Of a stretch of 64,000 bases of DNA, positions 1-64,000 are shown in pieces (the first letter of the stretch is position 1; every line of letters begins with the position of its first letter). The stretch spans positions 1,344,001-1,408,000 of the forward strand of contig CAWELD010000003.1 in the NCBI GenBank assembly GCA_963809895.1, in the 5' to 3' direction. Source of the DNA: an uncultured Gemmatimonadales bacterium (GTDB lineage: Bacteria; Gemmatimonadota; Gemmatimonadetes; Longimicrobiales; Gaopeijiaceae). The position numbers and the translations under genes were made by a program. A model generated the notes under the pieces. That model searched no databases and had not been told where the DNA came from. It saw only the letters and a list, made by a program, of their open reading frames with translations.

Positions 1-605
<605 letters not shown>

Positions 606-682
606 CTATTCCGGGGATTCTTCGGTGTCAACGCGACGGGGGGTCGTCCGCAGTCAACACGCCTGCCGCCCGCCCGGGCCGT

Positions 683-860
683 GCCGTCAATCCTGCAACC
701 GCCGCCTTGGCGAGGACGGATGCTGGATTCGCGGCAATAGCTCTGGTCAAGCGCACAACGCTCGCCCCCAGCGACGGCGCACGCAGGGCTCGCGGCGAAT
801 ATTCACGCCAGAAGCGCAGCGACTGCCCCGCGGCGCTCGGTTGCAGGACTGACGGCGATC
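683..860. repeat. Intergenic REP-like repeat cluster (core GCCGnnAATCCTGCAnCC)
   Basis: 683-701 and 838-856 form an 18/19 inverted repeat; minus-strand copies recur at about 721, 782 and 842. Confidence 0.55.
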
Positions 861-923
861 GCCGTTCAGCCCATCCGGAACGTAGTGGCCCGCCAGATCG
901 CGCGCCCACGAGGCCGTGGGCGC

Positions 924-1922
924 TCAGCCCCCGGTCTGGGACAGCGCCACGAGTCCGCCGGAGCCGCTGGTGCTGCCCTGCTCGAGCTGGTGCCGCTCGG
1001 GCTTGATGCGCAGGGTCTCGGCGATGAAGGGCTCCAGCGGGCGGCCCGCGCGGAGCGGACCTCTGAGGTCGGTCTGCAGGTCGCCGAAGAGGCAGGGCCG
1101 GAGCTGGCCGTCGGCGGTGAGCCGCATGCGGTTGCACCGGTCGCAGAAGTTGTGGCTCATGGGCGTGATCACGCCGACGGTTCCGGGCGCTCCCGGAAAC
1201 CGGTAGTAGGTCGCGGGACCGTTGCCGGTGGGTCCCTCCACGGGCTCCAGCTCGTCCAGGGCACGCAGGCGGCGCAGCACCTCGTGGCAGGAGACGTAGT
1301 TCTTGCTGGACAGCTCCAGGTTGGAGCCCGTCGGCATGATCTCGATGAAGCGGACGTGCCAGGGGCGCTCGCGGGTGAGGCGGGCGAAATCGGCGATCTC
1401 GTCGTCGTTGCGCCCGCCCATGACCACCATGTTGAGCTTGAGCGGGTGGAATCCGAAGCGCTCGGCGGCGTCGAGCCCCTCCATGATGCGCTCGTAGGAT
1501 CCCGGTCGCCGGGCGATGGCGTCGACGCGGTCGCGCTGGAGCGAGTCCAGCGAGACGTTGACGCGGTCGAGTCCGGCGTCACGCAGCGCCTCGGCGTGGT
1601 CGGCCAGCAGGACGGCGTTGGTGGACAGCGACAGATCCTCGATGCCCGGGACCTCCGCGACCATGCGCACCAGGTCCGGAAGATCGCGCCGCACCAGGGG
1701 CTCCCCGCCGGTGAAGCGCACGCGCCGGAGCCCCATTCCGGCCATGGTCCGCACGATGTCCGTGATCTCCTCGTAGGTGAGGAGCTCGTCCCGCCGCAGC
1801 CAGGGCAGGCCTTCGAGGGGCATGCAGTAGATGCAGCGCAGGTTGCACTTGTCGGTCACCGAGATGCGCAGGTACTCGATGCGGCGGCCGAAGCCGTCCA
1901 CCATGCGCGTGTCGCCGCTCAC
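924..1922 (-). CDS. moaA: GTP 3',8-cyclase MoaA
   Basis: YLRISVTDKCNLRCIYCMP radical SAM motif, FCDRCNRMRLTADG, C-terminal GG; start GTG 1922 or ATG 1904. Confidence 0.96.
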   Translation of the reverse strand: MSGDTRMVDGFGRRIEYLRISVTDKCNLRCIYCMPLEGLPWLRRDELLTYEEITDIVRTMAGMGLRRVRFTGGEPLVRRDLPDLVRMVAEVPGIEDLSLSTNAVLLADHAEALRDAGLDRVNVSLDSLQRDRVDAIARRPGSYERIMEGLDAAERFGFHPLKLNMVVMGGRNDDEIADFARLTRERPWHVRFIEIMPTGSNLELSSKNYVSCHEVLRRLRALDELEPVEGPTGNGPATYYRFPGAPGTVGVITPMSHNFCDRCNRMRLTADGQLRPCLFGDLQTDLRGPLRAGRPLEPFIAETLRIKPERHQLEQGSTSGSGGLVALSQTGG

Positions 1923-2414
1923 GACAGCTCTCCGGCGCCGGCGCCTGCCGATGCGTCGGTCGCCGCCGTGTCGGCCGCGGCCCGACGAGGATCGGTGCCC
2001 TCGACCCAGCGCGAAGGACCCTCGGCATAGTGCTCGCGCTTCCAGACCGGAAGCCGCTTCTTGATGGCCTCGATCACGTGGCGGGACGCCCGATACGCCG
2101 CATCCCGGTGGGCGCTGGCCACGGCGATGGCCACGCTCACCTCGCCGATGTCGAGCTCGCCGACGCGGTGCCAGGCCGCCGCCCGACCGCCGTCCAGCAT
2201 CGCCTCGGCCTCCTCGACGATGGCGGCCAGCACCGGCTCGGCCATGGCTTCGTAGGCTTCGTAGGTCATCCCCGTCACGGGCCGGCCGTCGGCATGATCG
2301 CGCACGGTCCCGAGAAAGAGGAGGACCGCACCGTGGGCCGGGATCCGTCACGGCGGACAGCACGCGGGAGGGCTCCAGGGCGTCGCGGGTGATGCCCGAG
2401 CGCGAGGGGGTCAC
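1919..2414 (-). CDS. moaE: Molybdopterin synthase catalytic subunit, apparent +1 frameshift near 2340
   Basis: GAVLLFLGTVRDH...YEAY...HRVGEL...PVWKREHY; the N-terminus (ITRDALEPSRVLSAVTDP) lies in another frame. Confidence 0.9.
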
Positions 2415-2418
2415 GGTG

Positions 2419-2664
2419 TCATCCCCCGGCCACCGGCGGGATGAACGCCACCTCGTCGCCGTGCGCCAGGACGGTGCTCGCCGGGGCGTACTCGCGATTC
2501 ACGGCAACCGCCGGGTCCGGCGGCAGCTGATCGAAGGGCGTCCCCCGCTCCCGCAGCGTACCCACCAGATCGGCCACGGTCGCATCGCGGGGCACCGTGA
2601 CCTGAAGGCGCTCGGAGCCCACGACGTCGCGATACGTGGCAAAGAAGAGGGCCTGAACGTCCAT
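2419..2664 (-). CDS. moaD: Molybdopterin synthase sulfur carrier
   Basis: LFFATYRD...AVNREY...DEVAFIPPVAGG. Confidence 0.95.
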   Translation of the reverse strand: MDVQALFFATYRDVVGSERLQVTVPRDATVADLVGTLRERGTPFDQLPPDPAVAVNREYAPASTVLAHGDEVAFIPPVAGG

Positions 2665-2771
2665 GGTCGCCGCGGGCGTGCAGAAGAGGGGCGCGAGCCG
2701 GAAACCCGGCACGCTATAGCAACCCCCGGGGCCCCGTCAACGTTCCTCGCCGGGCCGACACCGTGTCCGGG

Positions 2772-3305
2772 TCAGAAGGGCAATCCCCCACCCAACCCGG
2801 CGGCGCCGCCGGGCCCGCCGGGCGGCCCTCCGCCCTGGAGGCGCCGGATGCGTTGGCTGAACTCGTCGCGCAGCGTGTAGAAGCGCACCACCTGTGGCGG
2901 ACTCATGATCTCCAGCAGGCGTGCCTGCTCTCGCTGGAGCAGGTCCGCCTCGTCGTTCTGGATCGCCACCATCTCGGCCAACGCCTCGCGCGCGGCCTCG
3001 TCGGAGAGGAGCGTCGAGGTGCCGCGGAGTCGCTGACGCAGCTGCATGTCACGCTGATTGAGGGCCCGGCGCTCGTCCTGGAACCCGCGCACCGCCGCGG
3101 CCAGCTCCCGCCCCTGAGCGGGGTCCAGGCCCAGCTCGGCCAGCACGCGCTGCTGAAAACGCGCCATGATCTGCCGCTCCATCTCCTGCCGGCCCTGAGG
3201 TGGACCCCGCCGGACCTGGGCACCTGCGGTGGGGGCACCAACCGCCAGGACGACGGCCATGGTCATCAGCACCAGCAGCGTTCGCGTCGTCGGTCGCGTG
3301 CTCAT
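2772..3305 (-). CDS. Exported Spy/CpxP-like helical protein
   Basis: Signal peptide, ELGLDPAQ and MSPPQ helical motifs, third gene of an ECF operon. Confidence 0.7.
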   Translation of the reverse strand: MSTRPTTRTLLVLMTMAVVLAVGAPTAGAQVRRGPPQGRQEMERQIMARFQQRVLAELGLDPAQGRELAAAVRGFQDERRALNQRDMQLRQRLRGTSTLLSDEAAREALAEMVAIQNDEADLLQREQARLLEIMSPPQVVRFYTLRDEFSQRIRRLQGGGPPGGPGGAAGLGGGLPF

Positions 3306-3820
3306 CCTCCCATCTCCTCCAGCAGCTGACTGAGCTGCTCGTCGCTGAGGCCGTCCAGCACGGGGGCTCCGGCGACGAGGGGATCGTCGCTGACCCAGAG
3401 CGTGCTCTCGGAATCCAGCTCCATCTGGGCCTCCTCCACGTAGATCTCCGGCGTCCGCATGCGCTGGACCATGGACGGTGTGCCCAGCGCCAGCACGACG
3501 ACCGCCGCCGCCGCCAGCGCCCAGGCCGGCACACGCCGGCCACTCAGCCAGGCGCCCCAGCCCCTGCGAGCACCCGCCGGGGGGCGAGCCTGTGACGCAT
3601 CGGCCCGCAATCCTTCCCGCACTCCGGCCCCGATGCGGGCCGCGAGCTCGGCACTGAGCCGGGGCCGATGGGCGGCCAGGCCGGTGAGCAGCGCCAACTC
3701 GTCGGCACAGTCGGCGCAGTCCCGCACGTGCTCCTCCACCCGGGCCCGCTCGGCGGCGTTCGCCCGTCCCGAAGCGACGTCGGCCAAGCGCTCCTTCCAC
3801 GTGCTGTCGCAGTCGTTCAT
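3302..3820 (-). CDS. Zinc-finger (zf-HC2) anti-sigma factor
   Basis: HVRDCADC (HxxxCxxC) plus TM helix, coupled to the ECF sigma gene. Confidence 0.85.
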   Translation of the reverse strand: MNDCDSTWKERLADVASGRANAAERARVEEHVRDCADCADELALLTGLAAHRPRLSAELAARIGAGVREGLRADASQARPPAGARRGWGAWLSGRRVPAWALAAAAVVVLALGTPSMVQRMRTPEIYVEEAQMELDSESTLWVSDDPLVAGAPVLDGLSDEQLSQLLEEMGG

Positions 3821-4377
3821 GACTCGCTCTCCATCCTGTCGCGCAGCCGGCGAATCCCGTGATGGTAATTCACCCGCGCGGCGCCTTCACTCGATCCGAT
3901 GATCTCCCCCACCTCGCGAAAGCTCAGCCCCTCGTCCACACGGAGCTGGACGGCCAGCCGCTGCTTCTCCGGCAGCTCCGCCAGGTACGCCCGCGCCCGG
4001 CCCGCCTCGGCGCGGCTCACCGTCTCCCGGTCGGGCGTGGGTCCGTCGTCCGCCAACGTCGCCACGTCGTCCAGTCCCGTCTCCCGCCTCCGACCTGTCC
4101 GGCGCAGGCTTCCCCTCGCCTCGTTGACGACGATGCTCAACAACCAGGTCCTGAACTGCGCGTCTCCCCGGAACGACGCCAATCCGCGAAACGCTTTGAG
4201 CAGCGCATCCTGCACCGCGTCGGCGGCTCGCTCCGGATCGTGGACGATACCCAGCGCCACCCGATACGCCACCTCCTGATGACGCATCAGCAGCACGTCC
4301 AGCGACCGGTCGTCGCCCTCCATGGCCCGCTCGACCAGGATCGGGTCGGGGAGGGCCGAGTCATCGTCTCTCACCAC
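3817..4377 (-). CDS. ECF RNA polymerase sigma factor
   Basis: DAVQDALLKAFRGLASFRGDAQFRTWL; region 4 LPEKQRLAVQLR. Confidence 0.93.
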   Translation of the reverse strand: MVRDDDSALPDPILVERAMEGDDRSLDVLLMRHQEVAYRVALGIVHDPERAADAVQDALLKAFRGLASFRGDAQFRTWLLSIVVNEARGSLRRTGRRRETGLDDVATLADDGPTPDRETVSRAEAGRARAYLAELPEKQRLAVQLRVDEGLSFREVGEIIGSSEGAARVNYHHGIRRLRDRMESES

Positions 4378-4483
4378 GGATGGGATGCGCCGACGGGGTG
4401 GACCGTTAAAACACCGCCGGGGCCCGGAACCGCGCAGGCGGCCCGGGCCCCGGCGGGGCGCGGCAAGAGCAGGTCCGACCGGG

Positions 4484-4783
4484 TCAGAGCTGGTCCTTGT
4501 TGGCCTTGGCTACCCGGGTGCGCAAGTGCTTGGAGGGCTTGAAGACCGGAACCATGCGGGCGGGCACCTTGACGGCGTCGCCGGTGCGCGGGTTCCGGGC
4601 CATGCGGGTCTTGCGCCGGCGAACCTTGAAGGTGCCGAAGCCGCGGATCTCGATATTCTCGCCGCTGGCCAGCGCGCGCTTGACGGCATTGAGGAAGCCG
4701 TCGACCACGAGGGCGCAGTCCTTCTTGGTGACTCCCGGCCCGATGGCGTCGGCCACCTGTTCCACCAGATCCGCCTTCGTCAT
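4484..4783 (-). CDS. HU/IHF family DNA-binding protein
   Basis: MTKADLV...IEIRGFGTF...ARNPRTG...VPVFKPS. Confidence 0.95.
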   Translation of the reverse strand: MTKADLVEQVADAIGPGVTKKDCALVVDGFLNAVKRALASGENIEIRGFGTFKVRRRKTRMARNPRTGDAVKVPARMVPVFKPSKHLRTRVAKANKDQL

Positions 4784-4884
4784 TCCTTACCTCCGTGGTC
4801 GTCCGAGATGACACCGCGCCCGCTTGGGGGGCCACCGTAACTTGCGACAGCACAAGCCGTCAAGGGATTCCGGTGACCGCTTCC

Positions 4885-5997
4885 TCAATCGGTGTCGCGG
4901 GCCTCCATCTTCTGGATGAATTGATCGAACAGGTAGCGGCTGTCGTGGGGCCCCGGCGCCGCCTCGGGGTGATACTGCACCGAGAACACGGGCCGCGAAA
5001 CGTGCTCCAGTCCCTCGACGGTGCCGTCGTAGAGATTCACGTGGGTCAGCCGTAGCTCCGGCGCCCCCGCGATCTCCCGGTCCTCCCCTCCCCGCACGGC
5101 GAATCCGTGGTTCTGCGAGGTGATCTCCACCGTGCCCCGGTCCAGGTACTTGACCGGATGATTGGCGCCGTGATGGCCGAAGGGCAGCTTGTACGTCTGG
5201 CCCCCGAAGGCGCGGGCGATGAGCTGGTGCCCGAGGCAGATGCCGAACACCGGCACACCGCGCTCGGAAAGACGGAGAATCGCCTCGCGTGCGTGCTCCA
5301 CGGCGGCCGGATCGCCGGGCCCGTTGGACACGAACAGGCCGCTGGGGTCGTCGGCGAGGATCTCGTCGACCGTCGTCGCGCCCGGCAGGATCGTCACCCG
5401 GCAGCCCCGCTCCGCCAGAAGCCGCGGCGAATGGGCCTTCACGCCGAAGTCGTACGCCAACACGTGGAAGCGCTCGGCTCCCACGGCGGGCACGACGTAG
5501 CGCTTGTCGGTGGTCACCCGGCACGCCAGGTCGAGGCCCTCCATGTGGGGGTGCGCCCGGATCTGCTCCAGGAGTCGGTCGGGATCGGTGTCGGCCGGCG
5601 CGATGGCGCCGCGCATCGCCCCCTGCGCCCGGATGTGCCGGGTGAGCGCCCGGGTGTCCACGTCGGCGATGCCGGTGATGCCGTGCGACGTGAGATAGCT
5701 CTGCAGGGATTCCTCCGCGCGCCAGGACGAGGGACGGCGCGCCGCTTCCCGGACGATGAAGCCCGAGACCTGGGGCGCCTCGGACTCGCGATCCTCGTCG
5801 TTGACGCCGTAGTTGCCCTGGAGCGGGTAGGTCATGGTGACCAGCTGACCGGAGTAGGACGGATCCGTGAGGATCTCCTGGTAGCCCGTCATGCTGGTGT
5901 TGAAGACCACTTCTCCCAGGGTGGGCCCGCGGGCGCCGAGCGCGAGGCCGTCGAAACGGCGGCCGTCTTCGAGGAGGAGGTACGCGGCGTCGGACAG
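4885..5997 (-). CDS. carA: Carbamoyl-phosphate synthase small subunit (probable CTG start)
   Basis: AYLLLEDG...GEVVFNTSMTGYQE, SNGPGDP, GICLGHQ, QYHPEAAPGPHD. Confidence 0.95.
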   Translation of the reverse strand: MSDAAYLLLEDGRRFDGLALGARGPTLGEVVFNTSMTGYQEILTDPSYSGQLVTMTYPLQGNYGVNDEDRESEAPQVSGFIVREAARRPSSWRAEESLQSYLTSHGITGIADVDTRALTRHIRAQGAMRGAIAPADTDPDRLLEQIRAHPHMEGLDLACRVTTDKRYVVPAVGAERFHVLAYDFGVKAHSPRLLAERGCRVTILPGATTVDEILADDPSGLFVSNGPGDPAAVEHAREAILRLSERGVPVFGICLGHQLIARAFGGQTYKLPFGHHGANHPVKYLDRGTVEITSQNHGFAVRGGEDREIAGAPELRLTHVNLYDGTVEGLEHVSRPVFSVQYHPEAAPGPHDSRYLFDQFIQKMEARDTD

Positions 5998-6033
5998 GGT
6001 GGGCCTCCGGGAGGGGGTCGGGGCGAGGGTCGG

Positions 6034-6110
6034 GAGAAAGGTAGACGCGCCCCCGCGGGCGTCAAGCCGGGAGGCCCCTTCCCCATCGTCGCCCTCCCTC
6101 TACCTTTCTC
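6034..6110. promoter_or_regulatory. Divergent carA/rnhA promoter region with 12-bp inverted repeat
   Basis: gagaaaggtaga (6034-6045) / tctacctttctc (6099-6110); the minus strand reads TTGACG-16-TACCTT. Confidence 0.5.
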
Positions 6111-6141
6111 AGGCCACGCTCCACGACCCCATGCGAAGCCC

Positions 6142-6735
6142 ATGACCGATCTTCCTGTCGTCCACATCCACGCCGACGAGTCCTGCCTGGGCAACCAGTT
6201 CCAGGATCGGCAGAACCCCGGCGGCGCCGGCGGCCTCGTGGAAGTGTGGAAGGACGGCGCCTGGGTGCGACGGGACTTCTGGATCGCGGAGCCCGACACC
6301 ACCAACAACCGCATGGCGATCCGCAGCGCCATCGAGGCGCTCGAAGCGCTCACGAGGCCCTGCGAGGTCGTGTTCGTGTCGGACTCCCAGTATCTGATCA
6401 AGGGGATATCCGAGTGGCTCCCGGGGTGGAAGGCCCGGGGTTGGAAGCGCAAAGGCGGTCGCATCGAGAACCTGGAGCTCTGGAAGGAGCTGGACCGCAG
6501 GAGCGCCCGCCACCAGGTGAGCTGGCGCTGGATCAGAGGGCACGCCGGCCACCCGCGCAACGAGTACGCCAACGACCTGGCCGTGCGGGCCGCCAAGACG
6601 CAGAAGAGCTCGCCGGGTCTGGTGGCGTCGGGATTCCAGGACTGGCTCGAGGAGCAGCGCGAGCGCTCGGGGCGCTACATGGACTTCTACGAGTTCCTGC
6701 CGCCGGACGAGGATGAGGCCCGCCGCGAGCGCTGA
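6142..6735 (+). CDS. rnhA: Ribonuclease HI
   Basis: ADESCLGN, TTNNRM, SDSQY, WKARGWK, WIRGHAGHPRNEYANDLA. Confidence 0.93.
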   Translation: MTDLPVVHIHADESCLGNQFQDRQNPGGAGGLVEVWKDGAWVRRDFWIAEPDTTNNRMAIRSAIEALEALTRPCEVVFVSDSQYLIKGISEWLPGWKARGWKRKGGRIENLELWKELDRRSARHQVSWRWIRGHAGHPRNEYANDLAVRAAKTQKSSPGLVASGFQDWLEEQRERSGRYMDFYEFLPPDEDEARRER

Positions 6736-6766
6736 CGGGAGGTGCTGACGGAACATCCAGGATGCA

Positions 6767-6806
6767 CGAAGCCCCCGGAGCCGACACGCCGTCTCCAGGG
6801 GCTTCG
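6767..6806. terminator. Hairpin, possibly a bidirectional terminator
   Basis: cgaagcccccggag ... ctccaggggcttcg. Confidence 0.6.
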
Positions 6807-7080
6807 ATATTCGCTGGCGGAGTCCAGATTCCGGTTGGTTCCATCCGCGTGCGGATGGCGGGTCCGGCTCCATTCCGGGTTCAGCGTGCGGCCGCCTTCC
6901 CAGGCGTCCCCGAGCTCCGGGGACTTCGGCGGAGGCCAGCGACCTCTCTGCCGTCGAGGGAGGATCCAACCTCCTCCACCCGCTGCCGCCTCGACACCGT
7001 CGCGCCGATTCAGCGTTGCGACCCGACGTCGTTGAAGGATGACCATCGCCATCGTTCCAACGATCCACAGCGGAATCGCA
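6767..7080 (-). ncRNA. Candidate structured small RNA, GGA-rich
   Basis: TTGCAC-17-CATGAT promoter (7114-7086), many short hairpins, 3' hairpin, no convincing ORF. Confidence 0.5.
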
Positions 7081-7333
7081 CCACCATCATGCACGTCTGA
7101 CCGGCCGGGTGCAAGGGGGACGAAGCCACCTCGCGCAATTCGTGGTCAGCCGACTTCAAACCATTGGGACATAAGCACATCAGGTCGCTGACCACAACGA
7201 CCGCCCCAGGAGCCGCCGGCGTGGCAAACGGATGAATTCTCCTGAGTTCGGCGCATGCTCACGCGACTTGTTCCAGAAGGAACGAGAAGAAGCACGGAAC
7301 CGGCGCGATTCGATGATTGTTGTCTGGACCACA

Positions 7334-8005
7334 TCACTGCTCCGACCCGTGCTCAGCAAGCGTCCGCCCGAAGCGCGCCGCGACGGCCCCGGCCACCGCG
7401 GCCCGTACCCGGGCATGGTCGGGCGCCGCCCCCAGCTCCCGTTCCATGGAGGTCACGTCACGGTCGCGGATGCCACAGGGCACGATGGTCTCGAAGAACG
7501 AGAGGTCGGGGGCGACGTTGAGGGCGAACCCGTGCGAGGTGATCCAGCCCGACGACACCCGGACGCCGATGGCGGCGATCTTGCCCACCTCGGTCCAGAC
7601 GCCCGTGTACCCCGACTCGGTGTGGGTGACGATCCCGAAGCCCGTAAGCGCGTCCATGAGGGCCCCTTCCAGATCGCGCAGGTAGCGGTGCAGGTCCTTG
7701 CGGTCGGGCTTGAGGTCCAGGATGGGGTAGCCCACGAGTTGGCCCGGACCGTGGTAGGTGACGTCCCCACCCCGCCCCACCCGGTGAAGCGTCATGCCCA
7801 ACCGCTCGCGGGCATCCTCGTCCACCAGGACGTGCCCCGGCTCGGAGCTGGTGCCCAGCGTCAGGACGTGGGGGTGCTCGAGGAGGAGGAGTGTGTCCGG
7901 CTCACGTCCCGCGCGCACGGCCTTCACGAGGTCGTCCTGGAGCGCCAGGCCCTCCTCGTAGCCCACCTCTCCCAGGTGACGGACCGTCAGGACCCGCTGG
8001 GACAT
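7334..8005 (-). CDS. lipB: Lipoyl(octanoyl) transferase
   Basis: LLEHPHVLTLG, RGGDVTYHGPGQLVGYP, KIAAIG, HGFALNV. Confidence 0.96.
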   Translation of the reverse strand: MSQRVLTVRHLGEVGYEEGLALQDDLVKAVRAGREPDTLLLLEHPHVLTLGTSSEPGHVLVDEDARERLGMTLHRVGRGGDVTYHGPGQLVGYPILDLKPDRKDLHRYLRDLEGALMDALTGFGIVTHTESGYTGVWTEVGKIAAIGVRVSSGWITSHGFALNVAPDLSFFETIVPCGIRDRDVTSMERELGAAPDHARVRAAVAGAVAARFGRTLAEHGSEQ

Positions 8006-8031
8006 GGTCACGGCCCCCCGGGGCTGGATCG

Positions 8032-9459
8032 TCAGGCGTCCTCGGGGAAGTCCTCCAGGACCTCCTTGAGGCGCGCCAGGAAGCGGGCGGCGTCGGCTCC
8101 GTCCACCAGGCGATGGTCGTAGCCGAGGCTGAAGAGAGACCGCTTGCGGATGGCGATGGTGTCCGCACCGTCGGCGCCCTCCACCACCACGACGCGCTTC
8201 TCGATGGCGCCGGTCCCCAGGATGGCAGCCGTGCCCTTGGGGATCACCGGCAGCCCCACCAGCGTCCCCAGCACACCGGGGTTGGTGATGGAGAAGGTCG
8301 CGCCCTGGATCTCCTGCGGCTGGAGCTGCTTGCTCCGGGCCCGCTCCGCCAGGTCGACGATGCGACGGCCGATGCCCACCAGGCTCAGATCGTCGGTGTC
8401 GTGCATCACCGGCACGATGAGGCCGGGATTCAGGTCCACCGCCATGCCCACGTTGATGTTGCCGCGGTAGATGATGTTGTTGCCCGAAATCGTGGCGTTG
8501 ACCATGGGGAACTCCCGCAGCACGCGGCTGCACGCCCAGGCCACGAAGGCGGTGAAGCTCACCCGGGCGCCCTGTTCTTCCCAGCGCTTCTTGTTCGCCC
8601 TGCGCATCCGATCGACGGCGGTGAAGTCGATCTCGATGAACGAGTGGACGTGGGGCGCCACCCGCTTGGCCAGCACCATGTGCTCCGCCGTGAGCCGGCG
8701 GATCTTGTCCATGGGCTCCACGCGGTCCGCCGGTCGCACCGGGAACTCCGGGTGCTGGACCTGGCCGTAGAAGATCTTCCAGAACTCCGAGGGCTCCACG
8801 GCAGCCGCGGGCGCTTCGCCCCGAGTCGGCGAGGGCGCCTGGGCGGCGGGCCTGGCCGGCTCCGCGGCAGGCTCCGCGGGAGCGGGCTCGGCCTCGGCCC
8901 CACCGGACTCGATGTAGTCCAGGATGTCCTGCTTGGTCACGCGGCCGGCGTGCCCGCTACCGGGCACGTCGGCGATGTCGATGCCCTTCTCCTCGGCGAT
9001 CCTCCGGACCACGGGCGTGGAGCGGGTCCGCAGGCGCTCTTCGGCGCTCCCCGGCTCCGCTTTCACCTCTGCCTCTTCCGGCTCCGGCTCCGACTCCGAC
9101 TCCGTGCCCGCAGCCTCGCTCTCCGGAGCGGCCTCGGCCGCCTCCGGCGTGCCCTCGGACGACTCGTCGGCGGCCTCGGGGGCCTCCTGCTCAGCCTGCG
9201 CCGCGTCGGGCGCGCCGCCTTCGGGGTCGATGTAGGCGACCACGGTGCCCACCTCGACGGTCTCGCCTTCCTGGACCTCGATGGCTACCAGCGTCCCGGA
9301 GGCCGGGGCGGGAATCTCGGCATCCACCTTGTCGGTGGAGATCTCCAGGATGGGTTCGTCGCGCTCGACGGTGTCACCGAGGGACTTGAGCCACTTGGAA
9401 ACGGTGCCCTCCGCGATGGATTCGCCCATCTGGGGCATGGGAACTTCGATCCGAGACAC
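8032..9459 (-). CDS. 2-oxoacid dehydrogenase E2 dihydrolipoamide acyltransferase
   Basis: Lipoyl domain STDKVDAE, E3-binding GSGHAGRVTKQD, catalytic DHRLVDG. Confidence 0.95.
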   Translation of the reverse strand: MSRIEVPMPQMGESIAEGTVSKWLKSLGDTVERDEPILEISTDKVDAEIPAPASGTLVAIEVQEGETVEVGTVVAYIDPEGGAPDAAQAEQEAPEAADESSEGTPEAAEAAPESEAAGTESESEPEPEEAEVKAEPGSAEERLRTRSTPVVRRIAEEKGIDIADVPGSGHAGRVTKQDILDYIESGGAEAEPAPAEPAAEPARPAAQAPSPTRGEAPAAAVEPSEFWKIFYGQVQHPEFPVRPADRVEPMDKIRRLTAEHMVLAKRVAPHVHSFIEIDFTAVDRMRRANKKRWEEQGARVSFTAFVAWACSRVLREFPMVNATISGNNIIYRGNINVGMAVDLNPGLIVPVMHDTDDLSLVGIGRRIVDLAERARSKQLQPQEIQGATFSITNPGVLGTLVGLPVIPKGTAAILGTGAIEKRVVVVEGADGADTIAIRKRSLFSLGYDHRLVDGADAARFLARLKEVLEDFPEDA

Positions 9460-9516
9460 GCTCGTTTCTCCAGGATTTCCGTGGTTGTTCAGCAGACTTT
9501 GATCTTATCCGATCCG

Positions 9517-10569
9517 TCAGTAGCGAGCCAGGTATCGGGCCGCCTCGACGATGTCGTCCGTACCGGGCAGAACCCAGTCCTCCAGGACCGCCGCGTAGGG
9601 GATGGGCGCATCCACGGCGGTCACCCGCAGAATGGGCCCGTCCAGCCACTCGAAGGCCTTCTCGTTGACGCGCATGGCGATCTCGCCTGCGATCCCACCC
9701 GTGCGCGTGTCCTCGTGGACGATCAGGAGCTTCCCGGTACGGCGCACGCTCTCCACGACGTGGTCGTCGTCCAGGGGAAGCAGGGTGCGCAGGTCCACGA
9801 TCTCCACCGAGATGCCTTCCTCTTCCAGGCGTGCGGCGGCCTCCAGGCCGCGGTGGACCATGAGACCGTAGGTCACGATGGTGAGGTCGCTTCCCTCGCG
9901 AGCCGTGCGCGCCCGTCCCAGGGGCACGACGTAGTCCTCGTCGGGAAGCACCTCGCGGAGCTGGGGGGCCCGATAGAGACCCTTGTGTTCCTCGAAGAGC
10001 ACCGGCGCGTCGTCGCGGATGGCCGCCTTCAGGAGGCCCTTCGCGTCACGGGGGGTGCTGGGGTACACGATCTTGAGCCCCGGCGTGTGGAAGAACGCCA
10101 TCTCCACGTTCTGGGAATGGAAGGGGCCGGCCCTGTTCCCGCCGCCGACCGGACCCCTGACCACCAACGGCAGGGGACCGGCGCCGCGGTACGCCGACGT
10201 GGCGATGTAGTTCGTGAGCACGTCGTAGGCCGGCGAGATGAAGTCCATGAACTGCATCTCGACCACGGGCCGCAATCCCATGTGCGCCGCCCCGGCGGCC
10301 GCGCCGGTGAAGCCTCCCTCGGAGATGGGCGTGTCGACGATGCGGTCCGACCCGAAGTAGTCGAGGAAGCCCCGCGTCACCTTGAAGGCGCCACCGTACG
10401 CACCGATGTCCTCGCCCATGAGGAACACGGTCTCGTCGGCCACCATCTCCTCGAAGAGGGCCTCCGCCACGGCCTCGAGGAGCGTCACCGGCTCACCGGC
10501 GGCCGTGCGCGTGACGTGCTCCGGGGGCGTCCGCTCCACCGGGCCTCCGGCGTCGTCTGCAGTCGTCAT
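9517..10569 (-). CDS. 2-oxoacid dehydrogenase E1 beta subunit
   Basis: MGEDIG, DTPISE, EMQFMDF, GPFHSQ, DLRTLLPLD. Confidence 0.95.
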   Translation of the reverse strand: MTTADDAGGPVERTPPEHVTRTAAGEPVTLLEAVAEALFEEMVADETVFLMGEDIGAYGGAFKVTRGFLDYFGSDRIVDTPISEGGFTGAAAGAAHMGLRPVVEMQFMDFISPAYDVLTNYIATSAYRGAGPLPLVVRGPVGGGNRAGPFHSQNVEMAFFHTPGLKIVYPSTPRDAKGLLKAAIRDDAPVLFEEHKGLYRAPQLREVLPDEDYVVPLGRARTAREGSDLTIVTYGLMVHRGLEAAARLEEEGISVEIVDLRTLLPLDDDHVVESVRRTGKLLIVHEDTRTGGIAGEIAMRVNEKAFEWLDGPILRVTAVDAPIPYAAVLEDWVLPGTDDIVEAARYLARY

Positions 10570-11537
10570 GGTGTGGCTCCGAATCGCGCGCTTGCGGGTG
10601 GCGGGCTCCAGGGCGCCGCCGCGGGTCCCTGGCCCGGATAGACCTGCGAGCGGGCGTCATCCGCCGTGGGCGTCGCCTCACGGCCGGCCTCGGCCCACGC
10701 GTTCTCCATGTCCTCCTCCGCCTCGCGTTCCCAGGCGCGGACTTCGTCGGTCTCCAGGGCCTCGGCCCACTGGAGTCGGCCGGCCAGGGTGGCCACCGGG
10801 TCCGCGCCCGCGCCCTGCGGGGTGACCTCGACCATCTGGGGGCCCTCGCCGGAGCGCGCCCGCGCCACGGCTTCTTGCACCGTCTCGAAGATCTCCAGGG
10901 GATCGCCGGCGGCCACGTCGACACCGCCGATCCCGTAGGCGGGTGCCTTCTCCACGAACCGGCTCAGGCGAGAGGTGTGGGCATGTGGCGCCGTGCCGTC
11001 CAGCACCAGGACCAGGGGCACCCGGCGCGCCGCGGCGACGCTCAGGCCCTCGTGCCAGAAGCCCGAGGCGGTATCGTCGGCGCTCTCCACCAGGAGCGCC
11101 ACTCTGGACTCGCGCCGCATGGTGAAGCCCAGGGCCACACCAGCCAGAACTTCGACCAGCGCACCGGGTCGGGAGATGGGTGCGAGCAGGCCTCGCCGAA
11201 GGTCGGTGGGGAACGCCCCGGGGTCGCGCCCGCGCGCCGGTGCCGAGGCCCGTCCCAACGCCTGACGGAAGAGCTCCGTGGGCGACAGCCCGAAGAGGAG
11301 CGCCGATCCACGGGAACCGGAGAGGAGGGAGAACACGTCGCCCGTGCCGTCATCGGCGCGCCGCAGGGCCAGCGCGGCGGGGACGGCCGGCGTGAGCCGC
11401 GGCGCGGACCCCGAAGCCGACATCGCGTCCTCGTCGCCGGACCCCGCGAGCCCTTCCCGCAGGCGGCGGTCCAGGGCGCGCGCACGAACGAGTCCCCGCA
11501 GGAGCTCCCGCTGGACCGTGACCTCGGGCGTACTCAC
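10566..11537 (-). CDS. Degenerate E1 alpha-like protein
   Basis: Position and GFWHEGLSVAAARRVPLVLV...ARARSGEGPQMVE fit E1 alpha, but the GDG...NN motif is missing. Confidence 0.75.
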   Translation of the reverse strand: MSTPEVTVQRELLRGLVRARALDRRLREGLAGSGDEDAMSASGSAPRLTPAVPAALALRRADDGTGDVFSLLSGSRGSALLFGLSPTELFRQALGRASAPARGRDPGAFPTDLRRGLLAPISRPGALVEVLAGVALGFTMRRESRVALLVESADDTASGFWHEGLSVAAARRVPLVLVLDGTAPHAHTSRLSRFVEKAPAYGIGGVDVAAGDPLEIFETVQEAVARARSGEGPQMVEVTPQGAGADPVATLAGRLQWAEALETDEVRAWEREAEEDMENAWAEAGREATPTADDARSQVYPGQGPAAAPWSPPPASARFGATP

Positions 11538-11634
11538 GGCAGCGGCCCGGTCCGCAACGCAGAGACGCGGGCGTCCGTGAGGAGGCCCGCGTCCCGGAAG
11601 GAGGGCGACACGGCGTCTGGACCTCGAAAGGAGG

Positions 11635-12021
11635 TCAGTTCCCGCCTTGGTCCGCGCCACCGCCGGTGGCCGGCGGCTGGTCGCCACCGCCGCCGGAGCC
11701 CTCCTCGGTCACCCCGGGCAGCACCGGCTCGGGCTGCGTGGCCGCCGGTGGGGTCATCTCCTGGCGGAGAATGGACTCGGGCTGGCGGGCGCGGGACGAC
11801 AGGATCGACAGGAGGAGCGACAGGACCATGAAAATGGTCCCCGCGGTCCAGGTGGAGCGGGTGAGGACCGTGGTGGCCTGGCGGCCGCCCAGGATCCCTT
11901 CGGTCGCGGCAGCACCGCCGCCCATGGCGGCCAGGCCGCCACCCTTCCCCGATTGAAGGAGGATGACCACCCCGAGGAAGAGGCCGTCGATGATGAGCAG
12001 GGCGAGGAGGAAACCGTACAT
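11635..12021 (-). CDS. secG: Preprotein translocase SecG
   Basis: VILLQSGKGGGLA, two TM helices, downstream of tpiA. Confidence 0.93.
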   Translation of the reverse strand: MYGFLLALLIIDGLFLGVVILLQSGKGGGLAAMGGGAAATEGILGGRQATTVLTRSTWTAGTIFMVLSLLLSILSSRARQPESILRQEMTPPAATQPEPVLPGVTEEGSGGGGDQPPATGGGADQGGN

Positions 12022-12104
12022 GACGATCGCGCTGGGTAGATGTTACGGAATAGCTCGTAAACGTCGCCCCGAGCGACCCGGGGTGTCAACGCCTCGGGCC
12101 CGCG

Positions 12105-12863
12105 TCATCCTCCGGTGGCGGCCTCGACGATGCGGGCGAACGAGGCCGGGTCCAGGCTGGCTCCGCCCACCAACACCCCGTCCACCCTGGGAGCGGCCAG
12201 AAGCTCCGCGGCGTTGCCGGGCTTCACGCTTCCGCCGTAGAGGATGGGAATCGACCGCGCGCGCTCGCCCAGCAGCGCCTCCATGCGGGTGGCCAGGAGG
12301 GCGTGGGCGTCGGCGGCGTCACGCGGCGTGGCGGTCTCGCCGGTGCCGATGGCCCACACGGGTTCGTAGGCCACCATCAACTCGGCGTCGTCGGGCATGG
12401 GCTCCAGCGCGGCGTCGAGCTGCCCCAGGATGACTCCCTCCAGACGTCCGGCACGCCGCTGGTCCAGCGTCTCTCCCACGCAGATCACCGGAATCAGGCC
12501 GTGCCCGGCGGCCGCGGCCACCTTGCGCCCGACCTCCTCGTCGGTCTCTCCGAAGACGTGCCGGCGCTCGGAATGGCCCACCAACGTCAGCGTGGCGCCC
12601 GCTTCGCGCGCCATGGCGGCCGACACCTCGCCGGTGAAGGCACCCGCATCCTCCCAGTGGATGTTCTGCACGCCCAGCTCGACCCGTGGGTCGCGGTCGC
12701 GCGACGACACCGCCGCCGCCAGGGACAGCGAGGGCGGGAAGATCGCCACACGGGGGCCATCCTCTCCGTCCGGCAGCGCCAGCTCCCGGAAGAAGGACGT
12801 CGTCTCCAGGGGACCCAGGTTCATCTTCCAGTTGCCGGCCACCACCTTGCGCACGTCAGACAT
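12105..12863 (-). CDS. tpiA: Triosephosphate isomerase
   Basis: AGNWKMN, GHSERR, AYEPVWAIGTG, YGGSVKP, VGGASL. Confidence 0.97.
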   Translation of the reverse strand: MSDVRKVVAGNWKMNLGPLETTSFFRELALPDGEDGPRVAIFPPSLSLAAAVSSRDRDPRVELGVQNIHWEDAGAFTGEVSAAMAREAGATLTLVGHSERRHVFGETDEEVGRKVAAAAGHGLIPVICVGETLDQRRAGRLEGVILGQLDAALEPMPDDAELMVAYEPVWAIGTGETATPRDAADAHALLATRMEALLGERARSIPILYGGSVKPGNAAELLAAPRVDGVLVGGASLDPASFARIVEAATGG

Positions 12864-14082
12864 GGGATTCCTCGTCGGCATCGGAGAGGGCTTCCACCCC
12901 GGGCAACGGCTCGCCGGAGAGGAACTCGAGCGACGCGCCCCCACCCGTGGACACGTGACTCATGCGGTCGGCGACCCCCGCCTGCTCGGCGGCGGCGGCG
13001 GAATCCCCTCCTCCTACCACCGACACGGCGCCGCCGTCCGTCGCCTCGGCCACGGCCTTGGCCAGAGCGACCGTGCCCTCCTTGAAGGGCCCGAGCTCGA
13101 ACACGCCCATGGGACCGTTCCAGAGCACCGTCCCGGCCCCGCTCACCGATTCACGAAACAGGTCGACGGTGTCGGGCCCGATATCGCCGATCCGCTCCCC
13201 CGCGGGCACCTCGTTCCGCGCCACGACACGGGTGTGGGCATCGTCGCTCAGCTCGCCGGCCACCACGCAATCCACCGGCAGGAGCAACTTGTCACCGGCG
13301 CGTTCGAGGATGTCGCGAGCCATGTCCACCCGGTCCTCCTCCACCAGCGAGTCCCCCACGTCCAGGCCCATGGCGAGGAAGAAGGTGTTGGCCATGGCTC
13401 CACCCACCAGCAGGGCGTCCACCCGGGGCAGCAGCGCCTCGATGACGTCGATCTTTCCGGAGATCTTGGCACCACCGAGGATGGCCACGAAGGGGCGCTG
13501 GGGATCCTCGAGCGCGGCCCCCAGGAATTCGAGCTCGCGCTCCAGCAGGAGTCCGGCCACCGCGCGGCCCCCCTTGTCCCGCATGGCCCGCGCGATTCCC
13601 TCGGTCGATGCGTGGGCCCGGTGGGCCGTGCCGAAGGCATCGTTGACGAACAGGTCGCCGTAGGACGCCAGCGAGCGAGCCAGCTCCGGGTCGTTGGCCG
13701 TCTCGCGGGGGTCGAAGCGGGTATTCTCGAGAAGCACGATCTCGCCGGCATCGAGGTTGTCGACGGCCTCGCGGGCCTGGTCGCCCACGAGCTCGGGGCA
13801 GAAGCGAACGCGTCCACCGAGGAGGCGTGCCAACTCATCGGCCACCGGACGGAGCGTGAAGGCGGGCTCGGGCTGGCCTTTGGGGCGACCCAGGTGGCTC
13901 AGCAGTACGATGCGGGCACCGGCGTCACGGAGCCGTCGCAGCGTCGGCAGCGACGCCTCGATGCGCGTGTCGTCGGCGACGCGACCGTCGTCGGAGATCG
14001 GAACGTTGAGGTCGGCGCGAACCACGACCCGACGCCCTTTCAGGTCGTCGGGTGCGATGGCGCTGAGCAGGGCCTTGGACAT
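12856..14082 (-). CDS. pgk: Phosphoglycerate kinase
   Basis: RADLNVP, SHLGRPKG, NDAFGTAHRAHAS, STGGGASLE. Confidence 0.97.
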   Translation of the reverse strand: MSKALLSAIAPDDLKGRRVVVRADLNVPISDDGRVADDTRIEASLPTLRRLRDAGARIVLLSHLGRPKGQPEPAFTLRPVADELARLLGGRVRFCPELVGDQAREAVDNLDAGEIVLLENTRFDPRETANDPELARSLASYGDLFVNDAFGTAHRAHASTEGIARAMRDKGGRAVAGLLLERELEFLGAALEDPQRPFVAILGGAKISGKIDVIEALLPRVDALLVGGAMANTFFLAMGLDVGDSLVEEDRVDMARDILERAGDKLLLPVDCVVAGELSDDAHTRVVARNEVPAGERIGDIGPDTVDLFRESVSGAGTVLWNGPMGVFELGPFKEGTVALAKAVAEATDGGAVSVVGGGDSAAAAEQAGVADRMSHVSTGGGASLEFLSGEPLPGVEALSDADEESHV

Positions 14083-14195
14083 GGCCTTCCCGGCGAGAGG
14101 AGCGGCGTGGGAGGGGGGAACGAAAAGCTAAGACGAGCCCCCGGCCCGAGACAACGCGGGGCGGGGGCTCGTCGGGGTTTCGCCCGCGGGATGGG

Positions 14196-17069
14196 TCACT
14201 CGCGCTCGATGCGCTCCAGCCCCGAGGCCAGGGAGTCTGCGGCGGCGGAGCCCGCCGGCTGGCGTCGCAGCCCGCGCCGCTCTTCCACCGCCTGATCACC
14301 GCCGGGCAGCTCCACGATGGTCCTGAGTGTGTAGGTGTCCGGCCCCACGGCAGCCAGGTCCAGCGTCAGATACTCCACCGCCCGGCCTCCGCGTCCCGCG
14401 GGACGCCGTGCCCATTCCGTGCCGAACAGCGTCTGTCCCGCCGGGCGGAATGCGACGGGCATCACCGCATGCGTGGTCTCCGACTCCAACTCCACCCGCA
14501 GGCGGTACGGCTCCACACCCTCGGGCAGGTCGTACAGCTCGAAGAGGACGCCGGCCTGATCGCCGTTCAGAAGGTCGCCGCGCGTCAACGGGCTCACCCA
14601 GGCGTCGGACCGTCCGATGTCACGCTCCATCGGCGCCGCGGCCTCGACGAACAAGAGGTCGGAGATGTGCGAGTCGCGGCCCACGTCGGAGCGGCGTACC
14701 GGCAGCCGGACGGCTGCGGCCTGATGCCCGTGCGCGTCGTAGAGCTCCACCGCGACACGCGACACGGCGGGCCCGGCGTCGTCCCGCAGACGCACCACGC
14801 GCGATCGAGCCGAGATGCGACGCCGCGTAGCGGACAGATGCTCACCCGCTGGACCCAACAGGAAGATCCCCAGATCGAGGGAGTCGGCGCCGGGTGCCTC
14901 GGAGCGCAGCTCCTCGGGCACCGTCAGGGCCACCTCCAGCTCCACGGACCCATCGGTGGACCCCTCGAAGCGCGCCACCTGCGCCGGGAGCGTGTACAGT
15001 CTGCGCGCCCGCGTGCCGTACCACTGTGGGAAGACCTTGCGCAGGTCGTCGAGATAGGAGTCGGCCTCGGACGTCAGCCGTCGCTCCTCCGAGCCCGACG
15101 GCCTCGTGAAGGTGATGTCCGGCCCCTGGCCATAGTCCCAGAACTCCGTGCGGCTGCCGGCCGTGTTGCCGAAGTCGCGCGTGGTCTGGGGTCGACCGTA
15201 GCGCAGCCAGACCCGCGCCGCATCGCTGTCCAGATCACCGAAGCGCAGGTACGCGTAGGCCGCCCGCGCCAGGTGCTCGACGTAGCGCTCGTTCACGTCG
15301 GTGTTGAGCACCGGATCCAGCGGCGCCCAGAAGGCGTCCGGTTCGGACACCCTGGAATTGGCGGCCTCCAGGACGGTGGGGTCGTCGAACTTCGCCGTCA
15401 GGTCGTCGCCCAGCCCACTCAACGCCCGCTCCAGGTCGTGCTCGGCCTCCTCGGACCGCCCGAGTCGCTGAAGCGCCAGGCCGCTGAGCAGGAGCGAATA
15501 CGGATGCCCGCCGGTGGCCCAGGCGAAGCGCCGTGCGCCGTTCAGGACGTCCATCCAGAGCGCCTGGTCGGCCATGTCCAGCAGGATCTCGACGTTGGCG
15601 CCCACGTGTCCGGGATACGCGTCGACCGCCTCGCGGAAACTGTTCAGCATCTCCGCACGCTCCGCCTCACCGCCGGAGACGGGCGTCCAGGACGCCGTCA
15701 GCGCGCCGTCGAGCTGATCGGAGCACAGGTAGTTCCAGGCGATGAGGATATCCACGTCCACGTCGCCCGACGGGCCGGCGCGCCGGGGGCAGCTGCGTCC
15801 ATCCAGGGCGGCCACCGGCAAGCGGCCCAGGTTCTCCCATCCGAGCCAGCTCTCCTTCACCACACGTCCGTGCTCGTAGGCCAGCTCGGCCGCCAGGCGC
15901 GGCGACACGGGACGGGTGCCCAGGCGAGCCCGCTCGATACCGCGTTCCAGCAGCAACCCCGCGTCCTCACGCAGGCCCTGCTTGCGGCGGATGCGCGCCA
16001 ACGCCAGGTAGGGAGCCGGGTTGTCCGGATCTCTGGACATGGCACGCTCCAGCGCCCTGGCAGCCTCGGAGCGCCAGCGCATGGGGCTCACGCCCGCCGG
16101 CGGATCCCCGGCCAGCAGCCCGTCCAGCGGCCCGAAGCGAGCCTCCAGCTCCTCTTGCGGCTCCGCCAGCGCGGCACGCAGCAGGTCGCGCGCCTCCATG
16201 CGGATGGGCGCCGGAACCACGGAGGTCGACGTCCAGTCCTCGGGCAGCTCCCAGTCGACGTCGCCGGTGAGCTGGGGATCCTGCACGGCCGGCACCTCGG
16301 GGAGCGGCTCCTCTACCTTCTGTGGCTCGAAGGTGAGCGGGAAGGTCACATACGTACCCACCGGCCGTCCGCCACGGGTGGCGGGGTGGAAGCGGAGCGA
16401 GGTGGCTGCCTGCATGGCGGCCCGGTCCAGCGCCGGCACACCGGAGCCTTTCCGCATCATCACGTTGTCCACGGCCCCGCTGGAATCGACCCAGAGCTGC
16501 AGATCCACCGTGCCACCGATCCCCCGGCGCTGCAGGTCGGGAGGATAGTGCCGGCGGATGAGTCGACGGTCCGACTCCATGTCCACCAACGTCGGATAGG
16601 TCGGTTCCTCCACCGAGAACGGTGGGAAGTCTTCGATGGGCGTACCCGAGCTTCGCGCCGGCGGGGCCAACTCGCGCGTGTCGGTCTGAGACGACGGCGC
16701 GGGCTCCGGCTCCGGCATCACGGCCGGGGCCTCGTCGTCGGAGGAAGCGGTCGCGGGATCCACCGAGGCGACGGGCTCCTGGAAGACGTCCAGGAGGCGC
16801 TGGAAGTGGGTCACCAGCGATGCGCGGGCCGGCGGCACCGCGAGCCCCGTGAAGATCAACGCCGCCACGGAAGCCGCCAGCACGTTGCGCACCACGGCTC
16901 CGCCGGCGCTGAAGCCCGGACGTCTGATCCACGCCCGGCCCAGCTCCGCCCCGAGCTCGGGGCCGAAGGAAGGCCGTTCCTCCATTCGGATGCCCAGCAG
17001 CTCGCGGTCGAGCTCGCTCAGCTCCGGAGGCAGGTCCGGCAGTGGATTGGGATTCTGGTCCTCGATCAT
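14196..17069 (-). CDS. Membrane-anchored protein with TonB C-terminal, TPR-like and GWxTD-like domains
   Basis: TM helix, Pro-rich linker, YPPDLQRRGIGGTV...ALDRAA...FHPA (TonB_C), FWAPLDP...NERYVEHLARAAYA...RVWLRYGRP. Confidence 0.7.
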   Translation of the reverse strand: MIEDQNPNPLPDLPPELSELDRELLGIRMEERPSFGPELGAELGRAWIRRPGFSAGGAVVRNVLAASVAALIFTGLAVPPARASLVTHFQRLLDVFQEPVASVDPATASSDDEAPAVMPEPEPAPSSQTDTRELAPPARSSGTPIEDFPPFSVEEPTYPTLVDMESDRRLIRRHYPPDLQRRGIGGTVDLQLWVDSSGAVDNVMMRKGSGVPALDRAAMQAATSLRFHPATRGGRPVGTYVTFPLTFEPQKVEEPLPEVPAVQDPQLTGDVDWELPEDWTSTSVVPAPIRMEARDLLRAALAEPQEELEARFGPLDGLLAGDPPAGVSPMRWRSEAARALERAMSRDPDNPAPYLALARIRRKQGLREDAGLLLERGIERARLGTRPVSPRLAAELAYEHGRVVKESWLGWENLGRLPVAALDGRSCPRRAGPSGDVDVDILIAWNYLCSDQLDGALTASWTPVSGGEAERAEMLNSFREAVDAYPGHVGANVEILLDMADQALWMDVLNGARRFAWATGGHPYSLLLSGLALQRLGRSEEAEHDLERALSGLGDDLTAKFDDPTVLEAANSRVSEPDAFWAPLDPVLNTDVNERYVEHLARAAYAYLRFGDLDSDAARVWLRYGRPQTTRDFGNTAGSRTEFWDYGQGPDITFTRPSGSEERRLTSEADSYLDDLRKVFPQWYGTRARRLYTLPAQVARFEGSTDGSVELEVALTVPEELRSEAPGADSLDLGIFLLGPAGEHLSATRRRISARSRVVRLRDDAGPAVSRVAVELYDAHGHQAAAVRLPVRRSDVGRDSHISDLLFVEAAAPMERDIGRSDAWVSPLTRGDLLNGDQAGVLFELYDLPEGVEPYRLRVELESETTHAVMPVAFRPAGQTLFGTEWARRPAGRGGRAVEYLTLDLAAVGPDTYTLRTIVELPGGDQAVEERRGLRRQPAGSAAADSLASGLERIERE

Positions 17070-17114
17070 CTATCTATCTCGACAGCTTCGTCGATTCCAT
17101 GTATGCCCCGCCCG

Positions 17115-17732
17115 TCACGGGCTGGGGTTGTCCACGGCGTCTTTCAGCCGCTTCAGGGCGCGATGCAGACGTACCGCCACCGCGTTGTTGCTGATGCCCA
17201 GCGTCTCGGCGATCTCGCTGTTGCCGAGACCGGCGCCGTACCGGAGCGAGAGGATCTCCTGGTCCGCCTTGCGTAGCGTCTGTGTGCCGTTGAGGAGCTT
17301 CTGGATGCGCTCTTCCTTGAGCACCCGCTCCTCCTGCGAGGGAACGTCGGACACCAGGTCCGGCACCCTGTCCAACGACACGTGCAGCGATCCGCGGCGC
17401 CTGAGCGCCCGCAGATAGTCCGTCACCGCGTTGCGCGCGATCCTGAGCAGCCACGTCCGGGGCGAGGCCCGATTCGGGTCGTAGCGCTGAATCGACCGGA
17501 GCGCCTTCATGAAGACCTCGGAGGTCACGTCTTCGGCGGCTTCGCGTGTCGCCACGCGGAAGCGCACGTACCGGAAGACGGTGGGCCGATGGTCCTCGTA
17601 CCACGCCTCGAAGTCGTGGGGCAGCCCCGTCTCGGGCCGGGCCCCCCGGCGTGCGGGCTTCGGCGGTGCCGACGTCGTCCTTTCGGGCGCGTCGCTGACT
17701 GTGGTTCTGGTTCTTGTAGGCATGTCGCTCAT
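17115..17732 (-). CDS. ECF RNA polymerase sigma factor
   Basis: AEDVTSEVFMKA, TWLLRIARN, EIAETLGIS. Confidence 0.93.
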   Translation of the reverse strand: MSDMPTRTRTTVSDAPERTTSAPPKPARRGARPETGLPHDFEAWYEDHRPTVFRYVRFRVATREAAEDVTSEVFMKALRSIQRYDPNRASPRTWLLRIARNAVTDYLRALRRRGSLHVSLDRVPDLVSDVPSQEERVLKEERIQKLLNGTQTLRKADQEILSLRYGAGLGNSEIAETLGISNNAVAVRLHRALKRLKDAVDNPSP

Positions 17733-17886
17733 CTCTACGACCCCTCCCGCCCCCAGGTTACACGAATGACGGGGCTTTCAACAGGAGAACGCGCGGATCC
17801 CGCTCGAGGATCCACGCGCCCCTTCTGCCCGGACAGCCGGCGACGCCGGCGGGAGGCCGTGTTTCGGCCCCCCCGGGCGCCGAGGA

Positions 17887-18894
17887 TCAGAGCCGTTCGC
17901 CCACGTACGTGGCGAGGTCCACGACCCTGCAGGAGTACCCCCACTCGTTGTCGTACCAGGACAGGACCTTGAGCATGCGCCCGTCCATGACCGCGGTGCT
18001 CAGCCCGTCCACGATGGAGCTGTGGGAGTTCCCCGTGTAGTCGATGGAGACCAGGGGCTCGTCCGAATACCCCAGAACGCGATCCAGGGCGCCACTCGCG
18101 GCGGCCCGGAACACCTCGTTGACCTCGTCGGCGGTGGTCTCCTTCTCGACCTCGGCCACCAGGTCCACAATGGACACGTCGGGGGTGGGCACCCGGATGG
18201 CCATGCCGTCGAGCTTGCCCTTGACCTCCGGAATGACCAGCGCGGTGGCCTTGGCGGCACCGGTGGTCGTGGGGATCATGGACATGCCCGCGGCCCGTGC
18301 CCGCCTCAGGTCCTTGTGAGGCAGGTCCAGGATGTTCTGATCGTTGGTATACGCGTGCACCGTGGTCATGAGGCCCCGGCGGAAGCCGAAGTTGTCCATG
18401 ACCACCTTGACCACCGGCGCCAGACAGTTGGTGGTGCAGCTCGCATTGGAGATGACGTGGTGGTTGGCCGGATCGTAGGTGCCCTCGTTGACGCCCAGGA
18501 CGATGGTCACGTCCTCGTTCTTGGCCGGGGCCGAGATGATGACCTTGCTGGCCCCGGCGTCGAGGTGCTTCGCCGCCTTGTCTCGATCCCGGAAGATGCC
18601 GGTGGACTCGATGACCACGTCCACCTCCAGCTCCTTCCACGGGAGATTGGCCGGATCCCGCTCGCTCAGGACACGCAGCTCGTCTCCATCCACGCGCAAG
18701 CCGCCCTCCACGACACCCACCGTACCGGGATAGGGCCCGTGCACGGAATCGTGCCGGAGAAGGTGGGCGAGAGTCGTGTTGTCGGTGAGGTCGTTGACGG
18801 CCACGAAATCCAGGTCCGCATCGTGCTTCTTGGCGGCACGGAGGACATTGCGGCCGATGCGGCCGAAGCCGTTGATCGCTACGCGGATGGGCAT
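17887..18894 (-). CDS. gap: Glyceraldehyde-3-phosphate dehydrogenase
   Basis: [28 protein letters not shown]. Confidence 0.98.
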
Positions 18895-18919
18895 GGAAGA
18901 GGACTCCTTGAAAGTCGGT

Positions 18920-19699
18920 TCAGGACGCCGCCGCCACGGGATCCACGTCGCGCGGGAGGGTGCGGGCGAACGCCAGAAGCGCGACCGACCGGGCTCCGAG
19001 AGCCTCGAGAGCCCGGGCCGCAGCCGAGGCGGTAGCGCCCGTGGTGAGGACGTCGTCCACGAGAATCACATCGAACGTCGCCGGGAGCAGACCGGCGCCG
19101 GCTCCCGGGATGAACGCATCTTCGACGTTAGCCCGGCGCCGGGCCACGGGCAAGGCGATCTGGCTGCCTCCCAGGTCCCGTCGGGCCAGTGCGTCCAGGC
19201 ACGCCCAACCCCGCACACGCGCCACCTCCCGGGCCAGCAGCTCGGCCTGGTTGTACCCCCGGCGGCGGCGCCGGCGGGGCGTGGTCGGCACCGGCACGAC
19301 CCGCGGCTCGTCCTGGAGCCGGAGGCGCCTCGCCGCCGCGGCCATGGGTCCGGCCATCACGGGCACCACCGCTGGCCAGCCACCGTACTTGAGGGCGTGC
19401 ACCAGCCGGTCGGCCGGATCCGCCAGTGCGGTGGCGCAGCGGGCGGCGACGAGGACCGCGGGCCAGTCCGCGCAGTGGTGGCACGCCGAGCCGCCATCCC
19501 GCCGGGTTCCCAGGGGAAGGTCGCATCGACGGCAGCGCGGACTGGGCAGAGGCCGTATCCGACTCCTGCACCGGAAGCACACGGGCCCCCCAGGCGCACC
19601 CGCCGGGACGCGCTCGCCGCAGCCCAGGCACCGAACGGGAAGCAGGAGGTCCAGGAGCCGGCTCGTCTCTCGGCGCACCGGGGCCGGCAGGTGGATCAT
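18920..19699 (-). CDS. comF: ComF family protein (zinc ribbon plus PRTase)
   Basis: Paired CxxC motifs, [17 protein letters not shown]. Confidence 0.9.
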
Positions 19700-20538
19700 C
19701 GGTGCGTCGCCTCCGCAAGCGCTGCGCGCATGGCGTCCAGGGGCGCGTCGCGCTGCCACCAGCGCTCGAAGGCGGCCGCGCCCTGCTGCAGGAGCATCTC
19801 CCGCCCGTCGTCGGCGGGAATCCCCCGGGACCTCGCCTCGCGCACGAAGCGGGTGCCTTCGGCGCCCGGACCGTACACGACGTCCAGCACGGCGCCCACG
19901 TCGGCGAAGCGCCCCAGATCCACCGGCAGGGGATCCCCCGGCTCCAACCCCAACCGGGTGGCGTTGACGACCAGGTCCCGATGGGCGCCGACGAGCTCGC
20001 CGTCGTCGGCCAGCACCCGGATGCGGGGGTCACGCAGGGCGTCGGCGAGCTCCCGGGCGCGTCGGGGAGTACGGTTCAGGATCGACACCCGGGCGGCCCC
20101 CGACGCCAGCAGCGCCACCACCACCGCCCGTGCGGCGCCGCCGGCTCCCAGCACCAGCACGTCCCGGTCTCTCGCTCCACCGTCCAGCGAGATCTCCGTG
20201 GCTCGGCGGAATCCCTCGACGTCGGTGTTGTCGGCCACGACCTGCCCGTCCTCCATCCAGAACGTATTGGCCACGCCGGTATGACGGGCCGCCGGCAGGG
20301 ATCGGTCCGCGGCCCGCAATGCGGCGGCCTTGTGCGGCAGCGTCACGTTGCCGCCGCCCCCGGCCAGCGCCAGCCCCCGGAGCAGCCCGTGGACGTGGGA
20401 TCCGTCGACGCGCAGCGCCACGTAGACGCCGTCCACGCCGGCGGCCCGAAAGGCCGCGTTCTGGATCTCCGGCGAGCGCGAATGCGCTACCGGGTCGCCC
20501 AGGACGGCGAACACGCGGGTCGCGGCGGAGAGATCCAC
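19696..20538 (-). CDS. aroE: Shikimate dehydrogenase
   Basis: GDPVAHSRSP, NVTLPHK, DNTDVEG, GAGGAAR. Confidence 0.95.
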   Translation of the reverse strand: MDLSAATRVFAVLGDPVAHSRSPEIQNAAFRAAGVDGVYVALRVDGSHVHGLLRGLALAGGGGNVTLPHKAAALRAADRSLPAARHTGVANTFWMEDGQVVADNTDVEGFRRATEISLDGGARDRDVLVLGAGGAARAVVVALLASGAARVSILNRTPRRARELADALRDPRIRVLADDGELVGAHRDLVVNATRLGLEPGDPLPVDLGRFADVGAVLDVVYGPGAEGTRFVREARSRGIPADDGREMLLQQGAAAFERWWQRDAPLDAMRAALAEATHR

Positions 20539-20543
20539 GGAGG

Positions 20544-21044
20544 TCAGGGAGCCAGGATGGGCTCGAGGCGGTTCAGCACGCGCTCCACCAGGTCCCGCAG
20601 CACCTGGAAGGTGGCCTCGTAGGCCGCGTCGTCACCGCCGAAGGGATCCGGGATCCCCTCCCCCGCCCCGGGAGCGGCTTCCTCTCCCCGTGCGAAGGGG
20701 ATCAAGAGCGCGGCACGCCCCTCGCCCCCGAGCTCGCGGATACGCGCCAGATGGTGCGGAGACATGGCCAGCACCAGGTCCGCCTCCTCCACCAGTTCGG
20801 CCGTGAGCGGCCGGCTGGCGTGCTCGTTCAGGGGGAGTGCGTGCCGCTGGCCCACCGCCAGCGCGCCCCGGGACGCCGACAGGCCCGGGACGGTGGACAC
20901 GCCGGCGGACCCCACCTCCAGGTGGGCCCAGCCCCGGGCCTCCGCCGCCGCACGGGCCAGCGCCTCGGCCATGGGGCTTCGGCAGGTGTTGCCGGTGCAC
21001 ACGAAGAGCAGACGGAAGGCGTCGGGACGCTCGGCTTCAGTCAT
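20544..21044 (-). CDS. Low-molecular-weight protein tyrosine/arginine phosphatase
   Basis: FVCTGNTCRSPMAE, IPDPFGG. Confidence 0.93.
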   Translation of the reverse strand: MTEAERPDAFRLLFVCTGNTCRSPMAEALARAAAEARGWAHLEVGSAGVSTVPGLSASRGALAVGQRHALPLNEHASRPLTAELVEEADLVLAMSPHHLARIRELGGEGRAALLIPFARGEEAAPGAGEGIPDPFGGDDAAYEATFQVLRDLVERVLNRLEPILAP

Positions 21045-21702
21045 GGGTCTCGGGACGCACGCAACGCAGGCGCGACAGGGGGATGGCGCCCTCGCGCAGG
21101 ATGCGGGGGACCTCTTCGGTGCAATCCACCAGGGTGGACGGGGGGCTGGGCGGGAGGACGCCGGCATCGACGATCCAGATGTCGTCGGGGGCGGCGCCCA
21201 GCTCCCGGGCCGCGGCCGCGGCCTCTCGGCCGGACCGGGCCGCCGCCCGCCCCGGCGCGTTGGCGCTGGTGGAGGTCAGGGGTCCGCCCAGTCCCGTCAC
21301 CAGGGCCGCGGCCACGGGGTGGGCGCTCTGCCGCACCGCCACGCCGCCTGCCGGCGAGCGTACGCCGGCGGGATAGGCCGCGGACGGATCCGCCAGCACC
21401 AGGGTGAGCGCGCCGGGCCAGAACACCTCGGCGAGCTCGCGCGCGGCGTCGTTCCAGACGAGCTCGGGCACGGTATGGGCCCCTCCCACCAGGAGCAGGA
21501 AGGGCTGCTCAGGGCCACGTTGCTTGAGGCGCTGGAGGCGCGCTACGGGGTCGGCGGCGGCCCCACCACCGAATCCGTACACGGTCTCGGTGGGATACGC
21601 GACCAGCCCGCCGGCGCGCAGGTGCGCGATCACGGGGTCGAGCTCCGACGGATCGGAAGGGTCGAAGGCCCGCACATCCACCGTGGGCAGTCGCTCACCC
21701 AT
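21037..21702 (-). CDS. tsaC: L-threonylcarbamoyladenylate synthase (Sua5/TsaC)
   Basis: YPTETVYG, FWPGALT, TSTSAN. Confidence 0.92.
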   Translation of the reverse strand: MGERLPTVDVRAFDPSDPSELDPVIAHLRAGGLVAYPTETVYGFGGGAAADPVARLQRLKQRGPEQPFLLLVGGAHTVPELVWNDAARELAEVFWPGALTLVLADPSAAYPAGVRSPAGGVAVRQSAHPVAAALVTGLGGPLTSTSANAPGRAAARSGREAAAAARELGAAPDDIWIVDAGVLPPSPPSTLVDCTEEVPRILREGAIPLSRLRCVRPETHD

Positions 21703-22414
21703 CCGCACCCTCCTCCGCGGTCTGATCCAGGAGCAGCTCGGCCAGGCGCAGATCTCCGGGGCGGGTGACCTTGAGGTTGCGGGGGGAGCCCTTCACCATG
21801 ACCACCGTTTCGCCCACGGCCTCCACCAGCGAGGCGTCGTCGGTGCTGGACGCGAGCAGATCCTCCCGCGCCAACGCACGGCGGAGCAGCGGAGCCGGGA
21901 ATCCCTGGGGGGTCTGGGCGTGCCAGATCTCGTCGCGGGGTGGCGTCTCCACGATGCGCCGGGCCCCGTCGACCCGCTTCAGGGTGTCGGTGGCGGGCCA
22001 GCCGGCCACGGCTCCGTGCCCCAGGGCCGCTTCGGCCACCACCCGCTCCACGACGTCGGCGGTCACCAGCGGCCGGGCGGCGTCGTGCACCAGGATGATC
22101 TCCACGTCGTCGGGGAGGGCAGCCACCGCCCGCGCCACCGATGCGGCCCGCGTCTCTCCCCCGACCACCACCCGGACCCGGTGATCCAGCGCTTCGATCC
22201 AGCGGGGGGGGTCGGCGGCCTCGTCGGGCGCCAGGGCCACCCGCACGGCGACGACCCGGGGATCGGCCAGAAAGGGCACCAGGGCGTGGGCCAACAGCGG
22301 ACGTCCTCGCAGCTCCAGCCAGGGTTTGCGCCGTCCACCCATCCTGCGCCCCATGCCGGCGGCCGGCACGGCGACCCCGATGCGTGGTGAGGGGGCCGGC
22401 TCGCCCCCCGTCAC
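21695..22414 (-). CDS. ispD: MEP cytidylyltransferase
   Basis: PAAGMGRRMG, VHDAARP, QTPQGF, NLKVT. Confidence 0.95.
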   Translation of the reverse strand: MTGGEPAPSPRIGVAVPAAGMGRRMGGRRKPWLELRGRPLLAHALVPFLADPRVVAVRVALAPDEAADPPRWIEALDHRVRVVVGGETRAASVARAVAALPDDVEIILVHDAARPLVTADVVERVVAEAALGHGAVAGWPATDTLKRVDGARRIVETPPRDEIWHAQTPQGFPAPLLRRALAREDLLASSTDDASLVEAVGETVVMVKGSPRNLKVTRPGDLRLAELLLDQTAEEGADG

Positions 22415-23871
22415 GAGTTGTAGCCCGACGAGCCCCGGGACGAGGATCCGCCGGCGTTCGCCCCGGCGGCCTGCCCTTCCCGGGCCATGGAGTCGAAGCG
22501 GGTGTAGGCCTTGTAGAAATAGAGATTCACGGTGCCGGTGGGGCCGTTGCGCTGCTTGGAGACGATGAGCTCGGCATGTCCTTCGATGGAATTGCCGTCG
22601 TTGTCCACGGGCCCAAAATAGTATTCGGGCCGGTACAGAAACATGACCAGATCGGCATCCTGCTCGATGCTTCCGGACTCGCGCAGATCGGAGAGCATGG
22701 GGCGCTTGTCATTGCGCTGCTCGGGGGCCCGGGAAAGCTGGGACAGGGCCACCAGCGGTGCATCGAGCTCACGGGCCAGAGCCTTGAGACCGCGCGAAAT
22801 CTGGCTCACCTCCTGCACCCGGTTCTCGGAGCGGGCATCGCCGGCCATGAGCTGCAGATAGTCGACCACGACCATACCGAGCTGCCGACCCTCGGCCTGG
22901 ATCTCGCTGGCCAGCCGGCGAGCCTTGGCGCGCATCTCCAGCACGGTGGCCCCGGGCGAGTCGTCGATCCAGATGGGCGCCGTGTTCAGGTGGCCCGCGG
23001 CGGCGGCCAGACGCTGGTGCTCGTCGGGCGACATCCCTCCCCGCCGGATGTGCTGGGCGTCGATGCGCGCCTCCGCCGACAACAGGCGCTTCAGGAGCTG
23101 CTCCTTGCTCATCTCCAGCGAGAAGATGGCCACGGGAATCTGGTGCTCGATGGCGGCGTTGGCCGCCACGTTCAGCACCCACGAGGTCTTTCCCATGGAG
23201 GGACGCGCCGCCACGATGGACAGGTCTCCCTTCTGGAGCCCGGTGGTCATGCGGTCGAGGTCGGCGAACCCCGACGGGACGCCGGTGATGGGAGAGCCCG
23301 ACTCCTGCAGGCGCTCGATCTCCTCGAAGGCGGGCCACAGCAGGTCCTTGATGCGCACGAAGCCTTCGCGGGCGTGGCTCTCCGCCACCTGGAAGACGCG
23401 TGCTTCGGCCTGATCCAGGATCTCCTCGACCTCGCGCTCTCCCTGCTCGTAGACGTCGCGGATGATGGCCTGGGACGCGTCGATGAGCCGCCGGAGCAGC
23501 GCCTTCTCCCGCACGATGCGCGCGTGGAATTCGATGTTCGCGGCCGTGGGCACCGCGTCCAGGAGCTCGGCGATGTAGTCCAGGCCCCCGGCGGACTCCA
23601 GCTCGTCGGTCTTCTTGAGGTCTTCGGAGATGGTGATGACGTCGATGACCTCGCCGCGCTCGAAGAGGCGGGACATGGACCGGAACAGACGTCGGTGCGC
23701 CTCGCGGAAGAACATGGAGGGCTGCAGCGCCTCCACGGCCCGCGCCACCGCGTCCCGATCGATGAGCATGCCGCCCAGGACCGAGATCTCCGCCTCCGCC
23801 GAGTAGGGCGGGCGCCGGTCGTAGCCGGATGCCTGAACGGCGGGCGCGGTGGAGGATTCGGGCGGATTCAC
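22411..23871 (-). CDS. dnaB: Replicative DNA helicase
   Basis: AARPSMGKT, DYLQLM, SQLSR, DLRESGSIEQDAD; no intein. Confidence 0.98.
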   Translation of the reverse strand: MNPPESSTAPAVQASGYDRRPPYSAEAEISVLGGMLIDRDAVARAVEALQPSMFFREAHRRLFRSMSRLFERGEVIDVITISEDLKKTDELESAGGLDYIAELLDAVPTAANIEFHARIVREKALLRRLIDASQAIIRDVYEQGEREVEEILDQAEARVFQVAESHAREGFVRIKDLLWPAFEEIERLQESGSPITGVPSGFADLDRMTTGLQKGDLSIVAARPSMGKTSWVLNVAANAAIEHQIPVAIFSLEMSKEQLLKRLLSAEARIDAQHIRRGGMSPDEHQRLAAAAGHLNTAPIWIDDSPGATVLEMRAKARRLASEIQAEGRQLGMVVVDYLQLMAGDARSENRVQEVSQISRGLKALARELDAPLVALSQLSRAPEQRNDKRPMLSDLRESGSIEQDADLVMFLYRPEYYFGPVDNDGNSIEGHAELIVSKQRNGPTGTVNLYFYKAYTRFDSMAREGQAAGANAGGSSSRGSSGYNS

Positions 23872-23890
23872 GCTGTCTCGCTGGTCTCGG

Positions 23891-24706
23891 TCAGGCCTGG
23901 TCCAGAATCCCCCGCAGGAGCTGGAGATCGTCCCACGTGGGCCGGCTCCAGGAGGGGTTCCGGAGAAGGGCGGCCGGGTGGTACGTCACCACCAACGGCA
24001 CGCCCTCGTAACTGTACACCGACCCCCGGATCTTGCCCAGGGCGTTCTGGGACCCGGTGAGGAGCTGAGCGGCAAACGTACCCACCGCCAGCAGCGCCTG
24101 CGGGCGGACGAGCTCGAGTTGCCGCCGCAGGTAGGGCGAGCAGGTCTCGATCTCGTCGGGCTGGGGATTGCGGTTTCCGGGGGGGCGGCACTTGAGGACG
24201 TTGCAGATGTAGACCGAATCCTTCCGGGACAGGTCCACCGCGGCCAGCATCAGGTCCAGGAGTTTGCCGGCGGCACCCACGAAAGGCAGCCCCGTGCGGT
24301 CCTCGTTGGCGCCGGGCGCCTCGCCCACCACCACCAGCCGGGCCTCGGGGTTGCCGTCGCTGAACACCACCTGGGTGCGTCCCTGGGCCAGCCTGCAGCG
24401 CGTGCACTGTAGCGCCGTCTCCCGAAGGGCGTCGTAATCCAGGGTGGAGAGGTCGACGGAGGCGTCGCCGGCGCCGCCCGACGCAACCGGGGCGGCGGCC
24501 CGGGCTCCACGGCCCGGGTCGGCGGCCCGGGGCGAGTCCATGTCCTGCGGGGCGGCAGAGACCGGGGCACCCGCCGCAGCGGCCCGCACGGCCTCCAACA
24601 CCCGGCTCCGCTCGGATCGCTGCAGGAAGAGCCCCGGCATGCCGGCTTCCTCCCTCTGGCGCAGGAAGCGCGCGACCTCGCGGGGATCGGGTCGGCGGCC
24701 GGTCAC
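23891..24706 (-). CDS. Uracil-DNA glycosylase, family 4
   Basis: CTRCRL, GEAPGANED, NVLKCRPPGNR, TYHPAALLR. Confidence 0.94.
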   Translation of the reverse strand: MTGRRPDPREVARFLRQREEAGMPGLFLQRSERSRVLEAVRAAAAGAPVSAAPQDMDSPRAADPGRGARAAAPVASGGAGDASVDLSTLDYDALRETALQCTRCRLAQGRTQVVFSDGNPEARLVVVGEAPGANEDRTGLPFVGAAGKLLDLMLAAVDLSRKDSVYICNVLKCRPPGNRNPQPDEIETCSPYLRRQLELVRPQALLAVGTFAAQLLTGSQNALGKIRGSVYSYEGVPLVVTYHPAALLRNPSWSRPTWDDLQLLRGILDQA

Positions 24707-25944
24707 GACGGACCGCCCAGCAGCGACTCGACGCGGTCGAGGACGGCGTCCGCCACCCGGTCCTTGGACAGGAGGGGCAGCGACTCCTCGCCGCCGTCCG
24801 CCGTGAGCAACGTGACGCGGTTCGTGGTCACGTCGAAGCCCGCACCCTCTTCGGTGGCGTCGTTGGCCACCAGGAGGTGGAATCCCTTTTCCCGGAGCTT
24901 GGCGCGGGCGTTCTCCAGGAGGTCGGCGGTCTCCAGCGCGAATCCCACGGCCACCGCCCCGGCGGGCAGCAGCGCCCGGGTCTCGCGCGCGATGTCCGGA
25001 TTGGCCACCAGTTCGAGGGTGAGCTCGTCTCCGGCTTCGCGCCGCTTGAGCTTGGTGTCGGCCACCTGGCCGGGCCGGTAGTCGGCGACCGCGGCGGCGT
25101 GGATCACGACGTCGGCGCCGGGGGCGCGCTCCCGGACCGCGGCGAGCATCTCCCGGGCCGATTCCACCCGCACCACGTCGGCACCCACCGGATCCGGCAG
25201 GCTCGTGGGGCCGCTCACCAGGCGAACCGTCGCCCCCCGCCGCCACGCGGCACGCGCCAGTGCGTAGCCCATGCGACCCGAGGAGCGGTTCCCGACGTAG
25301 CGCACCGGATCCAGCGCCTCGCGCGTCGGGCCCGCCGTGACCACCACGGTGCGTCCCCTGAGGGGACCGGGCGCCTCGAGGAGCCGTCCGACGTGCTCCA
25401 GGATGTCCGCGGGCTCCAGCATGCGCCCGGGACCCTCCGCCTCGCCCACGGCGAGCGCCCCGGCGGCGGGCCCGGCCAGGTGGTAGCCCAGGGTCTCGGC
25501 GCAGTGCGCGGCGTTGGCCCGTACCTGGGCGTGGCTCCACATGTGGTCGTTCATGGCCGGGCACAGCAGGACCGGGGCCCGGGTGGCCAGGAGCGTCGTG
25601 GTGAGGAGGTCGTCGGCCCGTCCGTGGGCCGCGCGGGCCAGGAAATCGGCGGTGGCAGGAGCCACGCACACCAGGTCGCACTCACGGCCCAGCAGGATGT
25701 GCCGTGCCGCGCCGTCGACGGAGAAGAGCTCCGTGAGCACGGCGCGACCCGTGACGCCCTCGAAGGTGAGGGGGCGAACGAACTCCTGGGCACCCCGCGT
25801 GAGGACGGCGTCCACCTCGGCGCCCAGGCGCGTCAGGTCCCGGGCGAGCTGAACGGACTTGTACGCGGCGATGCCCCCGGTGACCCCGAGCACGACCCGT
25901 CGCCCCTGCCAGGGACGCCGGGGCTCGTCGTAGGCGGCCGTCAC
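24703..25944 (-). CDS. coaBC: Bifunctional PPC decarboxylase/ligase
   Basis: GVTGGIAAYK, PAMN, TAGPTRE, NRSSGRMG, GFALET. Confidence 0.96.
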   Translation of the reverse strand: MTAAYDEPRRPWQGRRVVLGVTGGIAAYKSVQLARDLTRLGAEVDAVLTRGAQEFVRPLTFEGVTGRAVLTELFSVDGAARHILLGRECDLVCVAPATADFLARAAHGRADDLLTTTLLATRAPVLLCPAMNDHMWSHAQVRANAAHCAETLGYHLAGPAAGALAVGEAEGPGRMLEPADILEHVGRLLEAPGPLRGRTVVVTAGPTREALDPVRYVGNRSSGRMGYALARAAWRRGATVRLVSGPTSLPDPVGADVVRVESAREMLAAVRERAPGADVVIHAAAVADYRPGQVADTKLKRREAGDELTLELVANPDIARETRALLPAGAVAVGFALETADLLENARAKLREKGFHLLVANDATEEGAGFDVTTNRVTLLTADGGEESLPLLSKDRVADAVLDRVESLLGGPS

Positions 25945-25963
25945 CGGACCCCCCGAGGCCTGC

Positions 25964-26179
25964 TCAGTCCTCGCGGCGGCGGCGCTTCACCAGGCGGAAC
26001 TCGATCTGCCCGGAGGTGAGAGCCTCCAGCGAGCGGGTCGTGAGCTTCTTCTCCTCACCCAGCGGGAGAACCTCCCGGGGCAGCGTGTTGAGCTCCCGTG
26101 CGTACTTGGCAGCCACCAGGACACCCAGGTACTTGCTGTAGGTGTTCTTGGCCACTTCGTTCGGCGTGAAGACGCGCAT
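25964..26179 (-). CDS. rpoZ: RNA polymerase omega subunit
   Basis: SKYLGVLVAAKYARELN; gmk-rpoZ-coaBC synteny. Confidence 0.88.
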   Translation of the reverse strand: MRVFTPNEVAKNTYSKYLGVLVAAKYARELNTLPREVLPLGEEKKLTTRSLEALTSGQIEFRLVKRRRRED

Positions 26180-26185
26180 GTTCCG

Positions 26186-26872
26186 CTACTCCTTGACTGT
26201 CGTCGTGACGTCCTGCGGGTTCGCCGGGTCGGCGAACTGTTCACGCAGGACCCGCTCCACCCCCTCGCGGAGGCGAGCCACCTGTGCTCGCATGTCTTCG
26301 GGCCGGGCGAGCGTTCTCCGGCCATGTACGAATCCCCGGATCGCATCCACCGTGCGGTCCAGATCGTCGTTGATCACCACTTCGTCGAAATCGTCCACCG
26401 CATCCAGCTCACGCAACGCCGTCTTCAGGCGCCGGGCCAGCTCGGCGCGGTTCTCCGTGCCTCGCGCGGTGAGTCTCTCCAGCAGGGCGTCCACCGACGG
26501 TGGCAGCACGAAGACCAGGAGCGCATCGGGCACGCGCTCGCGGATCTGCGCCGCTCCCTGCACGTCGATGTCCAGCACCACGTGACGGCCCGCCGCCGCC
26601 TCCTGGTCGAGGCGCTCCCGGGGCGTGCCGTACATGCGCCCGTGCACCTCGGCCCATTCCACGAGCTCACCGTCCTCGGCCATCTCGCGAAACGAATTCT
26701 CGTCCACGAAATCGTAATCGACCCCGTGCCGCTCGCCGGAGCGGGGAGAGCGCGTGGTGGCCGACACCGAGAAGACGAAATCGTCGTCCTCACCCACCAG
26801 GCGGTGCGCGATGGTGGTCTTGCCGGTCCCGCTGGGGGCCGCCAGCACCAGGGGGCGGGCCCGAAAGCTCAC
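26186..26872 (-). CDS. gmk: Guanylate kinase
   Basis: APSGTGKTT, SATTRSPRSGE, YGTP, DIDVQG. Confidence 0.96.
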   Translation of the reverse strand: MSFRARPLVLAAPSGTGKTTIAHRLVGEDDDFVFSVSATTRSPRSGERHGVDYDFVDENSFREMAEDGELVEWAEVHGRMYGTPRERLDQEAAAGRHVVLDIDVQGAAQIRERVPDALLVFVLPPSVDALLERLTARGTENRAELARRLKTALRELDAVDDFDEVVINDDLDRTVDAIRGFVHGRRTLARPEDMRAQVARLREGVERVLREQFADPANPQDVTTTVKE

Positions 26873-27765
26873 TCCACGTTCTCCACCTGCTCCCGTAAAC
26901 GCTCGATCTCTTCCTTCATGGCCACCGACGCGTGCGCGATCACGGCGTCGTTGGCCTTGCTGCCTATGGTGTTGGCCTCCCGATGCATCTCCTGCACCAG
27001 GAACGACAACCGCTTGCCCACCGGCTCGGCGGCGTCGCTCGTCAGCGCTTCCCGGAACAGATCGAGATGGGATCGGAATCGGACGATCTCCTCGTTGATG
27101 TCCCATTTCTCCGCGAGATACGCCACCTCGCGGGCCAGCCGCTCGTCGTCCACGTCTTCCTGCTGCGCCAGCTCGGCGATCTGTGCCCGCAGCCGGTCGC
27201 GCTCGGCCACCAGGCGCTCGGGCGCCCGTTCCTCCACGCGCCCGATCTCGGTCGCCATGGCGTCCAGGCGCCCCTCCAGGTCCTCCCGGAGGCGGGCGCC
27301 TTCCGCCTCGCGCATGGCCACCAGCGCGGCCGCGGCCGCTTCCACCACGGGCCGGAGCACCTCGGCCGACACCGCCGGCGCCCGGTTGCGGGCCTCCGGG
27401 GTGCGAAGGATGTCGCCGAATCGCGACACCGCGGCCAGGTCCACCTCGCCGTCCAGCCCCAGCTCGTCCTTGAGGGCGCGCATCAGCTCGGCGTAGCGCG
27501 CCGCCCGAACGAGGTCCAGGACCGGCAACTCGTCTTCCCGTGCCGTCTCCTCGCTACGATCCAACGACACCGACAGGGTCGCGTGCCCTCGTGAAATGTA
27601 GGCACGCAGCCACTGCTGGATCTCATGCTCCACCCGGTCGAAGCCCGGCGGTGTACGAACGCTCGTGTTGAGGAAGCGGTGGTTTACGGTCTTGATCTCG
27701 ACTCGGAGACGCCCCCCTTCGACAGGGGCTTCGGCCTCTCCGAAGCCGGTCATGCTCCGGATCAT
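26869..27765 (-). CDS. yicC: YicC/YloC family endoribonuclease
   Basis: MIRSMTGFG, KTVNHRF, QEMHREANTIGSK, REQVENVE. Confidence 0.95.
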   Translation of the reverse strand: MIRSMTGFGEAEAPVEGGRLRVEIKTVNHRFLNTSVRTPPGFDRVEHEIQQWLRAYISRGHATLSVSLDRSEETAREDELPVLDLVRAARYAELMRALKDELGLDGEVDLAAVSRFGDILRTPEARNRAPAVSAEVLRPVVEAAAAALVAMREAEGARLREDLEGRLDAMATEIGRVEERAPERLVAERDRLRAQIAELAQQEDVDDERLAREVAYLAEKWDINEEIVRFRSHLDLFREALTSDAAEPVGKRLSFLVQEMHREANTIGSKANDAVIAHASVAMKEEIERLREQVENVE

Positions 27766-27799
27766 GGGTGCTCCTTCGATAGCCTCATAAGATAGACCC

Positions 27800-29740
27800 T
27801 CAGTTCCAGAGGGTCCACCGCACCCCGTACAGGGACCGGGTGGTCGGAAGGAGCCGGTCGGGGTAGTCCTGGTTGTCACGGTGCAGGAACGCGTTGTCCA
27901 GACGGAAGAAGATCCGCACGGTCTGCACGCGGATCTGCAGATGCACGTTCCAGCTCTGATAGAATGGCACACGAGCCAGGGTCGCCGCATCCCCCTCGCC
28001 CTCGAGGAAGGGCACGAGCATGGGATCGCGACCCTGCACCTGGAGGCCTCCGTGCACCTCCAGGTTGCCCGACGGGAGGAAGACGTCGTGGAAGTCGAGC
28101 CCTCCCTGATAGACCCGCTTGGGGCGGTAGACGGCCTCGTCCTGCCACTGGACGAGGGAGCCCACCAGGCCGAATCCCGAGACCGGAAGCGCGAGCCGCC
28201 CCGACACCTGGAATCCCCGGGAATCGGATCCGGCCACCGTCACGCCGCCGCGGTCGGAGAGCAGCCCCAACGGGTACAGGCTGTCGATCTTGCTCCTGAG
28301 CCAGGCCCCGGTGAGGTCCACCGGGCCCAGCACCAGGTGGGCGCCGACGCGCAGCGTGGTGGCATCGGAGACGTGGTGGGTCGGGAGCACCTCGGGCACG
28401 GGCTCGGGCTCCTGTTGCGCCGTGCCCCCGGTGCCCGTGCCGTCGCCGGTGCCGTCGTCCGGCGGAGGGATGGTGTCGCGCTCCTCGAACACACGGGCAC
28501 CCCGGGCCCCGGTCTCGTATCGGACGAAGCCCGAGAGGCCGAAGAAGGACGGCGTCCACGCCCGGAGCCCCCGGGTGGAGAGCCCCTTCCCGTCCCAACG
28601 GTCCATGGACCAGTCCAGCGTGACCCCCGCGTCGCGCGGGAGCGCGAGGCCCGCCGAGACGTCGGCCCGGAAGGAGGGCAGGTCGGGCGCCGACAGGAAG
28701 CGCGCCGCGCCGTGGGCCCACACGCGCCCGCGCTCCAGCCCCAGTCGTACGCCGTGCTGGCCCCGGCTCGCGTCCAGCGGGGTCAGGCTGTCGCCCTCCG
28801 AGGCGACGCTGCTCCGGCCCGTGAAGGCCTCGGCCACCACGCCGTCGGCGAGCCGCGCCCGCCCGCGCACGACCCAGTCGGTCCGGGTGGTCTTGGGCGG
28901 AATCCGCGACAACTCGGCCTCGGCCAGATTGCGTCGCAGCTCGAAGACGATGCCCGCGTCCTCTCCCCGGTGGAGCCCGTAGCGGAGCCAGAGCCCCTGA
29001 CGCGAGCCGGGCTCCTGTGCGCCGGTCCCCTCGGTGTCGATGCGCTCCAGCGAGACGCCCAGGCTGCCGCCCAGCGCCCGCGGATGCACGAAGGTGCCCC
29101 GGAACACGTTGGTGCGCAGGTCTCCGGTACCCGCCTCCACCAGCGACAGCGGACGCGGGTCCTCGGCCCGGAGCGCGGTGAGGTAGATGCGGAGCTCCCC
29201 CGCCGCGCGCTCGATGCGGACCTCGCTCAGCGCCCCCAGCGAGATCCGTGACAGATCGGGGATGGAGCCGTCGAGGGGCGTGGCCTCGAAACCGTCGGTG
29301 AACACGCGCACGCGTCCCGCGGTCAGACCCGGCGCCGTGACCCCCTCGGGCGCGCCGTAGTCCCCGTAGCGCAGAGGGAGCATGCCCGGCGTGCGCTCGA
29401 GGAGCTCCTCCAGGGTGAAGGCCGGCTCGCCGAGCAACTGATCCCGGTCCCACGTCCAGACGCCGCTCTCGGGGCGGGCGGGGGTCGTGGCCGGCATCTC
29501 CGGCAGCTGACGGATTACCAACGAATCGGCCATCACCGAGTCGGCGGGCACCGTGTCGGGCACCGCCTGCGCCAGCGAGTCGGGCACCGACACGGTGTCC
29601 CGCGCCACAGCGGAGTCCGGGGGCTCCTGGGCCCGGAGCGGAGCCGCGGACGCCAGCAGGAGCAGCGCACACAGGGTCCCGGCCAGGCGGGGGCCGGGCG
29701 ACGACCGGCGACAGCTCACCGGGCGCGGCTCCGGACCCAC
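27800..29740 (-). CDS. Outer-membrane beta-barrel protein with TonB-receptor-like plug
   Basis: Signal peptide, TLEELLERTPG plug-like segment, C-terminal YGVRWTLWN; start may be GTG 29719. Confidence 0.7.
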   Translation of the reverse strand: MGPEPRPVSCRRSSPGPRLAGTLCALLLLASAAPLRAQEPPDSAVARDTVSVPDSLAQAVPDTVPADSVMADSLVIRQLPEMPATTPARPESGVWTWDRDQLLGEPAFTLEELLERTPGMLPLRYGDYGAPEGVTAPGLTAGRVRVFTDGFEATPLDGSIPDLSRISLGALSEVRIERAAGELRIYLTALRAEDPRPLSLVEAGTGDLRTNVFRGTFVHPRALGGSLGVSLERIDTEGTGAQEPGSRQGLWLRYGLHRGEDAGIVFELRRNLAEAELSRIPPKTTRTDWVVRGRARLADGVVAEAFTGRSSVASEGDSLTPLDASRGQHGVRLGLERGRVWAHGAARFLSAPDLPSFRADVSAGLALPRDAGVTLDWSMDRWDGKGLSTRGLRAWTPSFFGLSGFVRYETGARGARVFEERDTIPPPDDGTGDGTGTGGTAQQEPEPVPEVLPTHHVSDATTLRVGAHLVLGPVDLTGAWLRSKIDSLYPLGLLSDRGGVTVAGSDSRGFQVSGRLALPVSGFGLVGSLVQWQDEAVYRPKRVYQGGLDFHDVFLPSGNLEVHGGLQVQGRDPMLVPFLEGEGDAATLARVPFYQSWNVHLQIRVQTVRIFFRLDNAFLHRDNQDYPDRLLPTTRSLYGVRWTLWN

Positions 29741-31215
29741 TCGACCAACAGGCGCGTGGGGACCCCGTACCCGCCCTTGCGGCGGTACGGGATCTTGCCC
29801 CCGTCACCGTAGGCGGTGCCGGCGATGTCCAGATGCGCCCAGGGCACGTCGCCCACGAACTCGGAGAGGAAGATGGCGGCGGTGATGGAGCCCGCCGGGC
29901 GTCCGCCCACGTTCATGAAGTCGGCGGACACGCTGTCGAGCTGCGTCCGGTACTCCTTCCACAGCGGCAGCGGCCAGCACCGCTCGCCGGAGCGCTCCCC
30001 GGCGTCCCTCACTTCCTGCACCAGGTCGTCGTCGGTACCCAGGAGCCCGATGGCGTGATGCCCGAGCCCCACCACCACCGCCCCGGTGAGGGTGGCGCAG
30101 TCCACGATGGCCTCGGGCTCCATCTCCACGGCGTAGTCCAGGGCGTCGCACAGGATGAGACGGCCCTCGGCATCGGTGTTGACGATCTCCACGGTCTTGC
30201 CGTTCCTCGTCTTGACGATGTCGCCGGGCTTCATGGCACGTCCGGAGACGAGGTTCTCCGACGAGGGCACGATGCCCACCACGTTCCGGGGGATTCCGAG
30301 GCGGGCGATGGCGGTCATGGCCGCCAGCACCGCCGCGCCTCCGGACATGTCGAACTTCATGTCCTCCATGCCCGAGGCCGGCTTGATGGAGATCCCCCCG
30401 GCATCGAAGGTGAGCCCCTTCCCCACCAGGATGACCGGCTTCTGATCCGGCGCTCCTCCGCGGTGGCGCAGCACGATCAGGCGAGGCTCCTGCTCCGAGC
30501 CCTGGCTCACGGCGAGGAGCGCCGCCATGCGCTCTTCTCTCAGCCGCTCCGGCCCCAGGACGTCCACCTCCATGCCGTAGGCCGACGCCACGCGGCGCGC
30601 TTCTTCGCCGAGGTGCGTGGGGGTGGCGATGTTGCCGGGCCTCGACTGGAGGACCCGGGCCAGGTTCTCGGCCTCGGCCAGGATCTGCCCTTCGTGGGCG
30701 CCCTCCTGGACCGCGTCCTCGGCCTCGGCGGTGACGAAGACCGCCCCGGACACCGCCGTGGGTGGCTCGTCCTCGCCGGCCCCGGTCTTGAGCTCGCGGA
30801 AGCGCCACGCGGCCAGGACCGCGCCCTCGGCCGCCGCGCGTCCCATGGCCCGGGGCTCGAGCCGCCCGGGGACCGCGTCGGGGAGAAGGACCGCGACGTC
30901 GTTGACGCGCTCGTCCTCGGCGGTGCGGACGGCGTGGGCCGCGTAGCGGCGCAGAGCCTCCTCGGTGACCGCATCCGGGGCACATCCCAATCCCACGAAC
31001 ACCATGCGGCGCGGCCCTTCACCCTCGACGTCGGCCACGAGCCGGGATCCCGCGGACGCACGCACACGCCCGGCCACGCGCTCCACCGCGGCCCCCAATC
31101 CCCCCGGAAGCTCCGGCAGGGTGACTCCGCCCTCGGCGCCCTGGAGCACGGGAACGGCGAAGAGCGGCGCGGCGAGGCTGTCGAGCCCGGTGAGGCGGAT
31201 GGTGCGGATGTCCAT
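29716..31215 (-). CDS. pepA: Leucyl aminopeptidase (M17)
   Basis: VGKGLTFDAGG, MKFDMSG, NTDAEGRL, ATLTGA, HLDIAG. Confidence 0.96.
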   Translation of the reverse strand: MDIRTIRLTGLDSLAAPLFAVPVLQGAEGGVTLPELPGGLGAAVERVAGRVRASAGSRLVADVEGEGPRRMVFVGLGCAPDAVTEEALRRYAAHAVRTAEDERVNDVAVLLPDAVPGRLEPRAMGRAAAEGAVLAAWRFRELKTGAGEDEPPTAVSGAVFVTAEAEDAVQEGAHEGQILAEAENLARVLQSRPGNIATPTHLGEEARRVASAYGMEVDVLGPERLREERMAALLAVSQGSEQEPRLIVLRHRGGAPDQKPVILVGKGLTFDAGGISIKPASGMEDMKFDMSGGAAVLAAMTAIARLGIPRNVVGIVPSSENLVSGRAMKPGDIVKTRNGKTVEIVNTDAEGRLILCDALDYAVEMEPEAIVDCATLTGAVVVGLGHHAIGLLGTDDDLVQEVRDAGERSGERCWPLPLWKEYRTQLDSVSADFMNVGGRPAGSITAAIFLSEFVGDVPWAHLDIAGTAYGDGGKIPYRRKGGYGVPTRLLVEWVRSRAR

Positions 31216-31470
31216 GGGGATCCGTGCAGGGTTGAGAGCGCGCGGGGCCCTCGGGCAGCGAAGCAGCGCCGCCACCGGGCGCCGGAAGTTGGAAGCTCCG
31301 TTGCGGCGGAGCAAGGCTTCGGACGGCCCCGCAAGATGGCGGAACCGCGATGCCGGGCACAGGGTTAGGGCAGAGCACCGGGTCGAAGCGGTCGACCCGG
31401 GATTCCAGGCCGGCGCATGGGCACGGGAGTGTCCTTGCATGCCAGCGTCGCAGCACGAAAGGAGGCCGTC

Positions 31471-32172
31471 ATGCGGGAGCGGATCACGCTGGTGACCGGG
31501 GGCACGGGAGCGCTGGGCCGGGGTGTGGTGCCCCGGCTGCTGGCCAGGGGCGACCGGGTCACCGTGCCGTGGCACTCGGAACGGGAGATCGCGGCGCTGC
31601 GCGAGGCCGTGGACGGCGACGAGCGCCTCACGCTGGTGGAGGGCGACGTCACGGATCCCGACTCCGTGGACGCCATCATGGAAGGCATGCGTGAGGCCCA
31701 CGGCCGGCTCGACGTGGTCTGCAATCTCGTCGGGGGATTCTCCATGGGGGCGCTGGAGGACACCGCGCCCCGCGTCTGGGAGCGCATGATCGGGCTCAAC
31801 GCGCGGAGCGTCTTCCTCGTCACGCGCGCCGCGCTTCCGCTCCTGAGGGAATCGGACGCCGCCCGGGTGGTGAACATCGCCGCGCTGCCCGCGGTGGAAC
31901 GAGGCGCGGCGAAGATGGCCGCGTACGCGGCGGCCAAGGCGGCGGTGGTCAGCCTCACGCACTCCCTGTCCGCCGAGCTCGTGGCCGAAGGGATCACGGT
32001 GAACGCCGTGGCGCCGTCGATCCTGGACACCGAGGCCAACCGCGAGGCCATGTCCGACGCGGACCGCTCGACCTGGCTGCAGCCCCAGGAGGTGGCGGCG
32101 GTGCTGGATTTTCTCACGGGTCCCGATGCCGGGATCGTGACCGGGAGCGTGCTCACGCTGAGGCGGAGCTGA
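31471..32172 (+). CDS. SDR family oxidoreductase
   Basis: TGGTGALG, YAAAK, VNAVAP. Confidence 0.93.
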   Translation: MRERITLVTGGTGALGRGVVPRLLARGDRVTVPWHSEREIAALREAVDGDERLTLVEGDVTDPDSVDAIMEGMREAHGRLDVVCNLVGGFSMGALEDTAPRVWERMIGLNARSVFLVTRAALPLLRESDAARVVNIAALPAVERGAAKMAAYAAAKAAVVSLTHSLSAELVAEGITVNAVAPSILDTEANREAMSDADRSTWLQPQEVAAVLDFLTGPDAGIVTGSVLTLRRS

Positions 32173-32351
32173 GGGGGGCGGTCGGCGAAAGCGGGCGCGC
32201 GGTGGGCCAGGACGGCGGGATACGGCGAGGGACGGCGGGCCGGATCGAGGCGTCTGGAGCGAAAACCGTTGCCCTCGGGCCCACCCCCTGCCCAGAGTAG
32301 CGGACCGCACCCCCGGAACGGTGCGGAATCCCCTCGGCGCGGAGGTTCCCC

Positions 32352-32783
32352 ATGGGTGGCATCAACACCTCGCGATGGCTGGCCAGCGGTATCACGGCGG
32401 GCGTGATCATGTGGGTGGCGGAGGGCGGAGCCAGCGTCCTGTACATGGGCCAGATGGAGGCGGCCCTGGAGGCCCACGGGCTCTCCATGGCGATCTCGGG
32501 CGGCGTGATCGCGCTGACGGTGGCGGTGAGCCTCGTCGCCGGCCTGGTGCTCATGTTCTTCTACGGGGTCGCCCGCTCCCACTTCGGCCCCGGACCCGCC
32601 ACGGCCGTGAAGGTCGCCGTGGCGCTCTGGACCGGCGGCTACCTGCTCTCGCTCACCGGCTACGGCATGGTCGGCCTGTACCCCATCCGCATGCTGGTGA
32701 TCTGGGGCGTCGTCGGCCTCGTCGAGATGATCCTGGCGGCGTTGGCGGGTGGGTGGGTGTACCGGGAGGCGAGGCCGATTTGA
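32352..32783 (+). CDS. Hypothetical four-TM membrane protein
   Basis: Hydrophobic ORF with GGAGG RBS. Confidence 0.8.
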   Translation: MGGINTSRWLASGITAGVIMWVAEGGASVLYMGQMEAALEAHGLSMAISGGVIALTVAVSLVAGLVLMFFYGVARSHFGPGPATAVKVAVALWTGGYLLSLTGYGMVGLYPIRMLVIWGVVGLVEMILAALAGGWVYREARPI

Positions 32784-32800
32784 CGGGAGCCCCCGAAACA

Positions 32801-32853
32801 CGTTTCAGCTGAAACGTCTCAGGTGAGTATCAGGGGGATGATGCACGAAGGTG
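32801..32853. repeat. 53-bp direct repeat, copy 1
   Basis: cgtttcagctgaaacgtctcaggtgagtatcagggggatgatgcacgaaggtg, identical to 35665-35717. Confidence 0.95.
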
Positions 32854-32880
32854 CGGGGCCGGACGGACCGACCCCGCACC
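32850..32880. terminator. Hairpin between convergent genes
   Basis: ggtgcgggg ... ccccgcacc. Confidence 0.55.
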
Positions 32881-32909
32881 GTTTTCGTGCGATGTGATGC
32901 GGCGGGTGA

Positions 32910-35283
32910 CTACTTCTTTCCCTTCCCGCTGTGCACGATGATGTTACCGCCTCCGATCGGCTGATCGGTGCCGTTGTCGTACACGACGCCGCCTCCCACC
33001 TCGGTGATCCTGATGCGGAAGGTGTCCTCACCGTTCGGCCCGGAGCCGTCGCCGGCCCACAGCATGAACTTGTAGTCGCCCGAGCCGTTGATCGTGCCCT
33101 CGCCCTTGAACTGGGCGTTGGAGTCGTTCTGGTTCACGACGAGCCACTCGTAGCTGGTGCTGTGGAAGTCCAGATCGGCAGCCTTGAACTGGAACTCCGT
33201 GTTCCCCGTCGGCGTGCTCGCGCCCTTCTTGTACTTGGACACGAAGCCGAAGGTGGCTTTGCCGGTGGGGTTCGCTGGCGCATCAGCCTCGAAGTCGTAG
33301 GTGGTGGTGCCGGCATCGGATGTGAGCGTGAGAGCGTCGACGGCACCCGAGAAAGCGCCATTCCAGCCTGAACCGATGTTCACACCGAAGCCGTACTTGA
33401 TCTTGGCGTCTGGGTTCGCCGCGACAATGTCATCCCACGAGACAAAGCAATTGAAGGCACACACTCCCGGGATGGTCGTCGTGGACCACCAGCCGCCTCC
33501 GAAGCTCGTCTGCGAAGCCGCCATGGCATCCCACGTCTGCCACGTATCGGTCATCAATGCGGCCGAGCCGTAGGCATAGATCGGCTCCCATACGAGGGTG
33601 GCGTAGCTGCTTCCGTCTCCGACGTAGTCCACCTCAATGTTGATGGCAGGATACTGCGCTGCGCGGATTGGTGGACGCGCTGGACCTGTAGGTCGCGTAG
33701 GAGATCGACTCGATATCAGCTAGCCGCGTGCCGATGTGATCGTAATTGAAGAGAGTGACCTTGCCACTTCCGTCCTGAACGGACATCGAGAAACTCCCGG
33801 TGCCCAGAGGTGGAGCCGCAGGCCCGTTCACGAACGTGCCTGCGCTCCCGGTTTGTTCGGTCAGGAACCAATCCACTTCGAGATTTGCGGACGTCACCGC
33901 CGTTGCGTCGCTCGGCATGAAGGCACCTCCCGGCGAGTCGATCCAACCACCGCCCGTGACGAAACCACCGGAAGGATCGTACACCACGAGCGAGGAGCAC
34001 TCCTCGTCACCCGTATTTCCCGGCTCATCGGTGCCGCGCACGCAGACCTCGTAGATCCCGGGCTCGCTGGGTGCCGTGAGAGACGCCCCAACGCCCTCCA
34101 TGACTGCATCGAAGGTGCCGTCGGCGGCGGTCATGGGCATCCAAGTCGTCCCGCCGTCCATCGAATACTCGGCCGACGCGATGTTGGAGCCGCCCGTGTT
34201 GGTGTCGTCCACGTCCGCGGTCAGATCCACGCTGGCGTCGACAGCCGCGGGGTTGGGGGACATGGCGACGTTGGTGGTGACAGGGCCCTGGTCATCGGTG
34301 ACGAGCTGTTGGTTGTCGGCCACCACATCGTCGAAGTAGAGCCCTTCACCGAGAGTGCTGGGCGCGGCGTTCGATACTCGAAACATGAGCGCGTCCACAG
34401 CAATGGGAGACTGGAACGATCCAGGATTCTCCGCAAAATAGCTCTCCCATGTGGTGCCGGTGTGAACCGGTGTGCCGTCGACGACGACGGTCACGATATC
34501 ATTGCCGCTCCCATCTCCGTCCAAACCGTCGACGAACTCGACATAGATCTCGACGGTGTGCCAATCAGTGTAGGAGAGTCCTGTCGCGACGGTCGTGCCG
34601 TCGAAGTTTCCGCCTGGAGACGTCTCGTAGAAGGTAAGATCGAATCCAGTTCCGGCGTCTGCGATACCCAGATAGCTCATCCTGAAAGACGTCTGCCTCG
34701 GAATCGGGCTGACGGCTATGCTCAAGTCGGTTTGTGCAGCGCCGGTCGCTGACTTGAACCTGAAGCCTCCATGGAAGTACGGCGTCGAGGCGTAGGCCCG
34801 GGGATTGGGTGGGGAAACCGGCGATGTGTGATCTGGACCCCGATCGTTATACAGTGCTGACCCTGACTCGCCAGCCGGATCAGTGCTACTCGGTGTGTTT
34901 GGCTGGTTGCTGAAGCTGTTCGACGCCGCTGCGTTGGAGAGGCGCCAAACCATGTTCCCACCATCGTCCACGACCTCTTCGTCGAAGGGTGTAGGGGTCG
35001 GGTTGCCCCATTCGTCCACCACCGTCCACAGACTGCCATATGGGTCAGGGATCGTATACCCATTCGACGTCGTGGTTGTGGATCCCGAGCCCTGGTAGTT
35101 CACACTCCCCAGACTGAAGGACTCGAAATCGGTGGCAGCCGGGACGGCGAGCGAAGCGGCACGCACAGGCGCGACGCTAACCCCCTCCGGCGCCGTCGGA
35201 TTCATCTCATCCTGACAGGCCGTCACGGCGAGCAGGGCCAGGGCGACGCCCAGGGGACGCCAAATGTGTCGGGTACGACTCAC
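32910..35283 (-). CDS. Large surface lipoprotein with beta-rich/Ig-like domains, apparent +1 frameshift near 33663
   Basis: Lipobox LLAVTAC; ORFs 33634-35442 and 32910-33632 join as ...STNPAAQYPAINIEVDYVGDG... if one base is removed. Confidence 0.8.
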
Positions 35284-35664
35284 GGTTCTCCTCCGCATGG
35301 AGTAGTGGATCGCCTTTTGGCGGCCGGGCTGTCTTCCGGGAAGGTTGGAAGATCCGGGGCTTTGCGAACCGGCCTCGCGACCGGGGTGCCGTTTCGGAGA
35401 CGTGAGGTTGGATACAGGAGGTAATTCACAAGCAAGAAGCAATCCGCCCGTCAGGACGCCGTCAGACGAGCGTCAACATCGGGGCACCGTCCCGTCGCGC
35501 TGCGACGGAGGGCATTCGGCTCGCTCCATGAAGGATCCACTCCTTTTCGGCGTATATCCCGCGCGAATGCAACAAATTGTCCACATCGTGCCACACCGCT
35601 GACTAGGATTCGCTCACGGTTCGTCCCGTCTCCCGAGCCTCGCAACGAGCGCATCCTTCCAAAG

Positions 35665-35717
35665 CGTTTCAGCTGAAACGTCTCAGGTGAGTATCAGGGG
35701 GATGATGCACGAAGGTG
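35665..35717. repeat. 53-bp direct repeat, copy 2
   Basis: Identical to 32801-32853. Confidence 0.95.
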
Positions 35718-35721
35718 GCGC

Positions 35722-35770
35722 TTGCCCCGCCCCGATTTTCGGCTTATCTTCGGTTTCGGTATCTATTCGG
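35722..35770 (+). promoter_or_regulatory. imuB promoter with two TTCGG-N6-TTCGG boxes
   Basis: TTGCCC-17-TATCTT; boxes at 35738-35753 and 35755-35770. Confidence 0.7.
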
Positions 35771-35775
35771 TTTTC

Positions 35776-37128
35776 ATGTCCACCGAAACCCATCCCATGG
35801 CCCCCACCCGCACCCTTCCCGGCACCGGTCCCGTCACCTACGCCACCGCCGACGCCACGTCCCGCCGGGGGAGCCGCATGGCGCTCTGCCTCTGGCTCCC
35901 CACCTTCGAGCTCCGGCTGGAGCTGGTGCGCTCGCCGGAGCTGGACCGGACCTCGGTGGCCTTGCTGTCGCCGGGCGACGGGGTGCGGCGCACCATCTGG
36001 CAGGTCTCGGAGCGTGCCCACGAAGCGGGCGTGCGTACGGGTCAGCTCATCTCGCAGGCGGTCTCGCTGTGCCCCTCGCTCACCCTGCTGGAGCCGGATC
36101 CGGCGCACTACGACGCGGCCATGGAGGCCATGCTGGAGGTGCTCTCGGACCTGACGCCGGTGGTGGAGCCGGCGGGCGAGCGCGGAAAGGTGTTTCTGGG
36201 GATGGACGGTCTGGGACGCCTCTACGGCTCCCCGCCCAACCAGGTGCGGCGCATGCTGCGGGCGCTCTTCCGGGTCTTCCCTCCCCCACTGGTGGCGGCC
36301 ACCCGCGCGGGGATGGCACCGGGCACCTTCGGCGCCTGGGTGGCGGCGGCGCGCTCCCGGGCCGGCGAGCCGGTGATCGTGGACGAGGCGGAGCTCCGTA
36401 CTTTCCTGGCGGGCTGTCCGGTGGGCGCGCTCCCTGTGGAAGCGGAGATGGTGGAACGCCTGAAACGGCTGGACATCGCCACCCTGGGTGCCCTCACGCA
36501 GCTGCCGGAGCCGGCGCTGGTGGCCCAGTTCGGACAGGACGGGCGGGACGCGCTGGGGTGGTCCACCGGACGGCGGGTGGATCCGGTCCGACCCTGGCAC
36601 CGGCCCCGCCCCATCCGGGTGGCGCTGGACTTTCCCGCGCCGGCGGGCCAGGTGGAGCTGCTGCACGGTGCGCTGGACCGGCTCCTGGAGCGGGCGCTGG
36701 CCCGGCCCGCCCGCCGCGGGCGCAGCGTCCGCACGCTCCGCCTCACGGGCTCGTTGGAAGGCGGGGGATCGTGGTCGGTGGAGGGCGTCCCCCGGGAGCC
36801 CACCGCCCGCAAGGACCGCCTGGCCTTCCTGCTGCGCTCGCGCCTGGAGCTGACGCCTCCGCCGCGGGCCGTGGAAGGGCTGGCGCTGGAGCTCATGCGC
36901 TTCGGCCCTCCCACCACCCAGGAGGATCTCTTCGGCCGCGACGAGGCCAGCGGCCGCGAAGCCGCGGGCCGTACCCTGGCGGACGGCTCCGTGCCCCCTT
37001 CCCTGAGGCGCGCGGTGCGGGAGCTCAAGCTGCGGTTGGGCCACTCGCCTCTCTACCGGGTGGTGGAGCTGGACCCGTGGTCCCGCATCCCGGAGCGGCG
37101 GCACGCCCTCCTGAGCTTCGATCCGTGA
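35776..37128 (+). CDS. imuB: ImuB-like inactive Y-family polymerase
   Basis: ALCLWLPTF, AGVRTGQ...AVSLCP, LTPVVE, LKRLDIATLG, clamp-binding-like QEDLF; no catalytic motifs. Confidence 0.85.
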   Translation: MSTETHPMAPTRTLPGTGPVTYATADATSRRGSRMALCLWLPTFELRLELVRSPELDRTSVALLSPGDGVRRTIWQVSERAHEAGVRTGQLISQAVSLCPSLTLLEPDPAHYDAAMEAMLEVLSDLTPVVEPAGERGKVFLGMDGLGRLYGSPPNQVRRMLRALFRVFPPPLVAATRAGMAPGTFGAWVAAARSRAGEPVIVDEAELRTFLAGCPVGALPVEAEMVERLKRLDIATLGALTQLPEPALVAQFGQDGRDALGWSTGRRVDPVRPWHRPRPIRVALDFPAPAGQVELLHGALDRLLERALARPARRGRSVRTLRLTGSLEGGGSWSVEGVPREPTARKDRLAFLLRSRLELTPPPRAVEGLALELMRFGPPTTQEDLFGRDEASGREAAGRTLADGSVPPSLRRAVRELKLRLGHSPLYRVVELDPWSRIPERRHALLSFDP

Positions 37129-37424
37129 AGGGCACCGGGAAGGGCTCCAGGACGACGCCGGGCGAGGGCTCGCGCCTGCGTCCCCTGGCGGAGCCGGTAC
37201 AGGTCCGGGTGGAGGCCGACGCCCACGGCTTCCCGCGCGCGCTCCGCGAACGCAGGCGACGCACGCCCCGGCACGTGGCGGCCATTCGCGAGTCGTGGCG
37301 CATCGACGACGAGTGGTGGCGCCGGCCGGTGCACCGCATGTACCACCAGGTGGTGCTCGAGGACGGTAGCCTCGTCACCCTCTTCCAGGATCTGGCAGAC
37401 GGATGCTGGTATCTGCACGCTTGA
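37125..37424 (+). CDS. Small protein resembling the ImuB C-terminal domain (DUF6504-like)
   Basis: ESWRIDDEWW...YHQVVLEDG...LFQDLADGCWY; GTGA overlap with imuB. Confidence 0.8.
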   Translation: MKGTGKGSRTTPGEGSRLRPLAEPVQVRVEADAHGFPRALRERRRRTPRHVAAIRESWRIDDEWWRRPVHRMYHQVVLEDGSLVTLFQDLADGCWYLHA

Positions 37425-37480
37425 GGCGGCGCGGTGAACGCCCGGCCGGCGTGGAGATCGCGCTACGGGCGGCCCGCCGC

Positions 37481-37630
37481 CGGCGGAGTGCCGCCAACCC
37501 TGCACGGACACCCCGCGCTCGCGGCGCATGTCGATCCCACGGCGATAATCGCCGCCGATCCCGCACCCTCCGGGCCCCCCAACGGCCGGCGCGTGCCTGA
37601 CGGCAACAATCGCCGCGAATCCTGCACCCG
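37481..37630 (+). repeat. Three degenerate repeats with about 60-bp period
   Basis: cggcggagtgccgccaaccctgcac / ggcgataatcgccgccgatcccgcaccc / cggcaacaatcgccgcgaatcctgcaccc. Confidence 0.55.
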
Positions 37631-37843
37631 AGTACCGCAACCGGGCTCCTTGCGGGATTCACGGCACCCGGCACCCCCCGCCCGAGCCTCGACCCGCCTT
37701 CCGCGCCCCATCGTCCACACCATGGTCCGCGTCCCACCGTCCGCGCCCCGCCACCCGCACCGCCCTGAGCCGCCTTCCGCGCTCCACCTTTCGCGTCCCA
37801 TCCGCCCCTTGACCCGCCCCACCCCTCCCGCGCTCTTCGTGCC

Positions 37844-38680
37844 ATGGCACCCGACGCCCCCGACCCACCCGACCGCAGCCCACCCGACGGCAACCCGCCC
37901 GACGGCAACCCACCCGGCAGCCACCCGTCGCCCGCCCGCGACCCGTCCGCCGACTCCGCCACACCCGCTCCGGACGCATCCGCCCCCGGCCCGCCATCCC
38001 CTTCCCCCCACATCCGCGCCCTCGAACCCGCCTCGGGCGAGCGCATGCGGCTCACGCTGGACGACGACACGACGCTGGAGATTCCAGCCGAAGTCGTACT
38101 CTCCACGGGACTCGGGACCGGCGACCCGGTGGATGCGGAGCTTCGGGCCAGGCTCGAGGACGCCCACCTGCGCTGGCGGGCGCGCGAAGCGGCGCTGCGG
38201 CTGCTGTCCGTTCGCGCCCGCAGCCGCCGCGAGCTGCAACGCCGTCTCCGGCGCAAGGACTTCCCGGCGGCGGTGGTGCGGGCCTGTCTCGACGAGCTGG
38301 AAGCCCGGGGACTCCTGGACGACGGCGCCTTCGCCCGTTCCCTGGCCCGCGACCGCATCCGCCTTAAGGCGCGGGGACCCGCGCGCATCCGCCGGGAGCT
38401 CCGGGCCCGGGGCGTGGCCGACGACACGGCCCGCTCGGCGGTGGAGGGTGTCATGGACGACGAGGGCGTGACCGAGCGGGAGCTGGCCGAGGAGGCCGCC
38501 CTGGGCTGGCTCCGCCGTCAGTCCGCGGAGGTGGCCGCGGCGCTGGCCGGTGAGCCCTTCAGCCCCGAGCGCGAGCAGGCACGCCGGCGCCTGATCGGAT
38601 ACCTGGGCCGGCGTGGATTCCGGGGCGCCACGGCGGTGGCCGCCCTGGAGGCCGCCAGCGCCCGGGCCGCCGAGGGCTGA
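37844..38680 (+). CDS. recX: Regulatory protein RecX
   Basis: ALRLLSVRARSRREL, GLLDDGAFA, GPARIRRELRARGV, YLGRRGF; Pro-rich N-terminus with PPDGN repeats. Confidence 0.92.
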   Translation: MAPDAPDPPDRSPPDGNPPDGNPPGSHPSPARDPSADSATPAPDASAPGPPSPSPHIRALEPASGERMRLTLDDDTTLEIPAEVVLSTGLGTGDPVDAELRARLEDAHLRWRAREAALRLLSVRARSRRELQRRLRRKDFPAAVVRACLDELEARGLLDDGAFARSLARDRIRLKARGPARIRRELRARGVADDTARSAVEGVMDDEGVTERELAEEAALGWLRRQSAEVAAALAGEPFSPEREQARRRLIGYLGRRGFRGATAVAALEAASARAAEG

Positions 38681-38741
38681 GGCGCCGCTCCGACGAAGCG
38701 CCGTCCTTTCCCCACGGGCTCCGCGACCCCACCATGACGGC

Positions 38742-39329
38742 ATGAACGCGCCCGCCGACCATCCCCTGAGCCCCGAGCAACGCGAGGCGTTCGCCGAGGG
38801 CGTCCATGCGGCCCAGCGCATCCTGAAGGCGTGCCGGGTCGCGGCCATCCAGGGCTGGACGCTGGGCGTGCTGGGTGTCCCCACCCTGCTGATCGGGCTG
38901 GTCGCGCCGCCGTCCTTCCTGGTGGGGATCGGGATGCTCGTCCTGGCGCGCAACGAACTCCGCGGGCGCGCGCTCCTGCGTCGCTTCGACCCGGCAGGCG
39001 CCGTCCTGCTGAGCCGCAATCAGCTCGGCCTCATGGGGCTCATCGTCCTCTACTGCGCATGGCGCGTCCACCACGTCTGGACCCAGCCCAGCGCGGCCCT
39101 GCAGGAGCTGGAGGGCCTCCTGGACACCGGAGGCACGCTGGAGCCCCTGGTGCGCCAGATCACCACCGTCTTCTACGGGGTCGTCGTCATCCTGAGCGTC
39201 ATCGTCCAGAGCGTGGTCGCCCGCTACTACCGCCTGCGCGAGGGACTCGTGCGCAGCTACGTGGCCGACACCCCCGCGTGGGTCGTGGACCTGCAGCGCC
39301 TGGCGGCCGGCGCCGGCCCCCCGGAGTGA
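38742..39329 (+). CDS. Hypothetical membrane protein
   Basis: Several TM helices, host-like codon usage. Confidence 0.75.
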   Translation: MNAPADHPLSPEQREAFAEGVHAAQRILKACRVAAIQGWTLGVLGVPTLLIGLVAPPSFLVGIGMLVLARNELRGRALLRRFDPAGAVLLSRNQLGLMGLIVLYCAWRVHHVWTQPSAALQELEGLLDTGGTLEPLVRQITTVFYGVVVILSVIVQSVVARYYRLREGLVRSYVADTPAWVVDLQRLAAGAGPPE

Positions 39330-39472
39330 CGACCGGCGCGCCCGAGCAACCAGCCGCGCCCGAACCACGACCCGCCCCCGAATGACGATGCCCCACCCCG
39401 GATCGTTCCGGAGCGGGGCATCCCCAGGCTACGGAGACACGCGGCGAACCGCGCATCCCCCGAGAAGAAGGC

Positions 39473-40777
39473 TCACACGCCGGTGAGGGCGCCCTCCTCC
39501 TCGGCCTTGGTGGCGACCTGCTGCTTGACCCAGGCCGTGGACACCGACTTCGGCCGCGTGATGGCCTCCATCATGGCCCGGCTCATGACGAGCTGCGAGC
39601 AGATCCCCATGGCACGGCTGACGCTGAAGAGCACCGTGTAGAAGCGCATCTCCGTGATGCCGTAGTGGTAGAGCAGCGAGCCGGAGCCCGCGTCCACGTT
39701 GGGCCACGGGTTGGCGGCCTTGCCGTGCTCCTCGAGGACCTTGGGGATCACCTCGAAGCCCACGTCCACGGTCTTGAAGACCGGGTCCTCCGGGAAGTGC
39801 TTCTTGCCGAAGGCGTGGAAGGCCGTGAAGCGGGGATCCGTGGCCCGCAGCACCGCGTGCCCGTAGCCCGGAACCACCCGGCCGTTGTTCAGCGTCTCCC
39901 AGGTGAACTCCTCCATCTGCTTCGGCGTGGGCGGACCGTTGAAGCGCTCCATGACGCCCAGCACGAACTTGAGGCACTCCTGATTGGCCAGTCCGTGCAG
40001 CGGGCCTGCCAGCCCCGAGAGCCCGGCGGACACCGCGTAGTACGGATCGGACAGGGCCGACGCCACCACATGCGCGGTGAAGGCGCTCACGTTGCCGCCC
40101 TCGTGGTCGCTGTGCAGGACCATGTACAGGCGCATGAGGTCCGCGAACTCGGGATCGTCGTTGCCCAGCATGTGGGCGAAGTTCTCGGACCAGCCCAGCG
40201 ACGGATCGGACTCGATGAGGTCGCCCTTGTCGTACCGGATCCGGTACACGCCGGCGGCCAGCGCAGGCAGGCGGGCCAGCAGGTTGAGGCTGTCTTCGAG
40301 CGCCGGCTTCCAGTAGTCCTCCTTCTTCATGCCCTCGTCGTAGCGACGGCGGAAGACCGACTCCTCTTCGAGGATGGCGATGGCCGTCACCAGCATGTCC
40401 ATGGGATGCGCCGTGTGCGGCATGTCCCGCAGGACCTTCCAGACGTACTCGGGCACCCTGGAGCGCGCGTGCAGCTCGTCGCGGAGCCAGTCCAGCTGAT
40501 CCTGCTCCGGCAAGTCACCCACCACGAGGAGGAAGAAGATCTCCTCGGCGCTCCGGTGGGCGAGATCGGCGATGGGGATCCCCCGAATGATGAGGCCCTT
40601 GTAGGGGTCCACCAGCGACGTGTCGCAGACGAGGCCTTTGACGCCCCGCATGCCCCCGTAGGCCTGCTTGACCGTCACCTGTGAGATGACGGTGTCTCCG
40701 TGGTTTCGGACGAGATCCGAGATCTCCTCGCGCCAGGCGGGAATGCGCCGGCCGAGGGCTCGTTCAATGGTCGGCAT
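39473..40777 (-). CDS. Citrate (Si)-synthase, eukaryote-like type
   Basis: YGGMRG, HSDHEGGNVSA, LAGPLHGLANQE, PGYGHAVLR, NPWPNVDA. Confidence 0.93.
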   Translation of the reverse strand: MPTIERALGRRIPAWREEISDLVRNHGDTVISQVTVKQAYGGMRGVKGLVCDTSLVDPYKGLIIRGIPIADLAHRSAEEIFFLLVVGDLPEQDQLDWLRDELHARSRVPEYVWKVLRDMPHTAHPMDMLVTAIAILEEESVFRRRYDEGMKKEDYWKPALEDSLNLLARLPALAAGVYRIRYDKGDLIESDPSLGWSENFAHMLGNDDPEFADLMRLYMVLHSDHEGGNVSAFTAHVVASALSDPYYAVSAGLSGLAGPLHGLANQECLKFVLGVMERFNGPPTPKQMEEFTWETLNNGRVVPGYGHAVLRATDPRFTAFHAFGKKHFPEDPVFKTVDVGFEVIPKVLEEHGKAANPWPNVDAGSGSLLYHYGITEMRFYTVLFSVSRAMGICSQLVMSRAMMEAITRPKSVSTAWVKQQVATKAEEEGALTGV

Positions 40778-40900
40778 TGCGACCTCCCTCCGACTGTGGA
40801 GTCGCGGCGCAACGTCACGGCTCCGGTTCTTGATGGCTCGAATCCAGGAGGGATTTCGGCGTACCCAAAACCTCCGATTTCCAGGCCAGGAGCCACAAGC

Positions 40901-40939
40901 GGGGGATTCCCCTTTCGTTCGGTAGGGGGGATTCCCCTA
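40901..40939. promoter_or_regulatory. Two palindromic GGGGATTCCCC sites
   Basis: gggggattcccct at 40901-40913 and 40926-40938. Confidence 0.5.
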
Positions 40940-40944
40940 CAGCT

Positions 40945-41004
40945 TTGCATTTTCCTGTCTTCGGTGTATATTCGGGTCACCATTGATACCGAACAAAACC
41001 CGAA
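40945..41004 (+). promoter_or_regulatory. dnaE2 promoter with two TTCGG-N6-TTCGG boxes
   Basis: TTGCAT-16-TATATT; box at 40960-40975 and inverted box ccgaa-caaaac-ccgaa at 40989-41004. Confidence 0.7.
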
Positions 41005-41018
41005 ATCCAGGGGATGCC

Positions 41019-44000
41019 GTGCCCGCTCCTTCCGGCTACGTGGAGCTCCATTGCCACTCGGGCTTCTCCTTTCTGGATGGGGCGTCCCATCCCGAGGAGC
41101 TGGTGCTCGCGGCCCGGGAGCTGGGCTACCCTGCGCTGGCCCTCACCGATCACGACGGCCTGCACGGCGCCATGGAGTTCGCGCAGAGCGCGCGCACCCA
41201 CGGGCTGCAACCCATCACCGGCGTCGAGCTCACGTTGCGGGATTGTTTCCCGGAGGCCTCCACTCCGTCGCCCACGTCCTCGCCTCCGCCGGGGTCCGTT
41301 TTCGGGCGCGGGGCCGTGGACGGGGGTGAAGCGCCGCTGCCTCCGTCGTGGCCCGTGAGCGGGCACCACGTCACGCTGCTGGCGGAAACCCCCACCGGCT
41401 ACGCGAACCTGTGCCGGCTGGTGACGAAGGCCCGCATGGAGAGTCCACGGGACGCGCCATCGCTTCCCTTCTCCACCCTCCTGGAGCCGGAGCGCGCGCA
41501 GGGGCTGATCTGCCTGAGCGGCTGTCGGCGGAGCCCGCTGCTGGCCGCGCTGGAGAGCAGTCAGGCCCAGGGAGAGGCGTTGGCGCGCCGGCTGCTGGAA
41601 GCCTTCGGCCCGGGACGCTTGTTCGTGGAGCTCCAGGACAACCGGGCCCGGGGCGACGCGGCCCGGGGCAAGCTCCTGGGACGCCTGGCCGAGCGGCTCA
41701 GCCTGCCGGTGGTGGCCACGGGCAACGTCCACTACCACCGCCAGTCGCGACACCGGCTGCAGGACGTGCTGGTGGCCATCCGCCACCGCAGCACGCTGGA
41801 CGGGTCCCACGCGGTGCGTCGGCCCAACCGCTGCTACCACCTGGCCTCGCCCGCCGAGATGGCCCACCGCTTCCGGAGCCGGCCCGACGCGCTGGCCAAC
41901 ACCCTGTTGCTGGCGGAGCGCTGCGCCGACTTCGACCTCACCCGGGATCTGGGCTACGAGTTCCCGGACTTCGAGGGCAGCGAGCGCGGGGGCGCACTGG
42001 AAACGCTGGCGGCGGTGTGCCTGGCGAAGCTGGCCGAGCGCTACGAGCCGGGCTCGGCGCTGGAGCGGGACGCCGAGGAACGCCTGCACCAGGAGCTCAA
42101 GCTGGTGGACCTGCACGGCCTGGCCGGCTTCTTCCTGGTCTACCGGGACATCATGAACCTGGCCCGGGAGGTGGCGCTGGAGGTGCGGGGCGAGGCCCCC
42201 CGGGCCCGCTCCAACCTGCCGCCGGGCCGCGGACGGGGCTCGTCGGTCTCGTCCATCATCTGCTACCTCATCGGCCTCTCCCACGTGGATCCGGTGAAGG
42301 CGGACCTCTTCCTGGGGCGCTTCCTCAACGAGGCGCTCCGCAGCGTGCCGGACATCGACCTGGATTTTCCCCGTGACATCCGTGAGGCGCTCATCCTCCG
42401 GGTCTACGAGCGCTACGGCCAGGAGCACGCCGGACTGGTGTGCACCTTTCCCACCTACCGGCTGCGCTCGGCGGTGCGCGAGGTGGGCAAGGTGCTGGAC
42501 CTGCCCCAGGGCGAGCTGGAGAAGCTGGCCAAGCTGGCGGAGCACCGCTCGGCCACGGGCCTCAAGGAAGAGCTGGAGACGCTCCCCGAGTTCCGGGACA
42601 AGGCCCGTTCACCGCTGTGGCAGGCGCTGGGTGGGCTGGCCGAGGAGATCGCCGGCCTGCCGCGCCACGTCTCGCAGCACGTGGGGGGGATGATCATCTC
42701 CTCGCGTCCGCTGGTGGAGATCGTGCCCCTGGAGCCCGCGGCCATGGAAGGGCGGGTGCTCTGCCAGTGGGACAAGGATTCCTGTGACGATGCCGGCTTC
42801 ATCAAGATCGACTTCCTGGCGCTGGGAATGCTGTCGCTGGTGGAGGACGCCGTGGACCTCATCGCCGAGCGCGACGGCGCGCCCCCGGACCTGGCCCGCA
42901 TCGACTACCGGGACGAGGCCGTCTACGACCGCATCTGCGCCGGCGACACGGTGGGGCTCTTCCAGGTGGAGAGCCGGGCCCAGATCCAGATGATCCGGCG
43001 CGTGCGCCCCCGGGACCTGGAGGCGCTGGCCATCCAGGTGGCCATCGTGCGGCCCGGGCCCATCGTGGGCGGCGCCGTGAATCCCTACGTGCGCCGCCGC
43101 GAGATGCTCCGCGAGGACCCGGATTTCGAGGTCCCCTACGACCACCCGCTCCTGGCGGACGCGCTGGGGGAGACGCTGGGCGTCATCATCTTCCAGGACC
43201 AGGTGCTGAAGGTGTGCCAGGCGCTGGCGGGCTTCAGCGACGGCCAGGCCGAGGACCTGCGCCGGGCCATGAGCCGCAAACGCTCCAAGGAAGCCATGCA
43301 GGCGCACTGGGACGCCTTCCAGCGGGGCGCCGCCGAGCGTGGCGTGGACGAGACCACCGCCCGCAAGGTCTTCGACCAGGTGTCGGCGTTCAGCGAGTTC
43401 GGCTTTCCCAAGTCCCACGCCGCGGCCTTCGGGCTCCTGGCCTACCAGTCGGCGTGGCTGCGGCACTACCATCCCGTGGAGTACTACGTGGCGCTCTTCA
43501 ACAACCAGCCCATGGGCTTCTACTCGCTGGACGCCCTGGGCCGGGACGCCCGCCGCAACGGCATCGGTATCCTCCTGCCCGACGTGAACCGGAGCCGGGT
43601 GGCGTGCACCGCCGAAGGCGACGGCCTGCGCGTGGGGCTGGGCTTCGTGCGAGGGCTGGGTCAGGAGATGGCCGAGCAGGTGGTGGCGGAGCGCGAGCGC
43701 CACGGAGCCTTCGCCTCGCTGGTGGATTTCCTGCGCCGCACCCCGGCCACCCTCAAGCGCCCGGTAATCGAGAATCTCGTGTGGGTCGGGGGATTCGAGG
43801 GGCTGGGGCTCACGCGCCGGGAGCTGTTGTGGCAGACCGGGCTGTGGCTGGGGCCCGAATCCGACGCCCGCCGGGCCGGCGGCCGCGACGATCATCCGCA
43901 GCGGGAGCTTCCCCTGGACGAGCCCTACGCCGGTCTGGCCTTCGGCGATCTGGACGATGCCGACCGCATGGTGGCCGAGTACCGCATGCTGCGCTTTTCC

Positions 44001-44465
44001 ACCCGGCTGCACCCTCTGTCGGTGCTCCGGGACCGGCTCCCTCCGGACACGGTGTCCTCGAGCCGTTTTCCCGATCTTCCGCAGCGCGCCACCGTGCGCG
44101 TCGCGGGATTGGTCACCGCTCGACAAAGACCTTCGACTGCAAAGGGCTATGTCTTTGTCTTGATGGAAGATGAGGACGGTGCCATCAACGTGATCGTGAA
44201 GCCTGATGTCTACGCGAAGCACCGGTCGGTGATCCGCATGGAGCCGTTCCTCACCGTGCGGGGACGGCTGCAGAAGGACGGCGCCACCATGAACGTCATC
44301 GCCTTCGAGGTGGACGCGGTACGCGCCGACCGGGGGCCCGATCCCTCGGTGCTCCACCCCGCCCTGCCGGAGACGCTGGAGTACTGGGGGCGGGACGGCG
44401 CGAACCCGTACCGCTACCTCACGGCGCTCCGGCAATCCCCTCCCGGTGTGAAGAGCTGGGGATGA
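41019..44465 (+). CDS. dnaE2: Error-prone DNA polymerase III alpha (DnaE2/ImuC)
   Basis: YVELHCHSGFSFLDGASHPEEL, PDIDLDF, HVSQHVGG, QWDKD, KIDFLALGML, NNQPMGFY, RQRPSTAKG. Confidence 0.95.
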   Translation: MPAPSGYVELHCHSGFSFLDGASHPEELVLAARELGYPALALTDHDGLHGAMEFAQSARTHGLQPITGVELTLRDCFPEASTPSPTSSPPPGSVFGRGAVDGGEAPLPPSWPVSGHHVTLLAETPTGYANLCRLVTKARMESPRDAPSLPFSTLLEPERAQGLICLSGCRRSPLLAALESSQAQGEALARRLLEAFGPGRLFVELQDNRARGDAARGKLLGRLAERLSLPVVATGNVHYHRQSRHRLQDVLVAIRHRSTLDGSHAVRRPNRCYHLASPAEMAHRFRSRPDALANTLLLAERCADFDLTRDLGYEFPDFEGSERGGALETLAAVCLAKLAERYEPGSALERDAEERLHQELKLVDLHGLAGFFLVYRDIMNLAREVALEVRGEAPRARSNLPPGRGRGSSVSSIICYLIGLSHVDPVKADLFLGRFLNEALRSVPDIDLDFPRDIREALILRVYERYGQEHAGLVCTFPTYRLRSAVREVGKVLDLPQGELEKLAKLAEHRSATGLKEELETLPEFRDKARSPLWQALGGLAEEIAGLPRHVSQHVGGMIISSRPLVEIVPLEPAAMEGRVLCQWDKDSCDDAGFIKIDFLALGMLSLVEDAVDLIAERDGAPPDLARIDYRDEAVYDRICAGDTVGLFQVESRAQIQMIRRVRPRDLEALAIQVAIVRPGPIVGGAVNPYVRRREMLREDPDFEVPYDHPLLADALGETLGVIIFQDQVLKVCQALAGFSDGQAEDLRRAMSRKRSKEAMQAHWDAFQRGAAERGVDETTARKVFDQVSAFSEFGFPKSHAAAFGLLAYQSAWLRHYHPVEYYVALFNNQPMGFYSLDALGRDARRNGIGILLPDVNRSRVACTAEGDGLRVGLGFVRGLGQEMAEQVVAERERHGAFASLVDFLRRTPATLKRPVIENLVWVGGFEGLGLTRRELLWQTGLWLGPESDARRAGGRDDHPQRELPLDEPYAGLAFGDLDDADRMVAEYRMLRFSTRLHPLSVLRDRLPPDTVSSSRFPDLPQRATVRVAGLVTARQRPSTAKGYVFVLMEDEDGAINVIVKPDVYAKHRSVIRMEPFLTVRGRLQKDGATMNVIAFEVDAVRADRGPDPSVLHPALPETLEYWGRDGANPYRYLTALRQSPPGVKSWG

Positions 44466-44500
44466 GCGGCGCGCCCTTCGCCCGTGGCCTGCTGTCCGGT

Positions 44501-47185
44501 CTACTCGGTCCGGAGCGCCTCCACGGGATCGACCCGGGTCGCCCGACGAGCGGGCAGGAGCGTGGCCAGCACCGTCACGATCAGCAGGAGCGCCACCACC
44601 CCCGCCAGCACCGCGGGGTCCCGAGGCTGCACCTGGTAGAGCAGACTGGCGACGACCTTTCCGCCCACCAGCGACGCCCCCACGCCGATGATCAGCCCCA
44701 GCAGCGCCGGCCGGAGGCCCTGAAGGACCACCATCCAGCGCACTCTGGCCGTGGCCGCTCCCAGCGCGACCCGGATCCCGATCTCCCGCATGCGCCGGGA
44801 CACCAGATACGACACCACCCCGTACAGTCCCACCGCCGCCAGGACCACCGCGAGCGCCGCGAACAGCCCCACCAGGCTCATGTAGAAGCGCGTGGTGGCG
44901 GTCTCCCGCCGAACGGCCTGGCTCAGCGTCTCCACGCGGGCCAGCGGCACGTTGGGATCCATGGAATGAACCACGTCCCGCGCCGCCTGCACCAGACCCG
45001 TGGCCCCGGCGCGGCCCCGCAGGTGCACGGTCATGAAGCCGGGACCGAACTGGGCATGGGGCACGAAGACGGCCGCCACCGGATCCGCGGTGAGCCCCTG
45101 CCGGATGTCCTTCGCGACCCCGACGATCGTCCAGGTCGGGCTCCCGTAGCCGAAGCTGGCCGTGATGTAGACCCGTTGGCCGATGGGATCCTCGTTGGGG
45201 AAGTTCTGCCGCACGAAGGTCTCGTTGACCACCGCCACGGGCTCGGTCTCGGCCTGATCGGTGGCCTCGATGCCCCGGCCTCTCAGCACCTGCATGCCCA
45301 GCGTGGACATGAACCCCGGCGTCACCGGGTGGATGGAGGCGTACGTTTCTTCGCCGGGCTCGGGCTCGGGCCTGCCCTCGATCTCGACGCCGCCGGTGAT
45401 GTTGCCACGGCCCATGGGCGGTCCGTACGCCGACCCCACCGACTCCACGCCAGGGAGCGCGGCCAGGCGGCTCTCGAGCTCTCGATAGAAGCCGCTCACC
45501 ACGGGGAGGGTGTCATAGCGGGAGCTGGGAATCGACAGCGTGAAGCGCACCACCTCCCGCTCGCTGAACCCCATGTCCACCGAGGTGAGCTCGGAGAGGC
45601 TCCGGATGAAGAGGCCGGCCCCGGTGAGGAGCACCACGGAGAGCGCCACCTCACCCGCCAGCAGGAGCGAGCGGGAGCGCGCCTCCCGCCGGTCCTGACC
45701 CGAGCGGGCGGCCCCACCCAGGTCCCGCGCCGGCGAGGTGCGCGCCAGGTGCAGCGCGGGCGCCAGACCGAAGAGCAGGGTGACCCCCGCCGTGACGAGC
45801 AGGGTGAACCCGAGCACGCGCCCGTCCAGCCCGACCTCGTTCAGGCGTGGCACGGTGCCTTCGGGTACGAAGTGGAGGGCCGCGATCCCCAGTCGGGCGA
45901 GGCCCAGCCCCAGGAGTGCTCCGGTGATCGCCAGCACCAGGCTCTCGGCCAGCACGCTGGCCAGCACGCGCCGGGGCGCCGCACCCAGCGCGGTGCGCAC
46001 CGCCACTTCGGAGCGGCGGGTGGCGCCCCGGACCAGGAGCAGGTTGGCCACGTTGGCGCACGCGATCAGCAGCACGACCCCCACGGCCCCCAGCAGGACC
46101 AGGAGACCACGTCGGACGTCGCCCACCCGGTAGTCGGCCAGGGACTCGAGGCGAAAGCCCTGCTGGAAGTTGGAGTCCGGATAGGTGTCGCTCAAGCTCG
46201 CCGCCAGCGCGTCCATCTCCTGCCCTGCCTGGGCCTGCGTAGCGCCGGGCGCCAGTCGCGTCACGGCGCGGAAGATGTGGCAGCCGCGTCCGCACCCCTC
46301 CGGGTTCAGACGATAGGGGATCCAGACCTGCGCCTTGTCCGGAAAGTCGAAGCCCGGCGGCGCCACGCCCACGATCTGGTAGGTCACCTCGGCGATCTCG
46401 AGCGTGGATCCGATGACATCCGGGTTGCCGCCGAGACGGTCGCGCCAGAAGCCGTAGCCCACCATGGCCACAGTGGGCCCGTCCGCCACGTTCTCGTCTT
46501 GCCGGATGTCGCGTCCCTGATAGGGGCTCAGCCCCATGACGTCCAGAAGGCCGCCGGTGACGCGCGCACCTTCGACCTGTACGGGCTCCTCGCCGCCCGT
46601 GAGCGTGAAGGTGCTGGTGGCGTAGCCCTGGATATCCTCGATGGCGCCGAGCTCCCGCACGCTCTCGATGTCCGGCTGCGACATGACGCTCCGCCCGGGC
46701 TCCTGGGTCGTGTCGTAGGCCCAGGTCATGAAGAGGCCGTCGGGGTCCGGGTAGGGCAGCGGCCTCAGCAGCACCGCGTCCACGACGCTGAAGATGGCGG
46801 TGTTCGCGCCGATGCCCAGCGCCAGGGTGAGGACGGCCACGGCCGCGAAGCCCGGGCGTCGCCGGAGGGCGCGGAAGGCGAAACGGAGCTCCTGGATCAC
46901 CACGTCCACGAGGGGACTCCTGTCATGGGAGGATGGAGATGAAGGTGGAAGCGGTGTCGGTGCCAGACGCTCCCGCATCCCCACCCACACCACCCCTGTC
47001 AGGCTGCGCCACAGAAAGCCGACGCGACGCAATCCACGCCGCTCGACCAGGCCGTCCCGGACCGTCTGTGCCATGGCATCGGCGAAGCGCCGCCGGAACG
47101 CCGACGGCACCGTCGCCAACGCCAGGCGCAGGAGCTGACGCTCCAACGCCCCCGGCGGCCGGCCCATGCCCGGTCCGGCGGTCAT
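44501..47185 (-). CDS. Duplicated MacB/FtsX-type ABC permease (ADOP-like)
   Basis: [50 protein letters not shown]. Confidence 0.93.
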
Positions 47186-47535
47186 GCCGGATCGGCTCCC
47201 TCGAGCAGCGCCCGGGCCCGGGCCAGATGGACCAGCTCGGCCATGCGCCGGGCCTCGGCCTCGGCCAGCTCCCGGCCCTGAGCCGTGAGACCGTAATAGC
47301 GCCGCGGCCGGCCCCGATGCGCGTCGGGCGCCTCGTCCGGCGTGGGGCGCTCCTGGACCAGCTCCCGAGCCATGAGCCGGGCCAGGACCCGGTACAGGGT
47401 CCCCACGTCGGGCGCCAGGCGCCCGGACGACTGCTCTTCGACGGACTTCATGAGCGCATAGCCGTACGAGTCGCCCTCCACCAGCGCCACGAGGACGTGG
47501 AATTCCAGGGGGGTCAGGGGCAGAGCATCACTCAC
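47182..47535 (-). CDS. PadR family transcriptional regulator
   Basis: FHVLVAL...YGYALM...GTLYRVL...RRYYGLT. Confidence 0.92.
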
Positions 47536-47574
47536 GGGGTCCTCCGGCCAGCAGGATCGGCACCGGGTCGTCAT

Positions 47575-47609
47575 TACATGTACGACCACATATATGTCAC
47601 CAACATGTA
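47575..47609. promoter_or_regulatory. AT-rich palindromic operator upstream of padR
   Basis: tacatgt-acgacc-acatatatgt-cacca-acatgta. Confidence 0.6.
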
Positions 47610-47834
47610 TAGACGCGAGAAACGGGTCAACGGTTGCACCGCCGATCTTGGTGCCCGCGTCGGATCCCGGTAGAGTGGGGCATGCGCTACCGAGAGCATC
47701 GCCCGTCCCCGCCGGGGCAGCTCCGAGCCGAGGTGGATGGCGATGCCCCGGCGTGACGCATTCCTTCAAGACCGCGGTCGCCGGATCCACCATCTTCCAG
47801 CCGTCATCGCTCTCCCCGGACAAGGAGTCCCGAG

Positions 47835-48224
47835 TTGAAGAAGCTGACCCCCATCATCAGCGTCGAATCCATCGAGCCGTGTCTGCCCTTCTGGACCGAG
47901 CGCCTCGGCTTCGACGTGACCGTGACCGTCCCGCACGAAGACGCCCTGGGCTTCGCCATCCTCCAGAAGGACGGGGTGGAGATCATGTACCAGACGCGAG
48001 CCAGCATCGACGCGGATCTGCCCGCCATCACCGACGAGATGATGCGCGGCAAGCCGACGCTCTTCGTGGAGGTGGAGACGCTGGATCCGGTGGTGGAGGC
48101 GCTGGAGGGCGCCGACATCGTGGTGCCCCGGCGCACGACCTTCTACGGCATGGACGAGATCTTCGTGCGGGCGCCCTGCGGGACCATCGTGGGCTTCGCG
48201 GCATCCAGCGGCGAGACCGACTGA
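47835..48224 (+). CDS. VOC/glyoxalase family protein
   Basis: LTPIISV...FWTERLGF...TFYGMDEIFVRAPCG. Confidence 0.85.
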   Translation: MKKLTPIISVESIEPCLPFWTERLGFDVTVTVPHEDALGFAILQKDGVEIMYQTRASIDADLPAITDEMMRGKPTLFVEVETLDPVVEALEGADIVVPRRTTFYGMDEIFVRAPCGTIVGFAASSGETD

Positions 48225-48228
48225 AGCC

Positions 48229-49126
48229 TCAGGCGCGGCGCTCCAGATAGCGCCGCACGCCGGCGTAGTCGGTGGCCGCGGAGAAGCTGCCGAAGTAGCG
48301 GTCGATGCGCTCCCGGGGCAGGTGCAGCGCCTGCTCCGCCCGCACCTCCTCTTCGAAGGCCTCGGCGTCGCGGTCCGCGTCCCCTCGTTCCAGCGCGTCC
48401 TGCACCCTGCGGGCCAGGGCGCGAAGACCGGCTGCGGAGCCCCTCCACCCGACTCGCCACGTCGGCGTGCATGCCGAAGTGGCTCACGACCGCGCGTTCC
48501 GGGCTCACGCGCTCCAGCGAGTCCAGCGTGTCCTCCCATGCCGCCAGATCGACAGCAGGTGGCGGCGTGGGTGGATGCGTGGGACTCTCGGGCGACAGGA
48601 TGATCCCCAGCGCGTCGCCGGCCACCAGCACGCCGTCCACCTCGTCCAGGTAGGCGAGGTGATGGCCGATGTGGCCCGGTGTGGGCAGGGCGCGCAGCCA
48701 CGGGAGCGGACCTCGCTCGCGGGGCCGCCACACCCGTATCCGGTGCTCCGGCACCGGGATCACCTCGCCCCACAGCCGGTCGTGAGCCTCGCCGAAGGTG
48801 CGGCGCGTACTGGCGACCAACCGCTCCGGCGACACCAGGTGAGGCGCACCCTCCTCGTGGATGTGGAGCTGGAGCCGGGGAAAGCGCCGAGCGAGGTGCC
48901 CCGCGGCACCGGCATGATCCAGGTGGACGTGGGTCAGGCAGAGGTGCCGGACCTCGCTCAGGGGCATCCCCGCCTCGCCGGCGGCGGACTCCAGGCGATC
49001 CAGCGTGGTGGCCGGACCGGGATCCACCAGCACCGGCTCCGGCTCCAGGATGAGCGTCGCCCCGATGGCGCCGGACAGACCCTGGTGCTCCAGGTCCAGC
49101 ACCCGCACGCGGCCCGGGCCGGTCAT
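48229..49126 (-). CDS. Metallo-beta-lactamase-fold hydrolase, apparent +1 frameshift near 48427
   Basis: THVHLDHAG, TPGH, GDA, SHFG; C-terminus LRALARRVQDAL...DYAGVRRYLERRA in a shifted frame. Confidence 0.88.
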
Positions 49127-49159
49127 GCGGCCTCCCGGATCAAAGGGAGGCGCCCACCG

Positions 49160-50470
<1,311 letters not shown>

Positions 50471-50637
50471 GGTTCCTCCGAATCGACACCGCCATGGGAG
50501 CGGCGGCAGGTAAGCGTTCGCAATTGCAGCCCCTTAATGTACGATCGGCGCGGGGCTTGCCCAAGCGGGGGTCACGGCGATGTGACCCCGACGCCGCCCG
50601 CCCCGCCGGAGGATCGCGGGGCGGGCGGGCTCGCAGG

Positions 50638-53376
50638 TCAGGGTGACAGGATCAACGTCGCCAGCACCACCGGGGCGAGAATGTCGATGATGGCGCCCGA
50701 CGCCACGTGGACGGAGACGAAACGGACCACCGGGTCCAGCGCGAGGGCGGTTGCGCACGACTGAACCGTGGGGTTGGTCACCAGAACCTCTTTGACCGCC
50801 TCATGAAGGGCGTTGAGGAACTGGATGCGAATGGGTGTGAGCGCATCCACGCCCACGGTGTTGGCGAAGCAGAGGGTCACCTGGTCGGCCACCGCCGACG
50901 CGAAGTTGTTCACGGCGAGCGATCCCAGGTCGAGGGTCCAAGCGTTGTTGTCCCCGCCCTGGAGGCCCATGCGCTCGTTGGAGGTCCCCGCGCCTGCGAC
51001 GAAGTGGGTGTTGGCGTCTCCCTCGGCCTCCACGTTCATGCTGCCGGACACCGGCTCGCCGTCGACCTCCCCGTCCACCGGCACGGACTGGGTGCCGATG
51101 GCTACCACGCCCCCGGTATTCTCCTGTTCGCCCACGTGAATCGTGAGGCTGGTCTGCGTGGGCGGCGTGCATGGATTCCCGTCAGGCCCGTCGTTGAAGC
51201 TGTTGGTGACCACCGCAGGCCCGGCGATGGTGGTGACCCCGGCCATGGTGCCCTTGTCGCCGCCGCTGCCCGGGCCGTTGCCGTCGCCGCCCGCGCCGCC
51301 GTTGCCCGCGTCGGTGAGCTCCGTGCCCCCGCCCATGCCCATGGCCAACCCGGTTCCGCCGGCGCCGTCGCCACCGGTGGCGCTGCCCCCGGCTCCGCCG
51401 TTGCCCCCGGCTTCTTCGGGCTGATCCGGCTTGCAGTCGGCCCAGCCGGCACCGCCGTTCCCCATCATGAAGGACGCCATCCCGCCCTGGCCGCCGTTCC
51501 CCAGCAGGTCCCCGTCCAGGTTCTTCAGCTGGGCGTCACCGCCCTTGCCGCCGGTGGAGGCGAGCTGGCCGCCGTCGCCACCGTTCTTGTTGACCTGGAT
51601 GCCGTCGCCGCCCACGCCGGCGATGGCCTTGGCGTCGCCGCCTGCGCCGCCGTCCAGCGGTGTGTCCCCGGCCCCCCGGATCACGGGATCGGCGCCGGAC
51701 ACGTTGCCGCGCTTCGCCAGTTGCTTGTCGGGCGTCACACCGCCGTCACCGCCCACGGCCGTGGCGTCACCACCGTCCTGGGCGCGCTTGGTGGCGCTCT
51801 CGGCGTCTGCGCCGTCCGCCGCAGTCGCATTGGCGTGTCCGCCGGGGCCCGGCAGGCCGACCTCGAGGATCAGCGCGCCGGAGCTGCCGGCGTTGATGCC
51901 CCCACCCGCCCGGATGTCGATCAGGCCCGACATGCCGCCCTCGCCACCGTGCGCCGCCGCGCTCGGCGCCTTGAAGCCCTCGGTGGCGGGCTGCGCGACA
52001 CCGTCGGCGTGACCGCCACGGCCTCCGGCACCGGAGCGGATGATGTTGTTCGAGCCCTCGTAGTTCAGCGTGCCCGTCACGTAGGCCTTGATGAGGCCGC
52101 CGTCGCCGCCCTTGCCGCCGTTCACGTCCACGTCCTGGGCCGCCGTCTCGGAACCGTCGCCGCCCCGTCCGCCGTCCTGGCCCCACAGCAGCGTGTTGCC
52201 GGCGAAGATGGCGTTCCCCCGCAGCCGGAACTTCACCGTGCGGCCGTTCTGGCCGTCGGTGCCGTCGAGTCCGTCGGTGCCGTCCATGGCCGGGTCGGGG
52301 CCCGTGCCCCCACCGGCGTAGCGCACCGTGCTGTTGCTGACGCGCGTGAAGCGGACTCCCGGCCCGGCGGCCTCGGGGCTGTCCGGCACCGAGAACGGCC
52401 CCACGGCGGCCGGAAAGTCGTCGTCGGTGAGCGTGGGATCGTTGGTGAACTCCATGTCGCCGGAGCTGGTGACGGTGGCGCCTTCCAACGTCAGCTCACC
52501 GTCGGCGGCGATGCGCAGGTCGGCAGGCCCGCCGGAGAGATCCGAGCAACCGTTGGACACCGTGCCCATCACGGTGACCGCGGTGTCGCCCTGCACGTCC
52601 AGGGCACGGCAGTCGCCCTGAAGGGTCCCCTCCAGCGTGACCATCCCCGCGGCCCGGATCATGACGTCGCCCGTCATGGTGACCGTGACGCCCGGGGCGA
52701 TGGAGAACTGGTCGGCCAACACCTCTCCGCTGAGGTCCTGATCCTGGGTGATCTGCACGTCGGGGAGGAACACGTCCACCGGCGCCGTGGCCTCGACGCC
52801 GGAGGCCGCCCGGGCCGTGATCGTCGCCGTGCCCGCGCCTTCGCCGGTGACGAGCCCCGCGGCGTCCACGGTGGCCACCGCATCGTCGGACGAGGACCAG
52901 GTCAGCGTGGGCTGCTGGATCGACGCGCCCCCGGCGTCGCTGGCATCGGCCGAGAGCTGGAGCGTCTCGCCCACCGCCACCGAGCCATCCTGGGGCGAAA
53001 GCGTCAACTGATCCACCGCCTGCGCCACCGTGATGTCCGTGGTGCCGCTGGCGCTCCCCCCGTCCACGGTCGCCGTGATGGTGGCGGTGCCGTTGCCCGC
53101 CGCCATGGCCACACCGCCGCTGCTCACCGTGGCCACCGATCCGTTGGAGGTGGACCAGGTGAAGGTCAGACCCGACACGGTCTCACCCTTCGACGTGCGG
53201 CCCACGGCCGTGAGCTGCGTGGTCTCTCCGATGGACATGAGGGTGTGGACGGTGGCGGTGACCGTCACGGACGTGACGTCGCCCGCCCCCGGACCCGATC
53301 CATCATCCCCACCACAACTCGCCAGAGACACGGCGAAACCCACGAGCACCACTGCGACGCGGAGGGGGCGGCGCAT
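50638..53376 (-). CDS. Lipoprotein with two Ig-like (Big_2) domains and a long Gly-rich region
   Basis: Lipobox SLASC, WSTSNGSVATV and WSSSDDAVATV, GGxGG repeats. Confidence 0.85.
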   Translation of the reverse strand: MRRPLRVAVVLVGFAVSLASCGGDDGSGPGAGDVTSVTVTATVHTLMSIGETTQLTAVGRTSKGETVSGLTFTWSTSNGSVATVSSGGVAMAAGNGTATITATVDGGSASGTTDITVAQAVDQLTLSPQDGSVAVGETLQLSADASDAGGASIQQPTLTWSSSDDAVATVDAAGLVTGEGAGTATITARAASGVEATAPVDVFLPDVQITQDQDLSGEVLADQFSIAPGVTVTMTGDVMIRAAGMVTLEGTLQGDCRALDVQGDTAVTVMGTVSNGCSDLSGGPADLRIAADGELTLEGATVTSSGDMEFTNDPTLTDDDFPAAVGPFSVPDSPEAAGPGVRFTRVSNSTVRYAGGGTGPDPAMDGTDGLDGTDGQNGRTVKFRLRGNAIFAGNTLLWGQDGGRGGDGSETAAQDVDVNGGKGGDGGLIKAYVTGTLNYEGSNNIIRSGAGGRGGHADGVAQPATEGFKAPSAAAHGGEGGMSGLIDIRAGGGINAGSSGALILEVGLPGPGGHANATAADGADAESATKRAQDGGDATAVGGDGGVTPDKQLAKRGNVSGADPVIRGAGDTPLDGGAGGDAKAIAGVGGDGIQVNKNGGDGGQLASTGGKGGDAQLKNLDGDLLGNGGQGGMASFMMGNGGAGWADCKPDQPEEAGGNGGAGGSATGGDGAGGTGLAMGMGGGTELTDAGNGGAGGDGNGPGSGGDKGTMAGVTTIAGPAVVTNSFNDGPDGNPCTPPTQTSLTIHVGEQENTGGVVAIGTQSVPVDGEVDGEPVSGSMNVEAEGDANTHFVAGAGTSNERMGLQGGDNNAWTLDLGSLAVNNFASAVADQVTLCFANTVGVDALTPIRIQFLNALHEAVKEVLVTNPTVQSCATALALDPVVRFVSVHVASGAIIDILAPVVLATLILSP

Positions 53377-53497
53377 GAGCTCCTCCCTTGGTCTGTTGGA
53401 TCGGTCGGTCCGCCCGGCGGTCGAGCCCGGCGGGTACAATGTCCAGTATAGGCAGCGCCGCGGAGTGCGCGCCACGGATTCCTTGCGCACGGAAACG

Positions 53498-53546
53498 TGG
53501 ACGGGTCGACGGCGCCGTGATATCATTTATCGTATGAGTGATACTA
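53498..53546 (+). promoter_or_regulatory. Probable leaderless promoter with TGATATCA operator
   Basis: TGGACG-17-TATCAT, then 7 nt to ATG; tgatatca at 53518-53525 and tgatacta at about 53539-53546. Confidence 0.55.
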
Positions 53547-54100
53547 CCGACACCCTGCCCTCCGGTCGCTTTCTGCTCAGGATCGATCCCGCGCTGCACG
53601 CCACGCTCCGGGATCAAGCCGAGCGTCAGGGTCTGTCGCTGAACGAGTACTGCGCGCGGCGTTTGGCCTATCCGGGCCTGGACGTGGGGGGCCCCGCGCC
53701 GGACGCGGTGCGCCGAGCCCTGACCGTCACCCGCGGTCGTGTGCGCGGCCTCCTGGTGTTCGGATCGTGGGCGCGCAACGAGCTCAGCGACGACTCCGAC
53801 GTGGACCTGCTGGTGGTGTTGGACCGGGGGCAGGTGCTGGAGCGGAGCCTGTATCGCCGGTGGGACGAGGCTCCGGTGCTCTGGGAGGGGCGGAGCGTGG
53901 AGCCCCATTTCGTTCATCTTCCCGGCGAGGGCGACCGCGTCACGGGCCTGTGGGCCGAGGCGGCCCTCGACGGCGTGGTCCTGTTCGATCCGGACTTCGC
54001 CATGTCCCGCCACCTCGTGCACGTACGGAAGCAGATCCTCGCGGGGCGGCTGGTCCGCCGCGAGATCCACGGACATCCCTACTGGGTGGAGGCCGCCTGA
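53534..54100 (+). CDS. HicB-like RHH domain fused to minimal nucleotidyltransferase (MNT antitoxin)
   Basis: SGRFLLRIDPALHATL...GLSLNEY; FGSWAR...SDVDLLVV. Confidence 0.85.
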   Translation: MSDTTDTLPSGRFLLRIDPALHATLRDQAERQGLSLNEYCARRLAYPGLDVGGPAPDAVRRALTVTRGRVRGLLVFGSWARNELSDDSDVDLLVVLDRGQVLERSLYRRWDEAPVLWEGRSVEPHFVHLPGEGDRVTGLWAEAALDGVVLFDPDFAMSRHLVHVRKQILAGRLVRREIHGHPYWVEAA

Positions 54101-54525
54101 TGCACAACCCCGACCTGGCGCGGGACTACCTGCGACGCGCCGCGATCCGCCTGGAAGCGCTGGACGTGCTGTACGGCGGAGAGAGCTGGGCCGATGTCGT
54201 CCGCGAAGCCCAGGAGATCGTGGAGCTCACGCTCAAGGGTCTCCTGCGGGCCTGCGGCATCGACCCTCCCCGCATTCACGACGTGTCCGAGATCCTCCTG
54301 GCCGAACGGGACCGCCTCCCCGAAGGACTGGAGCCGGAGGTGGAGACGCTGGCCGAGATCTCGCGCCAGCTCCGCCGGGACCGCGAGCTGGCGTTCTACG
54401 GGGCCGAAGACCTGACGCCGTCGGGCTTCTATTCGAAGGGGGATGCCGAGCGCGCGCGCGACGGAGCGCGATCCACCGTCACCCTGGTGAAGCCACACGT
54501 CCTGGACCCGGCTGGGGGCGCATAG
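54100..54525 (+). CDS. HEPN domain protein
   Basis: AQEIVELTLKGLL...DPPRIHDV; coupled to the MNT gene. Confidence 0.85.
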   Translation: MHNPDLARDYLRRAAIRLEALDVLYGGESWADVVREAQEIVELTLKGLLRACGIDPPRIHDVSEILLAERDRLPEGLEPEVETLAEISRQLRRDRELAFYGAEDLTPSGFYSKGDAERARDGARSTVTLVKPHVLDPAGGA

Positions 54526-54528
54526 GCT

Positions 54529-56097
54529 ATGCCGAACCTCCCACCGCTGGACCAGATGCTCCAGGGCCCGGCCGCGCTCTACGGCGTTCTCCTGGTGCTG
54601 GTGCTGCTCCTTCTCGTGGTGCGGCGCTTCAGCGACGATCCGGCCATGCGCCGCAGGGCCATGCTGGTGAGCGGGCTGCTCTTCCTGTTCGTGGCGCTCC
54701 GGATCTGGCTGCGCTTCATCCCGCCGCTGGTTCCACGCCTGGTGGAGGGTGCCGGCGGCGAGCCCGCCCGCATGGTCCAGGTCACCAACCCGTTGGCGCA
54801 TTCCATCGTGGTCACGAGCCTGATCGTGGCGCTCCTGGCCGCGCTCCTCCTCGGGGCGCTCCTCCTCGTGGACGTGCTCCTGGTGCGCCGCCTGAAGGTG
54901 GAAGTGCCCAAGATCCTGCCGGACATCGCCGTGCTGGGGGCCTTCTTCTTCGGCGTGATCCTGATCCTCTACTACCGGACCACGCTGGACATCACGGGGC
55001 TGTTCACCACCTCGGCGCTCTTCACGGTGGTCATCGGCCTCGCGCTCCAGGACACGCTCGGCAACCTCTTCTCGGGACTGGCGCTCCAGACCGAGCGCTC
55101 CTTCCGCGTCGGCGATTGGGTCCGGTTCGGCACCTACGAAGGACTCGTCACCGACGTGTCCTGGCGGGCCACCAAGATCCGCACCCGGGACAACGACCTC
55201 ATCGTCGTGCCCAACACGGTCATGGGAAAGGACGCGCTGCTCAACTTCAGCGTCCCCACGCCGGTCCACGGCGTGGTCAGCGAGGTGGGATGCCACTATC
55301 GCCATCCCCCGGCATCGGTCATGGAGGCGCTGGAAGAGGCGGCGAGTCAGACGGAGGGTGTCCTGGCGCGACCCAGGCCCAGCGTACGCACCCGGGCGTT
55401 CGGCGATTTCGCCATCACCTACGAGATCCGTTACTGGATCCGGGATTATGCCGCGGAGCCCGAGATCCGCAGCGATCTCATGACCCGCATCTGGTACGTC
55501 TTCGATCGCCGGGGCATCGAGATCCCCTTCCCCATTCGCAACGTCTTCATGCGGGAGATGGCGGAGGGCGCCGAGGGCCGGTCGCCGGCCGACGACGGCG
55601 AGCGAGTGCGGGAACGCCTGGCGCGCTGCGACCTCTTCGCCTTCCTCAATGCCGACGAGCTGGCCCGCCTGGCCCGGAGGGTCCGCACCGAGCGCTACTT
55701 CACCGGCGAGACGGTCATCCATCAGGGAGCGACGGGGGATTCTCTCTACGTCGTCGACGAGGGGCGCGTCGAGGTGCTGGTGCGCTCCGGCGACAAGGAG
55801 CCCGAACGGGTGGCCGAGCTCGGCGTGGCGTCGTTCTTCGGCGAGATGAGCATGATGGTGGACGAGCCGCGCTCGGCGACCATCCGCACGCTGACCCCCA
55901 CCCGCTTCTTCGTCATCGACCGCGACGCGTTCCGCGACATCCTGCTCGCGAATCCCGCCATCGGCGACCGTCTGTCCGAGACCCTGGCCCAGCGCAAGCG
56001 GGAGCTGGACGCGGCGTTGGCCACCCCCGTCGAGGAGCCGCCCGAGGTGGAAGAGCGGCGAATCCTGGACCGCATCCGCGACCTGTTCGGGTTCTGA
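54529..56097 (+). CDS. MscS mechanosensitive channel with C-terminal cNMP-binding domain
   Basis: IGLALQDTLGNLFSG, FRVGDWV, IEIPFP, FFGEMS...PRSATI. Confidence 0.92.
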   Translation: MPNLPPLDQMLQGPAALYGVLLVLVLLLLVVRRFSDDPAMRRRAMLVSGLLFLFVALRIWLRFIPPLVPRLVEGAGGEPARMVQVTNPLAHSIVVTSLIVALLAALLLGALLLVDVLLVRRLKVEVPKILPDIAVLGAFFFGVILILYYRTTLDITGLFTTSALFTVVIGLALQDTLGNLFSGLALQTERSFRVGDWVRFGTYEGLVTDVSWRATKIRTRDNDLIVVPNTVMGKDALLNFSVPTPVHGVVSEVGCHYRHPPASVMEALEEAASQTEGVLARPRPSVRTRAFGDFAITYEIRYWIRDYAAEPEIRSDLMTRIWYVFDRRGIEIPFPIRNVFMREMAEGAEGRSPADDGERVRERLARCDLFAFLNADELARLARRVRTERYFTGETVIHQGATGDSLYVVDEGRVEVLVRSGDKEPERVAELGVASFFGEMSMMVDEPRSATIRTLTPTRFFVIDRDAFRDILLANPAIGDRLSETLAQRKRELDAALATPVEEPPEVEERRILDRIRDLFGF

Positions 56098-56103
56098 GGA
56101 GCC

Positions 56104-56592
56104 TCAGCCTCCCCCGCCTCCTGCCTGCTTGCCGCGGAACGTCAGGGGGAGCTGCATCCAGACGCCCACGGCGCACTGACCCTGCAGGGCCTGGGTGAAT
56201 CGCACCTGCTTCGCCACGGCGAATCCGGCGGGCTGCAGGAGCTCGGCGCCGGACGCCCCCACGAGCCGGATGTCTTCGACCTCACCCTCGGGTCCGACGT
56301 AGAAGGCGAACACGAGCTTGCCGGAGAGCGCCTGTCTGGCAGCGGCCATGGCCCGCACGTACTGGCGCTGCTGTACGTCCTGGACCTTCTCCGGGTTGGC
56401 GATCCGGGGCCACATGGTCACTTCCTGGGCCCGCGGTCCTCCCGCTTGCGGCGCATCTTCCTGGGTCCAGGGCGCGGGATCGCACGGCGGCGCCAGGGAT
56501 TCGGACGCAGAGCGCGACCCGGCGCTGGCGCAGGCGGTGACAAGGGGGATGGCGGTTGCGGCGATGACGCGGCCGATGGTGACGCGGCGCAC
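56104..56592 (-). CDS. TonB C-terminal domain lipoprotein (start uncertain)
   Basis: LVTAC lipobox-like motif, FYVGPEGEVEDIRLVGASG...VRFTQA...VWMQLPLTF. Confidence 0.65.
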   Translation of the reverse strand: MRRVTIGRVIAATAIPLVTACASAGSRSASESLAPPCDPAPWTQEDAPQAGGPRAQEVTMWPRIANPEKVQDVQQRQYVRAMAAARQALSGKLVFAFYVGPEGEVEDIRLVGASGAELLQPAGFAVAKQVRFTQALQGQCAVGVWMQLPLTFRGKQAGGGGG

Positions 56593-56816
56593 GGCCACTC
56601 CGGGTAGAGTGAAGGGGGGGACGCGCAAGCTAGTAGGCTGCGGTGGTGGGCGCGAGGGAGCGCTCGTGAACCCTGCACGCGGAGGGTTCGTAGGGACAGA
56701 ACGTGGACGCGTCCGGTACGGGCCGCTGCGATCCATCCACCCGATCGGTCGACGATGGGGTCCGGAGCGCGGGGGCCCGGCGCGTCACCTGCCACGCCCC
56801 ACACGGAGCGAACCCC

Positions 56817-57299
56817 GTGGCCCATCGCCCGCTACCCGACGCGGCATCCGCGGCCTCCACGGCGCCGGTTTCCAGGCCGGCGCCTTCCGTGGCCGAGGCC
56901 GACGCCGCCGGCGGGCGCACTGCCCTGCTGAGCGTGCTGGGGTGGCTGGCTCTCCTCGCAGGTGGCCTCATCCTGTCGTTGGGCATGGCCTCGCTGGTCG
57001 GAGCACGGGTGCGCTCGGCCGCGCTCGTAGACGTGGACCGGAGCCCGGTGGGGTCGGTGCCCTCGTACTCCGACGCGCCCCGGGCGGCGCTGGCCTTCTT
57101 CGCCCGGCGCGACACGGTCACGGTGCGGGTGTCCCGAGACATGACCGTAGCCGACTTCCTCGCGCTCTACCATCTGGAGACCAACGCGTCGGCCCGAGCA
57201 GCCCTGAGGGATCAGCTGGGCGCCGTGGCCGATGCCGACCTCCTGCGTGAGGGTGACGAGGTCACGCTCACCGTCACCGTCGGCCGGGAGACGCCATGA
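56817..57299 (+). CDS. Single-TM protein with LysM-like C-terminal domain
   Basis: TM helix; VTVRVSRDMTVADFLALYHL...DLLREGDEVTL has a LysM-like pattern. Confidence 0.65.
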   Translation: MAHRPLPDAASAASTAPVSRPAPSVAEADAAGGRTALLSVLGWLALLAGGLILSLGMASLVGARVRSAALVDVDRSPVGSVPSYSDAPRAALAFFARRDTVTVRVSRDMTVADFLALYHLETNASARAALRDQLGAVADADLLREGDEVTLTVTVGRETP

Positions 57300-58147
57300 C
57301 GCCCGATCGCGATCCTTTCGAGTCGGGCCAGGACGCCACCGACGAGATCCGCCACGCCCTGGAAGCCATCCGCGCCGACGTGCGCGCCGTGGTGCAGGAC
57401 GAGGTGGCCCGAGCCGGCATGTCCGAAGGTGAGCTGGAGCGGTTCGTGGCCGACCTCGTGCGCAAGAACCTCACCGAGGCCGCCGAGGTCCGGCCGCGCG
57501 CCAGCGTGTGGAGCGCGCCCGTGCTCCTGCTCACCGGCCTGGTGGTGGGGCTGCTCGGGGGATTCGCCGGCTACTGGATGCTGGCGAGACCAACGACGGA
57601 CGGCGCACGTCCCCCGGCGCTGTCCTCGGCGGCACCCGACCCGGGAGCCGCCACCGCGCCCACCGAGACCGACGCCTCGGCCGCCCCCGCCAGCCAAGGC
57701 TCGCAATCCTCGACGTCGCCGCCACCGGCCGCGGCCGCGCCGACCGCGCTGGCCGCTCGCTACGATTCCCTCTTCGCGGCCCACGACCCGGGCCTGGAAC
57801 CGCTTCTGGCGGAGCTGGAGGGAAAGGCGGCCCCACCCGTGCTCGCCGCGCTGACGGAGTGGCGCGGCGGGGGGGCGCTGGACCCGGGCCCCCGGCGGCG
57901 GCTGCACGACGCACTGGTGCAGGCGGCGGTAAACCGCTTGGCCGGCACGGCTCTCACGCTGGACGGCCTGGTGACCCGGAACCCGTGCGGTGGGGCGTCG
58001 TGCGGCGCCATCCTGCAGCTGTGGCAGGCGCGAGGCCCTGAGCTGGGCCTGCCCGCGTATCCGGCAGCCGACACGGCCCGGGACGCCGCGCTGCCGACGG
58101 TGGAACGCGTCCTGGTCATGCGTGGACTGGAGGCCGACGGTGGCTGA
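57296..58147 (+). CDS. Single-TM protein, Pro/Ala/Thr linker, possible peptidoglycan-binding-like C-terminus
   Basis: ATGA overlap; TM helix; VQAAVNRLAGTALTLDGLV. Confidence 0.7.
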   Translation: MTPDRDPFESGQDATDEIRHALEAIRADVRAVVQDEVARAGMSEGELERFVADLVRKNLTEAAEVRPRASVWSAPVLLLTGLVVGLLGGFAGYWMLARPTTDGARPPALSSAAPDPGAATAPTETDASAAPASQGSQSSTSPPPAAAAPTALAARYDSLFAAHDPGLEPLLAELEGKAAPPVLAALTEWRGGGALDPGPRRRLHDALVQAAVNRLAGTALTLDGLVTRNPCGGASCGAILQLWQARGPELGLPAYPAADTARDAALPTVERVLVMRGLEADGG

Positions 58148-60263
58148 CGTCGTGTCGCTGGACCGTCACGTCCTGGCCTCACCGGCCACGGCCTTCGACA
58201 CGGCCTGGTCCACGTACGGCTGGACCCCCGGCATCCAGGACCGGGTGGGGCGCCTCGAGGAAGAGGTACCCTGGGGAACCCACGTGGCCCGGGCCACGGA
58301 CCCGCCGCGGTTGTCGGGACCGGCCCAGGCGCTCCTGAACCCCGACAACCTGGACCGGTTGGGAAGCGGGGTTCTGAGGGTGGACGGCCGCCTGGGCTTC
58401 GCCCTGTGGGGCGCCTTCGGATCGGGCTCCGGCGGCGCGGACCGCCGCGTGCTGACCCACACGCTGCTCATGGACGACGCCGCCTTCCGGCAGGTGGCCG
58501 GCTATCCGCAGGGGCTGCTCTGGGACGGCGACCGGCCGGCGGCGTGGTTCCGGGAGTTGGCGGAAGAGCAGGACTTCCTTGAACCCACACCGTTGACCCC
58601 GGTGCGGCTGGGTCTCGAGCGGGCGCGTACCGCGGCCCTCGCCCGGGCGCGCATCGTGGAGTTGGACCGGCTCCGGGGCGCCGTCCTGGATCAGCTCGGC
58701 GGCGACGTCGATGGCCTGTCCTCGCTCCTGGCCACGACCTACGAGGCCGTGGCCCGGGCCAGCGCCGGCGACCAGGTCCGCCATGTCGTGGTCCGAGGCG
58801 TGGGCGCCGCCACCTCGCGGCTCCTGAAGCTGGTGTGGCTGTCGCTCCCGTTGGAGGACCGCATCCGCGTGTCGTACGTGACCGAGCAGCGTCGGTCGGA
58901 ACGGCCCCGGGGCCTGCTCCTGGGCCTCCCCGAGGCCGAGTGGGGACGCTACGTGCCCGACGGCTCCTGGGTGGTGGACGAGCACGAGCCCGCCGAAGCC
59001 GGCGCCGGTCGCGTGCACTGGGCGCGGGCGCTCACGGCCCCGGATTCGCTGGAGACGTTCCGGCGTCTGGACGCCCGGGCGGCGAGTCGCCGGTGGCGAC
59101 TGGTCACCGCCGACGACCTGGCAGCGGAGGGCGCCCGGGGCGCCTGGCAGGTGGCGTGGGCGTCCCGAGGTCCGACCCTGGACGGTGTGCGGGCCCTGCT
59201 GGAGCTGGAGCGTCGCCGTCCGGGGGGCGTCCGCGCCCGGGCGCTGGGCCAGGCGCTGGGCGAGGCCGTGGCGACGACCACGACCGAACGCCCCGGCGCC
59301 GTCGACGCCATGGACGATGCGCTGAGCCTGTCCACCGAGCTCCCGGCGAACGCGCGCATGGGCGTGCTCCGGGGCGCCGTGCGCGCCCTCCGCGCTCGAG
59401 GTCCCGACGGACGGCGCCGCGCCGCGCTGCTCCGGTGCCGGGCGGCGGCCTCCGGTGACGCCGAGCTGTCCAGCGAGCTCCACCGCCTCGTGGACCGGGA
59501 GTCCGACGCGCTCCGTGCGCTCGTGGCCGATCCCGAGAGGGGAGGCGGCCTGGAGCTCGTCCTGGGCGCGCTGCCGCTGGCCGCCACCGGCGACCCGGTG
59601 GGCCGGGAGCTGGTGCGCCTCGGGGCCGCCGAGACCCGCTGGACCCCGGCGCGGGCCGCGACGCTGGGCACCGCTCTGGCCGCCCGGGCAACGGATGGCG
59701 ATCTCGACCCGATCCTGGCCGACATCCTGACGACGCTGCTGCGCGAAGGAGACCACGAGGGTTGGCACCGGCTGGTGTCCGAGGTTCCGGCGTCGTGGCT
59801 CGCGCGCCCGGCGATTCTGAGAGAGCTGATCGGTGGGATCGAGGCCGGCCGCCACCCCTTCGGCGCCGGCGCCCCCGAAACCGGCGAGCTCGCCGACAGC
59901 CTGGCCCGCCGGCTCCTGGAGCGCGCGGGGCGGACGGGGTTGGGTCCCGAACGCGCCACGGCGGTGCTCCGTCTGCTGTGGGCCGCGGGATCCGACGAGC
60001 CCCTGGACGCCCTGGATCTCCATGCGAGCACCCGCGTGCCGGTGCTGGCGGAGCTGCTGGCCGTGCCGGCGCCCCTGCCCCTCTTCCATGGCATCCGGCG
60101 GCGGCTCGAGCGCGCCCTGGACGCGGCGGGCGCGGATCGTTCGGCCGAGCCCTGGGTCGACACGCTTCGGCCCTGGGCACCGGCCCTGGCGCGGCGGTTG
60201 GCCGGCAACGACTCGGCGGCTCCGCACCCGGCGCCCCGCTTCCTGGTAGGAGCCGGATCGTGA
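58140..60263 (+). CDS. Hypothetical protein, possibly GAP1-like (alpha/beta N-terminus, helical C-terminus)
   Basis: Overlaps both neighbours; WSTYGWTPGI...GADRRVLTHTLL; directly precedes the GTPase gene. Confidence 0.7.
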   Translation: MADVVSLDRHVLASPATAFDTAWSTYGWTPGIQDRVGRLEEEVPWGTHVARATDPPRLSGPAQALLNPDNLDRLGSGVLRVDGRLGFALWGAFGSGSGGADRRVLTHTLLMDDAAFRQVAGYPQGLLWDGDRPAAWFRELAEEQDFLEPTPLTPVRLGLERARTAALARARIVELDRLRGAVLDQLGGDVDGLSSLLATTYEAVARASAGDQVRHVVVRGVGAATSRLLKLVWLSLPLEDRIRVSYVTEQRRSERPRGLLLGLPEAEWGRYVPDGSWVVDEHEPAEAGAGRVHWARALTAPDSLETFRRLDARAASRRWRLVTADDLAAEGARGAWQVAWASRGPTLDGVRALLELERRRPGGVRARALGQALGEAVATTTTERPGAVDAMDDALSLSTELPANARMGVLRGAVRALRARGPDGRRRAALLRCRAAASGDAELSSELHRLVDRESDALRALVADPERGGGLELVLGALPLAATGDPVGRELVRLGAAETRWTPARAATLGTALAARATDGDLDPILADILTTLLREGDHEGWHRLVSEVPASWLARPAILRELIGGIEAGRHPFGAGAPETGELADSLARRLLERAGRTGLGPERATAVLRLLWAAGSDEPLDALDLHASTRVPVLAELLAVPAPLPLFHGIRRRLERALDAAGADRSAEPWVDTLRPWAPALARRLAGNDSAAPHPAPRFLVGAGS

Positions 60264-61783
60264 CTATCGACGCGCTGTGCCGTCGCTGCCACGGGCCCCT
60301 CAACGACGAGGGCCTGTGCCCCCGCTGTGACGCCGACGAGGTGGAGGTGGCCACCAAGCTCCGCCAACTCCGGGCCGAGATCGCCCGGGAGCGGGGCGAG
60401 CAGGCGCCGGCCGAGCCCGTCAGCCGCCTGTGGCACGCCAAGAAGGAGAAGCTGGAGCAGGCCAAGCGGGAGGCCGAGAAGAAGCGAGCGGCGGCCGCGT
60501 CCGCCGACGAGGCTCCCGACCACGCGGGCCGCGGGGCTCCTTCGCAGACGTCACCGGCCGAGCCTCCCCCGCCCGAAGAGCACGTCGCGCCCGAGCCGGA
60601 CACGAAGAGCGCCCCGCCCGCCGGCCCCGCTCGGGTCCACCGGGCCGGGGTGTCGGCCTCGGGCATCCGGGCCCGCGAGCTCGACGTCACCGACCCCCGC
60701 CACGGCAGCGAGGCCGTGCGTGAGCTGCTCGAGCACCGCCGCCGGGGCCTGGGCAAGATCGTGGGCATCGCCGGGCTGCCACGGCACGGCAAGACCAAGC
60801 TCGCCGACCGCCTGCGGGAGCGGTACGCCGAGCGCCCCGGAGCCGACCTCCGCTACGACAAGACCGAGCGGGGCGAGGTCAACCTCTACTACATCCCCGG
60901 ACGCCGCGAGCACCACGTGCTGGTGGACGTGGCCGGCGAGGACTTCCAGGCGCTGGGCGACTACGAGCGCGAGCTCCCGGCCCTCATGCGCCAGTTCCTG
61001 TGGCCGGTGCTCCAGGAGCTGGACGGGCTCGTCCTGCTCATGGCGCTCCCCATCGTGTGGGCCGGCTGGAGCGATCCCCACTCGGAAACGCGGGTCGAGC
61101 CCAGCGAGCGCGACGAGATCGCCATGCGCCAGGCACGGGACCGCATGGTGGCGGCGCACCGCATGCTCCTGAAATACGCCATCGTGGCCCGGGACCTGAA
61201 GCGGCTGCGCCGGGTCGTTCCGGGTCTGGGTCTGTCGGCCACCGAGGTCCCCACCCGCAACCAGGTGGACGACGCGGTACCCTCCGCGCGCCGCCTGTCG
61301 GTGCCGGTGTCGGTGGGCTTCAGCAAGGCCGACCTGTACGCGCCGGGCGAGGGGCCCGACGCCGGGGGCGGACTCCGGCGCGTGGGCCTCTACACGCCGG
61401 ACGTGCCGGGACGGAGCGGCCAACCCGCCCCGCCGCTCCATCCCCTGCACACCGATCCCCTGATCCTGGGCTATCTCCACTTCCCGGAGCTCTTCGAGTT
61501 CATGGAGACGCGGGTGCGCCACTTCCACTTCGACTTCGTGCAGGCGCTGGTGGACCGGAGCGAGGAGCCCGATCCCCAGGAGGCCACCGAGGCCGGCGCC
61601 GATGCGGGCCGGGGCACGCTCCTCGGCGGAGAGGGACTGGTGGAGTTCGTGACGCAGCATCCGTGGCGCGTACCCGGTCTGGACACCCGGCGGGCGCTCA
61701 AGCTGAATCGCTTCCTGGACCCGCGCCGCTGGGACCGCAAGCTGCTCAGGGCCCTCCACGACCGGGATGGAGGCGACCGATGA
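60260..61783 (+). CDS. Zinc-ribbon / coiled-coil / TRAFAC-like GTPase
   Basis: CRRC...CPRC; G1 GLPRHGKT, G2 KTERG, G3 DVAGE, G4 SKAD. Confidence 0.8.
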   Translation: MTIDALCRRCHGPLNDEGLCPRCDADEVEVATKLRQLRAEIARERGEQAPAEPVSRLWHAKKEKLEQAKREAEKKRAAAASADEAPDHAGRGAPSQTSPAEPPPPEEHVAPEPDTKSAPPAGPARVHRAGVSASGIRARELDVTDPRHGSEAVRELLEHRRRGLGKIVGIAGLPRHGKTKLADRLRERYAERPGADLRYDKTERGEVNLYYIPGRREHHVLVDVAGEDFQALGDYERELPALMRQFLWPVLQELDGLVLLMALPIVWAGWSDPHSETRVEPSERDEIAMRQARDRMVAAHRMLLKYAIVARDLKRLRRVVPGLGLSATEVPTRNQVDDAVPSARRLSVPVSVGFSKADLYAPGEGPDAGGGLRRVGLYTPDVPGRSGQPAPPLHPLHTDPLILGYLHFPELFEFMETRVRHFHFDFVQALVDRSEEPDPQEATEAGADAGRGTLLGGEGLVEFVTQHPWRVPGLDTRRALKLNRFLDPRRWDRKLLRALHDRDGGDR

Positions 61784-63834
61784 GGCGCCCGCGCATGCGA
61801 GGGCTCAAGAAGGTCGTGGTGGGCACGGGTCGCCGGGTGCGCCCCGGGCGAGGCGCGCTGGCCCTGCTCGCGCTGTGGGTGGGCGCCCTGGTGGCGGGAG
61901 CCGGAGGGCTCTTCTGGTGGGCCACCGCCAGCGCGTCGCCGGCCCGGACCCTGGCGCTGGCGGCCAGCGTGCTGCGGGAGCCTCCGGCGCTGGACTCGGC
62001 GCTGGAGGTGACCTGGACATGGTCCGTGGGAGGCACCCGTGACCTGGGAGATCGCTGGCTGGCCCTGGTGGCGCCGGCGCTGCCCCCGGGAATCTGCGTG
62101 TCGGCCGGCACCGAGCTGGACGATGCGTTGCGTCAGCTGGATGCCTCGGTGAGCCGCGGGGCCGGCGCCGAGGAGCTGGAGCGCCGACTGTTGGCGTTGC
62201 GCTCGGCGGGGACCGCGGCTCCCGGCAGCCGGGCCGAGTTCGTGGTGCGCTACAACCTGGCGCGCGGGTACGGCGCCGCCGGCGACTGGGCCACCGCGGC
62301 CGAGGTGCTGGAACCGGTCCTGGCCGGCTGGATCTCGCTGGAGCGGGTCCCGGAGACCAACGCCGGCACCGCCCTGGCCCGGGTGCGCCGCGGCGCCGTG
62401 GACCAGGAGTCGGCGCTGGACGCCTTCCACGGCCGCTACCTGGCGGGCACCATCGCCTACCGCCGCGGTGAGCCCGCCCGGGCCGTGGCCCATTTCCGCC
62501 GGGCCATCAACGCCGTGCACTACCTGCTCGCGCTGGGCGCCGGCGGTTCGCTGGGACCCGAGTCACACGACGAACGGGTGGTGGCCGCACTGGGCCCGGC
62601 CCGCTGTCCCGGAGCGCGGAGCGACGACGCCCTCACCTCGCTGGACGCCTACGCCGGGCTGGTGGCGTCGTACATGGCCGACACCGGGTTCCGCGACCCC
62701 GGTGGGCTTCCGGCCGAAGTGGCACGGACGCGGCTCGAGATCGATGCCGACGACCCCTTCGGACCTGTGCTGGAGCACGCGCGCCTGACCCGGGGCGATC
62801 CGGCGCGCACGCCGGTGCCCGAGAACCTGATGTGGGCGGCGTCCAACCTGCAGCGGGTCTACTACCACAACCGGCTCCGCCCCGAGCCCCGGCTCGAGGT
62901 GACCCGGGCGGTGCTGCTCCTGCACCTCACGGACCGCGACCCGTGGACCGAGGCGTTGCGGGAGCAGGGCGGCGCCGACGTGTGCCGCATGCTGGGCGAG
63001 CTGGGCGACGATCTGGAGCGCGATCAGTCCACGCTGCAGATCGGGCGAGCGCCCGGCGCACCGGTGGACAGCGCCCGGGCCGCCGTGGCGGTGCGCACCT
63101 TCGCCCGGCTGCAGCGGGACTGCGGAGGCGAAGGCGCCCCCACCGTCGATGCCCGCGCGCGGAGCGACTGGATCCGCATGGGCGGGCCCTACCTGACCCG
63201 AGGCGTGGGCAGCCTGTTCGAGGAGCTGCGCAGCCAGGTGGCCGCCGCAGTCCGCGAGGCCGGCACGCCGGTGCCCGTGCTGGAGGAGCGGCTGGCGCCG
63301 CCGGTGGAGCGGGCCAGCGCCTACCGGGCGTCGCTACACCGGGGTCGAATCCCCGGGGAGCTGCCCGCCGATCTCCCGGTGGCCCCGGTACGAGGCTTCG
63401 TGGACGACTGGTGGCAGGCCCTGTTCTCGGACGTAGCGGAGAGCCTGGTGGCCCGCGTGCGCCGGCCCGCCCCCGCCGGAGACGGCTCCATCCGGGCGGG
63501 CGAGGTGCCCGAGCTGCTGTCGGCGCTGGAATCGTCGGCCCACTACGCCGGGCTCCGGCCCGACCAGGTCTACTCCGTGTCCGAGACCGCCTCGCTGGCG
63601 GCCACGGGAGGTGCCCGAGCGGAACTGGGCTGGCGGCTACGGACCTGGATGCGCAACCGGCCGCTGGCGGCGGCGGGTGTACTGGCCGCCGTGGTGCTGG
63701 CCCTCACCGTGGCCGCCCTGCTGATGCACGTGAGCTGGTGGCGCTACCGGCTGCTCACCCGGCAGCGGCTGTACGTGGAAGAGGCCCGGGCCCGGGGCGT
63801 CGCCGAGGCCGGAACGCGGAGGAACGCCGCATGA
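61780..63834 (+). CDS. Membrane protein, two terminal TM helices flanking a large TPR-like domain
   Basis: YNLARGYGAAGDWATAAEVL and YLAGTIAYRRGEPARAVAHFRRA. Confidence 0.75.
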   Translation: MRRPRMRGLKKVVVGTGRRVRPGRGALALLALWVGALVAGAGGLFWWATASASPARTLALAASVLREPPALDSALEVTWTWSVGGTRDLGDRWLALVAPALPPGICVSAGTELDDALRQLDASVSRGAGAEELERRLLALRSAGTAAPGSRAEFVVRYNLARGYGAAGDWATAAEVLEPVLAGWISLERVPETNAGTALARVRRGAVDQESALDAFHGRYLAGTIAYRRGEPARAVAHFRRAINAVHYLLALGAGGSLGPESHDERVVAALGPARCPGARSDDALTSLDAYAGLVASYMADTGFRDPGGLPAEVARTRLEIDADDPFGPVLEHARLTRGDPARTPVPENLMWAASNLQRVYYHNRLRPEPRLEVTRAVLLLHLTDRDPWTEALREQGGADVCRMLGELGDDLERDQSTLQIGRAPGAPVDSARAAVAVRTFARLQRDCGGEGAPTVDARARSDWIRMGGPYLTRGVGSLFEELRSQVAAAVREAGTPVPVLEERLAPPVERASAYRASLHRGRIPGELPADLPVAPVRGFVDDWWQALFSDVAESLVARVRRPAPAGDGSIRAGEVPELLSALESSAHYAGLRPDQVYSVSETASLAATGGARAELGWRLRTWMRNRPLAAAGVLAAVVLALTVAALLMHVSWWRYRLLTRQRLYVEEARARGVAEAGTRRNAA

Positions 63835-64000
63835 TCCTTCTGCTGCTGGGCGTGGTGTGCTTCGTGGCCGCTCTCCGGGTGGCCGGAAACGGCCGGGAGG
63901 GCGCTGGCGAGCTCGTGCGCGGCGCCGGAGCCGCGGCGTGGGCGGCGCTGGTGGCGCTCCTGATCCTCCTGCAGCTCGCCGTGGGGGCGCGCCGGGACCG
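63831..64000 (+). CDS. Membrane protein, truncated by window end
   Basis: ATGA overlap; MILLLLGVVCFVAALR... Confidence 0.65.
   Translation, partial: MILLLLGVVCFVAALRVAGNGREGAGELVRGAGAAAWAALVALLILLQLAVGARRD

Follow-up and report, generated by a model that had tools for sequence, protein, structure and literature searches.

A seven-gene cassette that may place accessory cell-wall synthesis under G-protein control in Gemmatimonadota

An uncultured Gemmatimonadales bacterium carries an operon (genes A through G) in which a TRAFAC-type GTPase and a candidate GAP1-type regulator are encoded together with a predicted SEDS-fold protein and a class-B-like penicillin-binding protein (PBP). The cassette is best explained as an accessory, horizontally moved peptidoglycan synthase under the control of a G-protein switch, a reading with a probability of roughly one half. 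It draws on the gene set and order, the folds of D and F, the catalytic motifs of G, the rarity of the cassette, and the status of F–G as an extra copy. The known control of SEDS–PBP synthases runs through cytoskeletal filaments and the regulators of the divisome or elongasome. If the reading is true, wiring to a small GTPase would add a new principle to the control of wall synthesis; the cassette may be an undescribed way to switch on local wall synthesis on demand.

The seven coupled, co-oriented genes span 56817–69605 and continue past the window, the 64,000-nt stretch of DNA that was analysed (numbers above 64000 continue its count along the contig):

A, 56817–57299, + strand: 160 aa, single transmembrane segment (TM), conserved C-terminal domain of ~65 aa
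B, 57296–58147, + strand: 283-aa TM protein
C, 58140–60263, + strand: 707-aa soluble protein
D, 60260–61783, + strand: 507-aa zinc-ribbon, coiled-coil, DxxGE TRAFAC-type GTPase
E, 61780–63834, + strand: 684 aa, TM, TPR-like domain, TM, and short C-terminal tail
F, 63831–67046 (63831–64000 inside the window; contig end 1411046), + strand: 1071 aa, predicted SEDS fold
G, 67043–69605 (contig 1411043–1413605; wholly beyond the window), + strand: class-B-like penicillin-binding transpeptidase

Successive overlaps (A/B, B/C, C/D, D/E, E/F, F/G) are 4, 8, 4, 4, 4, and 4 nt, and the phase of third-position GC shifts at every gene junction. The start codon of A is uncertain, its reading frame being open from 56694. 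A first-pass annotation of the window had described at least six co-oriented genes overlapping by 4–8 nt and had suggested retrieving the sequence past 64000; all six reading frames are present where it placed them, and the retrieved sequence holds the rest of F and the whole of a seventh gene, G. The operon is confirmed as real and as extending out of the window. The 26.7-kb stretch that holds it sits between two genes that are only 0.4–11.2 kb apart in four of five congeners.

The likely output of the cassette is the F–G pair. F, rightly listed in the first pass as a further membrane protein, although its fold went unseen, is predicted to comprise two TMs, a β domain of ~390 aa with a degenerate FHA-like fold, and a SEDS (RodA/FtsW) fold that carries additional helices. 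The closest fold matches are RodA 8tj3 (Z 19.7, rmsd 4.2, 326/341 aligned), FtsW 8bh1 (Z 18.3), and RodA 6pl5 (Z 17.3), which together align over 323–326 residues with rmsd values of 4.0–4.5; WaaL is the fourth and next match (Z 9.4). In an atlas search with F, 27 of 30 matches are FTSW_RODA_SPOVE (0.94), and one F orthologue passes the PF01098 cut-off. The source-genome protein has no Pfam match, Foldseek with the whole of F returns nothing below E 0.001, and the F profile yields chance rows only against PDB sequences (hmmsearch). As modelled, F is a divergent SEDS (RodA/FtsW-fold) protein. The FHA-like matches of its β domain are middling (Z 7–8.7, within the whole-F model). Phosphothreonine binding by FHA domains uses a Gly-Arg motif; the FHA-like fold of F has no such motif and is predicted to lie outside the membrane.

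Position 841 of F aligns with the HTD aspartate and is acidic in 41/41 sequences (Glu in 33, including the source genome; Asp in 8). The neighboring His842 was considered as a WaaL-type catalytic histidine and rejected, since it is Phe in 7/41 whereas 841 is always acidic. In E. coli FtsW, D297 is described as the putative catalytic residue, and W138, G199, G371, Y379, and G380 are among the essential residues named in part of PMC8765783. In the hhalign register, the G199 column is kept in all 41 F sequences and the W138 column is Glu in all 41. G371 is kept and Y379/G380 are replaced in a by-eye register only, and in the same kind of register the SYGG motif, which hhalign left unaligned, seems to be replaced as well.

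G supplies the transpeptidase partner. The motifs SxxK, SxN, and KTG are conserved throughout its family (S394, K397, S457, N459, T728, and G729 in 50/50; K727 in 49/50), and its best PDB matches are PBP2/PBP3/FtsI (E 1e-6). Two of its orthologues score above the Pfam Transpeptidase cut-off; against pbp2_mrdA, G reaches E 4.5e-9, far under the equivalog cut-off of that model, and the Pfam PBP_dimer (pedestal) domain has no match in the 50 members. The altered active-site columns of F, the fold shared with the WaaL ligase, and the family-specific outer domains present on both F and G would suit a different role, in which F is a SEDS-fold transferase for another glycan or linkage and works with G to decorate the wall, to anchor something to it, or to open it for a trans-envelope machine. 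RodA and FtsW, however, score twice as high as WaaL, G retains all three PBP motifs, and the flanks hold no recurring sugar-synthesis or secretion genes, so that this role is improbable. Of note, the far divergence of F counts against the synthase reading, and its substrate may not be lipid II.

In this assembly only, the first ~700 nt of G are broken by three frameshifts, a further point against the synthase reading. A single DNA contig from sequencing runs covers the first two breaks and differs by two gaps whose places are not listed, which hints weakly at an assembly error as the source of the frameshifts. G is not called a lipoprotein because the lipobox-like Cys of the source genome falls at the first frameshift and is absent from the family consensus. 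None of the sequencing runs searched with the operon contains half of its words, and a plasmid collection holds no match to a G orthologue. Short near-identical contigs of one metatranscriptome lie over genes B, C, D, E, and G; they do not establish transcription.

The switch is centered on D, which harbors two CxxC pairs, a coiled coil, G1 (G172, G177, K178), T202, D223xxG226E227, and S355-K356-x-D358. The GTPase motifs are invariant or nearly so across 51 close and 44 wide sequences (in the wide set, D223 and G226 44/44, E227 42/44), with K356 kept in just 22 of the 44; the zinc-ribbon CxxC pairs are found in 15/51 close and 22/44 wide sequences. The predicted model (pLDDT 79) matches small GTPases (Z 12.6, rmsd 3.4, 162 aligned); one of the best fold matches is MglA (Z 12.0, level with Arf-type rows). 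The description of D as a zinc-ribbon coiled-coil GTPase with recognisable G1–G4 motifs thus holds. The D family does not match Pfam DO-GTPase1 or DO-GTPase2 (0/51 close at E 0.05, 0/52 distant at E 0.001), nor does D in scans of the source genome; one orthologue reaches E 0.008 against a DO-GTPase profile. The D profile matches the second GTPase encoded in some copies of the cassette (96%, E 5e-9, over G1–G3), and D is, judging from sequence, probably a divergent paralogue of the DO-GTPases.

That second GTPase distinguishes the lineages. Most copies from outside Gemmatimonadota carry it as an additional, recognisable DO-GTPase, which in these fuller copies passes the Pfam DO-GTPase cut-off in 3/6 tested. 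It is present in 12/12 loci showing gene A among L049–L067, is not seen at loci L171 and L172, and is absent from all 11 Longimicrobiales loci reaching gene A as well as from the rest of the source genome. A DO-GTPase2 match above cut-off at contig position 1106694 was set aside as an Era-like GTPase, named by inspection of its sequence, and 201 Gemmatimonadota genomes contain no canonical DO-GTPase2 at E 1e-8.

C appears to have divergent GAP1-like N and M domains followed by a long variable tail. GAP1-M is matched in C at E 8e-4, below cut-off, and weak matches occur among its orthologues to GAP1-N2 (5/26, best E 2.7e-5) and GAP1-M (6/26), with none to GAP1-C (0/26); the orthologue at L171 scores 24.1 bits against a GAP1-N2 cut-off of 24. 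These matches weakly suggest a GAP1 relative. In a profile comparison with one canonical GAP1, C does no better than shuffles, which counts against the synthase reading. A complex prediction of D(140–500) with C(1–330) scores 0.01 and speaks neither for nor against contact.

The first-pass annotation had seen in C and D the pattern of GAP1 "ternary" systems. As a relationship this stands, given the weak GAP1-N2/M matches of C orthologues and the DO-GTPase of fuller copies; D itself misses the DO-GTPase profiles. In common with DO-GTPase/GAP1 systems, as set out in part of Kaur et al. 2020 (PMC7159879), the cassette has a TRAFAC-type GTPase with a Glu after Walker B and an N-terminal zinc ribbon, a neighboring candidate GAP1-N2/M-like protein, a pair of GTPases in the fuller copies (a second paralogue occurs in 38% of the published systems), TM components, and a mobile, patchy neighborhood. 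Unlike them, it has a single GTPase in this lineage and fixed cargo, and no cassette protein scanned has a Pfam match to GASH or FNIII repeats, the third component of those systems in the N1 and N2 types respectively, or a match to EAD1. The GAP1-N2 themes in the same part of PMC7159879 are tubulin, HSP70, and kinase-PP2C-vWA; FtsW, transpeptidase, penicillin, and LysM have 0 occurrences each in its main text. No description of the cassette was found in the literature covered, the neighborhood data file of PMC7159879 lying outside that coverage; further papers touch on DO-GTPases no more than incidentally.

The remaining genes encode membrane components. The LysM label given earlier to A is not supported, with no Pfam match and a profile comparison no better than 30 shuffles (hhalign 15.1; shuffle maximum 19.0); its best atlas matches are LysM-bearing at 0.80, below the 0.9 mark and a lead only, and its profile returns chance rows only from PDB sequences (hmmsearch). 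For B, the predicted TM survives and the PG-binding-like tail lacks support (no Pfam match; hhalign 11.0 against PG_binding_1, shuffle maximum 14.2). B begins with a helical or coiled region, which is followed by a single TM (N-in by charge), a low-complexity linker, and, on the outer side, a helical domain containing a Cys pair; in some Acidobacteriota, it is fused behind a GAP1-N-like domain. The two TM segments of E are borne out, and the TPR matches between them are weak, below cut-off. The predicted periplasmic TPR-like domain has invariant C106, C276, and W352-A-x-S-N356, and the short, predicted cytoplasmic C-terminal tail keeps Y665 in 26/26 and E668 in 25/26 sequences.

Neighborhood conservation, proposed as a check in the first pass, extends over three phyla: Longimicrobiales, Thermoanaerobaculia, and giant sulfur bacteria share the gene order, in a scattered distribution. 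A-B-C-D-E-F-G is whole in 10/12 Longimicrobiales loci, the remaining two being cut by contig ends, and in 9/19 distant loci. Two incomplete loci count against the synthase reading: L051, where B and C are not detectable, and L052, where C-D-E is followed by no F or G within 8 kb. With the exception of L052, the E-F-G cargo is the same wherever the contig extends to it, with no variable effectors. Elsewhere, the source genome encodes FtsW-FtsI and RodA-PBP2 pairs of its own, making F–G a third pair. Because F and G are nearly invisible to standard annotation, such third pairs are missed, including those of giant sulfur bacteria.

The cassette occurs in 0/19 congeners searched and in at least 11 of 400 genomes of the order searched. 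In a quick tree, the Gemmatimonadota copies form one clade and the gammaproteobacterial copies nest among Acidobacteriota. A gene content that stays fixed over three phyla and leaves no slot for variable effectors, together with the single Gemmatimonadota clade, could also be expected of the same machine serving development. The GTPase would mark a site, as MglA does in Myxococcus, and there the extra SEDS–PBP pair would form a bud, a stalk, the wall of a resting cell, or a cell–cell junction, comparable to SpoVE-SpoVD in sporulation. MglA is a top fold match of D, PADLOC finds no match under E 0.001 among 14 proteins, and the flanks are mostly genes unrelated to defence. The absence from all 19 congeners and rarity in the order would be odd for a core shape trait, however, and the nesting of the gammaproteobacterial copies also speaks against development, which is rather unlikely.

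The patchy, island-like setting and the RES, Fic, AbiEii-type ATPase, or transposase genes in a few flanks are what a classic DO-GTPase/GAP1 conflict system might leave, with F and G as captured effectors, either inactive or dominant-negative, that jam the wall machinery of the host and leave the infected cell dead or arrested. Such systems are reported, in part of PMC7159879, to acquire modules of other cell systems, typically inactive ones. In contrast, the catalytic residues of G are kept in 49–50/50 sequences, the F column is acidic in 41/41, and the F–G pair is constant and not swapped, which leaves this explanation very unlikely.

Under the preferred reading, an accessory synthase gated by a G protein, enzyme activity, substrate, protein contacts, gating, topology, and purpose, whether defence or morphogenesis, are proposed as follows. 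In the cytoplasm, D would cycle between GTP and GDP with C as its GAP1-type regulator, and fuller copies would supply the switch with another DO-GTPase and another GAP1-N-like domain. B, E, and A would span the inner membrane, the conserved inner tail of E and the inner helices of B being likely docking points and the outer TPR-like domain of E a likely scaffold for F–G. F would polymerise lipid II or a similar unit carried on a lipid, and its product would then be cross-linked by G. Upon activation, the complex would build or patch wall at a single spot. The likeliest trigger would be an envelope attack (phage, predator, or contact) answered by local wall reinforcement, as the published DO-GTPase model would predict, although the odds are somewhat against this last step. 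The envelope role in the first-pass proposal of an envelope-sensing defence, contact, or morphogenesis switch is retained, and its likely output, the SEDS–PBP pair, had been missed; defence is unproven, because D misses the DO-GTPase profiles, neither the LysM nor the PG-binding label found support, and the gene set is constant and shows no variation in effectors. If the reading is true, DO-GTPase/GAP1 systems, genomic predictions only in the literature found, would gain a concrete, assayable enzymatic output.

F–G resembles the SEDS–class B PBP synthases RodA-PBP2 and FtsW-FtsI in that a SEDS-fold protein precedes a transpeptidase that is anchored at its N terminus and has SxxK, SxN, and KTG, the two genes being adjacent and coupled; SpoVE-SpoVD, which acts in sporulation, is another such synthase. 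Unlike RodA and FtsW, F has 1071 aa, a large β domain, extra TMs, and Glu for Asp in 33/41. The pair lies outside the dcw and mrd clusters, is extra to the housekeeping pairs, and is tied to a GTPase module, whereas known pairs are tied to FtsZ/FtsQLB or MreBCD. In the actinobacterial operon fhaA-fhaB-pstP-rodA-pbpA-pknA-pknB, the switch is a kinase and a phosphatase. Both operons encode a non-canonical SEDS–PBP pair with a signalling switch and FHA-fold domains; here, in contrast, the switch is a GTPase and the FHA-like fold differs in motif and predicted location.

The cassette may belong to a general class of G-protein-gated peptidoglycan synthases in which DO-GTPase-type switches were joined more than once to divergent SEDS–PBP modules, split or fused, to make local wall on a signal, for example, sealing a phage or predator entry site. 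Wall building would then be an immune output, and such switches a third means of steering SEDS enzymes beside FtsZ and MreB; the odds are somewhat against so broad a generalization. A second, distant class, which also speaks for the synthase reading, has SEDS and PBP fused, and a P-loop GTPase gene follows it in 5/5 loci examined, with DxxGE seen in three.

The first-pass annotation had described at least six co-oriented ORFs as an envelope operon around a GTPase. Six were found at that place on the + strand of the window (G000:C3:1344001-1408000), and the sequence past 64,000, retrieved from the source genome (G000), adds a seventh ORF, G. Window numbers above 64,000 continue the count along the contig.

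56817-57299, + strand, gene A, ORF
57296-58147, + strand, gene B, ORF
58140-60263, + strand, gene C, ORF (GAP1-like)
60260-61783, + strand, gene D, ORF (GTPase)
61780-63834, + strand, gene E, ORF
63831-67046, + strand, gene F, ORF extending beyond the window (SEDS-fold)
67043-69605, + strand, gene G, ORF beyond the window (PBP-like)

The A-G junctions overlap by 4, 8, 4, 4, 4, and 4 nt, the GC3 phase agrees with the reading frames, and the genes adjoining the operon on either side lie on the opposite strand. The cassette is real, conserved, and unannotated, and it joins two known kinds of module in an arrangement not found in print. Its likely mode of working is that of a SEDS-PBP synthase which a switch of DO-GTPase type controls, although it misses strict membership of either DO-GTPase/GAP1 systems or SEDS-PBP synthases on some features. 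DO-GTPase/GAP1 systems are defined in PMC7159879; its main text contains no occurrence of FtsW, transpeptidase, or penicillin, and two supplements none of FtsW, RodA, or transpeptidase, the neighbourhood data, which could hold the arrangement, lying outside these. No description of the cassette was found in a literature mostly of papers outside subscription.

The folds, motifs, and linkage of the cassette are demonstrated by the analysis. In the most likely whole, to which we assign a probability of about one half, D and C would form a switch, B, E, and A would relay across the inner membrane, and F-G would build or patch the wall locally; the enzyme activity, protein contacts, and gating of this scheme are presumptive.

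The assignment of D as a GTPase holds, as two structure searches with its predicted model return GTPases and G1, T202, DxxGE, and xKxD are conserved. The model (51 sequences, pLDDT 79) matches G-alpha, EF-Tu, IF2, GBP1, and Rheb in Foldseek, with weak E values, and Arf, MglA, Rag, and Rab in a wide structural aligner (best Z 12.6, rmsd 3.4, 162 aligned). An exhaustive profile search gives 100 clusters at E 0.001 and 17 at 1e-30, spanning several subfamilies. Pfam DO-GTPase1 and DO-GTPase2 match 0/51 D sequences and 0/52 of the scanned members of the 100 clusters.

The GAP1 partner proposed earlier is borne out in part. C matches GAP1-M at E 8e-4, and its family yields weak matches to GAP1-N2 (5/26) and GAP1-M (6/26) and none to GAP1-C (0/26); the orthologue at locus L171 reaches the GAP1-N2 cut-off. 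Against one canonical GAP1, C scores no better than shuffles. C is therefore GAP1-like, with GAP1 proper not proven. The LysM label for A and the PG-binding label for B (PG_binding_1) gained no support on testing, and the TM-TPR-TM reading of E retains weak TPR matches. E also has invariant cysteines and a conserved tail beyond its last TM. In three related genomes (L034, L035, and L036), B ends early, just past its TM and linker, and its outer domain with the Cys pair is missing. A single 1,555-aa ORF at L058 (5054-9718) covers the GAP1-N-like domain together with B and C; it may be a true fusion or an assembly error.

Pfam gives no match for the G000 F or G protein. For residues 600-1040 of F, atlas features name FTSW_RODA_SPOVE in 27/30 matches (0.94); PF01098 is matched above its cut-off by one F orthologue and at E 6e-4 by another. 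The F model (41 sequences, pLDDT 86, pTM 0.88) superposes on RodA with Z 19.7 and rmsd 4.2 over 326/341 residues, followed by FtsW (Z 18.3), a second RodA (Z 17.3), and WaaL (Z 9.4). Profile alignment with housekeeping SEDS (six rows, representing four distinct genes) gives E 9e-5 and a score of 44 vs 13-16 for five shuffles, and it places E841 of F on the HTD aspartate, in a column with E in 33/41 and D in 8/41. According to PMC8765783, E. coli FtsW has D297 as its putative catalytic residue and loses function when W138, G199, G371, Y379, or G380 is mutated. The G199 column is retained in F, the W138 column is Glu in every F sequence, and the C-terminal motif looks rewritten in a by-eye register. 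A beta domain spans residues 57-445; its matches to the FHA fold are middling (Z 7-8.7), and it probably lies outside the membrane, judging from helices counted back from the SEDS loops.

The best PDB matches of the G profile are PBP2, PBP3, and FtsI (E 1e-6). The G alignment combines one intact orthologue with 49 sequences chosen from its 69 homologues; SxxK and SxN are present in 50/50 and KTG in 49/50. Pfam Transpeptidase matches 5/50 weakly, and two orthologues from gammaproteobacteria score above its cut-off. The G000 copy has three frameshifts relative to a homologue 60-80% identical by segment, which may be sequence error or decay in this strain; G is a single ORF in 20/20 other loci containing the whole gene. 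F-G is an extra pair, because G000 encodes FtsW near FtsI and RodA adjoining PBP2 elsewhere and ordinary SEDS occur in 5/5 genomes tested (at least one in each, two in 4/5). Given the intact catalytic residues, the fixed cargo, and the absence of a PADLOC match under E 0.001 among 14 proteins, a role in morphogenesis is a plausible alternative purpose.

The patchy spread and island setting weigh towards a conflict response as the purpose. D occurs in 1/40 relatives (one more match spans the coiled coil only), in 0/19 genomes of the genus, and, as strong matches, in at least 3/400 in the phylum; it occurs in at least 11/400 genomes of the order. Named homologues are from Gemmatimonadota, mainly Longimicrobiales, which is the presumed host group. 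Neighbourhood conservation is upheld: gene order is kept in 12/12 Longimicrobiales loci (A to G whole in 10, two stopping at contig edges), and A to G is present in 9/19 loci of a distant D subfamily, most of the remainder being incomplete at their ends. The distant hosts are Thermoanaerobaculia, other Acidobacteriota, Thiomargarita, Achromatium, other Pseudomonadota, and one unclassified bacterium. Two loci are exceptions: L051, with no B or C seen and D directly after the N domain, and L052 (Achromatium palustre), with C-D-E and no F or G detectable in the following 8 kb. The G family at <1e-90 is found in 10/201 genomes of the class of genome G728 (9 without the unpublished G908) and in 3/55 of the order of genome G729, with fragments in a fourth. 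In a quick, unrooted tree, nine Gemmatimonadota rows form one clade and three gammaproteobacterial rows nest among Acidobacteriota, which hints at a possible old transfer between phyla.

Fuller cassettes carry a second zinc-ribbon GTPase, X, which follows A in 12/12 distant loci showing A and is often followed by a GAP1-N-like domain, standing alone or fused to B. X passes a DO-GTPase cut-off in 3/6 tested, and profile comparison pairs it with two canonical DO-GTPases (97%) and with D (96%). L171 and L172, in the class of G728, have one GTPase only. Genome G727 carries both the cassette and a canonical system made up of a DO-GTPase, GAP1-N2/M, and a second DO-GTPase in that order (L178:1411-7128, G727:C83).

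Several weaker G-family matches are ORFs of ~1,700-1,750 aa that define a fused class in the class of G728 (L168, L169, L170, L176, and L177, from G888, G788, G812, G832, and G912, plus L179-L182). In 5/5 examined, the ORF has a PBP region and a P-loop GTPase gene downstream, with DxxGE seen in three of these GTPases. The three-gene layout is a fused SEDS-like plus PBP-like protein, then the zinc-ribbon DxxGE GTPase, then a ~440-aa protein without an assigned family. Alignment of the central part of the fused ORF with F (80%, E 1e-5) scores 53, where shuffles reach at most 23, and Asp falls at or next to the catalytic column. Pfam gives no match over cut-off among the members scanned.

The G000 operon lies between citrate synthase and aconitase genes (named by sequence reading) 26.7 kb apart; this distance is 0.4, 1.9, 4.5, and 11.2 kb in four congeners, and in a fifth the two are on separate contigs. 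Cassette flanks vary between genomes (85 of 90 chosen flanking ORFs), with RES, Fic, AbiEii-type ATPase, helicase, and transposase genes a minority of the 85 and the remainder unrelated. The variable stretch also contains the following features, which we name by resemblance.

50638-53526, - strand, presumably a secreted protein of ~910 aa that combines Ig-like repeats with a long Gly-rich region
53205-54525 (start approximate), + strand, a HicB-like plus nucleotidyltransferase gene and then a HEPN-like gene, which we take to resemble an MNT-HEPN toxin-antitoxin pair
54529-56097, + strand, presumably an MscS-like channel whose C-terminal domain resembles cyclic-nucleotide-binding domains
G000:C3:1418794-1420272 (beyond the window), - strand, presumably a fragment of an RHS core that ends in a short C-terminal tail

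The MscS-like gene has no match at E 1e-30 in 5 congeners. Also beyond the window, a sodium:solute-symporter-like ORF (G000:C3 ~1432450-1433610, + strand) has a start apparently out of frame, which suggests further indels in the G000 assembly.
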